DNA from: a virus
Reading direction: 5' to 3' (one strand)
DNA: 64,000 bases
Virus record (IMG/VR): IMGVR_UViG_3300046522_000297
Span: 1-64,000 of that record
The translations under genes and the position numbers were made by a program. Positions 1-64,000 of the stretch are shown here, piece after piece. The number at the start of each line of letters is the position of its first letter. Within the stretch, counting starts at the first letter, position 1. The notes beneath the pieces were generated by a model that was given only the letters and a program-made list of their open reading frames with translations, ran no database searches and had not been told where the DNA came from.

Positions 1-298
1 AATCCATCAAATTAAAATTCGTCTGCTTATCTATAACGTTACCAGTGGCGTTATCGGTAAGAGTGAGGGTGGCGGAGATTGGATAAGTCAAAGACTTACC
101 TTCTAGAATAGCTCTTTTCTCGTCCTCATGAGTATATTCAATGCGTTTAGCCTGAATATCGGAAACACTGAGCGTGTATTTTTTTGTTGTGATAGGGAAC
201 TGGGAAAGTAACCCGTTTATAAGAGCATGGTCTACTCTCTCATTAGTCTGCTTAGGGGAACTAAAAATTGGGGTTAATTCTTGAGCTGATACCGGCAT
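1..298 (-). CDS. N-terminus of a multisubunit RNA polymerase beta-like subunit (truncated by window edge)
   Basis: Open from ATG at 298 (RBS AAGGAAG upstream) to the edge: MPVSAQELTP...SQFPITTKKYTLSVSDIQAKRIEYTHEDEKRAILEGKSLTYPISATLTLTDNATGNVIDKQTNFNLMD. This resembles the RpoB FPI...(EC)..RG.TY.APL.V.LRL....TGE..EQ.V.MGD segment. Not in the ORF track. Confidence 0.55.
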   Translation of the reverse strand, partial: MPVSAQELTPIFSSPKQTNERVDHALINGLLSQFPITTKKYTLSVSDIQAKRIEYTHEDEKRAILEGKSLTYPISATLTLTDNATGNVIDKQTNFNLMD

Positions 299-330
299 TA
301 TATCTTCCTTAAATCAATTACTGTGTTATT

Positions 331-627
331 TTAAACCTGTTGAATCTTCTCAAGATAGGTAACAATCATGAAGTACTTGTCCATGAATGTAAATTTATCT
401 TTTTGCAATACAACGACTTCCTCAGCTTTGAGGCCTTTAGTCTCGATGATCTCAAGCTCCGCCATTGCACCCATATCATCTAGGTCAAACTTGCCGTAGC
501 GGACTCTATAATCAACAGGGTTGAAGGCCGAAGCCCCTGGCCCAGGGCCGAAGCCCGGGAGAGAGAGAACTTCAGCCTTTACAGGAATCGAAGCAGCCAT
601 TGCTGCTGCGCTATTATTTTCTGCCAT
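331..627 (-). CDS. hypothetical protein
   Basis: 98-aa ORF coupled to the upstream gene. Confidence 0.7.
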   Translation of the reverse strand: MAENNSAAAMAASIPVKAEVLSLPGFGPGPGASAFNPVDYRVRYGKFDLDDMGAMAELEIIETKGLKAEEVVVLQKDKFTFMDKYFMIVTYLEKIQQV

Positions 628-2453
628 TATTCTTTTTCGCTATTAGGTTTTTTAGGAGTTGCCGGATCCTGTTTGGCTCCAGCACCGTCTTTTTTAGGTT
701 TACCACCGGAAGGGCCTGAGCCCCCGGGTTCTCCGCCCGCTGCTTCCTGTTGCATCGAAGCCGTCTGGGCATTCATCTGGCTCTGCTCTGCGTATTCCGA
801 CAAGAGCTGAGAAACCATCAGGTACATTGAGTAGTCTTCTACTCTTAGTTGACCCATGACTGCCATTTGTTGTTTCTCATCCGTCATCGAGAACAACTCT
901 TGAGCAATCGCCTGACCTTTGGCAAGAACCGTACGGTAGTCCGAGTTATTATCGAATCTATCCACCACTTCCTTACCTGCCACAAACACTGCCTGATCAA
1001 CTGCAAACTTGGTACGGACATCCGAGGTGGCCTTGAGAATAGCAGCTTTCTCTTGAGATTTCAACTCGTCGTCGTATTTCATACCGAAAGCTTCGAACAA
1101 GGTCTCTGGGCTGCATTCCTGAGTAGTATGCAACTGCAGAAGCATCTGTCTAAGAGCATCGTCGTCCGTTAGTTTGAACGGGGTTAAAGTAACTTTGCAA
1201 GTTTCAATGCCTAGATACTTACTCACCCTGGTCATTACCCAATTCAGAAGACCTTCGATCTGGCTAGTATAGGTGTTCATGGTGTTCTGTAGAAGTCTCA
1301 GACCCACCGTAGAACTACTCCAGTTAGTAACACCTGACAGTAGTTCTTTACTTACACCTAGACTCAGTAGGATACTCTCTTCGGCTTGAGCAATTTCCTG
1401 ACTTACCAACAGATTTCTACCTTCTCCGCTAATAGCCTGGTATCCGATAGGTACTGGGGCTACTAGAACGTGATTCCTGTCTCGCTTATGTTTTATAAAA
1501 GCTTCGGTCATGTTAGACACAAAGTTTCTCATCGAGATGGAGACTACTGGATCACTGTTACCAGTCTGCGGAGTTGGGTACACAACCCTCATAGGATTCA
1601 TGAAATCCGTAGAAATGCTCTCGTTAGCCTTTCTCAGAGTAGCCTGATAAAACACTAGTCCAAACAAACTAATCAGAGGAGGGACCGCAATACCATTAAT
1701 CTGATGGCCAGCACTGATATTTTTCAGGTGGAAGATGTTACCCTTATCAAATTTGAAGTCCTGGTTGTTCTGAATCGCCTTAACCATGCTCCAGGGTATA
1801 CTATCTACAAACAATCGGTCACCGATCTGTACCCGTTTCTTTATATCGTTAGGGATTTTGTAGTAGTACTCGCTCTCCCCAGTAATCGGATTATGGTTGA
1901 CTGCGATATTTGTAGGATCCCATTTGATGAGATTCATATTCTCAATAGAAAGATCCTTTTTGTCGCTTACCTTCAGAGCCCCTTTATATTTACAAGCGGG
2001 GCATTCCCCCTGGAACTCATAATTTTTAAAGGTAACCCAGTTGCAGTTCTTAGCGAAGTATGAAGTATTGCAATGAGTACACTCTAAATTCCTGTGCACA
2101 GGGAAATAGATGCTTACAAAAACGTTACCTACTGTGTAATATTCGAATCCTACATCATGGAGAGCAGGCTTCAGTCTGAAACTTTCGAATACTTCTTCGT
2201 ATTTTTCTTTAATTTGTTGGCTAGTAGTGTCTACAACAAAGTCTGTAATCGGATAAGTGCTCAGTTTTCTGATAACTTCCGTTACTACCGGGCTCTGGGT
2301 AGTGATGTATCGGGACCAGCGGATGACATCATGGAGGTTGCGGGGTAAGAACTGGTTCGCAACCGTGAAATATGGATTAGTTGTAGCTGCATAGGAGCCT
2401 CCCGGTAAGGCAGAAGTGCCTGGAATTGGAGGAGGGTTAAAGCTATCGTACAT
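627..2453 (-). CDS. putative portal protein with a CxxC...CxxC zinc-ribbon insertion
   Basis: 608 aa; size, the IFHLK...G.AVPPL segment, helical middle region and low-complexity C-tail are typical of large-phage portals; CTHC/CPAC pair. Confidence 0.5.
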   Translation of the reverse strand: MYDSFNPPPIPGTSALPGGSYAATTNPYFTVANQFLPRNLHDVIRWSRYITTQSPVVTEVIRKLSTYPITDFVVDTTSQQIKEKYEEVFESFRLKPALHDVGFEYYTVGNVFVSIYFPVHRNLECTHCNTSYFAKNCNWVTFKNYEFQGECPACKYKGALKVSDKKDLSIENMNLIKWDPTNIAVNHNPITGESEYYYKIPNDIKKRVQIGDRLFVDSIPWSMVKAIQNNQDFKFDKGNIFHLKNISAGHQINGIAVPPLISLFGLVFYQATLRKANESISTDFMNPMRVVYPTPQTGNSDPVVSISMRNFVSNMTEAFIKHKRDRNHVLVAPVPIGYQAISGEGRNLLVSQEIAQAEESILLSLGVSKELLSGVTNWSSSTVGLRLLQNTMNTYTSQIEGLLNWVMTRVSKYLGIETCKVTLTPFKLTDDDALRQMLLQLHTTQECSPETLFEAFGMKYDDELKSQEKAAILKATSDVRTKFAVDQAVFVAGKEVVDRFDNNSDYRTVLAKGQAIAQELFSMTDEKQQMAVMGQLRVEDYSMYLMVSQLLSEYAEQSQMNAQTASMQQEAAGGEPGGSGPSGGKPKKDGAGAKQDPATPKKPNSEKE

Positions 2454-2530
2454 TTATATAGTCCTTACGTAGAATATCGTACCCTTATTTTAAGGGAAAG
2501 TGTGTAATTAGTCAATTTTTAACCTCCAAA

Positions 2531-2540
2531 TTTGGTATAA
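2531..2540 (+). promoter_or_regulatory. phage promoter motif TTTGGTATAA-N4-ART
   Basis: intergenic copy of a ~20x repeated motif upstream of an ORF. Confidence 0.75.
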
Positions 2541-2591
2541 GTATAATATATAAAACTATATCTCTATAACATTTTCAAGAAGGAAAATATT

Positions 2592-2798
2592 ATGAGCACG
2601 CAACAGCAGAAAGATCCGCAAACGGAATCTCAACGTTTGGACAATATCGAGCAAAGACTCGAAAAGGTTGAAAAACTTGTCGGCAAAACCCGTACTTTAG
2701 TAGGGGTTGCCATCGTAGCATATTTTGCAGGTGCTGTTCTTACCAAAAGGACACCTCCCAAGTACCTGATCGTGGAGTCTCGGGGCTCTGAATTGTAA
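2592..2798 (+). CDS. small protein with C-terminal hydrophobic helix
   Basis: RBS AAGGA; LVGVAIVAYFAGAVL segment. Confidence 0.7.
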   Translation: MSTQQQKDPQTESQRLDNIEQRLEKVEKLVGKTRTLVGVAIVAYFAGAVLTKRTPPKYLIVESRGSEL

Positions 2799-2841
2799 CA
2801 CAGGGCTTTAGCCCATAAGTCTTTTACAGGAATACGAAATT

Positions 2842-3105
2842 ATGCAAACCGTTCAATCTCAAAAGAAGACCGCAATTAAGGAATCTGAGGACCTTCTGAA
2901 TCGTCTGCGTTATGGAGGTACTCGTAACGGCTTCAAAAGAGATTTTCAAGATGAACCTTATGACGGCAAGGACCGTCGAGCAGATGCGGATCGTCGCAGG
3001 GCCGTCGCAACCTCTACGAATCCCAGTATCAGGACACTGATGATTGGGGTCTTGGGGGCCTTGGCTACCGGCGCAGGATGCGCTATGGTCCGGGATAAGC
3101 TGTAA
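2842..3105 (+). CDS. small protein with C-terminal hydrophobic helix
   Basis: RBS CAGGA; LMIGVLGALATGAGCAMV. Confidence 0.7.
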   Translation: MQTVQSQKKTAIKESEDLLNRLRYGGTRNGFKRDFQDEPYDGKDRRADADRRRAVATSTNPSIRTLMIGVLGALATGAGCAMVRDKL

Positions 3106-3127
3106 AAATTAAATATTGCTCAGTCAA

Positions 3128-3137
3128 TTTGGTATAA
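3128..3137 (+). promoter_or_regulatory. phage promoter motif
   Basis: TTTGGTATAA ATAA AGTG. Confidence 0.75.
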
Positions 3138-3207
3138 ATAAAGTGTAGAGAAAACTGTAACAAACAGAACTCGACATTTCAACCCACCTAAACTAGGAGA
3201 TTCAAAC

Positions 3208-3426
3208 ATGGACACCAACAACAACGGCGTGGCACAAGATCCGGCAGCAGTCGCAGCAGCTCGTATGGCCAAGATGGAAAAGATGAAGGGCATGGCCGTC
3301 AGCTCCGGCAAAGCCATCGGTTTCATGGCCATCGGCGCTGCCCTGACCGTCGGCATCGGCAAACTGCGCGGCGGCCGCAAGGATACGGTCACTGTCATGG
3401 AAGCGGCGCCGGCTGAAATGGCGTAA
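3208..3426 (+). CDS. small protein with hydrophobic helix
   Basis: RBS AGGAG; strongly C-ending codons; AIGFMAIGAALTVGIG. Confidence 0.75.
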   Translation: MDTNNNGVAQDPAAVAAARMAKMEKMKGMAVSSGKAIGFMAIGAALTVGIGKLRGGRKDTVTVMEAAPAEMA

Positions 3427-3487
3427 CACGTAATACTCGGAGCGGGTCCGCGCAGGTCCCCTCCGAGGTTAAATAAGTAGTGCCCCG

Positions 3488-3497
3488 TTTGGTATAA
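3488..3497 (+). promoter_or_regulatory. phage promoter motif
   Basis: TTTGGTATAA GTAT AGTA followed by hairpin GTATAGAG...CTCTATAC. Confidence 0.75.
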
Positions 3498-3579
3498 GTA
3501 TAGTATAGAGAAACATACCTCCCTGTATGCTCTATACGTGCAGGTATTTCCCAATTAACCCAGGATCAGGAGAACAAAA

Positions 3580-3924
3580 ATGTCGAACGCAAACCCCAAC
3601 AAATCCGAAAGCAGTTTGTCGTCCCTGTCGCAAGCAGACATCGACCGTATCGCAGGCGAGGCCGTGTCCGCAGCGAAGATCGCAGCGAAGTCCGCCGCAG
3701 CAGAAGAAGTTGCCAGCCGTATCGGCGATGTCGAAATGACTGCAGCGAGGGCAGCGGCGGCTGCAGCGAGCGAAGCAATCGCCCGGCAGCAGAAGGCAAA
3801 CAAGATGAAAGAATACGGCACGATCGCCGGCATCTCCCTCGGAACCTTCGCCCTCGGCACCCTGGGTATGGCCGGGTACGACAAATTCCGCAACCGCAAC
3901 AACCCCGGCAATCGCCACCAGTAA
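3580..3924 (+). CDS. Ala-rich protein with C-terminal hydrophobic helix
   Basis: RBS AGGAG; IAGISLGTFALGTLGMAG. Confidence 0.75.
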   Translation: MSNANPNKSESSLSSLSQADIDRIAGEAVSAAKIAAKSAAAEEVASRIGDVEMTAARAAAAAASEAIARQQKANKMKEYGTIAGISLGTFALGTLGMAGYDKFRNRNNPGNRHQ

Positions 3925-4038
3925 CACTAATACTATCGGAGCACGTACAAGTTATAGGGGAACACGTGCTCCGGTAGTAAGAACTAAAGTTCTCCTAAAT
4001 CTGTTTTATCACAGAAAACCTGCGCAAACGGAAATACG

Positions 4039-4371
4039 ATGGTAGAAGAAAAAGTAAGAAACTACAGGTCCCACAAGGAGACCGTGGTCCAAAACCGGGA
4101 ACCTGAAAGTCTTGCGGAGCTGTTTAACGAGGGGAAGGAAGTCGAGGGCGACGAGAAGGAAGAGGTGGTACGTGCAGCGTTCCGTCGTCAACTCGATCAA
4201 CAAATTTCCCAAGCTGCAGAATCCCACAAGATGAGCATGAAGGAACGTCAGAGCGCAGTCATCGCAACGAAAGCAGCAACAGTGTTCTTCGGAACCTGGG
4301 CTACTATCGGGGTGGCGATGCTGGCGAGATCGTGCATCAACTTCGACAAAGGTCCGAAGTTCAAAGTATAG
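4039..4371 (+). CDS. protein with C-terminal hydrophobic helix
   Basis: 110-aa ORF followed by a terminator-like hairpin; AATVFFGTWATIGVAMLA. Confidence 0.7.
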   Translation: MVEEKVRNYRSHKETVVQNREPESLAELFNEGKEVEGDEKEEVVRAAFRRQLDQQISQAAESHKMSMKERQSAVIATKAATVFFGTWATIGVAMLARSCINFDKGPKFKV

Positions 4372-4443
4372 TTAATATACTCAGTAGTCGGGGAATTCGA
4401 CAATGTCGATTCCCTGGCATTTTTTTAGTTAAACGAGGCCATC

Positions 4444-4767
4444 TTGATAGACTTTACTTTTAATAACCCCTTAATTCGCAAGTACTTTGAAGGCGATGAT
4501 TCTTACGTACCAAGTGCAGAGCTTGTGTATCTACATGAACATCCACTTATAACTCAGTCTTTTTTAGTAGAGATGGAAGTTCTCATAAATAAAACTGCTC
4601 TGCATATACAAAAGAAAAACGTGGTAGGTAACCTTACCAATAAATTTATCAATGCTGCAATAAACTTAGGGGCAGAATTGCCGACTGTAAATCAGCAAAA
4701 CGCCCCTATTATATTGGCTGAACTTAGAACAGTGTATAAGCTCTGTAATTCGTTATTGAACCAGTGA
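4444..4767 (+). CDS. hypothetical protein
   Basis: 107-aa ORF, TTG start after GAGG. Confidence 0.55.
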   Translation: MIDFTFNNPLIRKYFEGDDSYVPSAELVYLHEHPLITQSFLVEMEVLINKTALHIQKKNVVGNLTNKFINAAINLGAELPTVNQQNAPIILAELRTVYKLCNSLLNQ

Positions 4768-5931
4768 AGCAGAAACGATCTGGAAAAGACCTCCGTTGGT
4801 ATCCGAAGCGTCACTACCCATTCTCTCAAGGATGATACTGAGGAATTCACGGTTTACTTTCCAAACACCATTTACGAAAGTAGCAAATTCCGTAACAGGT
4901 ACTGATAGTTGAGTCGTGTAAGTCTGTACGCTGTTAGGAGTACTCGACATGGGGACAGGTTCGGATCCAGCTACGATTTCGGTAGTAGTAATAAGGTCCG
5001 CTGCTGCGTATGCTTTGAATCGGAATCTCATCATTGCATTACCACCGCCAACGGAGTTAGTGTACGAAATCTTAACTTTGATAGGCAGATACGGATTCAC
5101 TAGAACTTCAGACAGCGATGAGGTCAGGGAAATACCAGAGATGGAATCCTGGTCCATACTGTAGACCGGAATATCATTAACGGTAGTCTTCGTAGCTCCA
5201 CCCGTAGTCAAGGTGTTTGGAGTAACCGATCTAAGCATACCACGTGCCTTAGGAGCATTGGCGTGCAGTTGTACTTTGAATGCAGTGCTTCCTTGAGTCA
5301 GGGTTATATTATAAATCGGGAATTTACCTGCAGAAGTAGCAGCAGGAACTTCAGAACCCGTAGCTGCAGCAACGCCTGCCAGCAACGACAGTTTGAGTTC
5401 GCCATTCAGGATAATCGAAGGCAGATACGTATTGGTAGCATCAACGTATGGCACCGTACTGGTCGTCATCGTGGTGTTGTTCAGTTCTACGAATTGACCT
5501 TCTATCGTATAAACAATAGATGTTCCTGCCGTAGTCGGAGAAGGCACGTTGAAATCAGACATCACAGTGATTAATGCTTGCTTTACGATACTATCCGTAA
5601 GGTTGGCATTGATTGCACGAGATTCATAATATGCTCCCGGGCCGATGCGAATAGCGTTGGAAGCGATTTTAGAAACTGACAGTCCGCTCAGGGCGATTGC
5701 AGTTCCCTGGCTGTTTGTCATTACTTCGGAAAGAAGACTCGATAGGTTTAGACCCAACATAGCAGCCGCACGACGAGACGAATCTCCCGCAACTCGGGAT
5801 GCTTTGATGTTAGTGTCTAGGTCGCCTAACGGGCGATTGTCCACCGTATAAAAGTACGGGTCCAGGGCCGTGTAGTATCTCACCTCGCCGTAGTTGGAGT
5901 CGTCTTGTGGTAGGAAAGCTGGAGTTGACAT
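4753..5931 (-). CDS. putative virion structural (tail/baseplate-associated) protein
   Basis: 392 aa, Ser/Thr/Gly-rich beta-type composition, same strand as the portal-like gene. Confidence 0.45.
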   Translation of the reverse strand: MSTPAFLPQDDSNYGEVRYYTALDPYFYTVDNRPLGDLDTNIKASRVAGDSSRRAAAMLGLNLSSLLSEVMTNSQGTAIALSGLSVSKIASNAIRIGPGAYYESRAINANLTDSIVKQALITVMSDFNVPSPTTAGTSIVYTIEGQFVELNNTTMTTSTVPYVDATNTYLPSIILNGELKLSLLAGVAAATGSEVPAATSAGKFPIYNITLTQGSTAFKVQLHANAPKARGMLRSVTPNTLTTGGATKTTVNDIPVYSMDQDSISGISLTSSLSEVLVNPYLPIKVKISYTNSVGGGNAMMRFRFKAYAAADLITTTEIVAGSEPVPMSSTPNSVQTYTTQLSVPVTEFATFVNGVWKVNREFLSIILERMGSDASDTNGGLFQIVSASLVQ

Positions 5932-6024
5932 TATTTTTAGTTCCTGTATTTAAATGTTTGATGGTATAATGAACTTACCATAGTTTAATATATTAATCTT
6001 CTTTAAGTCAAGGAAACGGTCTAT

Positions 6025-6468
6025 ATGAATTTAGTCATAGATATCACTCTAAGGGGCATACTCATAGAGCTAAACGGGGAATGCACCTTCATCCCCTGGC
6101 TACTGTTTGTTCCTTTCAGCGGCATAGGGGTAATATCCTACTCCACCTCCAAAGATGTTAACGTACCTTATAACAGGTCTGACAAACTAACAGGATTTGA
6201 TGTAGGAGAGTTGATCCCGGAATGGGTCAAGTTCAAGTACCCCTCTGAACATTTAATAGTACTAACTGAAGTCAATGTGCAGGCCAAGAATATACAGTTT
6301 TGGGCAAAAGTGCCGAAGACTGAAAGTCAGTTCTTCCTCAAGGATTTAGTGGTACTTTTCTGTAAGGATAAAAGCGAAGTCATAAGATTAGTGGAGAACA
6401 TTCCCAGGGGCTTCGCAGATGCAAAAGGATTCTCTGCAGGAGAATTATTAATAGATAATAAGGATTGA
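6025..6468 (+). CDS. hypothetical protein
   Basis: RBS AAGGA; 147 aa. Confidence 0.65.
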   Translation: MNLVIDITLRGILIELNGECTFIPWLLFVPFSGIGVISYSTSKDVNVPYNRSDKLTGFDVGELIPEWVKFKYPSEHLIVLTEVNVQAKNIQFWAKVPKTESQFFLKDLVVLFCKDKSEVIRLVENIPRGFADAKGFSAGELLIDNKD

Positions 6469-6469
6469 A

Positions 6470-6715
6470 ATGGTCGGATACTGTTATTTAGACCTCGACG
6501 GGCATGTAACTTATAAGACGGAAAACTATATATCAAGTATAGATCCCGGTTTCTTCAGTAACAATAGACACCTCATAGTCAAATATTGGAAGTTCGATAC
6601 TGACGATCGTTCCAGCATGGTTAGGCTCATGAGGGATTTTACGGACCTCAAGCTTCAGGTAACCTCCGTAGAGAACTTCTTCAGAAGCATTAACTTCGTT
6701 CCAAAGAAATCGTAA
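6470..6715 (+). CDS. hypothetical protein
   Basis: coupled between neighbours. Confidence 0.65.
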   Translation: MVGYCYLDLDGHVTYKTENYISSIDPGFFSNNRHLIVKYWKFDTDDRSSMVRLMRDFTDLKLQVTSVENFFRSINFVPKKS

Positions 6716-8457
6716 TGCAAATAAAATTTAATGTTTTAAAGGACCGCGTTCTTTTTATCAATGAGAACGCTACTGAATACAAGAACATGATGAAGTTCCC
6801 GGCCTTTCTTCGTGAAGGGCCGTACTTTTATGTGCCTGCGAAAATACACATCGTTTACAACGTAGTGTCTCGGTTACAAACTGCGTTCAAGAATATTTCC
6901 ATAGGTAAGGATGTCTTGGAATTCATGAACCAGCCTATGAAGCTTAAGACTCTACCTGAAGATTTCAAGTTCATGACGGAACCCATGAAAGCACAAGAGG
7001 TGGCTCTACGATACCTGTATACGGTTGGTAGCGGTGGCCTTCTCATGGATCCGGGTATGGGCAAATCCAAAGTAGCCCTAGACTATATTGCTTTGATGAA
7101 GTTTAGGCGGAGCATTATTGCCTGTCCCAAACCTTTATGTTTCGTGTGGGAAGATGAGGTTGCAAAACATAGACCTGACCTGACTATCCATGTATTTGAA
7201 ACCACTGACTGGGACAAAGAATGGGAAAAGGCTAAGGACAAGGACATTATCTGTATGAATTACTCAAAGATAAGTCTGTTAAAAGATCAACTGGCTAAAG
7301 TACCGTTTGATTTCATCCATCTTGATGAGTTCCTGATCAAAGATCCCAGCACTGAAAGAACCAAGGATATTACCGCACTGTCTAAACGTATCCCGTATCA
7401 TTGTGGCGGTTCCGGTACCCTTATCAATAATTCCATACTGGATGCATTTGCACCGATACGTTTCCTTGAACCCTCCTTGGTAGGTTATAACTTCACCCAT
7501 TTCAAGGATAGGCACACTATCAAGAATCCTAAAGATCCGAGAATGGTAGTCAACTATTACAAACAAGATGAAGTTCGTAGCACACTTGAAAGCTGCTGCA
7601 TTGTAATGACGAAAGAGGAGTGGCTCGAATTGCCACCGAAAAACTTCAAGGATGTATATGTAAATCTTGGAGACGATCAGAGAGATTTCTACTCCAGCCT
7701 TAGTCGTAACTACATCGCCAGTATCAACGGTAAGGACGTTGAGATTGATAATGCTTTGGTTATGATGTCTAAGCTTTACCAGGTCTCTAATGGCTTTATA
7801 TACGTGGGGGCAAAGACGGAGGAGGGATCTGACGAAGTCTTAGACCTCGTTGGAGAAGACGGGAAGAAGAAAAAGAAGGCGCCTCGCACTACCGAGTTCT
7901 TCCAAAACCAGCCCAAGCTGGATGCCCTTATGAAAATTCTAAAAGAAGATGCTAAGGGTAAGCGTGGAATTATCTGGTTCAACTTTGCTGCAGAATTAGA
8001 CCTCATCAGGGCGGCACTGGAGAAAGAAGGTATAACCTATAGCACTATCGTGGGTGGGACGAAGAACCTGGGCAGCGTAGTAAGAGACTTTAATAACAAT
8101 CCTAATACTCAATGGCTAGTAGCTCAAGCTAAAGCGGTTAATTATGGTATCACGGTGCTGGGTACTACTCTTGAAAAACTAGAAAATAGTGACATAGAGA
8201 TTTTCCCCGACATAGCTCCTGAAGTCCATACAGAGATCTTCTATTCTTGTAATTTTTCTTTGGAAGTTTATTTACAACAACAAGACCGTATTCACCGTAT
8301 CGGTCAAAAACATAACTGTGACTACTACCGGATATTCGCAAACACTAACGTTGAGCAACAGATTAGAAAAGCATTAGATGAGAAAATGACAATTAGAAAA
8401 GAGATGCTTATTGATATTGCGGAGAAACTTAAAGAAACTCCGGATTTTGCGGTATAA
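6715..8457 (+). CDS. SNF2-like superfamily 2 helicase
   Basis: motif I DPGMGKS, II IHLDE, III SGT, VI QQQDRIHRIGQ. Confidence 0.9.
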   Translation: MQIKFNVLKDRVLFINENATEYKNMMKFPAFLREGPYFYVPAKIHIVYNVVSRLQTAFKNISIGKDVLEFMNQPMKLKTLPEDFKFMTEPMKAQEVALRYLYTVGSGGLLMDPGMGKSKVALDYIALMKFRRSIIACPKPLCFVWEDEVAKHRPDLTIHVFETTDWDKEWEKAKDKDIICMNYSKISLLKDQLAKVPFDFIHLDEFLIKDPSTERTKDITALSKRIPYHCGGSGTLINNSILDAFAPIRFLEPSLVGYNFTHFKDRHTIKNPKDPRMVVNYYKQDEVRSTLESCCIVMTKEEWLELPPKNFKDVYVNLGDDQRDFYSSLSRNYIASINGKDVEIDNALVMMSKLYQVSNGFIYVGAKTEEGSDEVLDLVGEDGKKKKKAPRTTEFFQNQPKLDALMKILKEDAKGKRGIIWFNFAAELDLIRAALEKEGITYSTIVGGTKNLGSVVRDFNNNPNTQWLVAQAKAVNYGITVLGTTLEKLENSDIEIFPDIAPEVHTEIFYSCNFSLEVYLQQQDRIHRIGQKHNCDYYRIFANTNVEQQIRKALDEKMTIRKEMLIDIAEKLKETPDFAV

Positions 8458-8505
8458 GGTTTGTGTATAGAGATATACGCTTTTTTGTTAACTAAAGGAA
8501 ATTCA

Positions 8506-8697
8506 ATGTTTCGTAATCTTACCCCTCTCAGGATTCTGGTCCTGTTCGCACTCGCACTGTTGGCCTCACTCGGGGTCTTCGTGGTACTGAAGATCTTCCT
8601 GGCCCTCGGCATTGCCTTTATCATCGGTCTAACTACAGGCGTGTTCTTCACCACCGTGTTCTTCCTCCGTAAGAAGAAGAGTGGACGTTTCGGCTGA
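8506..8697 (+). CDS. small membrane protein
   Basis: RBS AAGGA, two hydrophobic helices, basic tail. Confidence 0.65.
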   Translation: MFRNLTPLRILVLFALALLASLGVFVVLKIFLALGIAFIIGLTTGVFFTTVFFLRKKKSGRFG

Positions 8698-8799
8698 TGA
8701 TTTACTCGGGCTGCTATTCTGGATAGCGGCCTTTTTTATTGTTCTGTACGCTTTGGCAATCTGGGTAACATCTCAGAGAAAACAGATTGATAAGGAGAC

Positions 8800-9051
8800 A
8801 TGTTGTACAGATATACAGTAAAACCCGAATTCATAGAGCCGGGAAATCCTGATAAGTACGTAAGCTATTCATGGTTTATTACTAAGATATCCTCCTATTT
8901 AAAAGAGCCTTTCGCAAACCCCTGCACTTGGTGGGCTTTTAAATTTTCTGATAAGTTTTGCTTTTATAGCAGAATAAAAATAACAGATTTTATCTATATG
9001 AATGGCAGATCCTTTCCAGTCTTGATGTTCGACGAAGTCGAGGTTAAATAA
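8800..9051 (+). CDS. hypothetical protein
   Basis: RBS AAGGAG. Confidence 0.55.
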   Translation: MLYRYTVKPEFIEPGNPDKYVSYSWFITKISSYLKEPFANPCTWWAFKFSDKFCFYSRIKITDFIYMNGRSFPVLMFDEVEVK

Positions 9052-9062
9052 CTCTTCCGTAA

Positions 9063-9072
9063 TTTGGTATAA
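9063..9072 (+). promoter_or_regulatory. phage promoter motif
   Basis: TTTGGTATAA GAAA AGTG + hairpin GCCTA/TAGGC. Confidence 0.75.
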
Positions 9073-9369
9073 GAAAAGTGCCTAGATAATATAGGCGTTA
9101 TTTTCTATAACTAAATACCCGCCCGGGAACTGAGGAAGTTTAACAATGGCACTCGACTGCACTGATTGCAAGAACAAAATGAATTCCATGAGCCAAGGGT
9201 ACTGTACCCAATTCGCCATGGCACCCCAACTCGACTCGTGTGAATTACACAGCGAGAAACACGCAGCTGCAAACGCTGCTGAACCGTCGGGCTCGTACAT
9301 CTGGCTAGGAGAAGTACGTACGCTCGACAGCATCACCCATATGTCCGTTTAATAAAAAGGAATCCACCC

Positions 9370-10029
9370 ATGACTACCGTCACCAATCTGACCGCAGACC
9401 AAGCATCCCGTATCGCCAAGCTGAGCACTGCGGCCCTAAACGGCTTCCAGGCGAAGTTCGAACGCATCAACAAGCGCCTGCCGGACGCCGAAGAGATCAA
9501 GCTCTTCACCGATGGTACTTTCGCCAAGATCATCGACTCGGTCACGTCGACCACGAAATCGGCTGACGACAAGGCCGAACGTGCCGTCCGTACCCAGAAC
9601 GTCCTGGCTGCTGCCAAGGCCGCTGGTGGCGTCAAGTTCTTCCATCGCCGGGAACAGGAAGCGATCGACCACGTCGTTGCAATCGACAAGATCACCGATC
9701 GCATCTACGAAGAGATCGTCAACGTCGAAATCGTCAACGCTACGCTGGGCGGTCAGACCTTCGCCTACAAATACGTCCTGGACGAGAATAACGACTTGTT
9801 CATGGTTTACACGACGGCCTTCTGCCGCAACGACGAACCGTTCGATCCGCTGATCGGCATGGAGATCGCTCTGGACAAGTTCCTGAAGAGCGAAGCCATC
9901 CGTACCCCGATTCAGCACGAACGCTTCGGCCAGGTCAAGCTGACCCAACTGGCGTCGAACTTCAAATACGTCGAAAACAAAACGGCTGAAGGCAACAAAC
10001 GTATTGTCGAGTCCGTCAACCCGGCGTAA
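9370..10029 (+). CDS. hypothetical protein (highly expressed-type codon bias)
   Basis: RBS AAGGA, 219 aa, strong C-ending codon bias. Confidence 0.8.
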   Translation: MTTVTNLTADQASRIAKLSTAALNGFQAKFERINKRLPDAEEIKLFTDGTFAKIIDSVTSTTKSADDKAERAVRTQNVLAAAKAAGGVKFFHRREQEAIDHVVAIDKITDRIYEEIVNVEIVNATLGGQTFAYKYVLDENNDLFMVYTTAFCRNDEPFDPLIGMEIALDKFLKSEAIRTPIQHERFGQVKLTQLASNFKYVENKTAEGNKRIVESVNPA

Positions 10030-10058
10030 CCCACTCAACATAAGAAGGGAATAATAGT

Positions 10059-10409
10059 ATGAAACTCATCGAACAAATCTTCATGTTTTTCCTCAACAGC
10101 ATCAAGGCCTTCTGTGGCGTCAAGAGTGACTACGACCCCACCGTATCGGTACCTCCTGCTCGTGTCGTCGACAAGCAGGGAGTGGTTCCGATGGATCGTA
10201 CGAAGATTCCCTTCACGCTGACGGGCCACGACGAAGAGCTGATTAAGCGTGCTGAAAAGCTCTATCCTGATGACGTGAACCGTCTCAAATGGATTCTGGC
10301 GGTAAAGGAGGTACGCAAGACGCCGACGGGTTGGATCCTCGATCCCGCCCGTGCTAAGAACCCTCGTGCAAAATGGGGAGTCCCAGGCGCCTATGGTATT
10401 CCAGCATAA
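10059..10409 (+). CDS. hypothetical protein
   Basis: RBS AAGGGA; 116 aa. Confidence 0.7.
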   Translation: MKLIEQIFMFFLNSIKAFCGVKSDYDPTVSVPPARVVDKQGVVPMDRTKIPFTLTGHDEELIKRAEKLYPDDVNRLKWILAVKEVRKTPTGWILDPARAKNPRAKWGVPGAYGIPA

Positions 10410-10506
10410 AACTTGCTTTAATTAGTAGGTTGAGCTAAAATTAAAAGATGAAGGGCCAGGTAGTAATATCTGGCCTTTTATTTTTTAACCATATAAGGAG
10501 AATGAT

Positions 10507-11172
10507 ATGATCAGTTCATCGATCAAAAAGCTATTCCGACGATGTTTGTTAACAGTAGTGTGCAGCCTGGCAACTCTCACTGCGAATGCTCAACAAATGC
10601 CCTCGTTCCAAACTTCCCCGGAACGAAGCGTCCAAAATCAGTACGAGGTTCACCACGAATCTCTACCTCAAGTAGAACTCCCTCTGCTTCAAAGCCTTAA
10701 CTTAGAAGTAAGAGATAAGGACTCCGTTTCGGAAACCACCGAAGAGGAATTTCGTCTAGCTGTGTACATCGCAGAAAAGTTCGAGATTACTCTAAGGGCT
10801 GCTCTGGAAATCATCAAACTGGCTACGGAGCATGCCGACGAAGATTTTCCAAAACGTAACGATATCCTGGCACTCATCGCAGTAGAGTCTCGGTACAATG
10901 TCAGGGCCAAGTTTAAGGGATGTTTCGGGTTGATGCAGATTAACCTCAAAGCTCATTCGAAACTTCTTAAACGCCGAAGCCCGTTAAACCCTTCAGTCAA
11001 CATTGAAGTGGGTTCTACCACTCTTCGTGAATATTACGAATCTTTGGGTAAGAACTCTAAGGCAGCAATCCTTAGTTTTAACGCTGGCATCGGTAGTTAC
11101 TTGAAGCGGAGATACAACAAGGAGTACTACACCAAGTACAGAGAGGAACTTAAAAATCTCTCCCGCCTGTAA
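10507..11172 (+). CDS. lytic transglycosylase (SLT domain) with N-terminal signal/anchor
   Basis: LIAVESRYN, FGLMQI, NIEVG, SFNAGIG motifs. Confidence 0.85.
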   Translation: MISSSIKKLFRRCLLTVVCSLATLTANAQQMPSFQTSPERSVQNQYEVHHESLPQVELPLLQSLNLEVRDKDSVSETTEEEFRLAVYIAEKFEITLRAALEIIKLATEHADEDFPKRNDILALIAVESRYNVRAKFKGCFGLMQINLKAHSKLLKRRSPLNPSVNIEVGSTTLREYYESLGKNSKAAILSFNAGIGSYLKRRYNKEYYTKYREELKNLSRL

Positions 11173-11224
11173 AGGCAGGGCCGGTCATGCACCGGCTTTT
11201 TTTAGGTAAATTAAAGAGGTATCT

Positions 11225-11234
11225 TTTGGTATAA
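11225..11234 (+). promoter_or_regulatory. phage promoter motif
   Basis: TTTGGTATAA GAAA AGTA + hairpin GGAACA/TGTTCC. Confidence 0.75.
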
Positions 11235-11295
11235 GAAAAGTATGGAACACAGTTATGATGTTCCTTTACTTATAATCAAAACTAAGGAAACTAAA

Positions 11296-11496
11296 ATGCA
11301 AACCTACACCCAGGGCAACTACTCCAACCACCGTATCAATAAATCGGATGTGGTCATCGCAGTCATTGCTGTAATCCTATTCGCCGTAGTGGCGACGATG
11401 GTAGTTAACCAGTTGACGCTGCCGGGTTCCTGTCTGGAATTCGGTGGCCTGTTCCACAAAGACCTGGGCAGCCTGGCTTGCTCAACTCCCCACTAA
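11296..11496 (+). CDS. small membrane protein
   Basis: RBS AAGGA, one hydrophobic helix. Confidence 0.6.
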   Translation: MQTYTQGNYSNHRINKSDVVIAVIAVILFAVVATMVVNQLTLPGSCLEFGGLFHKDLGSLACSTPH

Positions 11497-11689
11497 TATT
11501 GAAAGGACGGTTCATGGCCGGGGTAATACTTACTGCACTAGGCATTGGAGTAGGGGTTCTGCTCGGCGGAGTCGTTGCCGTCTGCGTAGTGATAGGAATT
11601 ATTAAAGGGATCGCTGAGATAGTTGTAGATCTCTTTACGGATTAACCGAAGGGCCTTGATTTTCAAGGCCTTTTTTATTTAGATAAATC

Positions 11690-12415
11690 ATGGAATCTTC
11701 TACAGAAGAACTCGATCCAGTAATAGTAGAGCTTGTAAGAAGATGTTCGGTGGACTGGGGGGAGGCACCTCATTACACTAAAGAATATCGAGATATACGT
11801 TGGCCAGGTGTGAAGTTTAAAAATGAGGAGGGATCCCCCCGGGAAATATACGATAAAAGGCCAGTATGGTTACAAAGTATTATCGCTGATAAGAAAACTA
11901 AGAACCGGGGTGCCTGGGATAAGGACAGAATCTGGGGATCGCTCGTGGGAGATATTAAGTTCTGCATGCGAGAAAACATACCTATAAAGACTAATAGTTT
12001 CGAGTATCAACCAAGTACTCAATGGTTACTGCTCAAAGGCAAACGATTCTTGAAGTATGATATTCACTCGGGCTTCTTGACTCACTTTTCTTTAGGTGGA
12101 AGGTATGATAAGCTCACCTCATATATGCTTCGGAAGTTTAGTATCCGGGTAAAACTCCATGGCAAAACCGTCATGTGGGATCAAGCATTTCGTCTTGGAC
12201 GTGTGATGCCTGAGCAGTGGGTTCCCATAGATATCTACACGGAGTATGAACTATCTGTACTGTATGAAGCAAGAACTTATGAATTTCTTATAAGAAGGGA
12301 TCGGCAACCTATACGTAATAGACCTGGTGCCGCACCTAGAGCAAGACGTGTACAAGAGACTGCAGCTGTACCCCCTACTCTCATTGATGTAACCCAATTT
12401 ATGAATACCCGTTAA
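11690..12415 (+). CDS. hypothetical protein
   Basis: 241-aa ORF. Confidence 0.65.
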   Translation: MESSTEELDPVIVELVRRCSVDWGEAPHYTKEYRDIRWPGVKFKNEEGSPREIYDKRPVWLQSIIADKKTKNRGAWDKDRIWGSLVGDIKFCMRENIPIKTNSFEYQPSTQWLLLKGKRFLKYDIHSGFLTHFSLGGRYDKLTSYMLRKFSIRVKLHGKTVMWDQAFRLGRVMPEQWVPIDIYTEYELSVLYEARTYEFLIRRDRQPIRNRPGAAPRARRVQETAAVPPTLIDVTQFMNTR

Positions 12416-12417
12416 TC

Positions 12418-12942
12418 ATGATTAAAAATATCGACTTAGAATTTCTTACCCAGTATCAACACACTAACAAGCTTCTGATCAAAGGTATCGAAAGTCACTT
12501 TGATGCCATCACAGCTCACACTGGTGTGATCAACTCTTATCTAACCAGTCTGATGGGTCCATTCATCATCCAGAGTGTCAACCCTAACCTTAAGGTAGAC
12601 CGTGAAGTAGTCATGTCAAAGTTGAGAGTGGTACTTGACCACGTCCTCGCTTTGTGCGAAGCTTGCTCCTATGATCTGCCTGACGCAGATGCCTTTGCAG
12701 AATTCGATGCAGAGGTTCCCCAGAACGTAAAGAAAGACTTGATACTTACGACATCAGACATGATCTGCTGCAATATGGATAATCTCCAGATCGTTCATGT
12801 AGATATGGAAGGTTCGGCCATCTGGTCGGAACAAGAGCCCCCCGAGGACTTCGTATCTAACATTATTTCGTTAATTAATGGTATAAAGAACATAGGCCTC
12901 AAGTATTCCTTCACTGTAGGAGATTTGTTGACCGAAGTCTAA
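12418..12942 (+). CDS. hypothetical protein
   Basis: 174-aa ORF followed by a terminator. Confidence 0.65.
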   Translation: MIKNIDLEFLTQYQHTNKLLIKGIESHFDAITAHTGVINSYLTSLMGPFIIQSVNPNLKVDREVVMSKLRVVLDHVLALCEACSYDLPDADAFAEFDAEVPQNVKKDLILTTSDMICCNMDNLQIVHVDMEGSAIWSEQEPPEDFVSNIISLINGIKNIGLKYSFTVGDLLTEV

Positions 12943-12945
12943 CGT

Positions 12946-12964
12946 AAGGGCGCAAGCCCTTTTT
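12946..12964 (+). terminator. intrinsic terminator
   Basis: AAGGGC GCAA GCCCTT + T tract. Confidence 0.8.
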
Positions 12965-12996
12965 TAATTTGGTGAAACAGCCAGGAAAGGCAGTAA

Positions 12997-14628
12997 ATGT
13001 ATAAAGGTAATTTGATCGATTTCTTCCCAGTGACCGAGTATATCACTGGTCCCCGTTCTAATCAGACGGCGGTTATGAACGAAGTTGATAAGGTGATCAA
13101 AGAGGGTAAGAAGAAGATTATCCTCATCGAAGGCCCGGTTGGCTGCGGTAAAAGTGCAATGGCTATTACTTTAGCCCGAGCCTTCGAACAAGCCCACGTT
13201 ATCACTCCTCGTAAAAGTCTCCAGGACCAGTACTACGAGGATTTCAAAGACCACATCGTCCTCATGAAAGGTCGAGGTGCATATCCCTGCACTATCTCGG
13301 ATTCCAGGGCCAAGTATGTCAAGGTTGTTCGAGATATCAAGGATGGTCGTGTAAACGCTCCTAGAATCGACGAGATGAACTGTGGTAGCGCACCTTGTCG
13401 TAACTCCCCGGATACCTATAATGCCTGTGTGAATGACAAAGGCCCGTGCCCATATACGATCGCAATGGAGACGGCTCAGGACAACGGCATCGTTATCCAT
13501 AATCTTCACTCGTTCATCTTCCAGACCAACTTCGCCAATAAGTTCGAGCAGCGAAAGCTGTTGATCGTTGACGAAGCCCATGAGATTGAGGGTATCGTTC
13601 GAGAGTTCATCAGTAAGAAGATTACCATTAACCGTACGGTCTCTAAGGAAAAACAGCCTGAAGACAACGATGTTGAGAAGTGGTGTGACTTTCTGTTGAC
13701 CCCGGAATTCGTTCCGATGGAAACGATGGCGGATCAGATCAATAAACAGAAGGATAAAAACTACCAAAGCTCCCGAGATCAGTACATTGCTAAGATTCAA
13801 CTCCTCCGTGCACAGCAGGAGTTCTACAAGGATAAGTACATTATCCGTAGCACTTATAATCGTGTAGGCGAGAGAATCATCAGCACGAGCTTTGAGTTTA
13901 TCCCGGAGAAGCTCGGCAATGCTGCGACGGACCTAATCCTGAACAAGGGTGAATACGTTGTGCTTATGAGCGGAACGATTTATGGCAAGGACGTGTTCTG
14001 CAAGAACTTGGGTATCAACCCGGAAGAGGCGCACTATATCCGTATTCCCTCGACGTTTCCTGCAAAGAACCGTCCTATTATCGCTAAGCCAGAATACCAA
14101 GTCGATACCTCGTTTGCAAATTGGAACGAGAACTTCGAAGAGATGCTGGGTAAGATCGGTAAAGTCATGGACATCTTCCACGATGCTAAAGGCCTGATCC
14201 ATGCGCCCTCCTACGAGGCTGCCGAGCAGATCGTCAGCAGGATGGGTGGCCGACTCATGACTCACGGTAAGGGTGACATGCAGGAAAAGCTGCAGATGTT
14301 CTACGACAGCGATGAGCCTTTGGTTTTTGTCAGCCCGGTGTGTCAACAGGGCGTAGACTTTAAAGGTGACCGAGCCCGGTTCCAGATTATTCTCCGAGTC
14401 CCTTACGCTAACACCTCCGATGCCTTCGTAAACCATAAAGTCCAGACGGATTTCCAGTGGTATAATTACCAGGCATTAGTAGTATGGGGTCAGCAGATCG
14501 GTCGGGTTAATCGATCTGAAGATGATTACGGTGCCACGTTCCTGATGGATAGCAGGTTTAACAAGTTCATTCAGCGTAACTCTGGCAAAATCCCTAAGTG
14601 GGTTCAATCAGCTATTATTTGGAAATAA
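12997..14628 (+). CDS. DinG/Rad3-like superfamily 2 helicase
   Basis: GPVGCGKS, IVDEAH, MSGT, QGVDFKGD, QQIGRVNRSEDDYG; Cys cluster compatible with an Fe-S domain. Confidence 0.9.
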   Translation: MYKGNLIDFFPVTEYITGPRSNQTAVMNEVDKVIKEGKKKIILIEGPVGCGKSAMAITLARAFEQAHVITPRKSLQDQYYEDFKDHIVLMKGRGAYPCTISDSRAKYVKVVRDIKDGRVNAPRIDEMNCGSAPCRNSPDTYNACVNDKGPCPYTIAMETAQDNGIVIHNLHSFIFQTNFANKFEQRKLLIVDEAHEIEGIVREFISKKITINRTVSKEKQPEDNDVEKWCDFLLTPEFVPMETMADQINKQKDKNYQSSRDQYIAKIQLLRAQQEFYKDKYIIRSTYNRVGERIISTSFEFIPEKLGNAATDLILNKGEYVVLMSGTIYGKDVFCKNLGINPEEAHYIRIPSTFPAKNRPIIAKPEYQVDTSFANWNENFEEMLGKIGKVMDIFHDAKGLIHAPSYEAAEQIVSRMGGRLMTHGKGDMQEKLQMFYDSDEPLVFVSPVCQQGVDFKGDRARFQIILRVPYANTSDAFVNHKVQTDFQWYNYQALVVWGQQIGRVNRSEDDYGATFLMDSRFNKFIQRNSGKIPKWVQSAIIWK

Positions 14629-14630
14629 AC

Positions 14631-14945
14631 ATGGAAACAATCGTTTACTGGGCATCGATGCCTCTGTCTCTATTTTTCGTGCTCAAAGTCTTTTACACCA
14701 GTGACTTCTGGGGCAAACACATCCGGGTTCTTGATGTACTGCTAGGTTTAACCATTTCGGTACTCCCTATCATCAACACCATCTTCGTCATATTTTTCGT
14801 AATGGATATTGTCTCAGATGGGTTGGAAGCTTTCTTCGATTGGATCATGGATATCGAGAATAGTCGAGTAGCTAAATTCGTAATACGGGTAATCGACTGG
14901 ATAATCGATGCTCTCAACTATGTACTCGTGGAAAACAAGAAATGA
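14631..14945 (+). CDS. membrane protein
   Basis: hydrophobic helices; similar pattern to 15160-15453. Confidence 0.6.
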   Translation: METIVYWASMPLSLFFVLKVFYTSDFWGKHIRVLDVLLGLTISVLPIINTIFVIFFVMDIVSDGLEAFFDWIMDIENSRVAKFVIRVIDWIIDALNYVLVENKK

Positions 14946-15163
14946 GTTTTTTCTATTATCAAGCGGGGCCGCAAGGCCCCGAGCAACCTAAGGAGTCTTC
15001 TGTGAAATTTGAACGAGACGGGTTAACCATCAACGGCAACGATCTTATCAAAGTCGTAGCCGATAACCCTGAGATTAAAGACGGTCGAGTTGATAAAGGG
15101 TTCGGGCCTACTGGACACTGGATCCCTGTCAACTACGACCCTAGAACTGGGGAGATTGTATGA
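14942..15163 (+). CDS. hypothetical protein
   Basis: ATGA coupled. Confidence 0.6.
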   Translation: MSFFYYQAGPQGPEQPKESSVKFERDGLTINGNDLIKVVADNPEIKDGRVDKGFGPTGHWIPVNYDPRTGEIV

Positions 15164-15453
15164 GCAATTTCTGGGTAGTCTACATTGTATCGTTTCTACT
15201 ATCAGCTTTTGTAACCCCTAAGATTTGGGTTTACGAAAAGAACACCTACTGTCCAGTTACATGGAGGGTATTTCTTTCGTGCTCAGGTATTGGGCTGATA
15301 CCCTACGTTAATGTCATAGTAGTCGGTATTGCCCTTACATGTTTTTCCTGGGATCTATTTTTCGATTTTATGGGTAACGGTTGGCTGGATAAACCTATCT
15401 TCGAGAAAAAGAAGAAACATAGCTACGATGAGGACAATATTGGATATTCGTAA
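15160..15453 (+). CDS. membrane protein
   Basis: two hydrophobic helices, WLDKPIF tail. Confidence 0.6.
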   Translation: MSNFWVVYIVSFLLSAFVTPKIWVYEKNTYCPVTWRVFLSCSGIGLIPYVNVIVVGIALTCFSWDLFFDFMGNGWLDKPIFEKKKKHSYDEDNIGYS

Positions 15454-15911
15454 TGGATAAAGAAAAACTCCGGAGAACTATGGACCATGCAAGGTTCATA
15501 GCTGACTATAGTAAAGATAGGAGCACTAAAGTCGGTGCTCTGATTCTAGGTCAAGACTGGGAACCGCTTTCTTGGGGATACAACGGTTTCCCCCGAGGGG
15601 CGAACGATGATAAACCTGAGAGGCACGAACGTCCTCTCAAATACTTATGGTCTGAACATGCGGAACGTAACGCCATCTTTAACGCTGCAAGATCTGGTCA
15701 CGAGCTTCGTGGCGCTTCCATTTTTGTTTATGGGTTGTGCCCTTGTACTGATTGTTCACGGGCTATTATCCAGTCTGGTATCAGCAGGGTGTACCTTGAT
15801 GCGAGTTCCTTTGACCCTGAAAACCCTCGTGTCAAAGCTTGGGAAGAATCCTGGAAAATAAGTAAGGAGATGTTAGATGAATGTGGTGTTGAAACGATCG
15901 TCGTCGAGTAA
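15453..15911 (+). CDS. dCMP deaminase
   Basis: SKDRSTKVGA, GYNGFPRG, HAERNAI, PCTDC zinc motifs. Confidence 0.92.
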   Translation: MDKEKLRRTMDHARFIADYSKDRSTKVGALILGQDWEPLSWGYNGFPRGANDDKPERHERPLKYLWSEHAERNAIFNAARSGHELRGASIFVYGLCPCTDCSRAIIQSGISRVYLDASSFDPENPRVKAWEESWKISKEMLDECGVETIVVE

Positions 15912-16066
15912 GCCTCATATCAGGTTGATTACTAGGAATTACATGAATGGCAAAGGGATGTGGGTGTGTGGTATTAAGGGTACTGTTGGATTTGGTTTGA
16001 CGCCGGGCAGTGCCTTTTTGGATTACCGTGCTATGGAAACTTTGAAATTCAAAAAGACCACCTGAT

Positions 16067-16076
16067 TTTGGTATAA
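16067..16076 (+). promoter_or_regulatory. phage promoter motif
   Basis: TTTGGTATAA GAGA AATA + hairpin TAGATC/GATCTA. Confidence 0.75.
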
Positions 16077-16216
16077 GAGAAATAGATCGATAAGATCTAC
16101 CTTTTCATCGCTAATCAAGCCCGACTTCGGTCGGGTTTTGTATTTCTGCTGCCGGGCTTTTAGCTCAGCGGGAGAAAAGGTTTAACCCTATAACTTGAGT
16201 AAGAACAGGAGTAGTA

Positions 16217-16693
16217 ATGACCCACCCGCACAAAGAACAGATCCGTACTGTGACGCCGAAAGCACAGCAAGAACCGGTAGTAGAAAAGAAGGCCGACACG
16301 AAACCGCGCACTCTGCGTGAACGTCGTAAAGCCAAGCGAGAAGGTATCAAAGTCGCCAAGTCGACTGCATTTCTCCGTCGCCGTAAGGTAGCGGAGCAGG
16401 AACAGCAGAAGGCAGAGGGCATTTACGTTCAGCGTGAACAGAACCCCGAGCTGAGGGTGTTTGAAGATCCGCCCGTCATGAGTCTCAGTCAGTTGATGGA
16501 AGAGATCTCGGACGAAGAAGCGGCTGCAGGACTTACCGCACTCGAAATGCATAACTTCGAGCGTTCACAGAGTCCCGAGGGAGATGAGAATCTCACCCTG
16601 GAATTCTGGGCCAACCAAGGTCTTTCCCAGAACTCATTCAGTAACAGTCTGGGTTACACCCGTCGTTCGACCGTCGACTCGGTCTCCCTGTAA
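16217..16693 (+). CDS. hypothetical protein, basic N-half and acidic C-half
   Basis: RBS AGGAG. Confidence 0.7.
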   Translation: MTHPHKEQIRTVTPKAQQEPVVEKKADTKPRTLRERRKAKREGIKVAKSTAFLRRRKVAEQEQQKAEGIYVQREQNPELRVFEDPPVMSLSQLMEEISDEEAAAGLTALEMHNFERSQSPEGDENLTLEFWANQGLSQNSFSNSLGYTRRSTVDSVSL

Positions 16694-16847
16694 CAAAGTA
16701 TCAACAGGTATTTACAAAATGTTTAAAAGTTCACTGGATATGTGGAATTGGGATTATTGGCCAGGCACCAGCCGCCCGACGACCCCACCCACGTCCAAGT
16801 AAAGTAAACACTACTCTACAGTGAACAATTCGTTGCAGTAAAAGGTC

Positions 16848-17854
16848 TTACAGAGATCCCCCTAGCTGTTGTCTAAGAATATTAAGAGCTTCTTTCTTGC
16901 ATTCACGGAATTGCTCTTTAGAAAGATTTAGCTGCTTTGCTACATTAGTATTGGTCATTTCTTCGCCATCATTAATACCATAGGTAAGTTCGATTATCTC
17001 TCGGTGTGGTGATGGTAGTTTTGAAATGATATTGTGGATTTTATCTCGATCCATCCTGACTTCGACTTCTGTACCAATAGGGTCGATCTCGAAGCTCGGA
17101 TCGTCAGTAATATCATCCAGGTAATACGTCAAGTATTTGGTACTGTATAGTTCTCTGAGATCCTTTTCACGGATTTCAGGGAACTCTTTTTTTAGTTCAT
17201 CGAAAGTAACGTCTTCTTCTTTAGATTCGGTAAACTTCTGAATCCTTGCTATCAATTGCTGTTTCCATATCATTCTGTTACTTGTTGACCTACCTAAGTA
17301 GGCGGTAGCTCATTTCTGGCTACTCTCGACTTTCTTTTGTTATGGTCGAGTTCAGACTATCGCATCACCTATTTCTAGGGCCATCTCACTTAGTCGTTCA
17401 CGGTGCTTTCGCTTCCGCCCTGTCACCCTCTGCAGGGTTTCCAAGTCAATCAGAGTTGGTTTTCTTACACTGTCACCAGGGTAAGCCCCATAAGTTTAGG
17501 GAGGGAAACAATACGCATTTTGCTCATTTCCTTGAGTATACGTTGCTGAATCCACCAACCGCCGTAGCTGAGGAATCTTACGTTCATAGCGGGTTTAAAT
17601 TTCTCCAACCCTACTAGAAGCCCATCGTTACCAGCACAAATGAGTTCCTCGAAAACGTCAGGATCGTTCTTTGAATATTTCTTAGCGGTCTTAAAGACGA
17701 ATCTCAAATTCGCTTTAACTATTCGGTCTTTAATTCTATTTTTCTCTTTTTCTGAGAGAGCGGGATCCCCGAGTTCCATAAAGAGATCGAATTCTTCCTC
17801 CTTAGTTAGGAGGGGTGTTTTACAGATCTCAGCGTAGTACTTGCTTAAGTCCAT
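16848..17854 (-). CDS. sigma-70-family RNA polymerase sigma factor, two exons (17854-17498 and 17270-16848; 259 aa spliced)
   Basis: region 1.2 YYAEICKTPLLTKEEE, region 2 ANLRFV..AKKY, GNDGL..GLEKF...RFLSYGGWWIQQ; exon 2 carries the region 4 HTH (REIIELTYG...VAKQLNLSKE); splicing gives MRIVSLP|IWKQQL in frame. Confidence 0.85.
17271..17497 (-). ncRNA. ORF-less group I intron (227 nt) in the sigma factor gene
   Basis: exon ends in U and pairs in P1 (CCCU|A...UGGGG, U.G pair); P7 elements AACGACUAAG and GAUAGUCUG; terminal G; restores reading frame. Confidence 0.88.
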
Positions 17855-17934
17855 TAGTTTTTAGCCTTTAGTTAATGTCCCTTCCTATTGATAAGGAGAC
17901 ACTCGTAGTGTAAACTTTAAGTTTACAAAAGTCA

Positions 17935-18378
17935 ATGCATAGTATGGAACTGATAAGTAAAAAAGAAGCCTTAAGTAAAGGGTTCAAGAGGTATTTCACA
18001 GGTGTGCCTTGCAAACACGGGCACCTTTCAGAGAGGTTGGTGAGCGATAGGAACTGTATATCCTGCTCCTATATTAAAGCTGCCCTTGCAGAAAAACGAA
18101 ACCCTAACAGAAAGGGTGATAGGCACAGTCCAGATTATTTATCTAAAAAACGTGCCCTTAAGAAAAAATGTATCCCTCCATGGTCAGATTTGATCGTAAT
18201 AAAGGGGATATACGAAGAATGTCGAAGGGTTACCAAAATTTCAGGAATAGAGCATCATGTCGACCATATTGTTCCCTTACAGAACCGCTTAGTTTGTGGG
18301 CTGCATGTTCCTCAAAACCTAAGGATAATAACCGCTGAAGAAAACCATAAGAAAAGTAACAAATTTGAAATAGTTTGA
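17935..18378 (+). CDS. free-standing HNH homing endonuclease
   Basis: YFTGVPCKHGH N-domain; HHVDHIVPL..VCGLH..NLRII.A.EN.KKSN. Confidence 0.85.
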   Translation: MHSMELISKKEALSKGFKRYFTGVPCKHGHLSERLVSDRNCISCSYIKAALAEKRNPNRKGDRHSPDYLSKKRALKKKCIPPWSDLIVIKGIYEECRRVTKISGIEHHVDHIVPLQNRLVCGLHVPQNLRIITAEENHKKSNKFEIV

Positions 18379-18410
18379 TCTTATAAACCCTTAATGATAT
18401 AATAGAACAT

Positions 18411-19055
18411 ATGAAAATTCTAACTTTGACTGGTCCGAGCTGCTCGGGCAAAACGACACTCTTAAACGAGCTTGTCGACAAACACGGTTATCAGAACATA
18501 GTTAGCCATACCACCAGACCGCCTCGCCCAGGTGAAGTGAACGGACGGGATTACCACTTCATCGATAACCAGACTTTCGTAGAAGATGCATACGAAGGCG
18601 AATTCCTGGAAAACGTTATGTTCAACGGGTTCAGATATGGCGTTAGCCGTGAAGAGATTTACAAAGCTAATAAGTCTGGTAAAATTGCTGCACTGATCGT
18701 TGAACCCGGCGGTCTGGTACAGATAATGAAATATGCACAGGATCGGGGCGATGTCGAGATGAAGAAAGTGTTCATAGGGGGTGATACTCATGAACTTATG
18801 ACTCGCTACCTTCAACGTATGCACGGTGAGAATCTTAACGAACGTGGAGTTGCTGAACGTCATGCAAGACGTCTCGATTCCCTGATCATGGAATCTGCTA
18901 CCTGGACCCCGTGCCCGTTCGAATCCAAAAGTGATTACTCGCTGGATTACCTGAAAATGCAACCCAGCTATATCCCGTACGACCTAGTAATACCGGAGTC
19001 AAACGACGAGAATTTCGAAGAAATAGTACAACAAATAAAAGGACTATATAAATGA
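18411..19055 (+). CDS. guanylate kinase-like nucleotide kinase
   Basis: GPSCSGKTT, SHTTRPPRPGEVNGRDYHF. Confidence 0.88.
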   Translation: MKILTLTGPSCSGKTTLLNELVDKHGYQNIVSHTTRPPRPGEVNGRDYHFIDNQTFVEDAYEGEFLENVMFNGFRYGVSREEIYKANKSGKIAALIVEPGGLVQIMKYAQDRGDVEMKKVFIGGDTHELMTRYLQRMHGENLNERGVAERHARRLDSLIMESATWTPCPFESKSDYSLDYLKMQPSYIPYDLVIPESNDENFEEIVQQIKGLYK

Positions 19056-19249
19056 TTAAAGTAGAAGTTGAAACAAACAAAGAGACGGGCGTCTCGACTT
19101 TCGTCTTTGAGACCAACAATCAAGACGATTTGACTAACCTGGATCTCCTGAAGGTAGCATTCCTGGGGACGCACCCTAAGCGTGGCATGTTCCCGGTAAG
19201 TAATAAACTGGTAATCGAAGCAAAAGTACCGGTCGTGGAATTGTCATGA
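19052..19249 (+). CDS. hypothetical protein
   Basis: ATGA coupled, RBS AAGGA. Confidence 0.55.
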   Translation: MIKVEVETNKETGVSTFVFETNNQDDLTNLDLLKVAFLGTHPKRGMFPVSNKLVIEAKVPVVELS

Positions 19250-19260
19250 AATCGAAAATT

Positions 19261-19270
19261 TTTGGTATAA
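19261..19270 (+). promoter_or_regulatory. phage promoter motif
   Basis: TTTGGTATAA CACT AATG. Confidence 0.7.
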
Positions 19271-19491
19271 CACTAATGTAAGGATAGTATATGCTTGAGA
19301 AATCTGGTACAATTGTCCTTACGGATGGGGACCTACATGAGTTTTCTTTAGGTAGAGTCTCTGATAGAGTTAAGTCCAATTGGGGACTTACCTTACAAGA
19401 ACTTAAAGATGTTCTGGAAAGTAAAAACTACGTTCACTCTCCAAATCAGCAATAAGTATTATTACTTCACAACATTATAACTTAGAATAAT

Positions 19492-20364
19492 ATGAATCTC
19501 GAAAAACTGAATACCCTCGCTCAGAACCTGCCGGAAGATGTACGTCAAAATGCTGTCGATCTCGTAACCCGTATGGGTGAAGTCATCGAAGGTATCGGTG
19601 ACCGTCCGGTGACCTGGCGTCCGCAGACCCTGAAGCTGATTCAGGCTATGAGTGATCGTTCGAAACTGCCGAAAGGTACCAACATCGGCGATCTGCTGCT
19701 GGGTGAAGAAAAGATCGAACAACCCCTGGACGTCATCGTTCTGCGTTCGTGGGACGGCCGTCAGTACTGGAGCCCGGACAAAGACGAAGCCAAGATGCTA
19801 TGCTCTTCGCCGGACGCGGTCCTCGGTTACATCGGCCAGGAATGCAAAACCTGCCCGCACAGCAAGTTCACCGACGACGGCAAGCCGCAGTGCAACAAAG
19901 TCAAGTTCTTCATGGTCGTCAAACGTGACCTGAGTGATGTGTTCATGGTCCAATTCGCAAAGACCGGTTTCAAAGCTGGTAACGAATGGCAGCAACTGAT
20001 GAAGAAAGCTGGCGTTGCTCCGTATCGTCGTGTCTACGGTGTCAAGAGCGTTGACAGCAAAGAATACAAAAATGTCGTTAACATCGGCGTTGAAACGTAC
20101 GAAGGTGACAAGCGTGACACTCCGAAGGATTACCTGGAGTTCGTCACTGAACTGTTCACACAAGTTGGTGCAGACCGTAAGGAATCGGTGGACGAGTTCC
20201 ACAAGATCATCCTGTCCCGTAAGCAGGATCCGGCGATGCTGGCAAATGATTCCGGCGCTGATAGCGAAGTCCAATTGCTGGAAGCCCCTGCAGAGACTGT
20301 CGCCGGTGGTGACGAAACTAAGGAGGCTAAAGTCAGCTCCAAAGCTAAGAACTACGTCATCTAA
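19492..20364 (+). CDS. putative single-stranded DNA-binding/recombination protein
   Basis: CSSPD...CKTCP....GKPQC zinc-type motif, acidic C-terminal region, strong codon bias, replication-module context. Confidence 0.45.
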   Translation: MNLEKLNTLAQNLPEDVRQNAVDLVTRMGEVIEGIGDRPVTWRPQTLKLIQAMSDRSKLPKGTNIGDLLLGEEKIEQPLDVIVLRSWDGRQYWSPDKDEAKMLCSSPDAVLGYIGQECKTCPHSKFTDDGKPQCNKVKFFMVVKRDLSDVFMVQFAKTGFKAGNEWQQLMKKAGVAPYRRVYGVKSVDSKEYKNVVNIGVETYEGDKRDTPKDYLEFVTELFTQVGADRKESVDEFHKIILSRKQDPAMLANDSGADSEVQLLEAPAETVAGGDETKEAKVSSKAKNYVI

Positions 20365-20429
20365 GCTTTTAGCTTCTGAGTAACTCGGTGGGGTGGGAAA
20401 CTACCCTGCCTTTTAAGGCGGTTAGTCGT

Positions 20430-21002
20430 ATGAGCAAACAACTAGAGCAATCAAGCGTGGAATGCGCTGAAGAATCGTTGCCTGTAAAACCTCGCTATCA
20501 GGAACTCTGTGAAATCCTGAAGCAAGGTGATTTGATCAAGGAAAATCTTTCCTCTATTCCCGTAAGAGGTTTTTATGGGCATGACGGATCGGTGTTCTTT
20601 GGAGTTATTCTTCAAGAACTTAAGGACTCTTTTTTAGTTGGATCTCCTGCAAAACTGATGATGACCAAGGATCGTCAGGTAGTAATTGATGCTGTGAGTG
20701 CTGAACCCGTTATACGTGTTTTCAAAGCGGCGACTCGTTATGTAGTAACCCCTATTGAGTTCACACAGTTTCATTACTATACACATTTGGAGAATTTCGG
20801 GTATAAGTTCATGAGTGAATACTTTAGTGAGGAAATGCGGGAGCATATCACTGCAGTTCTTTCCAACCCAAAATTTACTAACTCTACTGTGCCTAAAGTA
20901 GATAAGGTCGAAGAGACCTCCGAAGAAGAAGATGTACTGCATTCGGCTGGAGCGAGCTATGGATCATTCCTGGTTTCGAACAATAGCGATTGCATTCACT
21001 AA
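20430..21002 (+). CDS. hypothetical protein
   Basis: ORF between the SSB-like and nuclease genes. Confidence 0.6.
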   Translation: MSKQLEQSSVECAEESLPVKPRYQELCEILKQGDLIKENLSSIPVRGFYGHDGSVFFGVILQELKDSFLVGSPAKLMMTKDRQVVIDAVSAEPVIRVFKAATRYVVTPIEFTQFHYYTHLENFGYKFMSEYFSEEMREHITAVLSNPKFTNSTVPKVDKVEETSEEEDVLHSAGASYGSFLVSNNSDCIH

Positions 21003-21010
21003 TAACAATA

Positions 21011-21976
21011 ATGACATCCACAGCTATACTAACAAGAATAAACGATGCTGAAGAGAGGCTAGAAGAATCCGGCGGTCTTGACTATAACAAGTACACTCTG
21101 GGCCCCTGGAGTCCTAGTAAGGTCAAGATGCTGGAGAAGTGTCCTTATCAGTTCTACCTGAAGTATCTACTGAAGGTTAAACCTGATGATGACTACGTTC
21201 AAGACACTGCGATGGCAGATGTTGGTACTATCGCCCACCGTATCTTGGAATATGTCGTTCTAGGTAAAAGCGTGGGTGATGCCTACAGACTTGCCAAAGT
21301 AGAGCATTGTGAAGTACCGCCAGAACTTCAAAAGAAGGGCGTGGCGAATATCACATCTGCCAAGTGGACCGAGAGCATCGAACCACTTGAGGCTAACATC
21401 ATCACCTTTGCGGAGAAGATGGACGCATTTAAGCGTAATAACAAGGTTATTGCGTACCACACCGAGCTGAGGCTAGGAGTAACGAAGGATTGGAAGAAAA
21501 CTACTTTCTTTGGAAAGGACGTCTACTTCCGAGGTATCGTTGACTTGGCCATTGAACTTGATACAGGTCCAGGTAATAAGCCTGATTTTTTAGTACTTGA
21601 TCATAAGCACGGTGGGGGGGAGTTTGGTACCCCTAGCACGAGAAACTACCAGCAACAGCTTGATTCGTACCGACCAATGATCCATTATGGATTCAAGTCG
21701 TCGTCAGGTATTCAGGCAGGTATTCACTTTATCAAGGCGGGTACCTCGGCCTACGATAAATACACTCCTGCTGAAGAAATAGAAACATCTATACGCAAGA
21801 ATGTAGAGTGGGTAATCGGTGGTGCAGTTGACCGAGTTCAAGAGCTTGGATTCTTCAAGCACATCCGTGGCTCCCACTGCCAGTATTGTGAGTATAATGA
21901 CCAATGTAAACCTGGGCTCCTAAAAGATAACGAGCTCTCCACTAAGAAATACTTCGAGATTAAGGAAATAAAATGA
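21011..21976 (+). CDS. PD-(D/E)XK Cas4/RecB-like exonuclease
   Basis: WSPS...CPYQF, GTIAH, RGIVD, VLDHK, Q...Y, C-terminal HCQYCEY..QC. Confidence 0.85.
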   Translation: MTSTAILTRINDAEERLEESGGLDYNKYTLGPWSPSKVKMLEKCPYQFYLKYLLKVKPDDDYVQDTAMADVGTIAHRILEYVVLGKSVGDAYRLAKVEHCEVPPELQKKGVANITSAKWTESIEPLEANIITFAEKMDAFKRNNKVIAYHTELRLGVTKDWKKTTFFGKDVYFRGIVDLAIELDTGPGNKPDFLVLDHKHGGGEFGTPSTRNYQQQLDSYRPMIHYGFKSSSGIQAGIHFIKAGTSAYDKYTPAEEIETSIRKNVEWVIGGAVDRVQELGFFKHIRGSHCQYCEYNDQCKPGLLKDNELSTKKYFEIKEIK

Positions 21977-22272
21977 CTACGATCGCTCAAAACCAAAACG
22001 ATACCCTGTTCCAATCCGGCAAAACTGATGTAGCTGCAGCCGCTGGTATGAACGCAGAGAAGTATGGTATGGAAGCGCTTGAAGCGAAAGTCGCAGCCAA
22101 GGTTCTGGATAAGATGGCAGTGTACTCGGAAGGTATCGCTGACATTCTGTCGAATCTGAATCTGGATGCCGGCGCAGATGCCATTTACGAGATTCTGTTC
22201 ACGAGGATGTTCGACCATGCAGTCATGGTGCATGGCGAAGAACTTCTCCTGGCTCGATCTATGCCTGCCTAA
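21973..22272 (+). CDS. hypothetical protein
   Basis: ATGA coupled, RBS AAGGA. Confidence 0.65.
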   Translation: MTTIAQNQNDTLFQSGKTDVAAAAGMNAEKYGMEALEAKVAAKVLDKMAVYSEGIADILSNLNLDAGADAIYEILFTRMFDHAVMVHGEELLLARSMPA

Positions 22273-22360
22273 TAAATACTGAAGTAGTAACCCTAAGCCT
22301 TGCCTTCGAGCAGGGCTTAGTTTATTATGGAGGGCACTTCTGATAAGAATAAGGATATAA

Positions 22361-25204
22361 ATGTTTCAAATATGTAAAGAAAGTATCGACCTAGTAGCCC
22401 ACATCGCCAAAGAAACGGAGATGGAGATTGGTGAATGCGGTACTGATACGTATGAAATCAAGGGTGATGACGCTAACGGTTATTGCCCATTCTGTGAACA
22501 TAAAGGTTGTTTCAAGATCAAGCAGAATCCTGAAGAACTCGTCAATGCCTTCTATCACTGTTTCAGCTGCGAACAGCATGGATCGATCATTGACTGGGTA
22601 GCAGAACGAGAAAAACTCTCGCCAGTAGACGCCGCTAGGAAATTGGCTAAAGAGTACAATATCGAATTGCCTAAGGATTTCAACCCGATCCAGGAGATCT
22701 TCGATGTAACTGCGAAGTACTACCATAACTGCTTTATCGATGCAAAGCCGAGTTCCAAGTTAGCACGCATGACCCCGGTTGAGTATCAACTGAAGGTACG
22801 TCGTCACGAAGAATCTACGCTGGCAAAAGCCCAGATCGGTTGGGGCGATGGCGGTCTTGTAGAGTTCCTGGAAAGCTTGGGATTTGAGCCCGATCTCTTA
22901 ATTGAGAGTGGACTTAAAAACAAGAAGACTGGTAAAGACTTCTTGCCAAGCGACTGCTTTCTTTACCCTCACTATGTGAACGGTAGAGTTTCGCATTTCA
23001 CGATCAAGGATCCGATCAAGAAGATTGCGTATCAACTTCCTAATAAGTACTCCCTTAACGGTCATCAGTTCTACGGACAGGACAGTATAAAAGGGAAAGA
23101 CGCCGTTATCGTTGTAGAGGGTGAAAACGATCGCCTCAGTATCATCGAGAGGTCGGAGAAATACGGAGTGCTTGCTACTATTGGTCAAATCTCCGGGGCA
23201 CAGCTTGACTGGATGAGAGAACACCTCAACGGTAAACACGTAATCACGTTGTTCGATCCGGATGAAGCTGGTGATAAATACCGTGTAAAGGTGGAGAAAA
23301 TCCGGTCAGCGTTTAAAAGCCTGACCCAGGTTAAACCGCCGGAAGAGAAAGATATCGATGACCATTTATCTAAGGGTGCGGACCTTGATGGCATCATCTC
23401 TTCTAACGTTGTCAAAGTTGAGTTGGAGGATCGGTTTGTACCTCCTGCGGGACTCACTGTTAATACCACTGTAGTAAAAGAGGACGGCACCACTGAGGAA
23501 ACCCAGGAAACCGTAGAAAACAATAGTGTCATTGAAAAACATGGCTCTTACTGGAGGGTTAAGTTTAAAGATGGAGAACCTCAATATACGAAGATCTCCA
23601 ACTTTACTATTAAGTTAAAGAATGTATATGTTACGGAAGAGGGCGATAGACTTCGAGAAATTGTGGTGGTTAGAGAAGATGGTTTTGTATCTGATCCTGT
23701 TACAACGAATAGTGAGACCAAGGTATCTCTTAAGAGCTTTAGAGTCTTGCTGGCAAGATCTGCTGACGCGGATTTTAGGGGTAACGAACAGGATCTGATC
23801 GGAATGTGGGATCTGATTTATTCGACTAATACGGAAACGCTTGTTAAGGTTACTCGTGTGGTCGGACGTCACGAACAATCTCGTGGTTGGTTGACCCGTA
23901 CCAAATTCATTTCTGATACTGGTGTAGTTATAGAACCTGATGAAAGTGGTATTTTCTGGTCCAACGGAAGAAGCGTAGGGATTCGACCGGAGTCGTTAGA
24001 TAAAAGTGGTAATGGGGATAATACTGATATCCCTCACTTAGTTACTGACACGACTCCCGATGAACGTGAGGAGTTACTCAGAGGGTTGGTTACCAACCTG
24101 GCGAAGAACTTGGGTGACCCCGGCACCGCTTTACTGATGTTGGCCTGGTTCCAATCGTGTGCGTATTCAAATAGTATCTTTAGGCTTAACAAAAGTTTCC
24201 CTATGTTGTTCGTATGGGGAAGCAACGGTGAGGGTAAGGGCACTATCTGTGAATGGCTGATGTCTTTGTACGACTTACATGATAAAGGACGTACAGCCGT
24301 TTCACAGTTAAAGAGTGGTGTTGGTTTTGGTAGAAAGGCGGAGTACTATGCTAGTCTCCCGCTTTGGATTGACGAGATTCGTGCTGACGCGGAATGCGCA
24401 ACGTATAACTCGACTTTCCGTAGCTACTATGACCGCACTCCTCGTACTATGGGTGCTAAGGATGGATTCGGTGTTAAGGTCCAGCATGTACGTAGTTGTT
24501 TCCTGTTTGCAGGTGAGGATCTGTTTGAAGACCCGGCAACTAAAGAACGCTGTATCGTTGCCCGTATCCCTCGTATTGGCAGGGAGAAGGTGGAGAGTTA
24601 CCAGTGGATCGATGCACGTAAGAGTGACCTGAGCAGCATCGGTTACATGTGGATTCTCCAGAGTGTTAATAGAGATCACGGAAAACTCCTGGATCAGATC
24701 CGTAAGTTGGACAAAGAACTGATCCTTGAGGCGAAGTGTTCTTCACGTAAAAGTAAGAACTGGAGTGTTGTAGGTTTATTTGCTATGGAGCTGGCTGAGA
24801 AATATATGCCAGAGTTCGATATGCGTAAGTTCTTGTATGAAATCAGTACGAAGGATAGTATTCAACAGAAAAGCGAGACGACGGTTTCACAGTTCTTTGA
24901 GACGGTTGAATCTATTATGAGTCAAGAAGGCATCCAAAAACTGACAGTGAACCATATTATGAGAGAAGACCATCTTCTCCACGTATGGTTCCCTCACGTA
25001 TATCGGGTAGTGAACGAGGCTTATCATAACAGATTTGCATTTACGAAAAACGCTGTCTTGGCGGCACTTAGGGAAGAACCCTATTTTGTATCAGATGACC
25101 GTAAAATCACTATGGGTATAAACGGGGTGAGGAGGGTAGTTGTAACTCTTGACTTAAATAAAGCCCCAGATTCTATTAAGAACATAGCAAATATCAATAT
25201 CTAG
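22361..25204 (+). CDS. DnaG-type primase fused to a C-terminal P-loop helicase-like domain
   Basis: Zn finger CPFCEH...CFSC, TOPRIM VEGEND and FDPDEAG, KDIDD; Walker A GSNGEGKGT, Walker B WIDE. Confidence 0.88.
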   Translation: MFQICKESIDLVAHIAKETEMEIGECGTDTYEIKGDDANGYCPFCEHKGCFKIKQNPEELVNAFYHCFSCEQHGSIIDWVAEREKLSPVDAARKLAKEYNIELPKDFNPIQEIFDVTAKYYHNCFIDAKPSSKLARMTPVEYQLKVRRHEESTLAKAQIGWGDGGLVEFLESLGFEPDLLIESGLKNKKTGKDFLPSDCFLYPHYVNGRVSHFTIKDPIKKIAYQLPNKYSLNGHQFYGQDSIKGKDAVIVVEGENDRLSIIERSEKYGVLATIGQISGAQLDWMREHLNGKHVITLFDPDEAGDKYRVKVEKIRSAFKSLTQVKPPEEKDIDDHLSKGADLDGIISSNVVKVELEDRFVPPAGLTVNTTVVKEDGTTEETQETVENNSVIEKHGSYWRVKFKDGEPQYTKISNFTIKLKNVYVTEEGDRLREIVVVREDGFVSDPVTTNSETKVSLKSFRVLLARSADADFRGNEQDLIGMWDLIYSTNTETLVKVTRVVGRHEQSRGWLTRTKFISDTGVVIEPDESGIFWSNGRSVGIRPESLDKSGNGDNTDIPHLVTDTTPDEREELLRGLVTNLAKNLGDPGTALLMLAWFQSCAYSNSIFRLNKSFPMLFVWGSNGEGKGTICEWLMSLYDLHDKGRTAVSQLKSGVGFGRKAEYYASLPLWIDEIRADAECATYNSTFRSYYDRTPRTMGAKDGFGVKVQHVRSCFLFAGEDLFEDPATKERCIVARIPRIGREKVESYQWIDARKSDLSSIGYMWILQSVNRDHGKLLDQIRKLDKELILEAKCSSRKSKNWSVVGLFAMELAEKYMPEFDMRKFLYEISTKDSIQQKSETTVSQFFETVESIMSQEGIQKLTVNHIMREDHLLHVWFPHVYRVVNEAYHNRFAFTKNAVLAALREEPYFVSDDRKITMGINGVRRVVVTLDLNKAPDSIKNIANINI

Positions 25205-25206
25205 GT

Positions 25207-25743
25207 ATGACTCTATGTGTACTTTGTAATCTTGATAAGGAAAGGGACAAGTTCTATAAAACCTCCGTTAATCCCCACGGGTTAACGGGGAGATGTAAGA
25301 TGTGCCTAGAAGAACGTAGAAAAGTATACTATGCAAAAAACCGAGAGAAATTAAAAGAAAAATCTAAAGCTAGATACTATAAAAACCCTAAGAAAATATC
25401 CTCTAAGAATAACGCTAGAAGAAAACAAAACTTAGATAAGGATAGAATTTATAGTAAAACCTGGTCTCGAAAACACCCTGATAAAAAGTTGGCCAAGTAT
25501 AGCAGGCACCGCGCTAACAAAAATAGAGCAATCCCTCTATGGGCCGATCTGAGGTTGATAGAGGAATTCTATACCGAAGCCAAACGATTGAATGATATTA
25601 ACGAACAAAAGTATCATGTAGACCATATCGTTCCTTTAAATAGTGATATAGTATGTGGACTTCACAATCAATTCAACTTACAAATCATACCTGCACTCGA
25701 AAATATAAAGAAAAGTAACAAATACTGGCCGGATATGCCGTAA
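25207..25743 (+). CDS. HNH homing endonuclease
   Basis: CxxC..CxxC, PLWAD, YHVDHIVPL..VCGLH..NLQII..EN.KKSN (same family as 17935). Confidence 0.85.
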   Translation: MTLCVLCNLDKERDKFYKTSVNPHGLTGRCKMCLEERRKVYYAKNREKLKEKSKARYYKNPKKISSKNNARRKQNLDKDRIYSKTWSRKHPDKKLAKYSRHRANKNRAIPLWADLRLIEEFYTEAKRLNDINEQKYHVDHIVPLNSDIVCGLHNQFNLQIIPALENIKKSNKYWPDMP

Positions 25744-25779
25744 TGGCCTGTGGGATTACATACGTAATGGCTAACATAA

Positions 25780-26118
25780 ATGTCTAAAGAACTTGAAGTT
25801 AAACCATTTCCGGGAAAGGGGTTTGAACCTGCCCCGGAAGATCGGGGATGGATTCCCCTTACAGTTCCTACTGAGCTGAACGTTAATACTGTAAAGCTGG
25901 TCAGGGACTTTTCCGAAGCCTTGATGCAGAAATTGCTTAAGGCCCAAACCAAGTATGGTCACCAAGACGGTTGGATGGATGGTGGCTGGATGGATAAATG
26001 CAGAATGGATATGATGGAGCACATCGAAAAGGGAGATCCGTTGGATGTTGCTGCATACACTGCGTTTTTGTGGTTCCATGGTGAACCGACTGTTCAAAAG
26101 AATGAGAATACAAAATGA
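25780..26118 (+). CDS. conserved phage hypothetical protein
   Basis: KL.KAQ.KYG...W...H.EKGDPLDVA.Y.AF.W pattern. Confidence 0.65.
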   Translation: MSKELEVKPFPGKGFEPAPEDRGWIPLTVPTELNVNTVKLVRDFSEALMQKLLKAQTKYGHQDGWMDGGWMDKCRMDMMEHIEKGDPLDVAAYTAFLWFHGEPTVQKNENTK

Positions 26119-26351
26119 TTGATATTGCTAAGAAAATCTGGAATAAATATAAAGAACTGGGTAACCGTAAATATACTGCTTTCGGAATTACAGGGTTCTT
26201 AATTCTGGATTGGTTTTTCTTCATGGGGGCAATCCTGAAAGCGTGTTTCGGTGAAGTCGACAAGTATTGGTTGGTATTGGGGGCGGTATTTGTGGTTTAC
26301 GCCTACCTCGTAGAAAAATCTCGTGATAATCATCACTTTTACCCAGATTAA
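26115..26351 (+). CDS. small membrane protein
   Basis: two hydrophobic helices. Confidence 0.6.
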   Translation: MIDIAKKIWNKYKELGNRKYTAFGITGFLILDWFFFMGAILKACFGEVDKYWLVLGAVFVVYAYLVEKSRDNHHFYPD

Positions 26352-26419
26352 GTGTTGACACAGGTGTAGTAGTCAGGGTAAGATTACTACATCTCAACAA
26401 CTTCTATAATAAAAACAAA

Positions 26420-26719
26420 ATGAGTAATATCTTTGTAGCACGTAACCAAGGTAAATCCGGTGAAGCCCCGAAACCCTACCTGGGATACCGAAACTTCTAC
26501 GGTCCGGGTAAATTCAAATACTTCGTATACCCAGATGGTGGATGGGATCCAAAATGGGGCCGTAAACCCCTGCTCGGTACGGTGTACGCTGATGAACCTT
26601 TCTATGCAGTACGAGAGGCCTACACCAAAGGACTTGCTCCGGTGAACGGAACTTTCGGACTGATTGCTTTGAAAGAGAAACTGGATGAAAACCAATATGT
26701 TTCTCGTCGTTTTAACTAA
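26420..26719 (+). CDS. hypothetical protein
   Basis: downstream of a TTGACA..TAAGAT promoter-like site. Confidence 0.6.
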   Translation: MSNIFVARNQGKSGEAPKPYLGYRNFYGPGKFKYFVYPDGGWDPKWGRKPLLGTVYADEPFYAVREAYTKGLAPVNGTFGLIALKEKLDENQYVSRRFN

Positions 26720-26754
26720 TAAATATACTACTATCAATAAAAGGAAATAAGAAA

Positions 26755-27033
26755 ATGAATAAAGGCGAACTGATACAAGCTTACGCAACCGCTGCTAACG
26801 TGAAAGCCGCTGAGGCTAAAGCAGCTGTAGAAACTCTTGCGGATATTTTCGAGAGCACTCTACTGACCGGCGAAGAAGTTACCATTCCTGGCGTAGGTAA
26901 GCTGAAGGTCGTGACCAAAGCTGCACGCAACGGTCGCAATCCAAAGACTGGTGAAGCAATCCAGATCCCAGCAAAGCGCGTCGTTGAATTTACCCCGTCG
27001 GCGGAATTCAAAGCAAGTGTCAGCCCGGTGTAA
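26755..27033 (+). CDS. hup: HU family DNA-binding protein
   Basis: MNKGELI...GEEVTIPGVGKL...ARNGRNPKTGEAIQIPAK. Confidence 0.95.
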   Translation: MNKGELIQAYATAANVKAAEAKAAVETLADIFESTLLTGEEVTIPGVGKLKVVTKAARNGRNPKTGEAIQIPAKRVVEFTPSAEFKASVSPV

Positions 27034-27051
27034 TTAACACCTAGCTCAATA

Positions 27052-27081
27052 AAGGCTCAACTTCGGTTGGGCCTTTTTTTT
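27052..27081 (+). terminator. intrinsic terminator
   Basis: AGGCTCAAC TTCG GTTGGGCCT + T8. Confidence 0.85.
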
Positions 27082-27111
27082 AGTTCATTTAAGTCAACCT
27101 ATTGATGAAGT

Positions 27112-27121
27112 TTTGGTATAA
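27112..27121 (+). promoter_or_regulatory. phage promoter motif
   Basis: TTTGGTATAA GTAA GATA. Confidence 0.7.
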
Positions 27122-27194
27122 GTAAGATACACAGGTCTCAGAATCACTGAGACTCCCTTTTCCCGGTACTTCCGGGTTTTTTGTTAGGTGAACT

Positions 27195-27911
27195 ATGACT
27201 CCCCTGAACCAAGTTAATGCTCCCCCTCTTACCTCCTCTAAAACGACATCAGGCTCAGGCGCGTTGCCTCGTATTACTTCTGGTGACAATTCACTGTTCA
27301 CTCCGAAAGAAGCTGCACCTCCCCTCACCCCGGTCATCAAGCCTGCGGTAAAGCAGCCGGTCGAAGGTATCATGGAAGCCACTAAAACGACCGTAGAGGC
27401 GTCGAAGACCTTAGTTGGTAGTACGACGCCTCCTCCGCTGCAAAAGGTCCACAGGAGCTCTTCTAAGGCTTCTACGACCCCGTCTCAGTATCGCCCCACG
27501 TGGAACGGTGCCGAAACCCCCGCTTTGCAGAACACGGGGATCCAGGCCAAGGACGAGGCTAGCATGTATGTCATCACCTGCCGATCCAACATCTGTGAAG
27601 TTCCGAAGATCGAAGGCAACACCTTCTTTGGTGTCTATACCTATGACGAGGCCATGCGTCTTAAAGGTAAGGATCTCCGTGATAAGCTGATTCGGCTCAT
27701 CACTGATAATATCTCAGATCTGGTACCTACTCTGGTCAACGCCGCAATCAACATGGGTACGATGAAAGTCGACGTTCTGTACTCGGCTGCCGGGGTCGGC
27801 AATACCATTGCCACCATCAATCTCCGCAACGTAAGTGACGATGACAAAGTCACACGATCGTATATCATCAGCCGGGTTAATCCTAACCGGCTCGAAGGTC
27901 TGCGATTTTAA
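27195..27911 (+). CDS. hypothetical protein with Pro/Thr-rich disordered N-half
   Basis: RBS AGGTG; 238 aa. Confidence 0.7.
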   Translation: MTPLNQVNAPPLTSSKTTSGSGALPRITSGDNSLFTPKEAAPPLTPVIKPAVKQPVEGIMEATKTTVEASKTLVGSTTPPPLQKVHRSSSKASTTPSQYRPTWNGAETPALQNTGIQAKDEASMYVITCRSNICEVPKIEGNTFFGVYTYDEAMRLKGKDLRDKLIRLITDNISDLVPTLVNAAINMGTMKVDVLYSAAGVGNTIATINLRNVSDDDKVTRSYIISRVNPNRLEGLRF

Positions 27912-27945
27912 GAACTGAGGGGCCGTTTCTGGCCTCTCTTTTTTA

Positions 27946-28580
27946 GATGTCCAGAATTTTTGGGCACTGTCCAGTTTTGTCCTAAAACCTTGAACTGAAA
28001 TAATCGTTTAAAAACAACGACTTACAATCAAAGTGTCCAAGTGTCCGAAATACGTATACAAATATCGGACACCTTAAGTATTTGATTTGAAAGAATAAAA
28101 TGGCAAAGTGTCCAGTTTTTCCCGATTTTTCGAAAAACATACACCTACCTTTACAAAAAACTGCGCTGAAAATCGTTGAGCCTGACACTGACTTGAAGAA
28201 TGTGCTTTTCTGAGATTCTCTCAAACCCTTGTAGATACTACCTCTCTATATATATAATATATAATATATAAATAATAATAATATATATATATAAGAGAAT
28301 AGGTCGCAGTTTTTAGACTTGTAACAGCGTGTTACAAAACCAGTTTTTCTACTTTTCTTTCTCAGTTTTTATAAAGGTGGGTGTATGTTTTTCGAAAAAC
28401 GGCGAAAAACTGGACACTTTGCCCTTTTCCCCTTTTAAATCAAACACTTAAGGTGTCCAGTTTTATTTTCCTATTTTTGGACACTTGGACACTTGCCCCT
28501 ATTTACCTAGTGAACACTAGTGATTTGAGAATCGAACATGTCCTGGATTTTTGGACAGGTGTCCAGTTTTTTGGACACTT
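27946..28580. repeat. candidate replication origin: ~130-bp imperfect inverted repeat with TGTCCA/TGGACA iterons around a (TA)-rich core
   Basis: arms about 28031-28163 and 28363-28494; about a dozen TGTCC/GGACA copies; pure A/T stretch about 28247-28294; non-coding; directly upstream of DNA polymerase. Confidence 0.65.
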
Positions 28581-28596
28581 CAAGATTCGAACCTAT

Positions 28597-28606
28597 TTTG
28601 GTATAA
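28597..28606 (+). promoter_or_regulatory. phage promoter motif
   Basis: TTTGGTATAA TCAC TATG + hairpin GTAAGG/CCTTAC. Confidence 0.7.
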
Positions 28607-28669
28607 TCACTATGTAAGGACTTATGCCTTACTTTTTTATCCACCTATAACAAGAAAGAGACTAACTAA

Positions 28670-29938
28670 ATGGCATCACCCATTAGTAAGCTCCCGCTGA
28701 ACGAGTTGTATTTAAAGAAAATTACACCTTCCGTAGAAGCGGCTATCCACAAACTAGAAGATTTCTCCAGGATCAGCCCCGACTACTGCAAGAACGTATG
28801 TAGACTTAAGTGCAAGAACCCCCGGGGAGCATCCCTACTTCCGAGCCAAGAGCTCGATATCTTAATCATTCAAGACCACGCAGCGCCGAAAGGTAAGTAC
28901 GACCGAGTTGATAACGCCCAAGAACTCATACAGAAGAACATCATTGAGTTCATCTGTCAAAAGGCTGGGTTCCAAGGCCTTCAGTATCGAATCACTAATT
29001 TGCTGAAGTGTGCTCCGAATGACCTTGATTTCCCTAAGGGTAAGAGTCCGACAGTCACCGTACTATCGAAGTGCAAACCTTATCTTTTAGCTGAGATCGA
29101 AAGAACTAAACCCAAGGTCATCATCAGCCTTAGTACTGCAGTAACCAAGGCCCTGGGTTTTAAGAAACATTCTAACACTGGTAACCGGGGTGAATTCGTA
29201 GGTAACGTACTGATCACCTTGCACCCTAGAGTGTTGACGATGATCCGTCAAAATGCTAGTGGCAAGTTGTGGGGTAACGACTACTTCAATGTCATCAAGC
29301 GTGACTTTGAAAAGGCTGCAAACATGGCCCGGGGTAAGTTGATAATTCCTCCGGTAGCAGAAGGGGTTGAACGCCAACGTAAGAACATCCGTATTACTCG
29401 TACTATTGACGATGTTCGCCGTGTTGTAGAGACTATCGCTAACCTCCCTGAGAGAACGATGATAAGCCTCGACACGGAAACGAACAGTCTCGACGGTTTG
29501 AGCGAAGGTGCGAAGCTGTTGACCATACAGTTTGGCTGGAGAGATCCCGAGACTAAGCAGTACGTAGCAGCGGTGATACCGTTGTGGCACAGAGCCAATG
29601 ATATGTATAGCGCCGATCTGGCGTGGAAATTGATTGTACCGTTGTTGGTCAATCCTAGAATCCCTAAAGTTCTGCACAACGCAAAATTCGACATCTTGTT
29701 CATTTATCATACAACCGGTGTCCGGGTTGAGGGCTTTGAATTCGATACCATGTTGATGTTACATGCCTTGGACTCGGGTATTCAGGGTTGCTATGGTTTG
29801 AAGGCTGCCGTATGGGATCACATGCCAGAATTAGGACTGGGCGGTTACGAAGAATTGTTGCCAAAATTGACTAAAGTTAAGAAACCTAAAGAAGATGGCT
29901 CGGCAGAATGGGAAGATGATGAAGAGGCAGCAGAATGA
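28670..29938 (+). CDS. DNA polymerase part 1: family-4 UDG-like domain plus N-part of the 3'-5' exonuclease
   Basis: C..C...C, TNLLKCAP, CKPYLLAEI...KPKVII, TLHP; ExoI SLDTET, ExoII HNAKFD, FDTMLM; ExoIII missing. Confidence 0.85.
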   Translation: MASPISKLPLNELYLKKITPSVEAAIHKLEDFSRISPDYCKNVCRLKCKNPRGASLLPSQELDILIIQDHAAPKGKYDRVDNAQELIQKNIIEFICQKAGFQGLQYRITNLLKCAPNDLDFPKGKSPTVTVLSKCKPYLLAEIERTKPKVIISLSTAVTKALGFKKHSNTGNRGEFVGNVLITLHPRVLTMIRQNASGKLWGNDYFNVIKRDFEKAANMARGKLIIPPVAEGVERQRKNIRITRTIDDVRRVVETIANLPERTMISLDTETNSLDGLSEGAKLLTIQFGWRDPETKQYVAAVIPLWHRANDMYSADLAWKLIVPLLVNPRIPKVLHNAKFDILFIYHTTGVRVEGFEFDTMLMLHALDSGIQGCYGLKAAVWDHMPELGLGGYEELLPKLTKVKKPKEDGSAEWEDDEEAAE

Positions 29939-30135
29939 CTGCGATGACCCAAGAACTTGTAGATAAGGTGGTAGAACTCAGACGACGGACCGGCCAGCCT
30001 GCAATGCATTGTCGCAGAGCTTTGGCTCGGAACGAATGGGACTTGGAAAGATCAGTCGAGTTCCTTGAACAGTTCGGCTGGGATAGCCACGGGTTTCAAC
30101 GAGATAGAAAGTGGTTAGATAATGGCGGATATTAA
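29935..30135 (+). CDS. stand-alone EF-Ts N-terminal (UBA-like) domain protein
   Basis: VVELRRRTGQPAMHCRRALARNEWDLERSVEFL vs EF-Ts VKELRERTGAGMMDCKKAL....GDIE.A. Confidence 0.7.
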   Translation: MTAMTQELVDKVVELRRRTGQPAMHCRRALARNEWDLERSVEFLEQFGWDSHGFQRDRKWLDNGGY

Positions 30136-30349
30136 ACGGTATCAACTGGTCTTGGTCAGAGGAAGCATCCCTGAACTGAGGGAAAGTCCTAAGGGCAGTT
30201 ACGTCGACTATCTTGAATATGAAAGATTGGAAGACGTCAGCAACGCCAAAAGTGTAATGATTGAAATTCTCCGTAGGGAACTTGATCAGATGCGTCGTAT
30301 GGCGAAAACCCGTGGATGGAAAGACTTCACGGAGGCACCCAATGACTAG
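30122..30349 (+). CDS. hypothetical protein
   Basis: overlapping neighbours in operon. Confidence 0.55.
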   Translation: MADIKRYQLVLVRGSIPELRESPKGSYVDYLEYERLEDVSNAKSVMIEILRRELDQMRRMAKTRGWKDFTEAPND

Positions 30350-30602
30350 CGGTCTTTTAAAGCGGATTCATGTTAATCAACATAACATCCGTGCCAATAA
30401 GAAAAACAATAACACCGAGTTACCGGTGTTTACTGTTAAGACGTACAAAGAGAACCTCATTGCTAACGCAGTGAGCATAGATGGGCCTAGTGTTATGGTA
30501 TATCGGCCTGGCGATCCTTTGAGTTGTGGTGCACATTGCTGGCTCGAAACCCGGGCACCGGTTCAGGTTCATAACAACGACGGTTCTACAAAGGAAGTAT
30601 AA
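30342..30602 (+). CDS. conserved phage hypothetical protein
   Basis: RBS GGAGG; RIHVNQHNIRAN...VY.P..PLSCGA.CW.ET. Confidence 0.7.
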   Translation: MTSGLLKRIHVNQHNIRANKKNNNTELPVFTVKTYKENLIANAVSIDGPSVMVYRPGDPLSCGAHCWLETRAPVQVHNNDGSTKEV

Positions 30603-32914
30603 TGGCAGTCAAAACAACTAAAACAGCACCGACTGAACCTGTAAAAGCAGTATATAAGACATACGAGGATTTCAATGCAGAAGAGTTGTACCTGTACGCA
30701 GGGCTCGACTGTATCGTAACCTCGACTCTACTGGAACGTATCTTCCCGTTCCTCGCTGAGGAACCAGTGTACTTTATGCCAGGTAAGGACGGCCGTCCAG
30801 TGCCGACTCACTCCAAGAGTATTCTAGAAACAAACGAAGAGATTACGAAGCTGGCCTTTGAGTACATCCTTGACATGGAGATCAACGGCCTGAAGTACGA
30901 CGTGGCTAAAAACCGTGAGATCAAAGCACAGATGGAAGCTGAGATCGCCGATCTCGAACGTAAGATTTTCGACAGCGGTAAAGTCCCCCTGAACATCAAC
31001 TTCGACTCTGGTAAAGAGATGGTTGAGCTGCTGTACAATCAGCTAGGGTTTACTCCACCGTCTTTCACGGCTTCCGGTGAGCCAAGTACCGACGGTGAAG
31101 CTTTGTTGACCCTGGCAGGGCTTAATCCTCTAAATCCACCAAAAGATTATAAGACCCCGGATCCAGAGTTGCAGTTCTTGGCGTACCTTGCAAAGCGTAA
31201 GGACATTAATTCAACCTGTAACACTTTTATAAGAACATATGTCGAAGACTTCGTCAAAAGGGATGGACGTATTCATCCGTCGTATAACCTTCATGGGACC
31301 AGTGGTTTCAGGATTAGTGGCGATAGTCCTAATCTCACTCAACTCCCTCGGCCTAAGCACGGATATAATATCAGGGAGTGCTATGGGGTCGACGACGGTA
31401 ATGTGTTCATCGCATTTGACTTCAGCTCCGCAGAAGTAAAGATCGTTGCAGCGCTGTGCAAAGACCCGGCAATGTTGAAGGCCGTGGAAGAAGGTCGAGA
31501 TTTCCACTCGTCTTCTGCATCTCTTATGATAGGTGTGCCCTATGAAGAAGTGGTGGCGGTACTAGAAGATAAGAAGCATCCGAAGTTTGCTGAGTATAAA
31601 CATTGGCGGCAAGTAGCGAAAATCCTTAAATCGGTAGGGGCACTATACGGCAACGTATAATGTTAACGGTGTGAATTCAGGGGAAGTCTAAACATTTGAC
31701 ATTCTGTGGTATAACCCTTAAAATCAAATGCATGATAATCCTGAGCGAAGCCGAATGAAAACTTATAGAGATAAAACTTGTTTAATTTGTAATATAGTAT
31801 TTACACCTACAGGGCAGAATAATAAATACTGTAAACCCTGTGCAGAACAAAAGTGGAAGAATAAAGCTGCAGAGTATCAACAGTCTTATCGCATACGAAA
31901 TGGGATTATTAAAAACCCCGGAGTCGGAAGTGGTAACGGAGTTCCTGCAGGAAAGGAACATCATTCTTATAAGACTGGTATCGGCTACTTCCATAAAAAT
32001 GCTAAGCGCATTAAAGAAGAAAGACGTTATTGCAATAGATGTAACAAGGATCTTATCGATGCAACTAGATACCACTGGTGCATACAGCACATCGATCATG
32101 ATCGTACTAATAACGTAGATTCTAACTTTGAGCTTCTGTGTAAACGCTGTCATCAAATAGAGCATGAATGTCATAAGGCATTCGGAACGTCCAACGACTA
32201 GTCCTAGAGACGTAGGGCCCAAGAGGGTTCGAAGCGCACCGGATCCCACGTGGATCATGATATAGTCTGACCTGCATGGAAACATGCAGAGGGTTAGCGG
32301 AATCGGCTAATCCGTAACATAAGTGAACATTTTCGCTAATTTATGGCTCGTCCGCTGGTGGTATTGCAATGCAGTTGAACGTAAGTAAAGATGAAGCTCA
32401 GCGTCTGATGGACCTGTTCTTCAAGGCTTACCCGAAAATGCTTGAGTTCATCGATAACGCACACAAGATGGCTACCTGGAATCAGCGAGTTGTTACCGAG
32501 TTCGGTCAACGTCGTCAAGAATACGGTACCTATAAGTGCTTCGACCGTACGGCTGCTAAGAATGCAGCTCTGCGTAACTCGGCGAACGTTCTGGTTCAAT
32601 CTGCGACCTCGACCCTCGGCCTTATTGTGTTTGCTCATCTAAACAGAGCTATCAAGAAAATCGGTGGCAAGGCTATTTGTACCGTGTATGACTCTTGTGA
32701 GTTTGAAGTACCGCAGGAGAGAGCAGCAGAGGCAATTGAGCTGTGCTTCTATTACCTCAACGATTTCCCGCAGACCATCTTCCCGTGGCTGACGTTGCCA
32801 ATCGGCTGTGATGGTGAGTTGGGCCTCAACTGGGGTGAGTGTGAACACGTTAAGCGTGGCATCACTCAAGAAGCATGTAACGATATTATCTATGAATTGA
32901 GAGGTGCTGCGTAA
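30602..32914 (+). CDS. polA: DNA polymerase part 2: family A polymerase, two exons (30602-31626 and 32326-32914; 537 aa spliced)
   Basis: ExoIII YAGLD, RIHPSY, T.GFRIS..PNLTQLP, motif A DFSSAE, motif B restored on splicing RQVAKIL|TFSLIYG, motif C VYDS. Confidence 0.9.
31627..32325 (+). mobile_element. group I intron (699 nt) in DNA polymerase motif B, carrying an HNH ORF
   Basis: P1 AUCCU|UA..UAGGGG with U.G pair; P3 CGGUGUG/CGCACCG; P7 AACGACUAG / GAUAUAGUCUG; terminal G32325; CT|A junction restores frame. Confidence 0.9.
31728..32201 (+). CDS. intron-encoded HNH homing endonuclease (start may be 31755)
   Basis: CNRC...HIDHDRTNN..SNFELLCKRCH..EH. Confidence 0.85.
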   Translation: MHDNPERSRMKTYRDKTCLICNIVFTPTGQNNKYCKPCAEQKWKNKAAEYQQSYRIRNGIIKNPGVGSGNGVPAGKEHHSYKTGIGYFHKNAKRIKEERRYCNRCNKDLIDATRYHWCIQHIDHDRTNNVDSNFELLCKRCHQIEHECHKAFGTSND

Positions 32915-33073
32915 TGACTGACAACGAGGTAATAGCGAAGGAATTGAAAAGTGCCTTCATGGAAGGTGCAAGTCTTACCCTATATCAAGGGTACAACACT
33001 ATGGAAGACGCTTGGAATGCGAGTAGTACCAAGCATTTTCACGATTCACTGACACAAGAAGACGAGTGATACG

Positions 33074-33100
33074 AAGCCCCTTAACCGGGGCTTTTTGTTT
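33074..33100 (+). terminator. intrinsic terminator
   Basis: AAGCCCC TTAACC GGGGCTT + T tract. Confidence 0.8.
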
Positions 33101-33130
33101 TATAAACCATAACTAATACAATAGAGTAAT

Positions 33131-33655
33131 ATGAATCAACAACAGCGTAAATACGTAACCCAACGTATGCATCAAATCGTCGCTCAACGTAGGGCTACTA
33201 TCGAAGAACAATTCAGAAATGAAGAGCAGCAAGTGCAGTCCTATGTTACCCCTCGATACCCTACTCAGGCTGAGATTCTTCTCAAACTGGCAGGGTTCGA
33301 CTCTCCGGCGGTTCTCAGGTATCAAGGAGAAGAACTCAGGGAAGCAATCGTGGCATCTCAACAAAATACCCCTCGACAGAACTCCTATCGTCCAGATCCT
33401 CTTAACCCCGGTGCGTCTATTTTCTATCCTGTTGCTGCAGGTCTCCAGACCATGGTTTTTCCATTGAATCAAGAAGAGCTTGCTGCTAATGAAGAACTCA
33501 TTGCTCAAGCCGTGGAACGTCGTAAAGTCCGTCTGACGGACCGTATCGACGCGCTGACCCATGCTTATAACCAGTGCATGGACGAAATTATCCTTGGAGA
33601 AAACGCTCATATGATCCAACGAGCCATCGAGGCATTCGAAACTATGGAAGTATAA
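33131..33655 (+). CDS. hypothetical protein
   Basis: 174-aa helical ORF. Confidence 0.65.
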   Translation: MNQQQRKYVTQRMHQIVAQRRATIEEQFRNEEQQVQSYVTPRYPTQAEILLKLAGFDSPAVLRYQGEELREAIVASQQNTPRQNSYRPDPLNPGASIFYPVAAGLQTMVFPLNQEELAANEELIAQAVERRKVRLTDRIDALTHAYNQCMDEIILGENAHMIQRAIEAFETMEV

Positions 33656-33945
33656 TGGAACTTAAGAAATTTCAAGAAAAACCCCGGGAACCTATCCCCG
33701 GTGTAATATGGGATCCCGAGGCTTACGAAAAGGATCCGGAATGGACTAAGACGGGTTTGTTCAAACCTATTGTCGAAAAGAGAAACGGCGAGTATTACCT
33801 TGTCGAAGGACTAGACGGAGTGGGTGAAGAATTCGTAACTCCCCTCAAGCCGGGGTACGTCATCATCCATAGTAACATTTTTGGGTACGAAGCCTTCACA
33901 CCCAGAGAGTTCGAAGCTTCTTATATATATTTGAGAGAAGCATAA
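33655..33945 (+). CDS. hypothetical protein
   Basis: TAATG coupled. Confidence 0.6.
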   Translation: MELKKFQEKPREPIPGVIWDPEAYEKDPEWTKTGLFKPIVEKRNGEYYLVEGLDGVGEEFVTPLKPGYVIIHSNIFGYEAFTPREFEASYIYLREA

Positions 33946-33963
33946 TTCAACAAAGTCGTAATC

Positions 33964-33973
33964 TTTGGTATAA
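33964..33973 (+). promoter_or_regulatory. phage promoter motif
   Basis: TTTGGTATAA TTAA TATA; precedes a non-coding structured region. Confidence 0.7.
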
Positions 33974-33980
33974 TTAATAT

Positions 33981-34320
33981 AGAAACAGAAATGTGCTTCC
34001 GCTTAGTTCTCAATGAGTCTATCTATGATAGCGGGATTGAAAACTAGTATCGCAATTTCTTCGTTTTCAGTTTTGGCACGAGAGATTGTTTACCCTACAG
34101 ATTAGTGTTGCGGCTCCTATTGGTGGAGTGCAGGGCACTTTGACGTAGAATCGCAATCTTTCACGCCGGTGTTTTAATGTATCTAGTAGTAGAAACTACG
34201 GGGAGGATGCTACATCCTCCTATCGTATTTCGGTCGCAATGTACCCTTCGCTGCGCTCAGGTACTGCGAGACCGAGACCCCTGAGGTCCAACGAGATTAA
34301 AACACCACCCACCTTTTTTT
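33981..34320 (+). ncRNA. candidate ~340-nt highly structured non-coding RNA
   Basis: own promoter, no long ORF, nested helices (GGTGTTTTAAT 34168-78 / ATTAAAACACC 34296-306; 34075-88 / 34154-67; GGAGGATG/CATCCTCC), ends in T7. Confidence 0.55.
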
Positions 34321-34341
34321 AACCAACGACAGAGAATAAGA

Positions 34342-34632
34342 ATGTCAGATATCCTTACTTCAGGTCAAAAACTTGTCGCAGACAATACTCCAACTGCGGA
34401 AGAGTCTACGAACAGTGACCAGTGGATCAAAAGCCGTCTGTGCTTCTGCAACGACGACGCACCTACGGACTGCCGTTTTCACAGCCCCAAAGAACAGGGA
34501 TGGGAACAATGCCCTAACACCGAAGCCGGCCGAGCTGGTAAAGCCAAAGGCCGATGGTTGTGGATGAGAAATCCTAACTTTGGTAAGATCAGCGAAGCAG
34601 CTGAAGAATCTCTCCTCGTCGATCCCGACTGA
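34342..34632 (+). CDS. hypothetical Cys-containing protein
   Basis: 96-aa ORF. Confidence 0.55.
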   Translation: MSDILTSGQKLVADNTPTAEESTNSDQWIKSRLCFCNDDAPTDCRFHSPKEQGWEQCPNTEAGRAGKAKGRWLWMRNPNFGKISEAAEESLLVDPD

Positions 34633-34650
34633 TCAATAACCCTAGTAATT

Positions 34651-34660
34651 TTTGGTATAA
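34651..34660 (+). promoter_or_regulatory. phage promoter motif
   Basis: TTTGGTATAA ATAT AGTA + hairpin GCCGA/TCGGC. Confidence 0.75.
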
Positions 34661-34714
34661 ATATAGTAAGCCGAAAATATCGGCCTATTTTATAACTTAA
34701 CTTGAAAGAGAATT

Positions 34715-35230
34715 ATGCGCAAAATGAAATCCGCTCTCCTGAGCTCGGCCCTCCTCATGGTCGTTGCCGCTGCTCTGGCTCCGGTCGCCATGGTCGGCTG
34801 CTCCAAGCAGGAACCCGAGAAGGAGAAAAACCCGGTCGTGCCGGAAGGCCAACGCATCAGCTTCCAGGTTCTGGAAGACGCACGTTCGACCTCGTACGCC
34901 AACGGCGTCATCGTCGCCAAGACCTACGTCCGTGACAACCCGCGTCTGGACGGCATGAACGTCGTCGGCCACCCGGACCAGGTGCAATCGGATACCTGCC
35001 CCCAGGGTTCCGGCTGGACCAACGTCTCGGCCATGAAAACCGACACCGAAGTCCTGGACGCCAAAGGCAAACCGACCATCCACAAGGAAAAGCTGATCTG
35101 CAGCACTGTGTCGGCCAGCATCGGCTGTTTCCGTGAAGAAGACTTCAAGAAGTCGAAGTACTCGGGCCAGGAAGATCAGTGCAACGTTCACCTGCCGTTC
35201 CCGCTGCCGAAGCTGGTCGGCCGTGGCTAA
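34715..35230 (+). CDS. putative lipoprotein
   Basis: signal peptide with lipobox MVGC; four additional Cys; monocistronic between promoter and terminator. Confidence 0.7.
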   Translation: MRKMKSALLSSALLMVVAAALAPVAMVGCSKQEPEKEKNPVVPEGQRISFQVLEDARSTSYANGVIVAKTYVRDNPRLDGMNVVGHPDQVQSDTCPQGSGWTNVSAMKTDTEVLDAKGKPTIHKEKLICSTVSASIGCFREEDFKKSKYSGQEDQCNVHLPFPLPKLVGRG

Positions 35231-35252
35231 AAGAGCTTAGGCTCTACACTAG

Positions 35253-35278
35253 AAGGTGCCCTAGAGGCACCTTTTTTT
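35253..35278 (+). terminator. intrinsic terminator
   Basis: AAGGTGCC CTAGA GGCACCTT + T tract. Confidence 0.85.
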
Positions 35279-35381
35279 ACCCTCAAATTAAGCTATAATA
35301 ATTACCCGCGTCGATAAAATCGACCGATAGAATTCTAGCAACACCATAATAAATACTATAAAAATAAGAGAATAAGAACTG

Positions 35382-36437
35382 ATGGAACCGAAACTGAATC
35401 AGACGGCTGCAGCCGTTGAAGACGCACTGATCCCGAACATTCTTAAACCCACAGAGAGTCTCAAGGTGGTATATCCTGAGGCAATCGACTTTACCGAAAA
35501 GCAGCTAAAAGTGTTCTGGCTGCCCGGCGAAGTCAAGGTGGAAAAAGACATCCAGGATATCCGTGTTAATATGACTCCAGCCGAGAGACACGGCACCCTG
35601 ACTACCCTGAAGTTGTTTACTCTGTACGAGCTAAAAGCTGGCGCAGAATACTGGGGCGGTCGATTTAAACAGAGGTTCCCGACGCATGAACTTCAGCGTA
35701 TGGCCGCTACGTTCGCAATGTTCGAACTAGCAGTGCACAAGCCGTTTTATGCAAAGATCAATGAACTTCTGTTTTTAGATAACGATGATTTCTACGCAGC
35801 TTACAAACAGGATCCGGTCCTGAAAGCTCGTATGGACTTTATCGATCAGATCATCGATCATCAAGACGATCTGGTTTCGCTGGGTGGATTTTCCCTTATC
35901 GAGGGCGGTATCCTGTATAGTGCATTCGGATTCCTCAAGCACTTCCAATCGAGGGGTAAGAACAAAGCCCTAAACGTTGTACGTGGCATTAACTTCTCGG
36001 TACGTGATGAAAACCTGCACTCCATTGCCGGGGCTTGGACTTTCAGAAAACTACTGGCTGAGAAGAAGGAGTTGATGAGTGCTGAAGACTTTGCTGTGTA
36101 TTCGGCAGAGATCAAACAACTGGTCCTCCGAGCTGCAGAGCAGATTCTTCTGCATGAAAGCTACATTGTTGATGAGATCTTCTCCCAAGGGGAGATTGAA
36201 GGCATCACGTCTTTGCAACTGAAGAACTTTGTTAAGTCTCGTATTAACCTGGTTCTTGTCGAGCTCGGTTATGAAAAGCTGTATGAAGTTACTTATAACC
36301 CGATTGCTGAATGGTTTTACGATTCGATTAATTCGTTTACGTTTAATGATACTTTCAGCGGTGTTGGAAATAGCTATCACAGAGACTGGGATGAAACCAG
36401 CTTTGCCTGGACCCCCAAGAATAAGAAACAACAATAA
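35382..36437 (+). CDS. nrdB: class I ribonucleotide reductase beta subunit
   Basis: FWLPGEV, FELAVH..FY, IEGG.LYSAF, RDENLH di-iron ligands. Confidence 0.92.
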   Translation: MEPKLNQTAAAVEDALIPNILKPTESLKVVYPEAIDFTEKQLKVFWLPGEVKVEKDIQDIRVNMTPAERHGTLTTLKLFTLYELKAGAEYWGGRFKQRFPTHELQRMAATFAMFELAVHKPFYAKINELLFLDNDDFYAAYKQDPVLKARMDFIDQIIDHQDDLVSLGGFSLIEGGILYSAFGFLKHFQSRGKNKALNVVRGINFSVRDENLHSIAGAWTFRKLLAEKKELMSAEDFAVYSAEIKQLVLRAAEQILLHESYIVDEIFSQGEIEGITSLQLKNFVKSRINLVLVELGYEKLYEVTYNPIAEWFYDSINSFTFNDTFSGVGNSYHRDWDETSFAWTPKNKKQQ

Positions 36438-36465
36438 TACAATAACAAATAAATAGAATAAGAAT

Positions 36466-38163
36466 ATGGGTAAAACTGTTTACGATAAGCTTTCCGAAGA
36501 ACGCAAGAATCTCCAAGCAGCAGGACTAGTGCCTGAGTGGTACACCACCGCAGGGTGGCAGATGTTCAAAGAGAAGTACATGTACGAGACGTCGAATGTT
36601 AAGGAGCAGTTCGAACGAATCGCTAATACTGCTGCTAAGCATCTTCGGAAGATTGGCAAAGAAGAACTGGGTCGTGAGAAGTTCTTTGAACTTTTCTGGA
36701 AAGGTTGGCTCTCCCCAAGCACGCCGGTGCTGGGTAACATGGGTACTGACAGAGGTCTGCCTATCGCTTGCTCCGGAGGCAAGATTGGTGATTCCGTCTA
36801 TGATTTCTACGCAGCTCGATTGGAGACCGCAATCCTTACCAAAATGGGCTTCGGCACTTCCGGTTACTTCGGCGATGTTCGTCCTCGTGGCAGCTCGATC
36901 TCGGTAGGCGGTAAAGCTTCGGGTATGGTTCCGGTGTGGCAAGGGTTCATTGACGATATGCGCAAGATTACTCAAGGCCAGGCCCGTCGTGGCAGCTTTG
37001 CAGCATATCTGCCTATCGATCACGGAGACTTTGACGAAGCCGCAGACTATACCATGGCTGAGACTGACGATGCCAATATTGGTTGGGTGATTAAGAAGAG
37101 TTTCATCGAAGACCTGAACGATGGTCTGCCTGAAGCAACTCGACGCTTTCAGAAGTCTCTGAAGCTCAAGATGACGATGGGTAAGGGTTACTACTGCTTC
37201 ATCGACAAGATCAATGACAAACGTCCTCCGATGTATGTCAAGCATGGCCTGTATGTGAACGCTAGTAATCTTTGTGATGAGATCACCCTGTTCTCGGATA
37301 CCGACCATACTTTTACCTGCGTTCTGTCGTCCATGAACGTATCGAAGTGGGAAGAGTGGAAGGATACCGATGCCGTATATTGGGCTACCGTGTTCCTGGA
37401 TTGCGTGGTTGAAGAGTTCTTAGAGAAGGCTCGTAATATCCCGGGTCTGGAAAAGGCAGTTCGATTTACCGAGAAGGGTCGTGCATTAGGCCTGGGTCAG
37501 TGCGGTTATCATACCCTTCTGCAGAAGAAGCGTATCCCGTTCGAAGATATGCGTGCATATTTTCTGAACCGGGAAATTGCAAAGCACATTAACGCAGAGT
37601 CCCTGAAGGCCTCCCAGGATATGGCAGTATGGCTCGGTGAGCCGTTCTGGTGTGAAGGCTTCGGTGTTCGTAACACCCACCGTATTGCCATTGCACCTAC
37701 CAAGAGTACTGCACTGCTGATGGGCGGAGTTTCCGAGGGTATCAACCTCGACCCAGCAGTGATTTACACCCAGACTACTGCAGCGGGTGAAGTTGCCCGT
37801 ATCGTACCTGAATTCCTGGAGTACATGAAGGAAAAGGGTATGTACAACAAGGTTGTTATCAAACGCATCCTTGAAGCACGAGGTTCCGTACAGAGCGAAG
37901 ATTGGATCCCCGATGAAGATAAGAGGGTATTCAAGACGGCGTTCGAGATCAACCAAGAAGCCCATATCCGTCAAGCTTCCCAAAGAGCACCTGAGATTTG
38001 CCAGTGGCAATCTTTCAACCTGTCGTTCTCGGCAGAAGAGGATCCAGTTTGGATTGGTCATTGTCATCAGATGATCTTTGAAGATCCTAACATGCTTGGA
38101 GCTTATTACATTACGACTCAGTCGGGGGTAAGCGGCTCGAAGGAATGTGAGTCCTGTCAGTAA
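36466..38163 (+). CDS. nrdA: class I ribonucleotide reductase alpha subunit
   Basis: SPSTPVL, ACS, QGQARRG, SNLCDEI, CVLSS, GLG, IAPT.ST, YY, C-terminal CESCQ. Confidence 0.95.
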   Translation: MGKTVYDKLSEERKNLQAAGLVPEWYTTAGWQMFKEKYMYETSNVKEQFERIANTAAKHLRKIGKEELGREKFFELFWKGWLSPSTPVLGNMGTDRGLPIACSGGKIGDSVYDFYAARLETAILTKMGFGTSGYFGDVRPRGSSISVGGKASGMVPVWQGFIDDMRKITQGQARRGSFAAYLPIDHGDFDEAADYTMAETDDANIGWVIKKSFIEDLNDGLPEATRRFQKSLKLKMTMGKGYYCFIDKINDKRPPMYVKHGLYVNASNLCDEITLFSDTDHTFTCVLSSMNVSKWEEWKDTDAVYWATVFLDCVVEEFLEKARNIPGLEKAVRFTEKGRALGLGQCGYHTLLQKKRIPFEDMRAYFLNREIAKHINAESLKASQDMAVWLGEPFWCEGFGVRNTHRIAIAPTKSTALLMGGVSEGINLDPAVIYTQTTAAGEVARIVPEFLEYMKEKGMYNKVVIKRILEARGSVQSEDWIPDEDKRVFKTAFEINQEAHIRQASQRAPEICQWQSFNLSFSAEEDPVWIGHCHQMIFEDPNMLGAYYITTQSGVSGSKECESCQ

Positions 38164-38167
38164 ACAC

Positions 38168-38193
38168 AGCCCTCTTCGGAGGGCTTTTTATTT
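38168..38193 (+). terminator. intrinsic terminator
   Basis: AGCCCTC TTCG GAGGGCT + T tract. Confidence 0.85.
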
Positions 38194-38202
38194 AGGTGTA
38201 TA

Positions 38203-38466
38203 ATGTCAAAAAGCAGATATGAGCAGCTAGTTGAAAGCTCATGGAAGTATACTTTTAGGCTACCCTTTCCACACAATCTTTGTTCTGATGTGATTTTAAG
38301 AGGGGATGAGAAAGTTAAATCCGTAGTAAGGTCTTATGCGGAGCTTGATATAAAGTTCGGCAATCTCGTAAGCATGTATTTGAATCTCGCCAAGGAAATT
38401 TCTACCTTGGAATCCGAGAATAAACTCTTAAAACAAATGCTATTAGAAAAGGAAAACAAAGAATGA
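38203..38466 (+). CDS. hypothetical protein
   Basis: C-terminal coiled coil. Confidence 0.55.
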   Translation: MSKSRYEQLVESSWKYTFRLPFPHNLCSDVILRGDEKVKSVVRSYAELDIKFGNLVSMYLNLAKEISTLESENKLLKQMLLEKENKE

Positions 38467-38753
38467 ACGCAGAACAATTCGCATACTGGGTCCAAGGTAA
38501 ATTTGAGGATCGTGAAATCGGCAACATCAGCCATGACGAAGCCTTGAAAATCATGAAGAGCATCAAGGAACATGTGGCTACGGTGTTTAAGAAGGTTACT
38601 CCTGAAGTGACCCAAGATCCTAACCGAAAGATCGATTTCGATGAATTGATTAAAAATGCGTTCCCTAAGGAAAAACCTCACAATCCCTTCGATTACGATA
38701 AAAGGGATTACTGGCTTAAACCCAAAGGCCCGCTTCCGGAGCTTACCTGCTAA
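38463..38753 (+). CDS. hypothetical protein
   Basis: MNAEQFAYWVQG...IKEH...VFKKVTP pattern common in large phages. Confidence 0.65.
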   Translation: MNAEQFAYWVQGKFEDREIGNISHDEALKIMKSIKEHVATVFKKVTPEVTQDPNRKIDFDELIKNAFPKEKPHNPFDYDKRDYWLKPKGPLPELTC

Positions 38754-39289
38754 TGAGTGGCCCGACCTACGTATACCGGGTCGGAATTGATCCGGCCTGG
38801 AAAAACCTTGGTGTAGCTTTGGTTAAGGAGAATTTGGAAACCCACGAAATTACGTTGGTGAAATCCTGGGTTATGAATCCGTCTACCTTCAAATCCATTC
38901 CAGACTTCGTAGACGCTCTATGGAAAGAGGTGGTTGAAGCTTTTGATAAAGACGAAGGTGAGATACTGGCATCTGCTAATATCGAACGTTTCGTTGCCTA
39001 TGCCGGTGTTTCTACCGCAGAGACTGAAAACATCTGTATGATCATAGGTGCTTTGCAGTATCTATTCAAAGACAACGAGACGGGGCTCCACCGCGCTATC
39101 GACTGGAAGATGGATCTGGTAAAGGCGCTTCACAAGAAGAAGAAATTCGAGAACCCTAGCTCCAAGCTTGACAAGAAGTTCTCCATCGCTGCAGCTAAGG
39201 CGTGCTTGGATCACGAACACACGTTCTCCACTGACCATGAAGCCGATGCTACCTGCTTGGCTTGTTACCCAGTTATAATGAGAAAATGA
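38753..39289 (+). CDS. RuvC-like Holliday junction resolvase
   Basis: VGIDPAWKNLG, IE, WK, DHEADA. Confidence 0.75.
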   Translation: MSGPTYVYRVGIDPAWKNLGVALVKENLETHEITLVKSWVMNPSTFKSIPDFVDALWKEVVEAFDKDEGEILASANIERFVAYAGVSTAETENICMIIGALQYLFKDNETGLHRAIDWKMDLVKALHKKKKFENPSSKLDKKFSIAAAKACLDHEHTFSTDHEADATCLACYPVIMRK

Positions 39290-39591
39290 CCCCTGAAGAA
39301 GCAGAGCTAGCTAGAGGTGCTCACGAAACCCTGGCCAGAATACTTAAGAGTAACAAAGAAGCTGCCTGGCAGCGTCACTGTGACATCGCTCATGCCAACA
39401 TGGAGGGAGGACTCCTAAAATGGAAAGAAGCTAACGAGGCAGCTTGTAGAGTCATGATGAGCCTGTTCGGGGTAGATACTTCACCTCAATTTATAGAAGT
39501 CCTTAAACAAAGAGCACCTATTCCAAAGGCAATAGTTGAAACTCCGAAACAGTAATGATACAATTGCCTGATAATAATAAAGGATCTTAAT

Positions 39592-39948
39592 ATGTTTGAT
39601 TTTCTTAGCGGTATGTTAGGTGTGGTTTTCGGAAGAGTGAAATCGCCCCTGCCTACGCTGAAGCCCGAGCCTCCTAAATTCCAGGAAGTGTATCCTAATG
39701 GCGACGGAGAGTTTTCCGCAGTAGAAGTGAAAACCCCGTCTGTTTACACGGCTCCTAAGAAAGAGCCCACGGAAATAGAAAAAATGATTCAGCAATTTAA
39801 TCCCCGTCGTGATATGATTGTCATGAGCTACGCAAGACGTGATAAGCTTACTCCAGGCGAAAAGGATTGGCTGGATTCATTGGGTAACCGTGTACATTAC
39901 TTTACAGGCAACACATTGGTGAATTCGGCCATTGTAAGTTGCATGTAA
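39592..39948 (+). CDS. hypothetical protein
   Basis: RBS AAGGA. Confidence 0.6.
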   Translation: MFDFLSGMLGVVFGRVKSPLPTLKPEPPKFQEVYPNGDGEFSAVEVKTPSVYTAPKKEPTEIEKMIQQFNPRRDMIVMSYARRDKLTPGEKDWLDSLGNRVHYFTGNTLVNSAIVSCM

Positions 39949-39967
39949 AATATTGTTACAAAATCTC

Positions 39968-39995
39968 TTCACAAATATAAAAGTAGTGCTATAAT
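39968..39995 (+). promoter_or_regulatory. sigma-70-type promoter for the tRNA cluster leader
   Basis: TTCACA-16-TATAAT with extended TGn. Confidence 0.6.
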
Positions 39996-40003
39996 AAATG
40001 TAT

Positions 40004-40126
40004 ATGAACACTTTCAACACTAACCCCCATTTCTCAGCAATTAAAGCTTCCTTCAAGGCGGCCAATATTGTTGCGCCCGTGGTTTTTGTAAATTCGTATA
40101 ATAGTGAGGGGATCGGCGGAGCTTAA
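40004..40126 (+). CDS. putative leader peptide (40 aa) of an attenuator
   Basis: MNTFNTNPHFSAIKASFKAANIVAPVVFVNSYNSEGIGGA; its stop codon lies within the 5' strand of an antiterminator helix. Confidence 0.6.
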   Translation: MNTFNTNPHFSAIKASFKAANIVAPVVFVNSYNSEGIGGA

Positions 40127-40192
40127 TGTAACTCTACATTAGTTAGCTTTAACCGAACCCACTCTCCCACAAGGTTAGTGGGTTTTTTGTTT
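40103..40192 (+). promoter_or_regulatory. antiterminator/terminator switch upstream of the first tRNA
   Basis: terminator AACCCACT(40156-63)/AGTGGGTT(40177-84)+T tract; competing helix GAGGGGATCGG..AGCT.TAATGTA / TACATTA..AGCT..CCGAACCCACTC. Confidence 0.65.
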
Positions 40193-40201
40193 TATAACTA
40201 T

Positions 40202-40276
40202 CGGAGTGTAGTCCAGTGGTAGGTCGCCTGCTTTGGGAGCAGGAACTCGAAGGTTCGATTCCTTCCACTCCGACCA
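40202..40276 (+). tRNA. tRNA-Pro(TGG)
   Basis: cloverleaf, CCTGC TTTGGGA GCAGG, CCA end. Confidence 0.92.
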
Positions 40277-40291
40277 AATTTAAGGGCAGCT

Positions 40292-40522
40292 ATGTTTTAT
40301 AGCGTAGTTGGTTTCGCAGTAATGATGTTAGCCATGTTGTACGTTACCATAGTATATGCCGTAGTGGCATTAAATACGCTAGGTGAATACAACATTGGCG
40401 GCGTACCTAATACCCTCCGTGCAAAAATCGGAGTTCTGGTAATAGGACTCGTAATAGGTGCGCTTTGGTGGAAGCTGATTCATAATCTTCCGTTTACAAT
40501 CCATATGTCTGTTAGCACATGA
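40292..40522 (+). CDS. small membrane protein
   Basis: two hydrophobic helices. Confidence 0.55.
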   Translation: MFYSVVGFAVMMLAMLYVTIVYAVVALNTLGEYNIGGVPNTLRAKIGVLVIGLVIGALWWKLIHNLPFTIHMSVST

Positions 40523-40693
40523 TTACTAAAATCGAGTTAGATAAAGATAACCGAATGCTTCGCATAGGCTTCGGTAAGAATGAAGGTAAATGGTTTATCC
40601 GTGTTGATCTTTGGACACACGGATATCGACTTACCGAGAAGTAAAATAACTCCGGCATTTAAATAGATGCCGGATATTAATAGAATACTAAGC

Positions 40694-40780
40694 TGTCCAG
40701 TGACCGGAACTGGCATCGGCCCCGGCTGTTAACCGGGTATGGAGTGAAATCCTTTGCAGGTTCGAAGCCTGCCTGGACAG
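40694..40780 (+). tRNA. tRNA-Asn(GTT), long variable arm, no encoded CCA
   Basis: TGTCCAG/CTGGACA stem, CCCGG CTGTTAA CCGGG, GCAGG TTCGAAG CCTGC, G73. Confidence 0.8.
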
Positions 40781-40789
40781 CTTAGTGTT

Positions 40790-41356
40790 CTAACGTTTAA
40801 GTTTTAAATACTGTTTCCTGACAGCGTTGTCTGAAACCCCAAATTTAGTACCGAGAGTTGTCATAGGGATTTTCTGCACTTCAATAAGATCAATCAGGTC
40901 AACCGAATTCCAGTCCACCCTTCTACGCATAATAGCCGCACATTTGTTAGAGCAATACGAAAGGGTGCTAGATTTTTCTGAACCACATACCGGGCAACTA
41001 TCACGGATAGGGATAATGGAAACAGACCTACCGTTAGAGTTGAAATTAAAAAAGGACCTATCTAATCTGGAATAAGTTTCAGGAAGATCTGAAATGCCTG
41101 CGTGTACTTCTCGGTGGCAATTTGCACATAGGAGTATGCATTTATCAAGTTCATTCAGAATGGAGTCTAATTTAATTGGGTTAGCTACTATTTTACCGAA
41201 CGAGAATTCCTTCTGAGAAGGATCTATATGATGGAACTCTAAAGCCGAGTTACATTTATCGTAAAAACAGATTTGACATCTGTTACCCATAGCTTCGACT
41301 ATACGGGTTTTAGTTGATTGTCTCCAGTTTTTTACACGTTGTGACGAAGTTAGCAT
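40790..41356 (-). CDS. HNH homing endonuclease, antisense within the tRNA cluster
   Basis: CQIC..C.SALEFHH.DP...KCILLCANCHREVH; C-terminal CxxC and HTH. Confidence 0.85.
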   Translation of the reverse strand: MLTSSQRVKNWRQSTKTRIVEAMGNRCQICFYDKCNSALEFHHIDPSQKEFSFGKIVANPIKLDSILNELDKCILLCANCHREVHAGISDLPETYSRLDRSFFNFNSNGRSVSIIPIRDSCPVCGSEKSSTLSYCSNKCAAIMRRRVDWNSVDLIDLIEVQKIPMTTLGTKFGVSDNAVRKQYLKLKR

Positions 41357-41438
41357 TTTATTGTTTTTGTAGTATTTCGAACCTTGAGTTGTATTTTAAC
41401 ATTTTATGTAATATAATTCAAGGTTCGAAAATAATAAG

Positions 41439-41515
41439 CCTGGAGTAGCTCAGCTGGTCAGAGCATTCGCTTGATAAGCGAAGGGTCAGTGGTTCAAGTC
41501 CACTCTCTAGGACCA
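41439..41515 (+). tRNA. tRNA-Ile(GAT)
   Basis: cloverleaf, TTCGC TTGATAA GCGAA, CCA. Confidence 0.93.
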
Positions 41516-41541
41516 GATTAACCATAACTAGAGAGGTCAAA

Positions 41542-41793
41542 TTGAGATTGACGCCTAGAGGTATTGAACGAGGTCTCCCTCCTCGTTTTAAAGTAAAAAG
41601 TGATAAGTGGTATCCTTGCCCTGGATTTATAAAAGATCCTGTTCCCGGATCCCAAGAACGTAAAAGATTTGATAAGTGGCACAAGCGTTTAACTAAGGTT
41701 AGATCTCTAGGCAGGCCAGATCCTTCGAGGATATTTTGGAGAATGCATCCGGAAGCTTACGCAAAGATGACTGACGGGAAAACGCCGTGGTAA
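41542..41793 (+). CDS. hypothetical protein
   Basis: TTG start after GAGG. Confidence 0.45.
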   Translation: MRLTPRGIERGLPPRFKVKSDKWYPCPGFIKDPVPGSQERKRFDKWHKRLTKVRSLGRPDPSRIFWRMHPEAYAKMTDGKTPW

Positions 41794-42052
41794 AGAAGCC
41801 TGAATTTGGACCGGGTAAGAGAAGAGTGGATGTAGTTGATGCGTTTATAGAAAACCAGGGATCATATGATGTTCTTGTGAGTAGACCTAAAAATCTCCCA
41901 ATGGAATGGCTCAACGGAACCCTCGTTACCACTGGTAAAATTCTAGCGATGAGAGGAAACCTTGTGGAAACCAACCAGTACGTGTACAATGTACTCAGTT
42001 GGGACCTTAGTAACATCTCCCGACAAATGGAACTGTTTTAATCGATTAACTC

Positions 42053-42147
42053 GGAAACGTTAGCCGAATCGGCATAGCGGCAGCTGCCTTGAAAGCAGAA
42101 GGCTCACGGGAGTGGGTGTGTGAGTTCGAGTCTCACCGTTTCCGCCA
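42053..42147 (+). tRNA. tRNA-Ser(TGA)
   Basis: long variable arm, CTGC CTTGAAA GCAG, G73-CCA. Confidence 0.92.
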
Positions 42148-42400
42148 TATAACTATAACAATGACTAAACAAGTAAAACAACCAGCAGTACCTCAGATGA
42201 AACCTCTCGTATATGCAGTGAAGTGGATCTGTGAAAACTGGAAATATTTAGCGCGCTAAGCCGATAACGCAGCAATTGCGTTGATCTAAAACCGCACCCG
42301 ATCCGGCAGGGTGTAGAGTTCGTTAGTAGGGAAGGTCTTACTTCTAGTGGTGGAATCTGCTAGGAGGTTCTACTAAGCGACTCATTCTTTTAACCTATAT

Positions 42401-42486
42401 GGGCGACGTGATAGCATGGCCACTATCCCGAGGCTGTAACCCTCGTGTCTCCGACTTTCTTCGTTCGAATCGAAGGTCGCTCACCA
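42401..42486 (+). tRNA. tRNA-Tyr(GTA)
   Basis: CGAGG CTGTAAC CCTCG, variable arm, A73-CCA. Confidence 0.88.
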
Positions 42487-42503
42487 AACACTAAAGGATT
42501 GCT

Positions 42504-42884
42504 ATGAGGAAAATAGCGATTTTGCAAGATTGTTGGAATTACGATAGCTATAGTAACGCAGAACGAATAATCGAAAAGATTACAGATTTCGTAGAAGTAA
42601 GTGATGAGGATTACAACCTCCTAGTGAATGCTTCACATCAACAAGGCTTTACCGTAATCCAAATGCCTTCAAATACTCAAGAGTTTGTAGAGAATACTGT
42701 ACAAGCGTATCTTGAGAGTATCAAGGCTAAAGAAGAGAAGCGTAGAAAAGCCGAACAAGAACGCAAAAGACTACGTGAAGAAAACAAGCGTAGGCAAAAA
42801 GAGAAAGAGGAAGAAGCCGAACGTAAGAAGTTAGAAGAACTTATACGTAAGCACGGTATTCCTAAATTAGACATTGCATCCTAA
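42504..42884 (+). CDS. hypothetical protein with charged coiled-coil tail
   Basis: RBS AAGGA; stop overlaps the 5' end of tRNA-Phe. Confidence 0.65.
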   Translation: MRKIAILQDCWNYDSYSNAERIIEKITDFVEVSDEDYNLLVNASHQQGFTVIQMPSNTQEFVENTVQAYLESIKAKEEKRRKAEQERKRLREENKRRQKEKEEEAERKKLEELIRKHGIPKLDIAS

Positions 42885-42951
42885 GCTAATCTGGTGAAAG
42901 CGACGGCCTGAAAAGTCGTAGAGCGTGGCTCGAAACCACGAGGGTGCACCA
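42876..42951 (+). tRNA. tRNA-Phe(GAA)
   Basis: ACGGC CTGAAAA GTCGT, atypical T loop CTCGAAA, CCA. Confidence 0.85.
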
Positions 42952-42970
42952 CTCAACAAAAGCACTATTC

Positions 42971-42979
42971 TTGGTATAA
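42971..42979 (+). promoter_or_regulatory. phage promoter motif driving the His/Val/suppressor tRNA unit
   Basis: TTGGTATAA GGAT AGTG + hairpin ATAGT/ACTAT. Confidence 0.7.
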
Positions 42980-43014
42980 GGATAGTGCATAAACTATAAC
43001 CAGAGTTTTTTGAT

Positions 43015-43088
43015 TTGGGCGTAGCTTAGTGGTAAAGCCGGGGATTGTGACTCCCCTCACACGAGTTCGATCCTCGTCGCTCAACCCA
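43015..43088 (+). tRNA. tRNA-His(GTG)
   Basis: GGGGA TTGTGAC TCCCC, C73-CCA; position -1 is T rather than G. Confidence 0.9.
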
Positions 43089-43227
43089 AATTAAAGGACT
43101 TTGTCCCTAGAGCATGGTAAATTCGGCACGCTCTCTAAAGTACCAGACCCGACCTCGTATGCGCCCATCATGGCCTTGTCGTAAAGACAGAGTAGTGGTA
43201 GACTAGGCAGAGGCTAGTCAGATTTAT

Positions 43228-43303
43228 GGTTCCTTAGCTCAGCTGGTAGAGCAAGATCCTTACAAGATCGAGGTCGGCGGTTCGATCCCGTCAGGAACCA
43301 CCA
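43228..43303 (+). tRNA. tRNA-Val(TAC)
   Basis: GATC CTTACAA GATC, CCA. Confidence 0.93.
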
Positions 43304-43312
43304 AGTTTCAAA

Positions 43313-43388
43313 GGGGGTATAGCTCAGTGGTCAGAGCAGAGGCTTCTAAACCCTTGTGTCCGGAGTTCGAATCTCCGTGCCCCCACCA
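43313..43388 (+). tRNA. amber suppressor tRNA (anticodon CTA)
   Basis: GGGGGTA/TGCCCCC acceptor, GCTC..GAGC D arm, loop TT-CTA-AA (CTA 43346-48), CGGAG TTCGAAT CTCCG, A73-CCA; C31:C39 mismatch. Confidence 0.88.
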
Positions 43389-43397
43389 AATTTCAAA

Positions 43398-43499
43398 CAT
43401 AAAATAGCTCAGAGTCCCGAATTGACAGAGCATTCCCCGTGAGGCTGAATCAGACGGGAGAGGTCGTTGAGAGACATCAGGGGTTCTCAACTTTTATGA
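43398..43499 (+). ncRNA. tRNA-like RNA A (expanded D, anticodon and T loops; no CCA)
   Basis: CATAAAA/TTTTATG stem, TA-GCTC..GAGC, CCCGT..ACGGG arm, AGGTC, GTTGAGA..TCTCAAC. Confidence 0.6.
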
Positions 43500-43510
43500 T
43501 TGGTTTCAAA

Positions 43511-43594
43511 CTCGAAGAAGCTCAAGCACTCCACAAGTGAGCAAGTCCGGTGTAGGACATAAGGTTGGTGGTTGGAATCCATCCTTCGAGGCCA
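43511..43594 (+). ncRNA. tRNA-like RNA B (aberrant anticodon arm, CCA end)
   Basis: CTCGAAG/CTTCGAG-G-CCA, GCTCA..TGAGC, GTCC GGTGTA GGAC, GGTGG TTGGAAT CCATC. Confidence 0.7.
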
Positions 43595-43603
43595 AGTTTC
43601 AAA

Positions 43604-43688
43604 CACGAGATAGCTCAAAGTCCCTTAACAGAGCAGTCCAATTACTGAAAACAGGTTGCTGGGCTCGGGTCCCCAGCTCTCGTGACCA
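43604..43688 (+). ncRNA. tRNA-like RNA C (no canonical anticodon arm, CCA end)
   Basis: CACGAGA/TCTCGTG-A-CCA, TA-GCTC..GAGC, GCTGGG..CCCAGC. Confidence 0.7.
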
Positions 43689-43729
43689 TTTCGTAACACC
43701 TTTTTTTAACCTTAAATAGAAAGCTAAAA

Positions 43730-44062
43730 ATGACGTAGATTTCCGAACACACCTACAATTACGTTTTTGTCAGAACTGATTTACCCATCCCTCAACAGCT
43801 AGTCCAAGCTGGACACGCTGCCTTAGAAGCTGGAGCAACTTTCGGTCGCATATCGAAAGACCCTGCTTCCCTCATCATACTTCAAGTAAAGAACAAAGCT
43901 AAGCTTGAAGAAGCAATGGCCAAGATCCAAGAGGCCGGAATCCGAATAGAAGCATTTTACGAGCCCGACTGGGACTATGGTTTAACTGCGTTTGCAACTG
44001 AACCCGTGACTCAAGAGAAGCGTAGTATTTTCCGAAAATTCAGACTCTGGAGCCAGGCATGA
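43730..44062 (+). CDS. Pth2-fold peptidyl-tRNA hydrolase-like protein with in-frame TAG at codon 3
   Basis: ATG ACG TAG ATT... then YVFVRTDL...QLVQAGHAALE...LIILQVKN..L......FYEPD..YGLTAFATEP......FRKFRLW; missed by the ORF track. Confidence 0.78.
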
Positions 44063-44625
44063 TTTCCGAAACCTTTGCAGATATGATGCATAACATGAGG
44101 CACTGTTATCAGTTCGAGAACGTGAACATGTATGAACATGGTTCAATGGTGCATGAATCCTTTAAACAACTTATAGCCCAGCTTGAGGGCGGAGAACAGA
44201 TCGTCGATCTTCCTCCGTAGATTTACGAGATTTATGAAGAAACTAAGCACCTACTGGTCAGCGACAAAGACCTGTTTATGTACCATGTGTTTCATGATTG
44301 TGGTAAGCCTGCTTGTCAGACCATAGACGAGCAAGGTAGGAAACACTTCCCGGACCATGCCAAGTGGTCTAAGGAGCAATACGTAAGGATCTTTGGTGAG
44401 AATGGGACTGTACCTGAGTTAATCGGGTCAGATATGGATTTCCATACAAAGTCAGGCGAAGACCTGGCCCACCTGTGGAATTCCCCCTTAGCTCTTACGT
44501 TGTATTTCACGGCCTGGGCTGAGATTATCGCTAACAGTCAAATGTTCGGCGGATTCGACAGTACCAGTTTTAAAATCAAAAAGAAGAAATTGATTCAAGC
44601 AGGTAAAAAATGGAAGAAGAGTTAA
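44059..44625 (+). CDS. HD-domain phosphohydrolase with in-frame TAG at codon 54 (44218-44220)
   Basis: ATGA-coupled to the upstream gene; MYEHGSMV before the TAG, FHDCGKP and HFPDHA after it, all one frame. Confidence 0.8.
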
Positions 44626-44873
44626 TTCTCCCTGATCCCGACTACGTAAAAAGTTACGATTACGGGACTGGAGAAAATCTGGATCTAGGGAGTTTGGTCC
44701 ATCATCTCAAGTCTTTAAACGATATCGTTCTTCAACAAAACGAACGCATAAAAACTCTGGAAGAGATTGTAAAAACGAACCAACCGATCGTTGATGCAAG
44801 TGAAACCCTGGTTCGTAAAACTAACAAACTCGCAGCCGGCGCATGGCCGTTCCCTTCACAAAGGAAATCATAA
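44610..44873 (+). CDS. hypothetical protein
   Basis: RBS CAGGT; coiled coil. Confidence 0.55.
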   Translation: MEEELILPDPDYVKSYDYGTGENLDLGSLVHHLKSLNDIVLQQNERIKTLEEIVKTNQPIVDASETLVRKTNKLAAGAWPFPSQRKS

Positions 44874-44930
44874 TGTTCATCACCCATCACTACAAGGCAT
44901 CTCACTTGTGTAATTTAACCACACAAGGAG

Positions 44931-45230
44931 ATGAAATTGAGCAATACCATCCGTCGCAAGACCCTCGCACTGCCGTACCACTTCCGTAACAAGTATATCC
45001 TTCTCGAAGGCTATAAGCCTCTTGAGGAGGGCGAACTGAAGAAAGCCGACCAACACTTCCGCCGTGACGGCCGTCGTTTCTTCCCAAGCTTCTCCGCACC
45101 GAAATGGTACCGTAAAGAACAACAGGGTCAGTTCAAAGTAAAAATCAAACACGAACTCAGCAAGTTCCAAAAGAACTCTGAGTATGAAGTCCAAATCGAC
45201 CGTAAATACCAACACGGTTATTGGGACTAA
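44931..45230 (+). CDS. basic hypothetical protein
   Basis: RBS AAGGAG. Confidence 0.6.
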   Translation: MKLSNTIRRKTLALPYHFRNKYILLEGYKPLEEGELKKADQHFRRDGRRFFPSFSAPKWYRKEQQGQFKVKIKHELSKFQKNSEYEVQIDRKYQHGYWD

Positions 45231-45237
45231 TCAACAT

Positions 45238-45311
45238 GGGCTTGAGCGTAGGTTACGTCGTCCTCCTTTGCACGGAGTGATGCTGGGTTTCGATTACCCA
45301 CAGGTCCACCA
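45238..45311 (+). tRNA. tRNA-Ala(TGC), atypical D arm
   Basis: G3:U70, CTCC TTTGCAC GGAG, TGGGT TTCGATT ACCCA, A73-CCA. Confidence 0.75.
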
Positions 45312-45412
45312 AAATTACAGGATCGCAACCTGGAAGAAAAACGGTTACTACGATGGCAGGGCGTAGTGAGACATCAAACTGGCGGTAAAATTCCGTAGTC
45401 CTGGCGTGTATT

Positions 45413-45486
45413 GCGTCGCAAACTTTAAGGTGAAGTAACGGACTTTTAATCCGTAAAACTGGGGTCAGTACCCAGGCGACGTACCA
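45413..45486 (+). tRNA. tRNA-Lys(TTT), atypical T loop
   Basis: ACGGA CTTTTAA TCCGT, CTGGG GTCAGTA CCCAG, CCA. Confidence 0.85.
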
Positions 45487-45512
45487 GAATTCATCCATTA
45501 AGATTTCCCGTA

Positions 45513-45522
45513 TTTGGTATAA
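45513..45522 (+). promoter_or_regulatory. phage promoter motif
   Basis: TTTGGTATAA GTAG AGTA + hairpin GAGTA/TACTC. Confidence 0.75.
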
Positions 45523-45568
45523 GTAGAGTAATAATACTCATCAATAACTTACTGTCCGAAGGGGTCTC

Positions 45569-45928
45569 ATGGAGTCAATCATCAACTGGCTGTTAGTGGC
45601 AGTCTTCAGCCTAACTTGCTTATCAGTATTCGCCAACGCCCTGTATGTAAAGACGGGATGGTCTGGCATAATAATACTTAAAGAGCGAGACCGTAGAATC
45701 AACTGGTATAAGAAGGTGTGCATTAAACACCGCCCCTTCTCCATATTATTCTCTCTGATGACGATAGCAGTAATCATAGTGTTATTTTCCATAGCCATGG
45801 GATACCTAGGTTCTCCTGACCGGTGCTGGGTCTGGATTATCTGGGGATGCATACAAGCTGGGTGGTTTCTAATCTTGAACTGGCTCTATTTAATAGCTGC
45901 CTGTGAAGAGATTGCGATCACCGGTTAA
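45569..45928 (+). CDS. membrane protein
   Basis: three hydrophobic helices. Confidence 0.6.
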   Translation: MESIINWLLVAVFSLTCLSVFANALYVKTGWSGIIILKERDRRINWYKKVCIKHRPFSILFSLMTIAVIIVLFSIAMGYLGSPDRCWVWIIWGCIQAGWFLILNWLYLIAACEEIAITG

Positions 45929-45978
45929 CCACCGAGAACCCTGCTAGTCAGGGTTTCTTTTTACCTAAGCGAGGATTT

Positions 45979-46443
45979 ATGACTCGTATCAATCTAGTCC
46001 ACCCTTCCAGACTTGCAGATCAACATCTGTTCGCTGAATGGCGTGAGATTAAACACATCCCGGCTTTTCTTAATCAGCTTTTAGCCAAAGGTAAAAGCAT
46101 TGAAGAGATCAAAGCCAAGATCCCTGAAAAGTTCTGTCTTAACACTGGGCACAAGTACTTCTTTGTGGATAAACTCAAATTCCTGAGTGGTAGGTTCTGG
46201 AAGATTCTAGCAGAGCTAGATGCCAGAGAATACAAGACGTTCAGCGGAGCGCCTTGGGAATGGGAGTACTCCCTGGAGAAAATTCCAGATGAGTACTTCA
46301 ATGACTACGTCCCTGATTATATCGCCCTCGAACTCTCTGAACAACGCCTCCTGGAACGAATAGATCAACGTCCGAACTGGTATCGCTATAAGGGCGAGAT
46401 CAAGGACTTGCAATTCTTCAAGGATCTGCTATACTCTAAATAA
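45979..46443 (+). CDS. denV: pyrimidine dimer DNA glycosylase (T4 endonuclease V-like)
   Basis: MTRINL....LADQHLFAEWREI, GH..FF.DKL.FL..R, RP.WYRY. Confidence 0.92.
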   Translation: MTRINLVHPSRLADQHLFAEWREIKHIPAFLNQLLAKGKSIEEIKAKIPEKFCLNTGHKYFFVDKLKFLSGRFWKILAELDAREYKTFSGAPWEWEYSLEKIPDEYFNDYVPDYIALELSEQRLLERIDQRPNWYRYKGEIKDLQFFKDLLYSK

Positions 46444-46453
46444 CCCTTCAACT

Positions 46454-46545
46454 GGTGATGTGGCTGAGAGGCTTAAGGCAGCGGTTTGCTAAACCGTCGA
46501 ATCTCTTACGAGGTTCCGTGGGTTCGACTCCCACCATCACCGCCA
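46454..46545 (+). tRNA. tRNA-Ser(GCT)
   Basis: GCGGT TTGCTAA ACCGT, long variable arm, G73-CCA. Confidence 0.93.
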
Positions 46546-46560
46546 ACATTCCCTAAACCC

Positions 46561-46743
46561 ATGAAAACCCGAGTCTATATTATAGAATCAGAAGCAGGAT
46601 GGGGCTCTAAAGTCGACGAAGTAAAAGAGTTCGACACTCGTGAAGAAGCTGAGAAATTCACGAAAGAGTACAACGACAAATATAATCCTCCAGGACCTAC
46701 TCCAAGCTGGTATATGATTGCCAGAATTGAGGGTACGTTTTAA
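46561..46743 (+). CDS. small hypothetical protein
   Basis: IIESEAGWGSKVDE...A..F...YN......TPSWYM. Confidence 0.6.
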   Translation: MKTRVYIIESEAGWGSKVDEVKEFDTREEAEKFTKEYNDKYNPPGPTPSWYMIARIEGTF

Positions 46744-46762
46744 TCAACAATAACCATGCATC

Positions 46763-46771
46763 TTGGTATAA
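46763..46771 (+). promoter_or_regulatory. phage promoter motif
   Basis: TTGGTATAA GACT AGTA + hairpin TAGTATAAT/ATTATACTA. Confidence 0.75.
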
Positions 46772-46804
46772 GACTAGTATAATAAACCACCCAAGGATTA
46801 TACT

Positions 46805-47254
46805 ATGTCCATCGTTTCCCATAAGTCTTTTGACGGATCCCTCGGTCAGGATGCAGTTCCTGCTATGGTGCTCTTCCACGAAGGCGCAGAATACATCGTA
46901 GTAAAAGGTTCCGATATCGAAACCCTCAAAGGTCTTGTAAACGATTACCACAAGGCCATGCTCGAATTCGGCACCCCAGTGCCTAGCAGCGGCTACACTG
47001 TGCCCGGAAGAGTATACCCTGCGGTGGTGTTGATCCCGGGGTCTGGTAAGGATATTGAAGGTCCTGCTGGATATTCCAAGGCAGAGTCTGAACTCGTAGA
47101 TATGATTGATGGTAAAGGCACTTTACTAACTTTCCGAATTGACGGTAAAACGGTAGACGCAGCACGTCTGAAAGGTAACCTCACCCTCCACACTGCTGCC
47201 ACCGAAGACTGGAGCGAAAAACACCACAGCGCCTTCTATTCGAGATTCGAATGA
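46805..47254 (+). CDS. hypothetical protein
   Basis: RBS AAGGA. Confidence 0.65.
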   Translation: MSIVSHKSFDGSLGQDAVPAMVLFHEGAEYIVVKGSDIETLKGLVNDYHKAMLEFGTPVPSSGYTVPGRVYPAVVLIPGSGKDIEGPAGYSKAESELVDMIDGKGTLLTFRIDGKTVDAARLKGNLTLHTAATEDWSEKHHSAFYSRFE

Positions 47255-47303
47255 AGGTAACAAAGACCGAGCAGTTAGCGGTCTTTTTTTGTTTAGGTAA
47301 ATA

Positions 47304-47771
47304 ATGGCCAAGAAAGACAAAGAAATATGGGATCAAATCTACCCGAAGTATATACCGGTTGGTAAGATGTGGTCCCGAGTAGAATGGCTCGGAGATAAGC
47401 CTTTATATGGAACGAGGGAAGATTTTGAAGGCTGGGAGGCCCGTGTAGCGGAACTTAATTCCTTGCTGCCTTTAGTAGAGGCCGAATACGGAGCCCGGGC
47501 TGAAGTTAAGAGCACTTCAGTTGAGCATGGATACAGCGGTCGTGATGGGGGCGTTTCCAATCCGATCAATCATCATGATGTTTACATAGAAATAGACAAT
47601 TACTCTAGCAAAGATTATGCGAAGATGTTAGCGGAATACTTTGCTAAGAAATATCCCGGTCTTGGGTTTAAAAAACCTCCACCTGCTCCTGCAATTAAAC
47701 GTAGGGAATATTCAATCGAGAAGAAGTTTAACGATCTTCTCAAATCCAAACGTAACAAGGACTCAGAATGA
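47304..47771 (+). CDS. hypothetical protein
   Basis: coupled to rtcB. Confidence 0.6.
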   Translation: MAKKDKEIWDQIYPKYIPVGKMWSRVEWLGDKPLYGTREDFEGWEARVAELNSLLPLVEAEYGARAEVKSTSVEHGYSGRDGGVSNPINHHDVYIEIDNYSSKDYAKMLAEYFAKKYPGLGFKKPPPAPAIKRREYSIEKKFNDLLKSKRNKDSE

Positions 47772-48973
47772 GCTTAAACATTGAAAACGTAAAAGACTGG
47801 ACCGAAGGTGTGCCAGTTGAGCAACAAGCAATTCAGCAACTGCGTAATATCGCAAGACTGCCGATTTTAGCCGGACACGTCGCTGTTATGCCGGACGTTC
47901 ATCTGGGTAAAGGTGCAACTGTTGGATCTGTGATTCCGACCGTGGGGGCTATCGTCCCTTCGGCCGTTGGGGTGGACATCGGCTGTGGCATGGTCGCAGT
48001 TAAAACCACGCTGAAAGCAACGGACCTTCCGGAGTCCCTGTCGGGTATTCGCTCAGCGATCGAGGCGGTGGTACCGGTAGGTTTTAACTACCACCAGAAG
48101 CATCTGAGCTTCAAGTCCAAAGGTCTTCGTGGCCTGGCTATCGATCGTAAGTTGAAAGCCTTGGACGAACGCTTTGACAAGCTGCCAATCCTGAAGCGTT
48201 ACAAGAACTTCGATTACCGTCGGGCCTGGAACCAACTCGGCACTCTCGGGGGCGGCAATCACTTCATCGAGATCTGCCTGGACGAAGACAACAACGTCTG
48301 GGTAATGCTTCACTCCGGATCTCGTAACGTTGGCAAAACCATCGGCGAGATCGCAATCAACATGGCTAAAGAGATCGCTGCGAAAGCTGAGATCGGCCTG
48401 GTTGACAAAGAACTGGCCTGGCTTAACGAAGGCACTACCGAGTTCAACGAGTACGTAGAGGGACTGCAATGGGCTCAGGACTACGCTGCTCTGAACCGGG
48501 ACATCATGTTGTTCCATGTCATGGAAGTGTTGGAGAAAGAATTCAAACGTGACATCTGGACCAACGACCACGCAATTAACTGTCATCACAACTATGCAAA
48601 CATCGAAGAATACGGCGGAAGAAAAGTCTGGGTTACCCGCAAAGGAGCTGTTAGTGCAAGACTTGGACAGCTTGGTATCATACCTGGGAGTATGGGTGCA
48701 AGGAGCTACATCACCCGAGGAAAAGGAAACACGGATTCGTATTGCAGTTGCTCTCACGGAGCTGGGCGCGTCCTCTCTAGAACCGCCGCTGCCAAAGTCT
48801 TCACCGTCGAGGATCTGAAGAAACAAACCGAAGGCGTTGAATGTCGTAAAGACGTTGATGTCCTCGACGAGATTCCCGGTGCTTACAAAGACATCGACCT
48901 GGTAATGGAAGCCCAGAAAGATCTCGTGGACAAAGTTCACACCCTGAAACAAGTAATGTGCATTAAAGGTTAA
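47768..48973 (+). CDS. rtcB: RtcB RNA ligase
   Basis: MPDVHLGKG, VGVDIGCG, GTLGGGNHFIE, LHSGSR, CHHN, RKGA, PGSMG, SHGAGR, DEIPGAYK. Confidence 0.97.
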   Translation: MSLNIENVKDWTEGVPVEQQAIQQLRNIARLPILAGHVAVMPDVHLGKGATVGSVIPTVGAIVPSAVGVDIGCGMVAVKTTLKATDLPESLSGIRSAIEAVVPVGFNYHQKHLSFKSKGLRGLAIDRKLKALDERFDKLPILKRYKNFDYRRAWNQLGTLGGGNHFIEICLDEDNNVWVMLHSGSRNVGKTIGEIAINMAKEIAAKAEIGLVDKELAWLNEGTTEFNEYVEGLQWAQDYAALNRDIMLFHVMEVLEKEFKRDIWTNDHAINCHHNYANIEEYGGRKVWVTRKGAVSARLGQLGIIPGSMGARSYITRGKGNTDSYCSCSHGAGRVLSRTAAAKVFTVEDLKKQTEGVECRKDVDVLDEIPGAYKDIDLVMEAQKDLVDKVHTLKQVMCIKG

Positions 48974-48975
48974 TT

Positions 48976-49242
48976 ATGAAAACCGTTTGGAAATTCCCGC
49001 TCACTATCACCGACAAACAAACCGTAGAAATCCCGGAACACTTCACACCGCTGAGCGTACACGTTCAAGAAGACGGGATCTTTATGTGGGCGGAAGTCTT
49101 CACGACTAACCCTAAAGTCCAAGCCGTAATTAACATGTACGGCACCGGTCATGAACTTCCTGAATATCCAGGTCGCTTCCTCGGCACTGTTCAGACTCAC
49201 GGAGGTAAGCTGGTATGGCACGTCTATAGTGAGAGAGGTTGA
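48976..49242 (+). CDS. conserved phage hypothetical protein
   Basis: VWKFPL...MWAEV...GTGH...FLGTVQ..GG.LVWHVY. Confidence 0.7.
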   Translation: MKTVWKFPLTITDKQTVEIPEHFTPLSVHVQEDGIFMWAEVFTTNPKVQAVINMYGTGHELPEYPGRFLGTVQTHGGKLVWHVYSERG

Positions 49243-49499
49243 TGGAACGGGTACAAAGTAATAACATTTATTATGGGGCGGTTATTCCGCTAACTGACGG
49301 TTTTCGAACACTTTCGGTTAAAGAGGTTAATGGAGTCCCTGCACTTTTCAGTCTCGTAAACCCGAACAACCCACCGGTTATGATACAGGTTTTCACTACT
49401 TATGGTGATCAGGTTCTCCCCGGTGGGTGTGATCACTACATAGATACGATTATTCAACATGGGTCTCCAATGCATATTTTTTATACAGTTCTAACATGA
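49239..49499 (+). CDS. hypothetical protein, apparent diverged paralog of 48976
   Basis: LSV......LF.LV.P......Y.DT......MHIF. Confidence 0.55.
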   Translation: MMERVQSNNIYYGAVIPLTDGFRTLSVKEVNGVPALFSLVNPNNPPVMIQVFTTYGDQVLPGGCDHYIDTIIQHGSPMHIFYTVLT

Positions 49500-50011
49500 C
49501 TAACGTATTTTTAACGGCCGATCTTCACCTCGGCCATAAAGGCATCGTTACCTTCGATGGGGTTCACGGGACTAAACTCCGCCCATGGACCGACGTTGAA
49601 GAAATGAACGAAGCTTTGGTGGAGCGTTGGAACGCTAAGGTGGGACTTAATGACAAGACTTACGTCCTCGGGGATGTCAGTCTCAGTAAAAATGCTCTGC
49701 CTTTGCTTTTACGTATGAACGGTAAGAAGATCCTGGTGAAAGGAAATCACGACCAAGAGGATCTTAAAGAATACGTCAAATATTTCAGCGACGTTCGGGC
49801 TATCTGTAAAAAGGGTGAATATCTTCTTAGCCACGTTCCTATTCATCCTATGAGTTTGACTCGTTGGAGCAAGGGGAACGTGCACGGGCATTTACACGAT
49901 GGTCGTGTACTGTTGCCAGATGGCAGCATCGATAGGCGATATATCTGTGTTTCCGTTGAACACACTGATTTCGCCCCGATTTCCCTTGATGAAGTTGAGA
50001 AATTGAGGTAA
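49496..50011 (+). CDS. calcineurin-like metallophosphoesterase
   Basis: ADLHLGH, VLGD, KGNHD, SHVP, HGHLH. Confidence 0.9.
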   Translation: MTNVFLTADLHLGHKGIVTFDGVHGTKLRPWTDVEEMNEALVERWNAKVGLNDKTYVLGDVSLSKNALPLLLRMNGKKILVKGNHDQEDLKEYVKYFSDVRAICKKGEYLLSHVPIHPMSLTRWSKGNVHGHLHDGRVLLPDGSIDRRYICVSVEHTDFAPISLDEVEKLR

Positions 50012-50016
50012 GATAA

Positions 50017-50379
50017 ATGTCGTATAAACAGGTCATTGTCCTCCGCAAGGATTTGAACATGCGGAAGGGCAAAATGGTGGCTCAAGGCAGCCATGCAGTA
50101 GAAATGGTCATCGACATAGCTCTGGGTAATACAACCTTCAAAACCTACCGAGATAACTGGAAGGCTGAAGGTAGGACCAAGATCTGCGTCAGTGTAGACT
50201 CCGAAGCTGAACTCGTTGAAATTTACCGCAAGGCAAGGGACGCAAAGCTTCCATGTTCCATAGTAACGGACGCTGGTAAAACTGAGTTCGGCGGAGTTCC
50301 TACTAAAACAGCAGTCGCTATTGGGCCCGCACCATTGAGCGACGTCGATAAAATCACTAGTCATTTAAAGCTGCTATAA
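50017..50379 (+). CDS. pth2: peptidyl-tRNA hydrolase, Pth2 (archaeal/eukaryal) type
   Basis: KQVIVLRKDLNMRKGKMVAQGSHA, KICV, DAGKTE, TAVAIGP, DKITSHLKLL. Confidence 0.93.
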   Translation: MSYKQVIVLRKDLNMRKGKMVAQGSHAVEMVIDIALGNTTFKTYRDNWKAEGRTKICVSVDSEAELVEIYRKARDAKLPCSIVTDAGKTEFGGVPTKTAVAIGPAPLSDVDKITSHLKLL

Positions 50380-50798
50380 TGTACGGAAAAGATACCCTGA
50401 CATTGCGAGATCGGTTTGAGATCTTCAAGCAACATAAAGATCAGATCAAGGCAGACTTCGAGGAATTCATCACCTCATCGGCGCACCCCTTGGAGATTCG
50501 CTGGCAGATGTTTAAGGACGCACCGGCTGATCTGAGTAATCACTTAGAATCTATTTACGGTGGGCTGGATGAGATCCTGGTGCCAGGACTTGGCAGTAGG
50601 GACATTAACTGGCCCGATGAGATAATTAACGCAGAGAGACACCAGCGCATTAATCTAATAGGTGAAGTCGAAGAGATTTTCTCCAAACCTAAGGCATACA
50701 GGGTCAAATACCCCACAGCTTATGAAGAAGGTTTCCTAGACAAAATAAAAGAACAGATTTTGAAAGATAACATTAAGTCGTTTATCTACGACTGGTAA
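50379..50798 (+). CDS. hypothetical protein
   Basis: TAATG coupled. Confidence 0.65.
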   Translation: MYGKDTLTLRDRFEIFKQHKDQIKADFEEFITSSAHPLEIRWQMFKDAPADLSNHLESIYGGLDEILVPGLGSRDINWPDEIINAERHQRINLIGEVEEIFSKPKAYRVKYPTAYEEGFLDKIKEQILKDNIKSFIYDW

Positions 50799-50806
50799 AG
50801 AAATAC

Positions 50807-50881
50807 GCCCGCTTATCCTTAGTGGTAAAGGTCCGGCTTTGTAACCCGGGTTCAGAAGTTCGATTCTTCTAGTGGGCACCA
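50807..50881 (+). tRNA. tRNA-Thr(TGT)
   Basis: GCCCGCT/AGTGGGC, loop TTTGTAA, CCA. Confidence 0.88.
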
Positions 50882-50898
50882 AACACTATAACAATAAA

Positions 50899-51117
50899 AT
50901 GCATATCGAAATTAGAGACAATGGAAGCTTGAGTGCGGACACCGTGCAGATTGCTCTGCCTAACGGTGAGATCTTCACTGCAAGCATGAACGAGCTATGC
51001 ACTTTCCGTTTGGAAGAGCTTTTGCCTAAGCTCGGCCATACAATAAAAGTCGTTGATTGGGCTTTTGAGCACGATGTCGCTGAGTTCGATAATATCAAAC
51101 TAGGACGGCAACGATGA
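50899..51117 (+). CDS. hypothetical protein
   Basis: short ORF after tRNA-Thr. Confidence 0.5.
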   Translation: MHIEIRDNGSLSADTVQIALPNGEIFTASMNELCTFRLEELLPKLGHTIKVVDWAFEHDVAEFDNIKLGRQR

Positions 51118-51326
51118 ATGACTTTACATGGCGCCCGATTACTATCGGAGACACTGTAGCAACAGCTAAAACTGGATACAACGATCTTATCCGTGGGAAA
51201 GTCGTTGAGTTTGGTGAGAAGATGATTGTTATAGAAAGAGTAGGGCCTGGGTATCCTCGTAAATTCCGTAGGTACCCGGAACAAGTAATTGTAGTAGAAC
51301 CTTCTTTTAACCCAGTAAATACATAA
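51114..51326 (+). CDS. small beta-rich protein, paralog of 51938
   Basis: I.IGD.V......DL.RG.......RYP.QV.V shared. Confidence 0.6.
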   Translation: MNDFTWRPITIGDTVATAKTGYNDLIRGKVVEFGEKMIVIERVGPGYPRKFRRYPEQVIVVEPSFNPVNT

Positions 51327-51332
51327 AATTAA

Positions 51333-51941
51333 ATGGTAGACCTCGCTAAGGTAGCACAGTATGACTTCGTAGTTCTCGTTGATAAATCCGGTTCCATGGC
51401 AACTAAAGACGTTAAGTCAGGTTGGTTTGGATCCAAATCCCGTTGGGAAGCGATCGAGAAAACCGCCATCGTCTTTGCTCAGGACCTGGAGAAGATTGAT
51501 AAGGATGGTATTGGTTTGGTTCTATTCGGAGGAGATGTCAAAGCCTATCCGAATAGCAACGCAGATCAGGTAGCAAAGGCGTTCTCCTATAACTCCCCTG
51601 GTGGTGGAACTCCCCTTGCAGAAGCCCTGCAGACCGCGTTGGATCTATTGAAGGATTCCAAGAAGAAGAAATTCATCATGGTATTCACTGATGGCGCGCC
51701 TAATAATCGCCAGGCTGTGAAAAACCTCATCATCAATCAGGCTAATGGCCAATCCACGGACGACGAGTGTACCATCCTATTCGTACAGGTAGGCAACGAC
51801 ACCGGGGCTACCAAGTTCCTTACGGAGCTGGATGATGATCTCAAGGGAGCGAAATTCGATATCGTAGACGCCAAGACTGCGGCTGAAGCCGAGAAGTTCT
51901 CGTCGACTCTGGAGCTGGTTGTCCACGCTATCGGAGATTGA
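51333..51941 (+). CDS. von Willebrand factor A domain protein
   Basis: MIDAS DKSGSM, GGTPL, FTDG. Confidence 0.88.
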   Translation: MVDLAKVAQYDFVVLVDKSGSMATKDVKSGWFGSKSRWEAIEKTAIVFAQDLEKIDKDGIGLVLFGGDVKAYPNSNADQVAKAFSYNSPGGGTPLAEALQTALDLLKDSKKKKFIMVFTDGAPNNRQAVKNLIINQANGQSTDDECTILFVQVGNDTGATKFLTELDDDLKGAKFDIVDAKTAAEAEKFSSTLELVVHAIGD

Positions 51942-52141
51942 GAGTGGCAGAAGTCAAAAGAGACGCAGCAGGGTGTGACATCCGGGTAGGGGACATTGTT
52001 CTCTACTCAAAAAGCGAAGGCACCGATCTTTACAGAGGTAGAATCCTCCGGCTGACCGAGCTCCAGGTTCACATCGATAATGCTGGTCGATGGCCTGCTG
52101 TAGTAAAACGTTATCCGGGTCAAGTTGTTGTTATAGGGTAA
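51938..52141 (+). CDS. small beta-rich protein, paralog of 51114
   Basis: IRVGDIV...DLYRG...KRYPGQVVV. Confidence 0.55.
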   Translation: MRVAEVKRDAAGCDIRVGDIVLYSKSEGTDLYRGRILRLTELQVHIDNAGRWPAVVKRYPGQVVVIG

Positions 52142-52148
52142 CAGTGTA

Positions 52149-52610
52149 TTGGTTAAAAGAACAAAAATATCGGACGAAGATATAGCCGAAGCAGTAAAAC
52201 ACTCCCGGAGCTATTTTCAAGTACTAGACCGCTTAGGGAGAAAACGAGCCGGGGGTTCCCATTCTCATATAAAACTAAGAATAGAGCGGGCTGGTATAGA
52301 TACCTCCCATTTTACCGGGCAGGGATGGAATAAAGGTGGTCATTCCAGGAACCGGAAAAGTATTGAGGAAATACTTGTTTTAAGAGAGAGTGGGGTCAGA
52401 TCTAAGCCCCATCAATTAACTAGAGCACTTATATCTCTTGGTATAAAACATGAGTGCCAGAAATGTGGTCAGGGTCCTGAGTGGATGGGTAACCCTCTTA
52501 CTCTAGACGTAGATCACATAAACCAAAATTGGCTGGATGATAGGGCTGAAAATTTAAGGTTTTTATGTCCAAATTGTCATAGCCAATTTTCTAGAAACCT
52601 GATACAATAA
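52149..52610 (+). CDS. HNH endonuclease
   Basis: CQKC...LDVDHIN.N..DDR.ENLRFLCPNCHSQ. Confidence 0.88.
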   Translation: MVKRTKISDEDIAEAVKHSRSYFQVLDRLGRKRAGGSHSHIKLRIERAGIDTSHFTGQGWNKGGHSRNRKSIEEILVLRESGVRSKPHQLTRALISLGIKHECQKCGQGPEWMGNPLTLDVDHINQNWLDDRAENLRFLCPNCHSQFSRNLIQ

Positions 52611-52619
52611 CATTTCAAT

Positions 52620-52702
52620 GGGGATGTGGCTAATGGAAATTGGTACACCTAACACTCTTAGAAAGTGTGCTTTTACGAGTTCGAGTCTCGTCGTCCCTAC
52701 CA
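52620..52702 (+). tRNA. tRNA-Leu(TAG), short variable region
   Basis: ACACT CTTAGAA AGTGT, ACGAG TTCGAGT CTCGT, A73-CCA. Confidence 0.8.
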
Positions 52703-52722
52703 ACAAAACAGAGTAAAACAAA

Positions 52723-52923
52723 ATGACAACCAAAGTTACTATTAGTCTTGACACACCGAATCACCAGGATGCACTGGTTGAGCAAGTAAACCCTGCTGAT
52801 GGTAAGGTATGGCACGGAGCTAGACGTCTCAAAGCAGGCGAATCTGCTGAGTTCTATGTCCACTCCAGTGTGTCTCTCCGCATCACTGAGATTCCTTCAA
52901 TCACGGAACCTCAATCCAACTAA
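52723..52923 (+). CDS. hypothetical protein
   Basis: ORF between tRNAs. Confidence 0.55.
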   Translation: MTTKVTISLDTPNHQDALVEQVNPADGKVWHGARRLKAGESAEFYVHSSVSLRITEIPSITEPQSN

Positions 52924-52936
52924 TCCCCTCAACAAT

Positions 52937-53011
52937 ATCGCTATCGTCTAATGGTTAGGACTACAGGTTTTCAACCTGTCAATCGGAGTTCAATTCTCCG
53001 TAGCGATGCCA
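52937..53011 (+). tRNA. tRNA-Glu(TTC)
   Basis: ACAGG TTTTCAA CCTGT, G73-CCA. Confidence 0.9.
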
Positions 53012-53027
53012 AAACATAGGAGTCCCT

Positions 53028-53441
53028 ATGCTTTTCGTAGAAGTAAATCCTCGTAAGTACAAAGCAGTTCAATTCAATAAATTTGGTGATGTGACAGGCG
53101 TATATCGTGGTTACATCGAAACCAAGGGTAGCACGGTGCAGTATTTCGTCTCGGACGTATGTCCTCGTAGAATGGACTGCAGATTCGCTTACCTGACGCG
53201 AACTCAAGACGGGTTTCAGGAAGTTAAAGAAGGTGATTGGATTCTTACCAATACTAAAAACGGTAAGATTAAGATCCTCCCTAACAAGAAATTCCTGAAA
53301 GACTACGTCGGTTACCATGAGCCTGCACAGTCACCTGAGCCGGTCAGTCAAGTAGTAACCCTACCTCATCGCATCAGCGTAGCTCAACAGGCTGCGTGTA
53401 TCAAACAATACGAGACCGAAAATGCGGCACCGCCGTTATAA
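53028..53441 (+). CDS. hypothetical protein
   Basis: RBS AGGAG; V.EGDWI pattern. Confidence 0.6.
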   Translation: MLFVEVNPRKYKAVQFNKFGDVTGVYRGYIETKGSTVQYFVSDVCPRRMDCRFAYLTRTQDGFQEVKEGDWILTNTKNGKIKILPNKKFLKDYVGYHEPAQSPEPVSQVVTLPHRISVAQQAACIKQYETENAAPPL

Positions 53442-53640
53442 AGACACTTTGGTTGCACCTAGCTCACTCCTTGGCCAGCTTATGGCTAATAAAGCCGGAG
53501 CATCTGCAATCGAGAAACATTATGACGAAACCACTAAAGCCTGCAAGAAACTGTATGGCGAAGAGAACTATAAGTGGTTCGTTGAAATGCATAGAACCTT
53601 TCCTCCTGAAAACCGTAAACCTGTAGAAAGTACCCAATGA
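53422..53640 (+). CDS. hypothetical protein
   Basis: overlapping operon ORF. Confidence 0.5.
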   Translation: MRHRRYKDTLVAPSSLLGQLMANKAGASAIEKHYDETTKACKKLYGEENYKWFVEMHRTFPPENRKPVESTQ

Positions 53641-54032
53641 TCAATATGCACCGTCACTCCGTCAATGTCTCCCGTAAAGAACTCCTTACCAAACTGAAGG
53701 AGAACCTGGCAATCCATCAGAAAGATTACCGCGAAGCCTGTATCGGTTATAAAACCATTTTGGAACATGCCCTTGTGGAGTTTCTTACCAAGTGTAAGAG
53801 CCTTAACGAAGATGGTGTTTTGAAGCTGCAAATCCCTAACCCTTCCAAGCCCGTCAGCCACGAAAAGGAATATCGAGAAATTATCGACATGATGGAAGTG
53901 TCAGTCGACGACGTCATCAATCTTGACGCAGAAAGCTTCAAAGCGTATTTCAAGAACGAGTGGTCCTGGTCCAGTGGCTTTAACGCTACTGCAACCATGT
54001 ACAAGTCTGCTCTCGGCGGCGCTGTCAACTAA
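53637..54032 (+). CDS. conserved phage hypothetical protein
   Basis: LL.KLKEN...H..DY.EA......P.SH..EY...I.M......I.L....F..Y...EW.W. Confidence 0.7.
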   Translation: MINMHRHSVNVSRKELLTKLKENLAIHQKDYREACIGYKTILEHALVEFLTKCKSLNEDGVLKLQIPNPSKPVSHEKEYREIIDMMEVSVDDVINLDAESFKAYFKNEWSWSSGFNATATMYKSALGGAVN

Positions 54033-54042
54033 ACCTCATCAA

Positions 54043-54052
54043 TTTGGTATAA
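54043..54052 (+). promoter_or_regulatory. phage promoter motif
   Basis: TTTGGTATAA GAGA AGTG + hairpin TGCAGAG/CTCTGCA. Confidence 0.75.
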
Positions 54053-54102
54053 GAGAAGTGCAGAGAAATCCTCTGCATTTCTTTATGCAAAGGACGACTC
54101 AA

Positions 54103-54315
54103 ATGAAAAAAGCAATCGTAGCACTTCTGATCAGTATGTTGATGATCGCACCGGTCAACGCCATGGTGTGGCTCCATCCCAGCGGCGTTTGGGTTAGTGA
54201 CACTTGTGTGACCCCGACTGGTCAATGGTTCACCTTTATTAACACCTTTGGGCCTGTCGGTGCAAACTGCTGGTTCAATATCAATGGTGTAACTTTTTAT
54301 GGCAAATTTTCATAA
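54103..54315 (+). CDS. small exported protein
   Basis: signal peptide MKKAIVALLISMLMIAPVNA; two Cys. Confidence 0.65.
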   Translation: MKKAIVALLISMLMIAPVNAMVWLHPSGVWVSDTCVTPTGQWFTFINTFGPVGANCWFNINGVTFYGKFS

Positions 54316-54484
54316 GGACTGATATAATGGGATTATTCCTCTGGTGCTTAGCGATCATCTTCGCAGTATGGGTTCTATGGATGATTATTAAACCTCGTCG
54401 TCCCAGTCATTCCTCAGACGGGGCTGAAGTTATCGCAGCCATTATTAGTGTCGTCGCTGACATAGTCGATTAACAGGAGTTATA

Positions 54485-54673
54485 ATGAGTATCTCTGTCG
54501 TTGTAGTATTGGTAGCAATCGTAGTTTTGGCGTGGGTCATTTACAAAAATGCATATCGTTCCAAGTTACCGTTCGCAACGCCTAAGGTGACTCTTGAAAC
54601 TCCACGCAATAACGACGCTGTAAATTATTACGTTCCCCCGGATATGGCCTATTGGCATAAACCCGGGAAGTAA
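54485..54673 (+). CDS. small membrane protein
   Basis: RBS AGGAG; N-terminal TM. Confidence 0.6.
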   Translation: MSISVVVVLVAIVVLAWVIYKNAYRSKLPFATPKVTLETPRNNDAVNYYVPPDMAYWHKPGK

Positions 54674-54682
54674 TGCATCAAG

Positions 54683-54760
54683 GGCGGTTTAGCCAAGTTG
54701 GTCTAAGGCATCTGATTTTGATTCAGACATTCCTAGGTTCGAATCCTGGAACCGCTTCCA
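54683..54760 (+). tRNA. tRNA-Gln(TTG)
   Basis: TCTGA TTTTGAT TCAGA, CCA. Confidence 0.9.
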
Positions 54761-54764
54761 CAAA

Positions 54765-54840
54765 GGGTCTGTAGTTGTAATAGGCAAAACCCTGGGCTCC
54801 AAACCCAGAGACGACGGTTCGAATCCGTACGGGCCCGCCA
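54765..54840 (+). tRNA. tRNA-Trp(CCA)
   Basis: CTGGG CTCCAAA CCCAG, G73-CCA. Confidence 0.92.
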
Positions 54841-54878
54841 TTCCACCCCTCCCTCAACGTTCAATTAAGGAACATAAA

Positions 54879-55331
54879 ATGGAAGCTAAAACCTTCTCCC
54901 GTGATTCATTCGTCTATCGTTTCCTGGCATGGCCTACCGGTAACCTGTGGTTTTCCGTGCCATACGATATCTGCCAGCTCCGCCGGGACGTTATCTTGAA
55001 GATTTTTCTGCTGCTCACCATCGTTTCGGCGACGTTCGGGTACGCTTACAGCGTCACATCTTACGTGCTGTACGAGATGAGTCAACTGTTCGGCGGCGTC
55101 TTCGGCACCCGTGGATTAACAGAGATCGTAAAATTCGGGGGTGCCCTCACCTACATCACCTTGCTGTTTGCAGCTTTGGCAGGGATTTTCTGGGCTCTCG
55201 ATAAGGCTCAGAAGTACTTCAGCCGCCGTAAATGAGAACGTGATGGTCTTCCCCCGAAACCCAACGGCCCGGTCAAGGAAATGTACCTGAGCTGGAAGAA
55301 CAAACTCTGCTATCGAATTGACTTTCAATAA
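54879..55331 (+). CDS. membrane protein with an in-frame TGA at 55233-55235 (readthrough or nonsense mutation)
   Basis: frame continues after TGA as ERDGLPPKPNGPVKEMYLSWKNKLCYRIDFQ-TAA with coding-like codons. Confidence 0.55.
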
Positions 55332-55343
55332 TTAGCGGATCTC

Positions 55344-55351
55344 TGGTATAA
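55344..55351 (+). promoter_or_regulatory. phage promoter motif
   Basis: TGGTATAA TAAC AGTG + hairpin AACAGTG..GGAAC/GTTCC..CACTGTT. Confidence 0.7.
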
Positions 55352-55418
55352 TAACAGTGTGAGGAACTTTAATGTTCCTTGCACTGTTCAAATATAAACC
55401 TCAAATTTTAGGATTAAC

Positions 55419-56081
55419 ATGGCGAAAGTAAAAAAATCAATCACCCGTCTGTTGGCAGAACGTAAAGCCCTGGAAGATCGTATCAACAAGGCTACTTCGG
55501 TGCCCTTCATCGGTACCATGAAAGGTACCCGCACTCCGACTGTGGTTGGCTACACCGGCCATGGCGTTGAGCAAATCTCCAATCTTTTCAAGGGAAACCT
55601 GGACAAAGTGCGGGGTCTGATCAGTTATCACAACCGTATCACTGCGGCTCTGGTGGAATCGAACGCTACCACCAAGGTCAAGATTGGTGAAGAAGAGCTG
55701 ACCGTCGCTGCAGCTATCGAGCGCAAGAAGTCGATTCAATTCGACAAGCGCCTCCTGGCTACACTGATCAATCAGTCTTCGCAAGTTCAAGGTCAACTCG
55801 ATCTGGCAAACCGTCAGGTTGAAGAAATGATCGAACGCCAGCTGATCAACATCTATGGTTCTGGTGACAAGGCAAAGCTGACTGCGGACCAACGCAAAGA
55901 AACCGAAGATGCGATCCGCGCCCAGCATCAACAGGCCCCGATCGATCCGAACAAGATCGCTGACCTGGCTCGTGCTGAAATGGAGCGCATCAGTAAGTTC
56001 GAAACCGAAATCGACTTTGTCCTGTCGGAAAGTAACGCCAAGACGGAAATCGAGCTCGACGACGAGACTCCCGTAGCCTAA
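55419..56081 (+). CDS. coiled-coil protein resembling the DIP1984/DUF6847-like family
   Basis: ITRLLAERKALEDRINKA; AALVESNATTKVKIG...TVAAAIERK; EIDFVLSESNAKTEI. Confidence 0.6.
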   Translation: MAKVKKSITRLLAERKALEDRINKATSVPFIGTMKGTRTPTVVGYTGHGVEQISNLFKGNLDKVRGLISYHNRITAALVESNATTKVKIGEEELTVAAAIERKKSIQFDKRLLATLINQSSQVQGQLDLANRQVEEMIERQLINIYGSGDKAKLTADQRKETEDAIRAQHQQAPIDPNKIADLARAEMERISKFETEIDFVLSESNAKTEIELDDETPVA

Positions 56082-56088
56082 AGACTTC

Positions 56089-56455
56089 TGCCACACCACA
56101 TTAGTTGAACCATAACCTGACGAACAGGTGATCATCCGGTTCAGGGCCGAGAACTAAAAACGGCCAACCTAAGCCCCCTAAGAAGGGCTGCCTAAAGATA
56201 ATGGAGCTCTTCACTGAGCAATCGACTTCTAATCGATCCGTATATAATGCATATACTTTAAATTAAAGTCAACGTTCATTACCTCAAAGGTCAAAGGTTA
56301 AAGCTCAAACTTCAAGCTATCATAAGTTTAAAGTTAAAAGCTCAAGTATTACAACGCTCTTTCAAACCCATGGTTAACGTTTATGAGGGTTCAGGAATAG
56401 CCTCTACTTGTACGCATGGCTGTCAGCGTTGTGGTTCAACTAATGTGGTGTGGCA
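56089..56455 (+). ncRNA. candidate ~370-nt ncRNA closed by a 28-bp terminal stem, with internal 7-nt repeats
   Basis: 56089-56116 pairs with 56428-56455 (one G.U); internal hairpins; nine YYAAAG-like units 56284-56348; followed by a terminator. Confidence 0.75.
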
Positions 56456-56457
56456 CA

Positions 56458-56487
56458 GATCCCTAGTTTCGACTGGGGATTTTTTTT
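56458..56487 (+). terminator. intrinsic terminator
   Basis: ATCCCTAGT TTCG ACTGGGGAT + T tract. Confidence 0.85.
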
Positions 56488-56508
56488 AGCTCAATTAAGC
56501 TCATCCGT

Positions 56509-56518
56509 TTTGGTATAA
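56509..56518 (+). promoter_or_regulatory. phage promoter motif
   Basis: TTTGGTATAA GATT AGTG directly before a tRNA-like element. Confidence 0.75.
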
Positions 56519-56524
56519 GATTAG

Positions 56525-56593
56525 TGTCATGTAACTCAGCGGTAGAGTGCTAGAACCTTTCTAGAAGTCGCCAGTTCGATTCTGGTCACGGCC
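56525..56593 (+). ncRNA. tRNA-like RNA with shrunken anticodon loop, no CCA
   Basis: ACTC AGCGGTA GAGT D arm; CTAGA ACCTT TCTAG; GCCAG TTCGATT CTGGT T arm; followed by hairpin CTCCCC GAAA GGGGAG. Confidence 0.6.
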
Positions 56594-56630
56594 TCCCCGA
56601 AAGGGGAGTTTATTTAGTCAAACAGGAGAT

Positions 56631-56936
56631 ATGTCAGTGCCTATTTCATTTCAAGAAATTCAAAATAACATTGATCAAAGCATCGTGTCTAGAGTGATCC
56701 GAACCATTGACGGTAAGTTGTCGGATCCCACTTACGCAAGGGAATGGATGTGTAATTCGGATACTAACCCAACTTATCGATTTGCAATCCCCGGCTCGGT
56801 GACCGACTACGAAAAGAAGGCTATTATTAACACGTATATGAACGTGGGATGGGGCACCGTGGAGGTTAAAAACTCCTCTGAAAACGGTGAGCGTCCCGGT
56901 ATGGTCGGTGTTGTATTGAAACAGCACGCTGAATAA
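56631..56936 (+). CDS. hypothetical protein
   Basis: RBS AGGAG; Y...GW..V....SSENGERPG. Confidence 0.7.
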   Translation: MSVPISFQEIQNNIDQSIVSRVIRTIDGKLSDPTYAREWMCNSDTNPTYRFAIPGSVTDYEKKAIINTYMNVGWGTVEVKNSSENGERPGMVGVVLKQHAE

Positions 56937-56988
56937 GTTCTTCCCGGTCTAAGGCCGGGCTTTTTTTTAGCTCAATATATTTGTGTTA

Positions 56989-56998
56989 TTTGGTATAA
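56989..56998 (+). promoter_or_regulatory. phage promoter motif
   Basis: TTTGGTATAA GCTA AATG + hairpin GTAAC/GTTAC. Confidence 0.75.
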
Positions 56999-57061
56999 GC
57001 TAAATGTAACAAAGTATCGTTACCTTTTTTTTGGCCAACCGAGCTTATATGGAGACATTAA

Positions 57062-57637
57062 ATGTCTGCAGTAACCAAACGTAATATCAGTGCATTGAAG
57101 GGCATGAAGCAGTTCGCTGTTCGTAGCCTGGAGCAACGCCAGCTCCGTCACCCCGACCACCGCTTCCTCTCGGTGGACGCCAAGCCTTTCCCCTGTCCTG
57201 TCAACGCAGTTATCAAAGCTGCTTCGGATATCGATTTCCGAGCGACCAAACCCAAGGATCTCCCCGAGGGTATGAACGCTCCTCGCAAGCGTGCAACTCC
57301 GGCAACGTACACTCCTCGTACTAACCTCGGCAAGTCCAAGTGGGATTTCCAGTATATGGAATCGGGTAACAGCATTGCCATCCCGGTCCAGGTATCGGAA
57401 AGCAATGATTTCCAGTTCCGCCGTGAAGTGGCTCGTATCAAGGGTTGCGGTCGCGGAGTTCTCCGCTACCAAAAGAACCGTGGTTACGTCGACCCCGGTT
57501 TCCTGATTCAGACTTCTGTCGAAGACATCGTCATCAAGACTTTACCTAACGGAGATCCAGTCACGAAACCCCATGTTGTCTTCTGGCGTATCGACGGCAC
57601 TCCGATCGACCCTGCGTATCTCGCAGGTTCAATTTAA
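57062..57637 (+). CDS. hypothetical protein (possible DNA-binding)
   Basis: RBS GGAG; SKWDF..ME.G.S...FWRID. Confidence 0.65.
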   Translation: MSAVTKRNISALKGMKQFAVRSLEQRQLRHPDHRFLSVDAKPFPCPVNAVIKAASDIDFRATKPKDLPEGMNAPRKRATPATYTPRTNLGKSKWDFQYMESGNSIAIPVQVSESNDFQFRREVARIKGCGRGVLRYQKNRGYVDPGFLIQTSVEDIVIKTLPNGDPVTKPHVVFWRIDGTPIDPAYLAGSI

Positions 57638-57652
57638 ATAACCGCATATCTT

Positions 57653-57662
57653 TTTGGTATAA
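57653..57662 (+). promoter_or_regulatory. phage promoter motif
   Basis: TTTGGTATAA GGAA AGTA + hairpin AGAGAAGA/TCTTCTCT. Confidence 0.75.
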
Positions 57663-57718
57663 GGAAAGTAGAGAAGAGCATATCTTCTCTTTTTGCGCTT
57701 AACTAGCCATCTCCTTTT

Positions 57719-58069
57719 ATGGAAATCCCAACCAAGATCCTCGAAGCTTTGGGTTTCTCAAAGCCTAGAGAGGTTCTGAAGATTCACACTGATACTATCA
57801 ATACTTCCCAGGTCAACATGATCGAGGAGTATTGCCCACCCGGTTGTGATCCTAAGAGAACCAAGCTGGCAATCAGCAAACGCGGTCGTAAGGACAGAGG
57901 TAACTTTGTTCAAGTCTACTACCGTGCAGGTAACAAACTCGCCCCTCAGCCAACGGCCGAGGACAAATCGAATCAATTCTGGAGAGAACTTAATGAGCTC
58001 GTCGAACGAAACCAAAGCCGTGGTGAACGTCCACGCAGTCAAGAAAACCGAAACGGAAGCCGCCGCTGA
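57719..58069 (+). CDS. hypothetical protein
   Basis: first ORF after the promoter. Confidence 0.55.
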   Translation: MEIPTKILEALGFSKPREVLKIHTDTINTSQVNMIEEYCPPGCDPKRTKLAISKRGRKDRGNFVQVYYRAGNKLAPQPTAEDKSNQFWRELNELVERNQSRGERPRSQENRNGSRR

Positions 58070-58167
58070 CAAAGCGTACTACGCTGCCAAGCGCGTCCGT
58101 AAGGGCAAAACCGCCAAGAAGCGCGCCGGCAGTGGCCGTGGTCACGCAGCATAACTAAGGAAATACA

Positions 58168-58359
58168 ATGGAAATCCTGCACAAGCTGTTCCCGTTCCTG
58201 GGCCAGGTCAAATCCCCGGCCGATAAAAAGGCCCCGAAGGTCTACCCGTTCTCGTCGACGCGTCAACACACCCGTGCAATCTGTCAAGGTTTGCACAACG
58301 TCCGGGTCAACGTCGCCGGCAAGCACAACACCGTGCTGCAAACGGGGGATGCCAAGTAA
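58168..58359 (+). CDS. small hypothetical protein
   Basis: RBS AAGGA. Confidence 0.6.
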   Translation: MEILHKLFPFLGQVKSPADKKAPKVYPFSSTRQHTRAICQGLHNVRVNVAGKHNTVLQTGDAK

Positions 58360-58371
58360 GTAGCGCCGGAC

Positions 58372-58400
58372 TTGCAGTATAGTGACTACGTTGCTATAAT
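58372..58400 (+). promoter_or_regulatory. sigma-70-type promoter
   Basis: TTGCAG-17-TATAAT upstream of the tRNA pair. Confidence 0.65.
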
Positions 58401-58413
58401 GTAAGTCTTCTGT

Positions 58414-58501
58414 GCGCCGGAAGCCCTATTGGTCGGAGGCCCTCGACTCATAATCGAGCTGCGAAAGCACGTTGCGGGTTCAAAGCCCGCCCGGCGCACC
58501 A
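58414..58501 (+). tRNA. tRNA with CAT anticodon (Met or Ile2), long variable arm
   Basis: GCGCCGG/CCGGCGC, CTCGA CTCATAA TCGAG, TGC GAAA GCA arm, A73-CCA. Confidence 0.85.
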
Positions 58502-58519
58502 ATAAATAGTTGTTAAGAT

Positions 58520-58607
58520 GGACCGGAAGCCCTACTGGTCGGAGGCCCTCGACTAATAATCGAGCTTCGAAATCACATTGCGGGTTCAAAGACCGCCCGG
58601 TCCACCA
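58520..58607 (+). tRNA. tRNA with AAT anticodon (Ile), tandem paralog of the CAT tRNA
   Basis: GGACCGG/CCGGTCC, CTCGA CTAATAA TCGAG, A73-CCA. Confidence 0.75.
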
Positions 58608-58626
58608 ACTCCGTAATTATAATAAG

Positions 58627-59049
58627 ATGCCTCAAGAAGCACAGTTTCCATTCGAAGGATATAGACTTTACATAGTACTTCACAAAAAAGAAGGCCGACG
58701 TATGGCTAACTTAGTGAAGAAAGACACGGGTAGTCAAGTAAGAACTACCATGTCGTACGCCCGTTATCTCATGTCAGTTCATTTAGGTAGAGTTTTGACC
58801 GAAGATGAGCATGTCGATCATAAAAATGACGATAAGTTGGATGATAGAATCGATAATTATCAGATTTTAACCCCAGCACAAAACCTTGAAAAGTATAATC
58901 GGTCACACCCTAAAAAAGTCGTAGATGTAAGATGTTTTTGGTGTGGCACTACTTTTCAAATGGACAAAAGAAACGTCCCATTTAGGCCCAATGCTTGTTG
59001 CAGTAGAAAGTGCGCTAGAGCTAAGCAGTTTAACAGAGACAAAAGTTAG
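58627..59049 (+). CDS. HNH endonuclease
   Basis: YARYLM..HLGR.L...EHVDHKNDDKLDDRIDNYQIL...N; C-terminal CxxC..CSxxC. Confidence 0.85.
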   Translation: MPQEAQFPFEGYRLYIVLHKKEGRRMANLVKKDTGSQVRTTMSYARYLMSVHLGRVLTEDEHVDHKNDDKLDDRIDNYQILTPAQNLEKYNRSHPKKVVDVRCFWCGTTFQMDKRNVPFRPNACCSRKCARAKQFNRDKS

Positions 59050-59084
59050 TAGTCCTCTCACACAATCCGTTTTAGGAGTTTCGC

Positions 59085-59507
59085 TTGGAAACGTCCAATT
59101 CCCCAACGGTTCTTACCGTTCCAGAGATCGAAGCAATGCTTCGTATCACCACCGCACAAGTAACAATTACGAAAGAGGTCGAAGGTGTAAACCTCGATGA
59201 CCTCTGCCGTAAACTGTTGCAAATGCATGAAGAGGCGGCAAACGATCCGAACATCGCAGCTCGTTTCCCTCCCAGAACCATTGATGTCAAGGTGCAGTTC
59301 AGCAACAACAAGATCGGCGCAATCAAAATTGTCCGTATGCTTACGGGTCAGGGTTTGAAAGAGTCGAAAGATCTCTGTGATTATGCGGCCCGTGATTTCG
59401 GAGGACGTAGCTCCGTAGTTTTACGTGGAATCCGCCCCGAGGCCTTTACGGCAGTCCAGCGAGAAACCCCTTTCATGGGTGATGTCTCGGTATCTGAACA
59501 CAACTAA
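59085..59507 (+). CDS. protein with a ribosomal bL12 (L7/L12) C-terminal-like domain
   Basis: NKIGAIKIVRMLTGQGLKESKDLCD vs bL12 [25 protein letters not shown]. Confidence 0.7.
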   Translation: METSNSPTVLTVPEIEAMLRITTAQVTITKEVEGVNLDDLCRKLLQMHEEAANDPNIAARFPPRTIDVKVQFSNNKIGAIKIVRMLTGQGLKESKDLCDYAARDFGGRSSVVLRGIRPEAFTAVQRETPFMGDVSVSEHN

Positions 59508-59577
59508 GTTTCACCCCGCCGAGGGCTAAGAGAAATCTTGGCCCTTTCTTCTTTTCGTCCAACCAAATAGGACTCAT

Positions 59578-61692
59578 ATGAATCACTCCGTAGCAACTAT
59601 CCCGCGTCGTCCGCTCGCTACCGCCGTCACTCAAGCTCTGTCGGCTCTCAAGACGGTACGTGCTGCTGCAGCTGAGGATGAGTCGAATTCGGTCAACACC
59701 GAACTCGCCATTTCCCCGGAACTCGACGCTGCAGTCGAAGACGTCATCGCCCAAGCCAAGGCCCTGGAACTCCTGGAGCCGGTCAAGGCAGAACTGCCGA
59801 AAGTCGACCTGAGCACGGTCGTCGAATTCGTCCCGGTCAAGAACAAGATCGGCCGCTACCGCATCGTCTCGACGAAGCTGCGCCAGTTTATCCACGATTC
59901 CACCGATACCGGCTTCATGTCGGAAAAGATGCTGGAATCGATCCACGACAGCGAAGAGCAGAAAGCAGCCCGTCTGCGTATCTCGCTTATCGATCTGGAA
60001 GCGATGTTCCGCAGCTTCCACGACTTCGCCTCGATCGATGAAGACGACGTCAAGTCCTCGGCTTCCGGCCTGACCTGGCCCGAATACAAGACGATGTTCG
60101 ACGACCTGAACCAGCGTTATAGCACCTGGCTGGAAATGCGTCGTGCTGCTGCACAAGCCAAACATGACGCACACATGGCTCAGTTCAACAGCGGCGTGGC
60201 GGACTACGAAAGCACGCTCGTCGGCCTGAAGGGTGAATCGATCAAGCGTCTGAACGGCACGGCGATTCCGTACGTGTTCGATATGGGTGGCCAGAAGATC
60301 GTCGGCAAGATCACCAATGCCCGTGAACAAGAACACCCGATGATGGGTAAGTGGATAGAAGTCCGTTACGAAATCCACACCCACAACGGCATCGGCCTGT
60401 CGAGCACCAACCACAAGCTGGATATCCCGATCTACGAAGGCGTAGCTTCGCTGGAATCGCTCGGCCTGACCCGCCTGGACAAGTGCTCGGAAAGCGTGAA
60501 AGCTGCCCTGATCGCCCGTGGCGAGAAGTACCTGAAGTTGCACGAGAAGCCGGCGTACGTCATGTCGACGGGCAATATCACCCGCAAGGAAGGCCGCAAC
60601 ACGTACCAATTCAACGCCAAGGGTCGCGCCATGGTCGATATCCTCGGCCATCGTCAGATGGATACGAACTACTACGCACACTTCCACGTGGCGGATCCGG
60701 ACGGCATGGAACCGGACGACTACATCCCGATGTCGAAGGTCGACGACTACATCAAGATGAGCTGCAGCCCGTACCTGTACGGCTTCTCGTTCAAGGCCAA
60801 ACTCTGGGGCGAAATGCTCGTCGACCAAATCACGGAAATCCAGTTCCGTGACGACGTCTACGACAAGCTGGTCCTGGACGATGCCACCAAGCGCATGATC
60901 TTCGCTCAAGTCACCGATACCGGCGACGCTGACACAGATCTGATCGCTGGTAAAGGCGTCGGCTGCATCGCCCTGCTGGAAGGTCCTCCGGGTGTCGGTA
61001 AAACCCTGACGGCGGAAGCTGTCTCGGAAACCCTGAAGCGTCCGATTTACTATGTGTCGGTCGGCGAACTGGGTACCAGTGCTCGTTCGCTGGAAACCAA
61101 CCTGAAGGAAATTCTGGAAATCGCAGCTTCCTGGAATGCCATTCTGCTGCTGGACGAAGGTGACGTGTTCCTGGAACGCCGTGACAGCCACGATCTGGAG
61201 CGTAACGCCATGGTTGCCGTGTTCCTGCGTCTGCTGGAGTATTTCCCGGGCATCATGTTCCTGACGACCAACCGTGCCGACAACATCGACCCGGCCTTCG
61301 AGTCCCGCATCACGCTTTGCATCCACTACAAGGATCTGGACGCAAGCAGCCGCTTCAAGATCTGGACGAACCTGCTGAATGCTGCTAAAATCAAGAGCAT
61401 CAATACGGAAGCCATCGATCGTCTGTCGCACTTCAAGCTGAACGGTCGTCAGATCAAGCAGGTGATCAAGTCGGCGGGTGCACTGGCTCGTTTCGAGAAG
61501 CGCAACCTGGAATACGACGACTTCATGACCGTCATCCAGCAGAAGGAAGACTTCAAGAAGGCCACCGTCTACCAGCTCGGCAAGGGTCTGTCTGACGACA
61601 AGGCAGCAGCACCGGTGAAGGAAGTGGGCCTGGTCCGCCGTGTGTGGAACGCCCTGGTCAACAACGGCCAGAGCCTGGGTCAAGGCCAGTAA
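59578..61692 (+). CDS. AAA+ ATPase
   Basis: GPPGVGKTLTAE, LLLDEGD, FLRLLEY, LTTNR..IDPAFESR, LNGRQI. Confidence 0.92.
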   Translation: MNHSVATIPRRPLATAVTQALSALKTVRAAAAEDESNSVNTELAISPELDAAVEDVIAQAKALELLEPVKAELPKVDLSTVVEFVPVKNKIGRYRIVSTKLRQFIHDSTDTGFMSEKMLESIHDSEEQKAARLRISLIDLEAMFRSFHDFASIDEDDVKSSASGLTWPEYKTMFDDLNQRYSTWLEMRRAAAQAKHDAHMAQFNSGVADYESTLVGLKGESIKRLNGTAIPYVFDMGGQKIVGKITNAREQEHPMMGKWIEVRYEIHTHNGIGLSSTNHKLDIPIYEGVASLESLGLTRLDKCSESVKAALIARGEKYLKLHEKPAYVMSTGNITRKEGRNTYQFNAKGRAMVDILGHRQMDTNYYAHFHVADPDGMEPDDYIPMSKVDDYIKMSCSPYLYGFSFKAKLWGEMLVDQITEIQFRDDVYDKLVLDDATKRMIFAQVTDTGDADTDLIAGKGVGCIALLEGPPGVGKTLTAEAVSETLKRPIYYVSVGELGTSARSLETNLKEILEIAASWNAILLLDEGDVFLERRDSHDLERNAMVAVFLRLLEYFPGIMFLTTNRADNIDPAFESRITLCIHYKDLDASSRFKIWTNLLNAAKIKSINTEAIDRLSHFKLNGRQIKQVIKSAGALARFEKRNLEYDDFMTVIQQKEDFKKATVYQLGKGLSDDKAAAPVKEVGLVRRVWNALVNNGQSLGQGQ

Positions 61693-61702
61693 CAAGTATT
61701 AC

Positions 61703-61787
61703 GGGAGCATGGTGGAACTGGGATACACTACAGTCTTAAACACTGTCGCCTTCGGGATTGCGGGTTCGACTCCCGCTGCTCCCACCA
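61703..61787 (+). tRNA. tRNA-Leu(TAA)
   Basis: ACAGT CTTAAAC ACTGT, variable arm, A73-CCA. Confidence 0.92.
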
Positions 61788-61848
61788 AAACAACGGCCGG
61801 CTAGGTTAACTCTTAGTCGGTCTTTTAATTTGTGAAGTTCTTTTAAGA

Positions 61849-62214
61849 ATGGATATTAGTATGTCGAAGCAAGAAAAAATCGCAGCAGCAAAAGCAACGA
61901 AGACCTCCAAGCCGACCGTGGCCCAATTCACGGGTTCGCTCGACACGACGGCGTTCGAAAAGGACTCTGTCTCCCCGGCGGATCGTTTCTGGAACATCAA
62001 GGGCACGAGCTACTATAGCCGTGACAAGGGCCTGCTGAAGGGTCTGCGTCGTGTCCTGAACCTGAAGGCAGGCGTGAACGAAGACGTGGCTGACGTCATC
62101 GAACACGACAAGAACGACAAGGAAATCATCGTCGACAAAATCGCTGCTGTCCCGGCGAAAGACTGGCCGTTCAAGATCACCAAGGGCCCGGCTCATCCGC
62201 GCCTGAACGGCTAA
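61849..62214 (+). CDS. hypothetical protein (start may be 61861)
   Basis: strong codon bias. Confidence 0.7.
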   Translation: MDISMSKQEKIAAAKATKTSKPTVAQFTGSLDTTAFEKDSVSPADRFWNIKGTSYYSRDKGLLKGLRRVLNLKAGVNEDVADVIEHDKNDKEIIVDKIAAVPAKDWPFKITKGPAHPRLNG

Positions 62215-62244
62215 GCTCAGCAGTTTCAATAATCACTCTAGGTA

Positions 62245-62253
62245 TTGGTATAA
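62245..62253 (+). promoter_or_regulatory. phage promoter motif
   Basis: TTGGTATAA TATA AGTA. Confidence 0.7.
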
Positions 62254-62319
62254 TATAAGTAACATAGAAATATGTATCTTTTCTTATGCTTACCTAGGGT
62301 TAAGCTGAAAGGAATTGAG

Positions 62320-62496
62320 ATGTTCAACATCCTCAACAATCTGGCGAAAGCTGCTGTCGGTATCGTGGTGGAAACTCCGCTGGCCATCGCAGCTGATGTC
62401 GTAACCCTCGGTGGCACCTTGACCGACAAGGACAAGACCTACACCGAGACCGCTGTCGAAAACGTTTACAAGAACGTCGAGAAAGCAACGAAGTAA
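62320..62496 (+). CDS. small conserved phage protein
   Basis: RBS AAGGA; KAAVG.VV.TP.A..ADVVTLGG.LTD. Confidence 0.65.
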   Translation: MFNILNNLAKAAVGIVVETPLAIAADVVTLGGTLTDKDKTYTETAVENVYKNVEKATK

Positions 62497-62526
62497 CAAC
62501 CTTCCATAACTTCAAAGGGAAATCCT

Positions 62527-62772
62527 GTGTCTGCAAAGAAAGAAGCTAAAGGCGGCAAGCCCGCACCCGTCGCACCGGCCAAGAAAGCCAAAGTCGATCC
62601 GGCAACCAAGATCAAGCGCAATGCTGACGGTACCAAGGCCATGAAAGTGGCACGTGGCACCGAGCGTCGTCGCCGTCGTGAAGGTCTGCGTCAGGACTGG
62701 AAAACCCATCCGAACGCAAAGCAAATGCTGAAGCCGGGTCAACAGACCGTGGCAGAAGCACAAGCAGCGTAA
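62527..62772 (+). CDS. small basic protein
   Basis: GTG start after AAGGGA; K/R-rich. Confidence 0.65.
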   Translation: MSAKKEAKGGKPAPVAPAKKAKVDPATKIKRNADGTKAMKVARGTERRRRREGLRQDWKTHPNAKQMLKPGQQTVAEAQAA

Positions 62773-62821
62773 AAGCAGTACCCACCGCTCCGGCTGAATC
62801 AGTGCGGGGCGGTGGTCCAGA

Positions 62822-62898
62822 CGGGAAGATAGCTTAGTTGGTAGAGCGCCGTATCTGAGGTACGCATGTCAGAGGTTCAAATCCTCTCTTTCCGACCA
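62822..62898 (+). ncRNA. Pro-like tRNA body with an aberrant anticodon loop (tRNA-like/pseudo-tRNA)
   Basis: CGGGAAG/CTTTCCG-A-CCA, canonical D and T arms, arm CGTATC TGA GGTACG lacks U33. Confidence 0.65.
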
Positions 62899-62920
62899 AA
62901 ATTCAATCAACGAAATTATC

Positions 62921-63109
62921 ATGTACATTACCTGGACTCTCCTATTTATTGTATCTGCAATCCTCGGAGGGCTCTTCGGTGATTGTGGTATGACTGCAAC
63001 AGCGGGTGGATTGTTTTCCATCGCTCTAGTTGCAGCAATTGCATTATTCGTAACGTGGATAGATGACGTAGAAACTAAAACCGTTGACGACTCGGTACGT
63101 AAGCGTTAA
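62921..63109 (+). CDS. small membrane protein
   Basis: two hydrophobic helices. Confidence 0.55.
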   Translation: MYITWTLLFIVSAILGGLFGDCGMTATAGGLFSIALVAAIALFVTWIDDVETKTVDDSVRKR

Positions 63110-63124
63110 AATAGTATCTCAAAT

Positions 63125-63200
63125 GCGGGGTTAGCTCAGTTGGTAGAGCGCTTTCCTTCCAAGTAAGAGGTCGCCGATTCGAATTCGGCATCCCGCTCCA
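63125..63200 (+). tRNA. tRNA-Gly(TCC)
   Basis: loop CTTCCAA, U73-CCA; TTGACG-17-TAAAAT upstream. Confidence 0.92.
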
Positions 63201-63410
63201 GGTTTCCTTCTTATCGCCGAGGTAGATCACAACGATCCCTCGGCGATTCTTTTTCGTACCTACACCGATTCCCCATCTTCAAAATTACTCTAAAGGCAAT
63301 CTCGCCATTATACGTTGTTGACACTGCGTAAGGGTCGAGGATGAGGAATCGGTGTGGGCACGTGTCCACTAGACCAATGTTGGTCATAACTCCAAATAAA
63401 TAGGAAAAAC

Positions 63411-64000
63411 ATGTTCAATCTGAATACCACCGGCTTCTCCGCTAAAGTCCTGAACCGCATGTTCCGTCAGGTCGATGGCCTGAAATGGGATCTGCAAACC
63501 GGTTCGCTGGGCGTCGTCGGCAAGGATGGTTCGATTGCCACCCTGATCAAAACCGAAGTTCCGGCCGTCGCAGCCGTCGAAGCAACCGCAGTGACCCCGG
63601 CCGTCGCCGCTCAACCGGCATCGGTCGAGTACAATATCTCGGTCAACCCGTTCGACATGTTCTCGGTCGCAATCCCGGCCTTCGCTACCCAGACCCGTCT
63701 GGAAAACGTCAAGGAAGGCGACCTGGTCGTCGGCGCCGAGAAGATCCTGGGCTTCGTCATCGGCAAGACCGCTGCTTCGCTGAAGCTGCGTGACTTCGAT
63801 GGCTTCACCAAGAACTACACCCCGCCGAAAGTCCAGATCCTGGGCAACGATGGCGTCCTGGTCGTCCAGTCGCTGGGTTCGCTGTTCGGTGGCCAGACCG
63901 GCGTCGGCGGCTTCCAATCGCTGCTGATGCCCCTGCTGCTGGCAAACGGCAACAGCACCGAAGGCCTGGACTCGATCCTGCCGCTGATCCTGTTCAGCCA
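63411..64000 (+). CDS. hypothetical protein, truncated by window edge
   Basis: RBS AGGA; MFNLNTTGFSAKVLNRMFRQVDGLKWDL... open to the end with strong codon bias; absent from the ORF track. Confidence 0.75.
   Translation, partial: MFNLNTTGFSAKVLNRMFRQVDGLKWDLQTGSLGVVGKDGSIATLIKTEVPAVAAVEATAVTPAVAAQPASVEYNISVNPFDMFSVAIPAFATQTRLENVKEGDLVVGAEKILGFVIGKTAASLKLRDFDGFTKNYTPPKVQILGNDGVLVVQSLGSLFGGQTGVGGFQSLLMPLLLANGNSTEGLDSILPLILFS

Follow-up and report, generated by a model that had tools for sequence, protein, structure and literature searches.

A conserved leader of ~190–200 nt, located between a sigma-70-type promoter and tRNA-Pro in a phage from soil, probably contains a conditional terminator of some kind before the tRNA gene. 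The best single reading, to which we assign a probability of roughly 0.5, is a model in which a ribosome on a leaderless open reading frame (ORF) would serve as the sensor of an attenuator placed before the first tRNA cluster. The element would work like a leader-peptide attenuator yet fits no described family. The window, the whole stretch of DNA analysed, covers the initial 64 kb of an IMG/VR virus record that is 114 kb long and 71% complete. The entire stretch is also contained in a public rhizosphere sequencing run, possibly the sample from which it was assembled. The leader unit fills the gap between a gene for a 118-aa protein (end 39948) and tRNA-Pro (start 40202), and the following features are discussed below, with a related contig, L002, for comparison.

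39968–39995, + strand: sigma-70-type promoter, consisting of a −35 box TTCACA, a 16-nt spacer and an extended −10 box TGcTATAAT
40002–40004, + strand: predicted transcription start, A40002, 7 nt past the −10 box, with A40004 as the alternative
40004–40126, + strand: leader ORF of 40 codons, from ATG 40004 to the stop codon TAA at 40124–40126, without a Shine-Dalgarno sequence
40035–40073, + strand: central hairpin inside the ORF (codons 11–24), with a folding energy of −11.2 kcal/mol and z scores of −1.4 (window) and −2.4 (L002)
40076–40111, + strand: weak hairpin, a possible anti-antiterminator, pairing CCC 40076–78 with GGG 40109–111, −6 kcal/mol
40106–40164, + strand: long hairpin (antiterminator), whose base GAGGGG:CCCACUC overlaps the terminator 5′ arm
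40156–40193, + strand: intrinsic terminator with an 8-bp stem and a 2-bp inner stem, then UUUUUUGUUUU
40166–40182, + strand: alternative 5-bp hairpin CCCAC/GUGGG, a weak terminator that coexists with the closed antiterminator
40202–40276, + strand: tRNA-Pro(UGG), the first gene past the terminator, without a promoter of its own
40292–40522, + strand: gene for a 76-aa membrane protein that has a Shine-Dalgarno sequence and immediately follows tRNA-Pro within one transcription unit

The promoter matches the consensus at 11 of 12 positions, carries the additional TG and is the top promoter match within 38.5–42.5 kb. A sigma-70-type promoter at this place had been claimed in a preliminary description of this DNA, and the claim stands. 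The geometry of the promoter predicts that the RNA starts at 40002–40004, that is, with AUAUG or AUG at its 5′ end. The same module is found on two IMG/VR contigs (L002 and L003), which are identical over the leader locus. Between the window and L002, the promoter stretch from −45 to +1 is 96% identical and the leader 85%, compared with 72% for the upstream gene, 76% for tRNA-Pro and 77% for the downstream gene. L002 carries an extra ORF (L002 positions 3589–3884), absent from the window, between the 118-aa protein gene and the leader promoter. Given this insertion of an upstream gene, promoter, leader, terminator and tRNA move as one unit. In L002, the terminator abuts tRNA-Pro and the spacer is almost absent (8 nt in the window). 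A private promoter for tRNA-Pro in the gap between terminator and tRNA was ruled out, as the gap lacks a −35 box and L002 has lost the spacer.

Two further variants of the leader were obtained. P0002 is a 41-aa JGI protein that represents a third variant with a one-codon deletion, and a 151-nt soil contig (record 16 of the set X3) contains the 3′ half of a fourth variant with 21 differences and no gaps. The X3 variant was rebuilt from the 18 listed of its 21 differences, and the soil sequencing runs served solely as a source of sequence variants. Coverage by an RNA sequencing run was limited to tRNA-like segments derived from other organisms. DNA-pattern and protein-based searches of viral contigs yielded no relatives beyond the L002 and L003 contigs, and a search among viral contigs with the downstream 76-aa protein gave no match. 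Metagenome searches for relatives of the leader found none, and neither the leader nor the upstream gene had a relative in a phage collection. Rfam searches of positions 39000–44000, and of 39990–40205 with lax filters, returned only tRNAs and sub-threshold noise; the leader and riboswitch families scored 15–20 bits at best against thresholds of 40–60, and the T-box was absent even at E values up to 10.

The terminator hairpin (AACCCACU...AGUGGGUU, 40156–40184; z −3.2) is followed by UUUUUUGUUUU, which runs to 40193. Its folding energy is −13.5 kcal/mol in the window, −13.2 kcal/mol in L002 and −12.7 kcal/mol in the X3 variant. The terminator scan listed only the 5-bp stem CCCAC/GUGGG at 40166–40182, and the full hairpin is longer. 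A terminator 10 nt before tRNA-Pro had been described previously; the terminator is present, but the gap is 8 nt (40193 to 40202).

The 59-nt long hairpin has a folding energy of −23.5 kcal/mol (z −4.9), and none of 200 shuffled sequences folds as well; its z score in L002 is −4.2. The stop codon of the leader sits in the 5′ arm of this hairpin, near the apex, about 64 nt from the termination point. The pairing of the end and stop of the ORF with a downstream segment, proposed beforehand to sequester the 5′ arm of the terminator, is thus confirmed as the helix 40106–40164, which is mutually exclusive with the terminator. In folds of the growing chain, the base GAGGGG:CCCACUC closes once position 40165 is made, with a gain of 8 kcal/mol; therefore, naked RNA defaults to the antiterminator. 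The masking of the terminator was analyzed by keeping the terminator and dinucleotide-shuffling the 154 nt upstream of it 300 times. The terminator probability is 0.015 in the window and 0.17 in L002, versus a shuffle median of 0.95, and no shuffle of the 300 is as low in either case. The masking of the terminator arm is non-random.

The CCCAC motif occurs twice, at 40158–40162 and 40166–40170, with 3 nt in between; the duplicate is kept in L002 and reads CUCAC in the soil variant. Owing to the second copy, the 5-bp hairpin beside the U-tract (−6.4 kcal/mol in the window and −3.4 kcal/mol in the X3 variant) can form even with the long hairpin closed. The previously proposed pair of states consequently holds for the exclusive helices but not for an ON state free of any terminator, since the 5-bp hairpin persists. 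In the folding model, the two states would be a strong and a weak terminator, not a terminator and none.

The X3 variant bears on these helices in several ways. Its changes G40116A and C40153T turn the long-hairpin pair 40116:40153 from G-C to A-U, which is the only two-sided compensatory pair among three or four close relatives. The base of the antiterminator is weakened by C40164A and G40108T and the 5-bp hairpin by C40167T; none of the changes affects the full terminator. Conservation extends to the internal loops of the long hairpin. A check of conservation in related phages, suggested at the outset, found the module kept in the relatives and the frame open in them.

Other pairings were evaluated in the same region. 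The central hairpin is 92% identical in L002, where two of its G·U pairs become A-U; it plays no role in the switch, and a function as a pause or timing element is speculation. The weak hairpin at 40076–40111 is poorly conserved, and two of its pairs are broken in the X3 variant. It corresponds to a trp-like 1:2 helix that appeared in the three-sequence consensus fold; this helix was dropped because, at −6 kcal/mol, it loses to the antiterminator at equilibrium and is disrupted in X3. A long-range pairing of CACUAACC (40018–25) with GGUUAGUG (40173–80), part of the best fold of the window, was dropped because it is not conserved in L002.

The leader ORF encodes 6 Asn and 4 Phe among its 40 codons and, with its ATG at 40004, begins at about the predicted transcription start, in agreement with the preliminary description. 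The start selected by the gene callers is an in-frame ATG at 39998, two codons earlier, which lies inside the promoter discriminator. Only 0.5% of shuffles reproduce the geometry of the ORF, namely an ATG within 5 nt of the start and a stop codon in the hairpin's 5′ arm; with the ATG held fixed, 7.5% do. The frame is uninterrupted in the window, L002, P0002 and the X3 variant, with a chance of surviving of 0.19 for the 22 substitutions of L002 and 0.65 for the 7 of X3. The sole indel within the ORF is 3 nt long; just past the stop codon, indels of 2, 1 and 8 nt are observed. Substitutions are distributed over the three codon positions as 6:8:8, without a third-position excess, versus 21:17:66 in the neighbouring gene. 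The frame rather than the peptide seems to matter, and the substitution pattern fits a regulatory or accidental reading frame, not a functional small protein.

The same data bear on whether the locus is an ordinary gene for a small protein of 40–42 aa, with its own promoter and terminator, that lies ahead of the tRNA by chance. The gene callers list the ORF as a 'hypothetical protein', and the C-terminal half of the peptide is similar among the variants. This explanation is nevertheless highly improbable given the 6:8:8 distribution and the non-synonymous change of 10 of the 15 codons that differ between the window and L002, which include radical replacements (Phe to Pro, Val to Ser and Ile to Asn). 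In the X3 variant, all six changed codons are non-synonymous. The peptide has no family in PHROGs, and a search of 1.8 billion representative proteins returned only P0002 and two spurious long proteins, with no relative outside the clade. An ordinary gene would also leave tRNA-Pro without a promoter. The codon-usage score of the ORF is uninformative (+4.6 in the window and −4.3 in L002).

A Shine-Dalgarno sequence was looked for at the leader ORF and is absent; such sequences are present at 38% of the crudely called gene starts of the phage, versus a background of 10%. Translation of the ORF would therefore require a leaderless start. A second candidate for such a start is the guanylate kinase gene of the phage (window 18375–19055; 214 aa with a Pfam match from residue 2). 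Its ATG at 18411 is located 7 nt past TTGATC-17-TGaTATAAT, which has a consensus extended −10 box, and it has no Shine-Dalgarno sequence. Promoter and spacing are kept in a related contig, L009, and the guanylate kinase mRNA is likely leaderless. Because this gene starts 7 nt after a consensus −10 box, leaderless starts are plausible in this phage. The trp attenuator RNA of Sinorhizobium meliloti has been described as leaderless (PMC6614838). A start–stop mini-ORF, GGAG-N4-AUG-UAA at 40118–40131, was dropped because it is lost in L002 and the X3 variant.

The lack of a Shine-Dalgarno sequence would also suit an untranslated structured RNA, either a stable small RNA or a 5′ leader, that is made from its own strong promoter and contains the ORF fortuitously. 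Its 3′ end would be formed at the terminator or by an RNase P cut just upstream of tRNA-Pro, this tRNA would be expressed by constitutive leak-through, and the RNA might act in trans. The locus has the usual layout of a small RNA, in which a dedicated promoter precedes three hairpins and a terminator that carries a U-tail. The leader is conserved above the flanking genes without a third-position pattern, and its central hairpin has no part in the switch. The tRNA cluster of phage T4 harbours stable RNAs of unknown function. However, a small RNA that needs its terminator should not mask it, and no shuffled sequence masks it as well. Nor does this explanation account for an ORF geometry found in 0.5% of shuffles and a frame kept in every variant. 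The complementarity of the leader to the phage genome is at chance (15 eleven-mers versus 10.9 expected), a 13-mer match inside the guanylate kinase gene is at about the chance level, and no Rfam family is matched. An untranslated RNA is thus a somewhat unlikely alternative. The terminated attenuator RNA rnTrpL is also a trans-acting small RNA (PMC6614838), so the attenuator and small-RNA readings may both hold.

The consequences of leader translation were modelled by treating the ribosome as a 30-nt unpaired footprint in equilibrium folds, whereas the real decision would be kinetic. With the A site at codons 32–41 (codon 41 being the stop), the probability of the terminator is 0.89–0.95 in the window, L002 and the X3 variant. 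The proposal that a ribosome at the stop codon melts the antiterminator is therefore borne out in the model. With the A site at codons 24–30 of the window, the antiterminator stays closed and the terminator probability is 0.002–0.007. In L002, the modelled response to stalls at codons 10–27 is blurred and the switch is less clean. In the X3 variant, whose antiterminator is weak, the terminator prevails in each of the modelled states. The expected preservation of the antiterminator by an upstream stall thus applies to the window but is blurred in L002 and gives way to the terminator in X3. Likewise, folding of both states, which had been proposed as a check, reproduces the claimed switch for the window, less cleanly for L002 and not for X3.

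The switch itself is well supported by the masking relative to shuffles, and it could in principle be set by something other than a ribosome, such as an RNA-binding protein of phage or host, a tRNA, or a factor for processive antitermination that would let the polymerase through at a fixed time during infection, in the manner of Q at lambda tR′. The combination of a strong constitutive promoter, a ~190-nt leader and a terminator resembles lambda PR′–tR′ (see also PMC7547250), and the conserved internal loops of the hairpin also point in this direction. Against such a gate, the Q-type antiterminators PF06530 and PF03589 were not detected in the 114-kb record, which is 71% complete, and no T-box or other Rfam match was found at E values up to 10. 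The competing helix would be superfluous for processive antitermination, and the geometry and codon content of the ORF would be left unexplained. Control by such a factor is consequently improbable, and the leader-peptide attenuator is the reading pursued below.

The first tRNA cluster (40.2–43.4 kb) contains tRNAs for Pro, Asn, Ile, Ser, Tyr, Phe, His and Val and an amber suppressor. A plus-strand terminator scan downstream of tRNA-Pro found none until 45936. A homologue of the 76-aa membrane protein is encoded at the same place in L002, followed by tRNA-Asn. The promoter scan gave a weak candidate promoter for tRNA-Asn itself, so the leader may not gate the whole cluster. The tRNA-Asn(GUU) of the window (40694–40781) is 88 nt long and has a weak tRNA-Sec-like match in Rfam (26.5 bits); the tRNA-Asn at the same place in L002 is a canonical 76 nt, and the extra length in the window is possibly a long variable arm. 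An HNH endonuclease gene (40790–41356, − strand; PHROG match with an E value of 8e-38) is located antisense between tRNA-Asn and tRNA-Ile. The shorter Asn–Ile gap of L002 suggests that this contig lacks the gene, as would be expected of a mobile homing endonuclease within the tRNA island. The last tRNA of the cluster, at 43313–43388, is of the amber suppressor type (anticodon CUA). The stop codon of the leader is TAA in all three variants with DNA seen, and amber suppression would not read through it.

Three other tRNAs of the phage, tRNA-Ser(GCU), tRNA-Met and tRNA-Gly, have dedicated sigma-70-type promoters without a leader (stretches 46408–46454, 58372–58414 and 63084–63125, respectively). 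Their −10 boxes end 12–18 nt ahead of the mature tRNA 5′ ends (46454, 58414 and 63125, respectively). By this comparison, the 200-nt leader ahead of tRNA-Pro stands out as exceptional.

The eight amino acids of the first cluster account for 25 of the 39 leader codons (p = 0.002–0.014 under four null models, with the set chosen post hoc), and for 40% of a crudely predicted proteome (ORFs of at least 100 aa). Leader codons 25–34 are ten consecutive in-set codons in the window, L002 and P0002 (p = 0.002, also post hoc), and they partly overlap the stretch where a modelled stall keeps the antiterminator. Among the replacements between the window and L002, 9 of 10 keep the in-set or out-of-set class, which was equalled in 0.7% of simulations (p = 0.007) with substitutions at the same positions and an amino-acid set picked after looking at the data. 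Keeping at least 24 in-set codons is not unusual in the simulation, and the match to the set is less good in P0002 (21 of 38 codons) and in the X3 variant. No codon enrichment in the leader is seen when all 21 phage tRNAs are considered, and the ORF has no run of a single regulatory codon, unlike the trp, his or phe leaders. The general translation-stress sensor proposed previously is refined by these data, as the leader has an excess of codons for the eight amino acids whose tRNAs make up the downstream cluster, a set defined post hoc. The codon content points to a leader that would respond by feedback from the cluster's own tRNAs rather than to general stress.

The attenuator would operate as follows. 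Host RNA polymerase would initiate at the strong promoter to generate a transcript that begins at the leader AUG or 2 nt before it. As the RNA grows, the last codons of the ORF (GAGGGG...) would pair with CCCACUC and close the long hairpin. The closed hairpin would withhold the 5′ arm of the terminator, only the weak 5-bp hairpin would form, and the polymerase would mostly enter tRNA-Pro. Smooth translation to codons 32–41 or the stop would unwind the 5′ arm of the hairpin; the freed arm would allow the full −13 kcal/mol terminator to fold, and transcription would stop about 10 nt before the tRNA. A ribosome delayed at codons 24–30 would leave the antiterminator closed. Codons 24–30 specify almost exclusively Pro, Val, Phe and Asn and would thus be read by downstream tRNAs, so the phage would step up production of these tRNAs during a shortage and cut it back once the supply is adequate. 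In this scheme, we infer the transcript start, translation of the ORF, the relative timing of polymerase and ribosome, and both the sign and the magnitude of the effect.

The leader could go further and act as a self-correcting gauge of tRNA supply that senses codons read by exactly the tRNAs of the gated cluster, a possible but tentative extension. Shortage or cleavage of host tRNAs would stall the leader ribosome and open the gate, and the phage tRNAs would close it. If true, this gauge would be the first attenuator known to govern tRNA genes by tRNA availability, and would do so on a leaderless ORF. Phage tRNA clusters are usually seen as constitutive cargo that offsets codon bias or replaces host tRNAs cut by defence nucleases. 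A cis-acting gate that senses translation capacity would mean that phages dose tRNAs on demand. Classical attenuation, known from amino-acid operons, would then include tRNA genes as well, and engineers could use the element as a small, naturally occurring sensor of elongation capacity. Even with a silent ORF, a conserved terminator and antiterminator before a promoterless tRNA would constitute a regulatory element outside the described families.

Several known systems share parts of this architecture. Small RNAs can derive from the spacers of tRNA precursors, as does E. coli 3′ETS-leuZ. Like the leader described here, 3′ETS-leuZ and the stable RNAs of the T4 cluster are structured non-tRNA RNAs co-transcribed with tRNAs; unlike it, they have neither a terminator-masking helix nor an ORF that spans from the start to the switch.

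The late promoter region of lambdoid phages provides a second parallel. In Stx phages, StxS is the short PR′–tR′ transcript and the counterpart of lambda 6S RNA (PMC7547250). A phage promoter, a ~190-nt leader and a terminator gate a downstream block there, as they would in the present element, and the short PR′–tR′ RNA is a by-product that can act in trans. The lambda gate is controlled by the Q protein, not by an RNA switch, and the 114-kb record (71% complete) has no Q homologue.

Attenuators of the vmlR type sense ribosome stalling in general. The same applies to Bacillus bmrB-bmrCD (PMC4191407) and mef/mel (PMC4335068). These three resemble the present leader in having a longer leader ORF without a single regulatory codon, and a stalled ribosome favours the antiterminator and readthrough, as proposed here. 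They differ in that they answer antibiotics and control resistance genes, whereas the codons of the phage leader match the downstream tRNAs and the leader has no known arrest motif.

The leader-peptide attenuators of amino-acid operons (trp, his, leu, thr, ilv and pheA) also combine a promoter-proximal intrinsic terminator with an antiterminator overlapping the 5′ arm of that terminator and with a short ORF ending in the upstream arm of the antiterminator. Their leaders abound in codons linked to what the operon produces, a feature that the phage leader may share. In E. coli trpL, roughly 70 nt separate the stop codon from the termination point, close to the about 64 nt in the phage leader. 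For S. meliloti trpL, a leaderless leader ORF like the one predicted here has been reported (PMC6614838). With the Rfam Trp_leader model, the phage element reaches 15.6 bits, short of the threshold of 41, and is thus not a member of that family. In contrast to the amino-acid operon attenuators, the phage leader has no Shine-Dalgarno sequence and lacks a strong 1:2 helix, so that readthrough is the default state of its naked RNA. The leaders of amino-acid operons repeat one codon and their attenuators gate biosynthetic enzymes; the leader described here mixes the codons of eight amino acids and precedes tRNAs in a phage.

What the first reader, a model, noticed from the sequence alone, without database searches (positions are those of the whole stretch)
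43313..44625. Amber-gated operon: suppressor tRNA(CUA) co-located with two genes that each need TAG readthrough
Seen: a complete tRNA with anticodon CTA (43313-43388). About 340 nt downstream is a translationally coupled (ATGA) pair of genes, each broken by one in-frame TAG. The first is a Pth2-fold peptidyl-tRNA hydrolase-like gene (TAG at codon 3, 43736-38). The second is an HD phosphohydrolase (TAG at codon 54, 44218-20, between the YEH motif and the HD motif, so both halves are needed). Both stops share the context CG-TAG-ATT-T. The rest of the window uses the standard code, and primase and several HNH genes end in TAG, so this is not genome-wide recoding. Established: Pth enzymes recycle peptidyl-tRNA, and HD domains of CCA-adding/Pnk-type enzymes heal RNA ends. 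Inference: a local genetic-code switch, in which tRNA-rescue enzymes are made only when the phage suppressor tRNA is matured/charged or when RF1 termination is impaired. This could sense translational attack by host defence.
Basis: partly seen in the sequence, partly recalled or inferred. Interest (0 to 1): 0.93.

Follow-up and report, generated by a model that had tools for sequence, protein, structure and literature searches.

The report
Suppressor-tRNA-gated phage tRNA-end enzyme genes
This phage uses the normal genetic code but puts a UAG stop codon inside two neighbouring genes for enzymes that probably act on tRNA ends, and carries its own UAG-reading tRNA beside them; dozens of distant large phages keep the same layout, so it looks like a natural tRNA-operated gene switch that I did not find described in the papers I searched.

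Summary
There is a canonical tRNA(CUA) at 43313-43388. About 340 nt downstream lies an ATGA-coupled gene pair: A (PTH2 fold, TAG at codon 3) and B (HD fold, TAG at codon 54). The rest of the 114-kb record uses the standard code, and I found no other credible in-frame TAG.

The TAGs are not errors or decay. Across 64 de-duplicated IMG/VR lineages and about 12 cultured phages:
- Gene A starts ATG + 1-8 codons + TAG in 47 of 58 lineages, against 2.8% of control ORFs (p about 2e-57).
- B has its own leader TAG when it is a separate gene, and often an internal TAG when it is coupled to A.
- The base after a gate TAG is always a purine (78/78, against 52% at real TAG terminators).
- A same-strand tRNA(CUA) lies within 10 kb in 40 of 58 TAG-bearing lineages, and elsewhere in the genome in 7 more.
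- Both lineages with TGA gates carry tRNA(UCA).
- A and B are fused in both orders in other phages.

Best reading: full-length A and B are made only when the phage's suppressor tRNA decodes the stop. Why they are gated (feedback, timing or sensing) is unresolved. Nothing here is experimental.

This scan has already flagged the same module on other DNA. I found no published description, and the XacN1 paper reports that no target was found for that phage's CUA tRNAs.

The parts
43313..43388 (+). Suppressor tRNA, anticodon CUA, loop UUCUAAA, discriminator A73, CCA encoded, C31-C39 mismatch
   Evidence: ARAGORN; Rfam RF00005 at 63 bits, gathering score 29
43399..43690 (+). Spacer holding three degenerate tRNA-like units, separated by the same TTTCAAAC linker that separates the real tRNAs. 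Role unknown; it may place gene A in the tRNA transcript.
   Evidence: Not called by ARAGORN or Rfam. Unit 43512-43596 folds as a cloverleaf ending in CCA, but the z-score is not significant. Unit 3 and the 70 nt before the ATG are conserved in relative L019.
43730..43738 (+). Leader gate of gene A: ATG-ACG-TAG, followed by A
   Evidence: Sequence. The same design occurs in 47 of 58 lineages. A purine follows the gate TAG in 78 of 78 gates.
43730..44062 (+). Gene A: 110-aa PTH2-fold protein, readable only through TAG at codon 3
   Evidence: Pfam PF01981 E=1.4e-4, 22.4 bits against a cutoff of 23. AF2 pLDDT 94.7. The top 13 Foldseek hits are all Pth2/Bit1, TM 0.65-0.74. A profile hits PDB Pth2 at E=1.2e-4.
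44059..44062 (+). ATGA stop/start overlap coupling A to B
   Evidence: Sequence. The same overlap occurs in Mimasvirus, Eneladusvirus and ME3.
44059..44625 (+). Gene B: 188-aa HD-fold protein with invariant H27, H79-D80, H100, D125 and H129
   Evidence: Alignment A1. AF2 pLDDT 95.6. VIA-align: 3wfo_A residues 250-446 Z 13.1, GlyRS beta HD domain Z 10.4, then many HD phosphohydrolases Z 6-10.
44218..44220 (+). Internal gate TAG (codon 54 of B), at the end of the 43-52 coil, where helix 53-65 begins; followed by A
   Evidence: Sequence. The same column is TAG in L019, L021 and L022, whose B proteins are 93%, 55% and 48% identical to ours. TAG-free lineages have TGG here in 20 of about 60.

Best explanation
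This is one copy of a conserved phage module with three parts: a suppressor tRNA, a PTH2-fold gene (A) and an HD-fold gene (B).

How it most likely works:
- Ribosomes start at a normal Shine-Dalgarno plus ATG and meet a UAG after 1-8 codons. In some lineages, including this one, they meet a second UAG inside B.
- If RF1 wins, only a tiny peptide is released. For the internal UAG of B, the product is a 53-residue fragment without the HD motif.
- If the phage's own tRNA(CUA) wins, full-length protein is made.
- Synthesis of A and B is therefore tied to the amount of functional (processed, charged, intact) suppressor tRNA relative to release factor.

A and B most likely act together on the acceptor end of tRNA. 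A would remove peptidyl or N-blocked aminoacyl groups. B would be a metal-dependent phosphohydrolase on a tRNA 3' end. This is inferred from folds and fusions, not shown.

Shown here: anatomy, conservation, codon context, co-occurrence, codon-anticodon covariation, folds and fusions.
Inferred: that readthrough actually happens, that the phage tRNA does it, and what the enzymes do.

The purpose of the gate is open. The options I rate about equal are negative feedback of a tRNA-acting enzyme through a sentinel tRNA, and a timer that waits for phage tRNAs to accumulate.
For: 1. Same pair, same TAGs, in cultured phages. Yersinia fHe-Yen9-04, GAP32, CBB, XbC2, BF, ME3, RsoM2USA, Arash, XacN1, RAS14 and pT24 all carry them, and the stop is always TAG, never TAA or TGA.
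2. 64 IMG/VR lineages. A has ATG + 1-8 codons + TAG in 47 of 58, against 74 of 2,673 control ORFs (p=2e-57). B has it in 31 of 64 (p=8e-29). TAG is most often codon 3 or 4.
3. One gate per translation unit. When B is separate from A it has its own leader TAG in 23 of 33. When it is coupled or fused it has an internal TAG (7), a leader TAG (3) or none (11).
4. Context. The base after a gate TAG is A in 64 and G in 14 of 78. At genuine TAG terminators in the same loci A is 24% and purines are 52% (p about 2e-21 and 2e-19). A strict SD core precedes the leader ATG in 50 of 78, against 8% at random positions.
5. tRNA(CUA) co-occurrence. It lies within 10 kb in 43 of 64 lineages, always on the same strand, at a median of about 1 kb. 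Whole-contig checks add 7 more. Arash and RAS14 also have one. XacN1 and RsoM2USA have them according to their papers.
6. Covariation. The two TGA-gated lineages carry tRNA(UCA). In L063 it lies about 200 nt upstream of A. The L065 genome has two.
7. The internal TAG splits essential parts of B: H27 before it and HD79-80 after it. The column is kept as TAG in B proteins down to 48% identity.
8. No gate, no suppressor. B homologues in cultured bacteria have ordinary starts and no suppressor tRNA nearby.
9. A and B are fused in both orders.
10. Folds.
Against: - No experimental evidence of any kind. Expression, processing and charging of the tRNA, and readthrough itself, are all untested.
- One complete genome (G010/L098, 177 kb, 30 tRNAs) has the leader TAG but no suppressor tRNA. 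Another (G005) has only a borderline tRNA-like CUA element, 25.4 bits against a gathering score of 29.
- Both TGA cases have GTG right after the TGA, so an ordinary GTG start is an alternative there.
- ATT or ATC follows 39 of 78 gate TAGs, and these are rare start codons.
- The genome ends 14% of its own long ORFs in TAG, so a strong suppressor should be costly.
- Three TAG-free lineages still carry a CUA tRNA (L056, L078, L080), so the tRNA may have other targets.
- The suppressor tRNAs are not conserved in sequence, even between close relatives.
- A scores just under Pfam's PTH2 cutoff. Its alignment to solved Pth2 has a two-residue gap in the loop before the conserved Q..HA motif, so its chemistry may differ from canonical Pth2.
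Confidence: 0.65

Rival explanations
1. Mini-ORF leader without suppression. ATG-x-TAG is a tiny upstream ORF. After termination, ribosomes re-initiate at the next codon (ATT, ATC or GTG) or at a downstream start. The CUA tRNA is unrelated and is nearby only because the genes sit in a tRNA cluster.
For: - The codon after the TAG is ATT or ATC in 39 of 78 gates.
- GTG follows both TGA gates.
- B has an invariant Met at residue 13, which gene callers often take as the start.
- One complete genome has the leader but no suppressor tRNA.
Against: - About 46% of gates are followed by AAC, AAT, GTT, GTA, ACN, GCN or GGC, which are not start codons.
- In gene A the first canonical start lies 59 codons downstream, beyond the conserved core.
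- Internal TAGs at B codon 47 or 54 lie between essential motifs and cannot be bypassed by re-initiation.
- The TGA-with-UCA covariation and the exclusive use of TAG argue against it, because re-initiation would work equally well with TAA.
- CUA tRNAs number 52 in these loci, against 1 good UCA and 0 UUA.
Confidence: 0.1
2. Simple attenuator. The TAG only keeps A and B at a low level through leaky termination or host near-cognate readthrough. The phage suppressor tRNA exists for another purpose, such as reading through host or other phage TAGs, and is not the regulator.
For: - TAG followed by A is a weak-termination context (my knowledge of E. coli context effects).
- Three TAG-free lineages still carry CUA tRNAs.
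- G010 has a gate without a tRNA.
Against: - In this record no other gene has an in-frame TAG for the tRNA to serve.
- The XacN1 authors found no readthrough extensions after the 18 annotated amber stop codons they read through.
- The tRNA is adjacent and on the same strand in most lineages.
- The anticodon covaries with the gate codon.
Confidence: 0.12
3. Defence sensor. The gate opens when host attack impairs RF1 or changes tRNA status, so that the rescue enzymes are induced on demand.
For: - The enzymes plausibly act on tRNA ends.
- Phage tRNA clusters are linked to escape from tRNA-targeting defences (general knowledge).
Against: - No result here speaks to it.
- The sign is awkward: damage to tRNAs would also disable the suppressor and close the gate.
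- No release-factor gene was found in the record.
Confidence: 0.1
4. Artefact or decay: assembly errors, or private nonsense mutations in dying genes.
For: None found.
Against: - Identical TAGs occur in two independent metagenome assemblies (L003 and L004).
- They also occur in about a dozen independently sequenced cultured phages.
- Both proteins have strongly conserved cores, with AF2 pLDDT of 95.
- Gates are exclusively TAG, apart from the two TGA cases that carry tRNA(UCA), and have a fixed context.
Confidence: 0.01
5. Genome-wide TAG reassignment (code 15).
For: A phage-encoded CUA tRNA is the hallmark of such phages.
Against: - Long ORFs under the standard code cover 73% of the record.
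- TAG ends 20 of 143 long ORFs, including the primase.
- Reading TAG as sense raises coverage less than reading TGA or TAA as sense.
- No other in-frame TAG has coding signal on both sides.
Confidence: 0.01

Closest known systems
Stop-codon-recoded phages with their own suppressor tRNAs (TAG read as Gln, 'code 15'; bioRxiv 10.1101/2021.08.26.457843; crAss-like phages PMC7886860, PMC9523058)
   Same: A phage-encoded tRNA(CUA) decodes in-frame TAGs in phage genes, and a regulatory role for the dependence has been proposed.
   Different: In those phages many genes (late, structural and lysis genes) carry many TAGs, and TAG is largely given up as a terminator. Here the code is standard, TAG still ends 14% of long ORFs, and only two specific genes carry one TAG each, placed as a gate at codon 2-9 or in a loop.
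prfB (RF2) autoregulation through an early in-frame UGA, and infC autoregulation through an AUU start (textbook; my knowledge)
   Same: An early in-frame signal in the mRNA of a translation-machinery gene makes its synthesis depend on the activity of a translation component.
   Different: Those use a frameshift or a start-codon choice and the cell's own factor. Here the decoder is a dedicated tRNA carried by the module itself. Whether A or B acts back on that tRNA is unknown.
Laboratory amber-suppressor gene switches (for example the suppressor-tRNA feed-forward 'leak dampener', PMC7969014)
   Same: A TAG placed early in a gene, plus a separately supplied suppressor tRNA, acts as an AND gate on expression.
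   Different: Those are engineered. This is natural and conserved across dozens of phage lineages.
PTH2 of jumbo phages, as catalogued in PMC7824862
   Same: [quoted passage not shown] I did not compare its example accession with gene A.
   Different: That review does not mention suppressor tRNAs, and 'amber' occurs only in its reference list. I did not search it for the HD partner.
C-terminal tRNA-binding region of a class II tRNA nucleotidyltransferase (PDB 3WFO-3WFS) and the HD domain of bacterial GlyRS beta subunit
   Same: They are the best structural matches to B: Z 13.1 and 10.4, covering nearly the whole protein.
   Different: B is a free-standing 188-aa protein without the nucleotidyltransferase head. 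It keeps a full H..HD..H..D set of invariant residues, like active HD phosphohydrolases.

Membership tests
PTH2 peptidyl-tRNA hydrolase (PF01981), gene A | Sequence match above Pfam's gathering score | tested here: inconclusive
   Own A scores 22.4 bits against a cutoff of 23, E=1.4e-4. The A domains of fused relatives pass at 33.1, 28.8, 27.3 and 26.9 bits.
PTH2 peptidyl-tRNA hydrolase (PF01981), gene A | Pth2 alpha/beta fold | tested here: met
   AF2 pLDDT 94.7. The top 13 Foldseek PDB hits are all Pth2/Bit1, with probability 1.0 and TM 0.65-0.74.
PTH2 peptidyl-tRNA hydrolase (PF01981), gene A | Catalytic residues of canonical Pth2 and hydrolysis of peptidyl-tRNA | tested here: inconclusive
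   The conserved R..D...Q..HA core aligns. The loop before it, which is two residues longer in solved Pth2, is shortened. Activity cannot be tested here.
HD metal-dependent phosphohydrolase superfamily (PF01966), gene B | Pfam HD match | tested here: not met
   Own B has no Pfam hit at E<=0.1. Relative P0157 hits HD only weakly: E=0.0078, 16.9 bits against a cutoff of 22.
HD metal-dependent phosphohydrolase superfamily (PF01966), gene B | HD fold | tested here: met
   AF2 pLDDT 95.6. VIA-align Z 6.4-10 to PhnZ, PPX/GppA C-terminal domain, PgpH, HD-GYP, YfbR, SpoT, RelH and others.
HD metal-dependent phosphohydrolase superfamily (PF01966), gene B | Conserved H...HD...D metal ligands | tested here: met
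   H27, H79-D80, H100, D125 and H129 are invariant in 21 diverse sequences. Their 3-D clustering was not inspected.
Class II tRNA nucleotidyltransferase (CCA-adding enzyme) | Nucleotidyltransferase head domain | tested here: not met
   B is 188 aa and matches only residues 250-446 of 3wfo_A. It resembles the tRNA-binding part but is not a member.
Amber suppressor tRNA | Canonical cloverleaf with anticodon CUA, U33 and purine 37 | tested here: met
   ARAGORN; Rfam tRNA 63 bits; loop UUCUAAA. Across phages, 40 of 52 have loop CUCUAAA.
Amber suppressor tRNA | Is expressed, charged and suppresses UAG; identity of the inserted residue | not testable with these tools
   Similarity to isoacceptors is inconclusive: Lys-like is the best hit in 14 of 54, and A73 is the commonest discriminator. 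'Q' at the TAG position in database proteins is probably a code-15 gene call.
Stop-codon-recoded (code 15) phage | Many genes with in-frame TAG; TAG no longer a common terminator | tested here: not met
   Only 2 in-frame TAGs in 114 kb, and TAG ends 20 of 143 long ORFs.
Pyrrolysine system | PylS synthetase and atypical tRNA(Pyl) | tested here: not met
   No PylS match in the record. The tRNA fits the general tRNA model well. ARAGORN's 'tRNA-Pyl' label simply reflects the CUA anticodon (my reading of the tool's output).

The most novel reading that the evidence does not exclude
The module is a self-contained homeostat. The suppressor tRNA is a sentinel member of the tRNA pool, and its functional state sets the synthesis of two enzymes that themselves act on tRNA acceptor ends. 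A tRNA would then be both the regulator and a substrate-class reporter for its own maintenance enzymes. This would be a natural tRNA-operated feedback switch, widespread in large phages and present in some bacterial MAG contigs.
Probability: 0.22. Interest if true: 0.9.

Novelty: new variant of a known kind. Interest (0 to 1): 0.8.

Why it matters
- It gives a concrete target for the CUA 'suppressor' tRNAs that have been annotated, without a known purpose, in many large phages that use the standard code. The XacN1 authors looked for targets and found none (PMC5852040).
- It would be a natural example of what synthetic biologists build on purpose: an amber codon plus a suppressor tRNA used as a gene switch.
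- It shows that stop-codon readthrough by a virus-encoded tRNA can be aimed at two specific genes rather than at a whole genome.
- It explains a systematic annotation error. These genes are split, truncated or missed in GenBank records (g408/g409 of fHe-Yen9-04, GAP32_397-399, Arash gp84c).
- It links a PTH2-fold and an HD-fold protein as a probable two-enzyme tRNA-end system.
- It can be tested directly in cultured phages of Escherichia relatives, Acinetobacter, Xanthomonas and Ralstonia.

Tried and rejected
- Other in-frame TAG genes in this genome: candidates at 13933(-), 19798(-), 93691/93877/94183(+), 100761(+), 113322(+) and 113667(+) are antisense shadows of longer ORFs. The one at 72389 is two ordinary adjacent genes.
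- A second ATGACGTAGA at 63063 is out of frame inside a small membrane-peptide ORF, so it is a coincidence.
- Gln as the inserted residue, from 'Q' in database homologues (P0038, P0271-P0278): rejected as evidence. P0038 is 98% identical to L028, whose DNA has TAG there, so the Q probably comes from code-15 gene calling.
- Isoacceptor origin of the CUA tRNAs by sequence similarity: no consistent answer.
- Initiator-type tRNA reading TAG as a start codon: rejected. The tRNA has a G1-C72 pair and lacks the three G-C pairs of initiators (read from the sequence). In-frame SD plus ATG leaders are the rule, and internal TAGs exist.
- Rfam search of the 43389-43729 spacer: no family at E<=1. Folds of the tRNA-like units are not better than shuffles.
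- Release factor and PylS genes in the record: none found. The record is about 71% complete, so absence is weak.
- Promoter and terminator scan of 42400-45300: no more hits than in shuffled sequence.
- Sequence-only PDB search with the B profile: only weak hits, E >= 0.03.
Full report
**1. Observation**

ARAGORN finds 19 tRNA genes in the window, all on the + strand. One is a 76-nt tRNA with anticodon CUA at 43313-43388. Rfam's tRNA model scores it 63 bits against a gathering score of 29, with a single C31-C39 mismatch.

Gene A starts 341 nt downstream, reading ATG ACG TAG ATT at 43730. Read through the TAG, it gives a 110-residue protein. Its stop overlaps the start of gene B (ATGA, 44059-62). 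B is 188 residues if the TAG at codon 54 (44218-20) is read through. Both stops sit in the context CG-TAG-ATT-T.

Under table 11 the first canonical start of A is 59 codons past the TAG, beyond the conserved core. B is split between invariant H27 and the invariant HDCGK motif.

The window belongs to a 114-kb IMG/VR virus record that CheckV rates about 71% complete.

**2. Not genome-wide recoding**

ORFs of at least 120 aa under the standard code cover 73% of the record. TAG ends 20 of 143 of them. Reading TAG as sense adds less coverage than reading TGA or TAA as sense. A DnaG-type primase of 947 aa ends in TAG.

I scanned the record for TAGs with coding signal on both sides, or with a short leader. 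Only 43736 and 44218 survived. Every other candidate lies antisense to a longer real ORF or is an ordinary gene boundary.

No release-factor or PylS gene is present in the part held.

**3. The TAGs are conserved**

A blastn search led to Yersinia phage fHe-Yen9-04 (354 kb). Its homologous pair is annotated as fragments g408 and g409. Its DNA shows the same ATGA-coupled pair, with TAG at codon 4 of A and codon 47 of B, and a tRNA-Sup-CTA 2.5 kb downstream.

tblastn found 30 GenBank phage records carrying B. I fetched 14 loci and read them by script. The N-termini are:

| Phage | Gene or unit | N-terminus |
|---|---|---|
| this window | A | MT*ISEH |
| fHe-Yen9-04 | A | MSH*IDK |
| XbC2 | A | MAH*NEK |
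| GAP32, CBB | A | MAQ*NEK |
| BF | A | MTH*NDK |
| ME3 | A | MT*IHEN |
| RsoM2USA | A | ML*ISDK |
| Arash | A | ML*NKHW |
| pT24 | fused A-B | MK*ITKN |
| XacN1 | fused B-A | MK*TIK |
| RAS14 | fused B-A | MK*TLN |
| LR745206 (634 kb) | B | MNT*ITF |

The stop is always TAG.

**4. Statistics**

A profile of B retrieved 80 IMG/VR loci, which form 64 clusters at about 90% B identity.
- **Gene A.** It has ATG + 1-8 sense codons + TAG in 47 of 58 clusters. Among 2,673 other ORFs of at least 80 aa in the same loci, 74 (2.8%) show this (Fisher p=2e-57).
- **Gene B.** It has the leader in 31 of 64 clusters (p=8e-29).
- **Position.** TAG is codon 3 in 35 gates, codon 4 in 25, codon 2 in 6, and codons 5-9 in 12.
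- **One gate per translation unit.** When B is separate from A it has its own leader TAG in 23 of 33 clusters. When it is coupled or fused it has an internal TAG (7), a leader TAG (3) or none (11).
- **Next base.** The base after a gate TAG is A in 64 and G in 14 of 78, never a pyrimidine. At genuine TAG terminators of the same loci, A is 24% and purines are 52% (p about 2e-21 and 2e-19).
- **Shine-Dalgarno.** A strict SD core lies 4-18 nt before the leader ATG in 50 of 78 gates, against 8% at random positions.

From my own knowledge, a purine, especially A, after UAG is the classic context for efficient amber suppression and weak RF1 termination in E. coli.

The internal TAG of our B is kept at the same column in L019, L021 and L022, whose B proteins are 93%, 55% and 48% identical to ours. 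Mimasvirus and Eneladusvirus have a different internal TAG eight residues earlier. The two TAGs bracket the same surface coil between helices 24-42 and 53-65, ours at its C-terminal edge. Further independent internal TAGs occur in L068, L085, L051 and L095.

**5. The tRNA goes with the gate**
- ARAGORN finds a tRNA(CUA) within 10 kb in 43 of 64 clusters. It is always on the strand of A and B, at a median distance of about 1 kb, and often directly upstream of A.
- Of the 58 TAG-bearing clusters, 40 have one in the locus.
- Whole-contig pattern searches followed by ARAGORN add seven more: L040, L047, L048, L061, L089, L068 and L077.
- Arash and RAS14 also have one. Arash's is annotated 'tRNA-Phe' in GenBank.
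- XacN1 has two and RsoM2USA has one, according to their papers.

Exceptions:
- The complete 177-kb genome G010 (L098) has no suppressor tRNA among its 30 tRNAs.
- The complete genome G005 (L057) has only a tRNA-like element with a CUCUAAA loop, scoring 25.4 bits, below the Rfam gathering score.
- Six contigs rated 14-83% complete, two short contigs of 8 and 12 kb (L050, L086), the near-complete G018 (L085) and the 634-kb LR745206 showed none by a narrow pattern search, or were not checked beyond the ±10-kb locus.

Covariation: the two lineages whose gate is TGA carry tRNA(UCA). In L063 (ATG GAA TCG TGA on A) the tRNA lies about 200 nt upstream. In L065 (ATG TTG TGA on B) the genome has two. 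Otherwise only one doubtful UCA and no UUA tRNA occur, against 52 CUA tRNAs. A caveat is that GTG follows both TGAs.

B homologues in cultured bacteria (a Pseudomonas megaplasmid, Bosea, Psychromonas) have ordinary starts and no suppressor tRNA nearby. MAG contigs assigned to Obscuribacterales and Melainabacteria carry a minimal version: a TAG-gated B followed by a tRNA(CUA) about 100 nt downstream.

**6. What the tRNA inserts is unknown**

The CUA tRNAs are diverse. Even L019, whose A is 99% identical to ours, has a different one. Several phages carry two distinct CUA tRNAs. A73 is the commonest discriminator. The best similarity is to Lys tRNAs in 14 of 54 cases, which is not convincing.

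Database homologues show Q at the gate. P0038 is 98% identical to L028, whose DNA has TAG there, so these are probably code-15 gene calls. I do not count them as evidence.

At our internal TAG, 20 of about 60 TAG-free lineages have TGG in an LP-x-W motif.

**7. The proteins**
- **A.** AF2 pLDDT is 94.7. The 13 best Foldseek hits in the PDB are all Pth2/Bit1, with TM 0.65-0.74. Pfam PTH2 scores it just under the cutoff. A profile hits solved Pth2 at E=1.2e-4, with a two-residue gap in the loop before Q..HA.
- **B.** It has no Pfam hit. AF2 pLDDT is 95.6. VIA-align against 48,161 chains gives Z 13.1 to residues 250-446 of a class II tRNA nucleotidyltransferase (3wfo_A). It gives Z 10.4, 8.6 and 8.4 to the HD domain of GlyRS beta. 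It also gives Z 6-10 to many HD phosphohydrolases.
- **Residues.** H27, H79-D80, H100, D125 and H129 are invariant in B.
- **Family size.** The B family has 411 representative clusters at 50% identity.
- **Fusions.** Many members are fused to PTH2 in either order, which argues that A and B work together.

**8. Mechanism**

The evidence fits a gate. A genuine SD and ATG are followed almost at once by a stop in a suppression-prone context. Termination therefore wastes only a di- to octapeptide, and the identity of the inserted residue hardly matters at these N-terminal gates. The cognate suppressor tRNA is carried next door.

Re-initiation cannot explain the internal TAGs, the exclusive use of TAG, or the 46% of gates followed by codons that cannot start translation.

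What the gate is for is not shown. I rate two options about equal. One is negative feedback, in which a tRNA-acting enzyme limits its own synthesis through a sentinel tRNA. The other is a timer that waits for phage tRNAs to accumulate. A defence or RF1 sensor is less likely, because damage to tRNAs would close the gate rather than open it.

**9. Novelty**

Full-text searches found genome-wide recoding in phages, but no description of this module.
- The XacN1 paper states that no target of its CUA tRNAs could be identified.
- The jumbo-phage review lists PTH2 without mentioning suppressors; 'amber' appears only in its reference list.
- A 2026 jumbo-phage survey treats only whole-genome recoding.

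This scan's own notes show that the same module has been flagged on many other genomes, with the same reading. One later check priced the observation high and the bold switch reading low. I reached my reading before seeing those notes and tested it independently here.

**10. Limits**

Nothing here is experimental.

Noticed in passing
window 43399-43690: There are three tRNA-like units between the tRNA(CUA) and gene A. Each is preceded by the same TTTCAAAC linker that separates the real tRNAs. Unit 43512-43596 folds as a cloverleaf ending in GGCCA, and unit 3 is conserved in relative L019. Neither ARAGORN nor Rfam calls them. They may be decayed tRNAs or processing signals.
   Followed up: partly
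L005 4000-4071 (Salmonella phage Arash OQ632216, 49176-49247): This gene is annotated tRNA-Phe in GenBank, but ARAGORN reads anticodon CUA. It lies about 460 nt downstream of Arash's B gene.
   Followed up: partly
52 phage tRNA(CUA) genes in L019-L098; ours at window 43313-43388: Sixteen of the 52 have a non-Watson-Crick 31-39 pair (C-A in 13, C-C in 3, ours included), which gives a 4-bp anticodon stem. The loop is CUCUAAA in 40 of 52. Several phages carry two different CUA tRNAs, one with A73 and one with G73.
   Followed up: partly
L162, L164-L167, L169, L171, L172 (MAG contigs labelled Obscuribacterales/Melainabacteria): These contigs carry a minimal cassette without gene A: a TAG-gated B (MT*V..., ML*V...) followed about 100 nt later by a tRNA(CUA). 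I did not determine whether the contigs are cellular or phage.
   Followed up: no
proteins P0038, P0271-P0278 (public protein collections): These show Q exactly where the DNA of near-identical loci has TAG. They were probably translated with code 15 by gene callers, which can mislead inference of the inserted residue.
   Followed up: partly
GenBank records of GAP32, CBB, BF, XbC2, fHe-Yen9-04, Arash: A and B are annotated as two to three short 'hypothetical protein' fragments, and one as a spurious 'putative membrane protein' (GAP32_398A), because of the in-frame TAGs.
   Followed up: partly
window 44218-44220 versus relatives: The internal TAG of B lies where 20 of about 60 TAG-free lineages have TGG (Trp) in an LP-x-W-[IVLF] motif. 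The nearest database relatives show Leu.
   Followed up: partly
window 45979-46443 (+) and 22361-25204 (+): The first is a pyrimidine-dimer DNA glycosylase (PF03013), just downstream of the module. The second is a 947-aa DnaG-type primase that ends in TAG.
   Followed up: partly
window 40694-40781, 58414-58501, 58520-58607: ARAGORN calls unusually long (88 nt) tRNA-Asn and tRNA-Met genes and a tRNA-Ile with anticodon AAU. They may contain introns or be miscalled.
   Followed up: no
L056, L078, L080: In these lineages B has an ordinary start and no TAG, yet a tRNA(CUA) lies within about 1 kb. The tRNA may serve other gated genes there.
   Followed up: no

Follow-up and report, generated by a model that had tools for sequence, protein, structure and literature searches.

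The window, that is the whole stretch of 64,000 nucleotides of viral DNA analysed here, carries on its plus strand a gene for a helical protein, followed closely by a structured RNA element and a terminator. The features of this locus are listed by position.

55344..55352, plus strand: promoter-like extended -10, TGGTATAAT, read from the sequence
55353..55388, plus strand: 5' leader hairpin directly 3' of the -10, an inverted repeat with 18-nt arms that are 83% complementary
55388..55421, plus strand: five heptad-like units (UCAAAUA UAAACC UCAAAUU UUAGGAU UAACAUG) over the ribosome-binding site and start codon, read from the sequence
55419..56081, plus strand: gene for a 220-aa helical protein (phrog_1491, T5.085 family), from the ORF call
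56089..56121, plus strand: 5' strand of P1, 28 nt (56089-56116) followed by CTGAC (56117-56121), from the fold and inverted repeat
56124..56130, plus strand: 5' strand of P2, ACAGGUG, pairing with 56405-56411, with compensating changes between the window and locus L008
56138..56165, plus strand: H-type pseudoknot, S1 (56138-56142/56151-56155) and S2 (56145-56149/56161-56165), with a compensating S2 change relative to locus L004
56172..56256, plus strand: variable region with four hairpins (56172-56189, 56203-56219, 56221-56237, 56240-56256), from the fold
56276..56350, plus strand: about 10-11 heptads (UCAAAGG UCAAAGG UUAAAGC UCAAACU UCAAGCU ... UUAAAGU UAAAAGC UCAAGUA), from autocorrelation
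56359..56436, plus strand: conserved 3' domain (AAACCC, P3a, P3b, P6, 3' strand of P2, GCUG), matched by model R1
56368-56372 with 56415-56419, plus strand: P3a, in the 3' domain
56378-56380 with 56412-56414, plus strand: P3b, in the 3' domain
56385-56388 with 56401-56404, plus strand: P6 hairpin, in the 3' domain
56405-56411, plus strand: 3' strand of P2, in the 3' domain
56422..56455, plus strand: 3' strand of P1, GTCAG (56422-56426), a bulged C and 28 nt (56428-56455), from the fold and inverted repeat
56457..56487, plus strand: intrinsic terminator, 11-bp stem and 4-nt loop (56457-56482), then a T run

The open reading frame, the long closing stem and the terminator of the original prediction were all present in the sequence. 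The promoter that it had placed at 55344 stood in part: the extended -10 is there, and relatives of TGGTATAAT recur as TTTGGTATAAG copies at 56509 and 56989, but no -35 passed the criteria of the sigma-70 scan, in which this promoter is hence unlisted. The RNA element spans 367 nt (56089-56455), and the 5' arm of P1 begins at the eighth nucleotide past the stop codon of the gene. The intervening 7 nt are too short for a separate promoter, indicating that the RNA shares the transcript of the gene. Promoter, gene, RNA and terminator would then make up one expression unit of a two-part system. Expression was represented by one short RNA-library contig from a relative about 90% identical, for which DNA carry-over is possible; RNA runs X12 and X17 contained short contigs of relatives only.

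The closing stem P1 consists of 28 bp with a single U.G pair, and is lengthened by CTGAC/GTCAG with one bulged C. The fold energy of the element was -142.2 kcal/mol (z = -8.2), and none of 100 shuffles folded as well. Inside the closing stem, P2 crosses P3 and thereby forms a pseudoknot. The second system is the H-type pseudoknot, in which S2 reads GGCCG/CGGCC in the window and GGCCA/UGGCC in L004; the interleaving of S1 and S2 was seen by eye in T5, pVp-1, COT4 and the majority of loci. In the variable region, compensating changes relative to L004 are also seen in the first hairpin and in the last, which has a third compensated variant in the RNA-seq contig, and compensating changes were found between the window and an 88%-identical relative. 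P7, in which the P6 loop pairs with the 5' strand, forms in 81.6% of cells across the family, but only three of its pairs could be located in the window's copy. The interior had been described as hairpins and repeats; both are present, but the two pseudoknot systems had been overlooked.

The heptad tract of the window gave a lag-7 autocorrelation of 0.54; across lags 2 to 15, none of 5000 shuffles matched this value. The strongest lag was 7 or 14 in 45 of 52 phage copies and in all 45 bacterial ones, and the consensus over family copies was U-Y/A-A-A-A-G-U, in short U-Y-A-A-A-G-U. RNAalifold left the tract unpaired, without a covarying partner. The unpaired tract of 7-nt period claimed at the outset is therefore family-wide and apparently unpaired, its length being about 10-11 units instead of the nine counted then. 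The heptad-like units upstream of the gene form two in-phase pairs in the window. Across 79 loci, heptads near the ribosome-binding site were weakly enriched (mean 0.22 versus 0.06 in control windows), with at least two in-phase pairs in 3.8% of loci, and given this weak enrichment we dropped the idea that they form a general autoregulatory site.

Covariation was analysed on 33 diverse copies aligned with MAFFT. Pairing was possible in 78.9% of cells, against 37-44% when the partners were slid, and the covariation score reached 0.526, against 0.10-0.14, and stayed below 0.526 in every one of 500 shuffles. The best helices contained 75 G.U pairs versus 16 A.C pairs, an excess which places the RNA on the strand of the gene. 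P1 was paired in 93.4% of cells, with 13 of 13 pairs changed on both sides, P3a in 87.9% and P6 in 83.1%. The corresponding values for P2 (70.2%, with seven of eight pairs changed on both sides) and for S1/S2 (just 53-66% in the raw alignment) are underestimates, since MAFFT partly misaligned these helices. Unaided, RNAalifold recovered P1 and P3a. Within this frame the 3' domain is conserved and the middle is variable. The element is thus a conserved RNA on the strand of the gene, chance folding being excluded, and the selection at the RNA level proposed earlier was borne out by the covariation and by the excess of G.U over A.C.

To follow the RNA in other genomes we used R1, a covariance model built on the 3' domain. 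In the window it matched positions 56359-56434 (58 bits, E 1.8e-12), and this match was unique within the 64-kb window and within the 114-kb record. The original prediction had called for inspection of the 3' flanks of homologous genes: R1 matched 82 of 92 phage and metagenome loci encoding a homolog and 74 of 80 such bacterial loci, always on the same strand and 200-550 nt downstream of the gene. The window's copy itself displays all the marks of the family, namely the R1 match, the closing stem, the heptad tract and the place behind the gene. The RNA was found closely linked to its upstream gene in hundreds of genomes. The pair of gene and RNA occurs in phage T5, in many other phages, in cyanobacterial tRNA gene arrays and in chromosomes of the Lysinibacillus group, the RNA measuring 260-400 nt across the family. 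In T5 it corresponds to T5.085 and the unannotated gap behind it, at 43142-43497 on the minus strand of NC_005859, with an RNA of about 355 nt that is unannotated in the reference record and was in no RNA catalogue or paper that we found; a literature search on T5.085, DUF6847, DIP1984 and T5 non-coding RNA returned nothing relevant. Among 81 genomes from the taxonomic family of Calothrix sp. PCC 7716, the protein was found in three and the RNA in four, including those three. Beyond one gene-adjacent copy, the remaining RNA matches in this set were a truncated remnant and a rearranged copy, in which the full RNA lies beside only the last 11 or so codons of the gene. Comparison of the region with 50,697 phage records by blastn gave no match. 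The relatives P0003-P0010, which are 53-62% identical, lay outside the returns of the metagenome scan. Adjacency of gene and RNA is by itself also expected if the RNA merely regulates the gene in cis. The copies in bacterial chromosomes, the pseudoknots and the link to tRNA arrays had all gone unmentioned before.

In phages and cyanobacteria, many copies of the pair lie inside tRNA arrays, and all 366 tRNAs near these copies are on the same strand. In Moorena a tRNA replaces the variable region and the H-type pseudoknot of the RNA; it is tRNA-Gln(UUG) in three loci and a Thr tRNA in a fourth. No tRNA was found near the Lysinibacillus and Solibacillus copies, so that the tRNA link is not universal. 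The cyanobacterial copies lie within arrays of the L type. According to PMC8421152, such arrays have protein genes embedded in them or linked to them, among these rtcB and an HNH endonuclease gene, with induction under translational stress, and the chloramphenicol-induced Anabaena gene all4315 is also tied to tRNA arrays; its text on L-arrays names neither a T5.085-family protein nor an RNA behind such a gene. We considered all4315 as a possible homolog. The window phage has rtcB in its tRNA region, and circularisation of the RNA by this enzyme had been suggested. RtcB did not turn up in the complete T5, pVp-1 and COT4 records, so such circularisation is unsupported as a general mechanism and we rejected it for the family.

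We then considered the protein. It matched the phrog_1491 profile with an E value of 5.6e-52 (residues 5-214 on profile positions 4-210 of 211) and is 34% identical to T5.085. Pfam and NCBIfam searches gave no match, and no recognised RNA-binding domain emerged from these or from the fold search. The AlphaFold2 model (pLDDT 89.1) is mostly helical, a helical bundle plus a small sheet, with helices at residues 8-25, 50-84, 96-146, 156-170 and 180-208; a conserved SNAxTxVxI motif is present in two copies per chain. In self-association modelling the score was 0.53, a mark that 20 of 30 solved one-chain pairs and 1 of 23 single chains also attained, while the best control scored 0.00; the runs agreed on at least 82% of contacts with a partner pLDDT of at least 79. 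The modelling suggests that the protein self-associates. Of the oligomer imagined in the original prediction, after a family described there as rings, self-association was thereby weakly supported; the model shows a symmetric pair in place of a ring. A symmetric pair of this kind, taken from the model, does not on its own account for binding about ten direct repeats.

The protein had also been likened to the DIP1984/DUF6847 family, and a weak likeness was found. The top Foldseek match was the DIP1984 structure 3KDQ (probability 0.97, E 0.11, TM 0.39/0.54, rmsd 11.7), which also gave a weak profile match (E 0.2, residues 66-139) that spans the helix, beta-hairpin, helix core; an N-T-x-V...MT-A-A pattern is common to both proteins. 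However, PF20935 did not match the window protein at E values up to 1, and the latter is about 65 residues longer than DIP1984/DUF6847. PF20935 matched 3 of 59 relatives (best E 0.00099), and DUF6847 is carried by 16% of members in the nearest Pfam-bearing Atlas cluster. No RNA detectable by R1 was present behind clear DUF6847 genes of Bacilli. A closed hairpin of a different kind was observed at one locus, L193.

Together, the gene and its RNA probably encode an undescribed protein-RNA particle. The reading that we favour, by somewhat more than even chances, is that the helical, self-associating protein and the heptad RNA form a ribonucleoprotein with a job likely linked to tRNA or translation. 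The frame of the RNA (P1, the P2/P3 pseudoknot, the H-type pseudoknot and the 3' domain) would display some ten UYAAAGN heptads in single-stranded form, and a dimer or higher oligomer of the protein may bind them. In the lineage of the window, where P1 has 28-33 bp, RNase III may cut this stem and so release the RNA from its mRNA. The siting in tRNA arrays and the nested tRNAs make a role tied to tRNA or translation, or to counter-defence around tRNAs, the most likely one. A more precise version is put forward tentatively: an oligomer of the T5.085 family would coat the heptads, and the particle would act on tRNAs or the translation machinery as a widespread ribonucleoprotein of tRNA arrays. 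Such a particle might, for example, hold, protect or decoy tRNAs when host anticodon nucleases attack them or translation is under stress. In Bacillus, TRAP on the trp leader and HutP on hut mRNA are beta-rich rings that bind 5' leaders and control termination, the HutP sites, each made up of UAG and a 4-nt spacer, having a period of 7 nt. By analogy, the evenly spaced short words of the heptad RNA could each occupy one site of an oligomer. However, the phage protein is predicted to be a helical bundle, modelled as a symmetric pair and not as a beta-rich ring, and its heptads lie inside a closed, pseudoknotted RNA 3' of the gene.

It is rather unlikely, in our estimate, that the RNA acts mainly alone, as an ornate RNA resembling GOLLD or ROOL and perhaps as a multimer, with the protein as a helper, whether chaperone or stabiliser, or as a separately acting product; we give the same low weight to its corollary, that the heptads make RNA-RNA or tertiary contacts and are not bound by the protein. 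GOLLD and ROOL are non-coding RNAs of unknown function with multiple pseudoknots, which phages and prophages encode, in many cases close to tRNA islands; in GOLLD the 3' region is conserved and the 5' region less so, a linker sometimes contains tRNAs, and members are present in tRNA arrays of Mycobacterium (PMC12286853). The heptad RNA shares these traits: it has several pseudoknots, its middle varies whereas its 3' domain is conserved, it is found in tRNA arrays of phages and bacteria, and some copies nest tRNAs in the variable region; its protein has no known RNA-binding fold. Yet it is much shorter at 260-400 nt, many GOLLD members exceeding 800 nt (PMC12286853), and it has the heptad tract, for which no covarying partner was seen. 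Furthermore, one dedicated protein gene precedes the RNA in nearly every intact copy, while for ROOL no protein partner has been identified (PMC12286853). The GOLLD (RF01998) and ROOL (RF03087) models gave no match at the gathering score, nor at E values up to 1 on four loci or up to 10 on positions 56060-56500. The Rfam search advised in the original prediction (release 15, including RAGATH-27, YrlA and tmRNA) matched the element to no family, the lone matches, MicX (21.6 bits, gathering score 75) and NsiR1 (15.7 bits), both resting on the terminator; ARAGORN found no tmRNA.

We regard as improbable a 3' untranslated region that acts in cis to control the mRNA of the upstream gene, be it by stability, termination or feedback; the RNA would then have no separate role, and the protein would bind the heptads solely to adjust its own amount. 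The start of the RNA 7 nt past the stop codon on the same transcript, and the heptad-like units over the ribosome-binding site of the window gene, are what such control would look like. However, 260-400 nt with two pseudoknot systems far exceed the needs of a stabiliser, the units at the ribosome-binding site are rare (the 3.8% of loci given above), processing of nested tRNAs would sever the RNA from the mRNA, and the rearranged copy retains a full RNA with hardly any gene. Little credit, too, is given to the idea that the tract serves as a sponge or decoy and captures a host factor which recognises short A-rich single-stranded words or units of the size of an anticodon loop. That the target would be an anticodon nuclease, Hfq, CspA-type proteins, the ribosome or tRNAs, with the phage protein loading or protecting the tract in counter-defence, seems similarly doubtful. 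In favour of it, phage and cyanobacterial copies lie in tRNA arrays and have co-stranded tRNAs around them, PMC12803027 discusses tRNA arrays as a putative anti-defence system, and UCAAA complements U33-A37 of the anticodon loop of tRNA-Gln(UUG), a tRNA nested in Moorena, which may be a coincidence. Against a decoy, the nested tRNA varies, and the chromosomal copies of the Lysinibacillus group stand in housekeeping-like surroundings without tRNAs. Finally, the long terminal inverted repeat flanking an A+T-rich repeat tract (GC down to 0.29) recalls a feature acting as DNA, either an iteron replication origin or a small inverted-repeat mobile element. This is very improbable, and we rejected it: the preponderance of G.U over A.C is compatible with a single transcribed strand only, covariation extends to long-range and pseudoknot pairs, and the element is a single copy in the genome with strand and position fixed behind one gene.

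If the tentative version, a ribonucleoprotein of tRNA arrays, is true, the pair represents a new class of cellular and viral ribonucleoprotein, present in a model phage, T5, that has been studied for about seventy years. That it is met in distant phages, in tRNA arrays of cyanobacteria and on chromosomes of the Lysinibacillus group suggests a function that is old, mobile and useful. The heptad RNA would stand beside GOLLD and ROOL as a third class of unexplained large RNAs of tRNA islands, one with a protein partner, and its regular array is an unusually clean candidate for periodic protein-RNA recognition. T5 in E. coli offers a tractable system for asking what such RNAs do.

The label "tail fiber protein" attached to phrog_1491 was found to be unsupported, as gene context speaks otherwise: T5.085 adjoins rnh, thymidylate synthase and nrdB in T5, and the Lysinibacillus homologs sit among non-phage, housekeeping-like chromosomal genes. 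This wrong label has spread through phage annotation and is corrected here.

The window belongs to a 114-kb IMG/VR phage record, and a rhizosphere metagenome run, possibly its source, contains the complete stretch. We examined the region downstream of the phage gene at 55419-56081, whose features are as follows.

55419-56081, + strand: open reading frame encoding a protein of 220 aa
56089-56116, + strand: 5' arm of the closing stem P1 (28 nt), beginning 7 bases past the stop codon of the ORF
56428-56455, + strand: 3' arm of P1, pairing with 56089-56116 with one U.G
56457-56482, + strand: terminator, then a T run

The original prediction of a gene followed by a closed RNA with 7-nt repeats was borne out by this ORF, by the 28-bp stem with its single U.G, which is lengthened by CTGAC/GTCAG over one bulged C, and by the terminator. 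The fold of the 409-nt stretch (-142.2 kcal/mol, z = -8.2) and the lag-7 autocorrelation of 0.54 in the tract 56276-56350, a value equalled by 0 of 5000 shuffles when all lags between 2 and 15 were considered, agreed with it as well. An Rfam search of the element returned no match, whether at the gathering score or with the E cut-off relaxed to 1 or 10, and our literature search found no description of the gene-RNA pair.

Two IMG/VR relatives (88% protein identity) carry the RNA element, with sequences identical to one another over the stretch read (L004:3100-3900). Compared with the window, compensated changes were present in strand pair S2 of a pseudoknot (GGCCG/CGGCC to GGCCA/TGGCC), in the first variable hairpin (AGCCC/GGGCT to ATTCC/GGAAT) and in the last one (GTATAT/ATATAC to GTAGAT/ATCTAC). 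Helix P2 was altered on both strands, one additional hairpin was inserted and the 7-nt repeats (heptads) were unchanged. We then considered homologs of 30-40% identity from 28 viral and 61 metagenome loci. The long closing stem expected in their 3' flanks was present in about 50 of the 58 usable loci, as an ungapped stem of 12-19 bp opening 5-35 nt past the stop codon and closing 260-380 nt downstream, with a sequence that varies from lineage to lineage. The same layout was observed in Pseudomonas phage COT4 (Otagovirus), in Vibrio phage pVp-1 (Demerecviridae) and in T5, where T5.085 shares 34% identity with the window protein and precedes an unannotated gap with a fold z of -4.1. In the T5 reference record (NC_005859 43142-43497, minus strand) the RNA of about 355 nt behind T5.085 is unannotated, T5.085 is labelled 'tail fiber protein' and eight other 'stable RNAs of unknown function' are listed.

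Reading of 34 copies gave the following order of elements: P1; (C)GAAA; the 5' strand of P2; a short strand, P7, whose partner is the loop of hairpin P6; the H-type pseudoknot S1/S2; variable hairpins; about 10-12 heptads interrupted by a UUCUU turn; AAAUCC; P3a, UAA and P3b; P6; the 3' strand of P2; P3b' and P3a'; GCUG; and P1'. As P2 and P7 cross P3 and P6, the RNA fold is knotted. P1, P2, S1/S2, P3a, P3b and P6 could all be placed in the window copy, with just three pairs findable for P7. The structure was scored on an unedited MAFFT alignment (33 sequences, locus L075 being excluded because it was misaligned).

Scores of the structure on the alignment, with those obtained when the partners were slid
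Cells paired: 78.9%; slid, 36.5-43.8%
Covariation score: 0.526; slid, 0.10-0.14
Cells changed on both sides: 359; slid, 100-130

None of 500 shuffles matched the observed values, although the structure had been set by eye from the very sequences scored, which somewhat favours it. The paired fraction was 93.4% for P1, 87.9% for P3a, 83.1% for P6 and 81.6% for P7, and RNAalifold, run on the same alignment as a control, found P1 and P3a unaided, leaving the heptads unpaired. In the best helices G.U pairs outnumbered A.C mismatches (75 vs 16), indicating that the functional strand is RNA of the same sense as the gene, which opposes the alternatives of a replication origin or a transposon. Lag 7 or 14 was the strongest in 45/52 phage copies and in all 45 bacterial ones, with the consensus U, C/U/A, A, A, A, G, U/C, and the maximum at lag 14, common among copies, hints at a unit of two heptads. 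The variable regions of the RNAs at loci L075 and L090 contain T-arm-like words (GGTTCGACTCC, GGTTCGAGTCC, GGTTCGAATCC) that may be tRNA-like inserts; ARAGORN called no tRNA in these regions.

A covariance model (R1) was made from the 78-position 3' domain of the RNA. R1 matched 82 of 92 phage and metagenome sources, non-seed loci among them, always on the gene's strand and 200-550 nt past the gene; the non-matches were mostly contigs ending early. A single match was obtained in each of the 64-kb window, the 28-kb T5 locus and the full 114-kb record that contains the window. Among homolog-encoding loci of bacterial genomes, 74/80 were matched, downstream and on the same strand. Of 81 genomes that share a taxonomic family with Calothrix sp. 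PCC 7716, three encode the protein and four have an R1 match, including those three; two of the four matches adjoin the gene. The other two are decayed copies. At L183:1100-1375 a full RNA follows what is left of the gene, its final ~11 codons (…SNARTNIEIPD), now joined to a helicase-like frame; that genome carries the intact gene on a different contig, which ends too early to include any RNA that follows. At L182:1240-1350 there is a truncated RNA remnant in a genome without the gene. This survey indicates that intact RNA copies travel with the gene, and we regard both the reality of the RNA and its link with the gene as very well supported. Its expression is hinted at, weakly, by one 242-nt contig from a plant-metagenome RNA-seq run, for which DNA carry-over is possible. 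The contig comes from a ~90% relative, shows the last variable hairpin in yet another compensated form, the third, and spans 56259-56450, ending inside the 3' strand of P1, five nt short of its end.

The window protein belongs to phrog_1491 (E 5.6e-52), and tblastn matches came from 736 records of phages of Salmonella, Escherichia, Pseudomonas, Vibrio, Bacillus and Lactococcus; Pfam and NCBIfam searches gave no match. Its AlphaFold2 model (pLDDT 89.1) consists of long helices and a small sheet to which both termini and a beta-hairpin (86-95) contribute, and conserved residues concentrate in two similar motifs, at about 81-90 (SNATTKVKIG) and 204-213 (ESNAKTEIEL). Of the proposed likeness to DIP1984/DUF6847, a distant relationship is plausible: the structure 3KDQ was the best, though weak, fold match (E 0.11, probability 0.97, TM 0.39/0.54), the protein profile touched it at E 0.2, and DUF6847 occurs in 16% of members of the nearest Pfam-bearing Atlas cluster. 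Membership of the family did not hold, PF20935 matching 3/59 relatives, and R1 gave no match behind clear DUF6847 genes of Bacilli. A four-copy self-association model scored 0.53 (best control 0.00), a mark attained by 20/30 proteins solved as one-chain pairs and 1/23 solved as single chains, counts that should be read as approximate, since calibration was done with two copies and different alignments. Between runs, agreement extended to at least 82% of contacts, with partner pLDDT of at least 79, and in the model two chains meet symmetrically along the long helices. This modelling supports self-association without showing it.

The surroundings of the pair were searched for tRNAs within the fetched flanks. 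A tRNA was nearby in 13/24 viral loci (1.5-kb flanks) and, in 3-kb flanks, in 21/27 cyanobacterial-type loci, 9/18 other loci (L133-L150, mostly Bacillota) and 0/35 Lysinibacillus/Solibacillus loci; all 366 nearby tRNAs lay on the gene's strand. Cyanobacterial copies, from Moorena, Calothrix, Tolypothrix and Symploca among others, are embedded in tRNA arrays that reach 25 genes in 6.6 kb, and the window region is itself rich in tRNA genes (19 by ARAGORN, further ones by Rfam). This ecology resembles that of the large phage RNAs GOLLD and ROOL, for which PMC12286853 describes occurrence in phages, tRNA islands and Mycobacterium tRNA arrays, with tRNAs within the linker of GOLLD. For cyanobacterial L-arrays, PMC8421152 reports induction by translational stress and linked rtcB and HNH genes. 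A full-length RtcB RNA ligase gene (47837-48970, +, 417 bits) lies inside the window's tRNA region; RtcB is also found in two related phages (G233, G234), and a search of the full records of T5, pVp-1 and COT4 did not find it. The tRNA-array context points towards a role in tRNA, translation or counter-defence. Taken as a whole, the reading in which protein and RNA would form a particle via the heptads is the one we slightly favour.

Four Moorena loci (L160, L163, L164, L166) hold the complete gene-RNA pair within a long tRNA array, with a tRNA nested between the 5' domain of the RNA and the heptads: tRNA-Gln(UUG) in three (L164:3694-3764 of Moorena bouillonii, L160, L166) and tRNA-Thr(UGU) in L163. 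In Paenibacillus xylaniclasticus (L144:4019-4147) a skipping-rope RNA (RF02924, 54.1 bits, gathering score 36.7) occurs ~80 nt past the 3' domain. L110, the sole Lysinibacillus locus examined, has an MFS transporter gene on one side and a TrmA-like methyltransferase gene on the other.

In the window, five heptad-like units at 55388-55421 (+) cover the gene's own ribosome-binding site and start codon and could permit feedback by the protein; such units are weakly enriched at this position across 79 loci. An ARAGORN tRNA at 43313-43388 (+), with anticodon CUA and listed as 'Pyl' (Rfam tRNA score 63 bits), is possibly an amber-suppressor tRNA of the phage's cluster. Another tRNA at 56525-56594 (+; Rfam 38.5 bits, missed by ARAGORN) comes after the terminator and the promoter-like TTTGGTATAAG (56509-56519). 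Its anticodon arm, read by eye, is odd (stem CTAG/CTAG, loop AACCTTT); the anticodon may be CCU (Arg), position 33 then being A. The terminator tail GGGATTTTTTTTAGCTCAAT at 56476-56495 recurs at 56957-56976 (95% alike), and TTTGGTATAAG stands ~30 nt past each tail (second copy 56989-56999), which suggests modular terminator-promoter junctions separating small transcription units.
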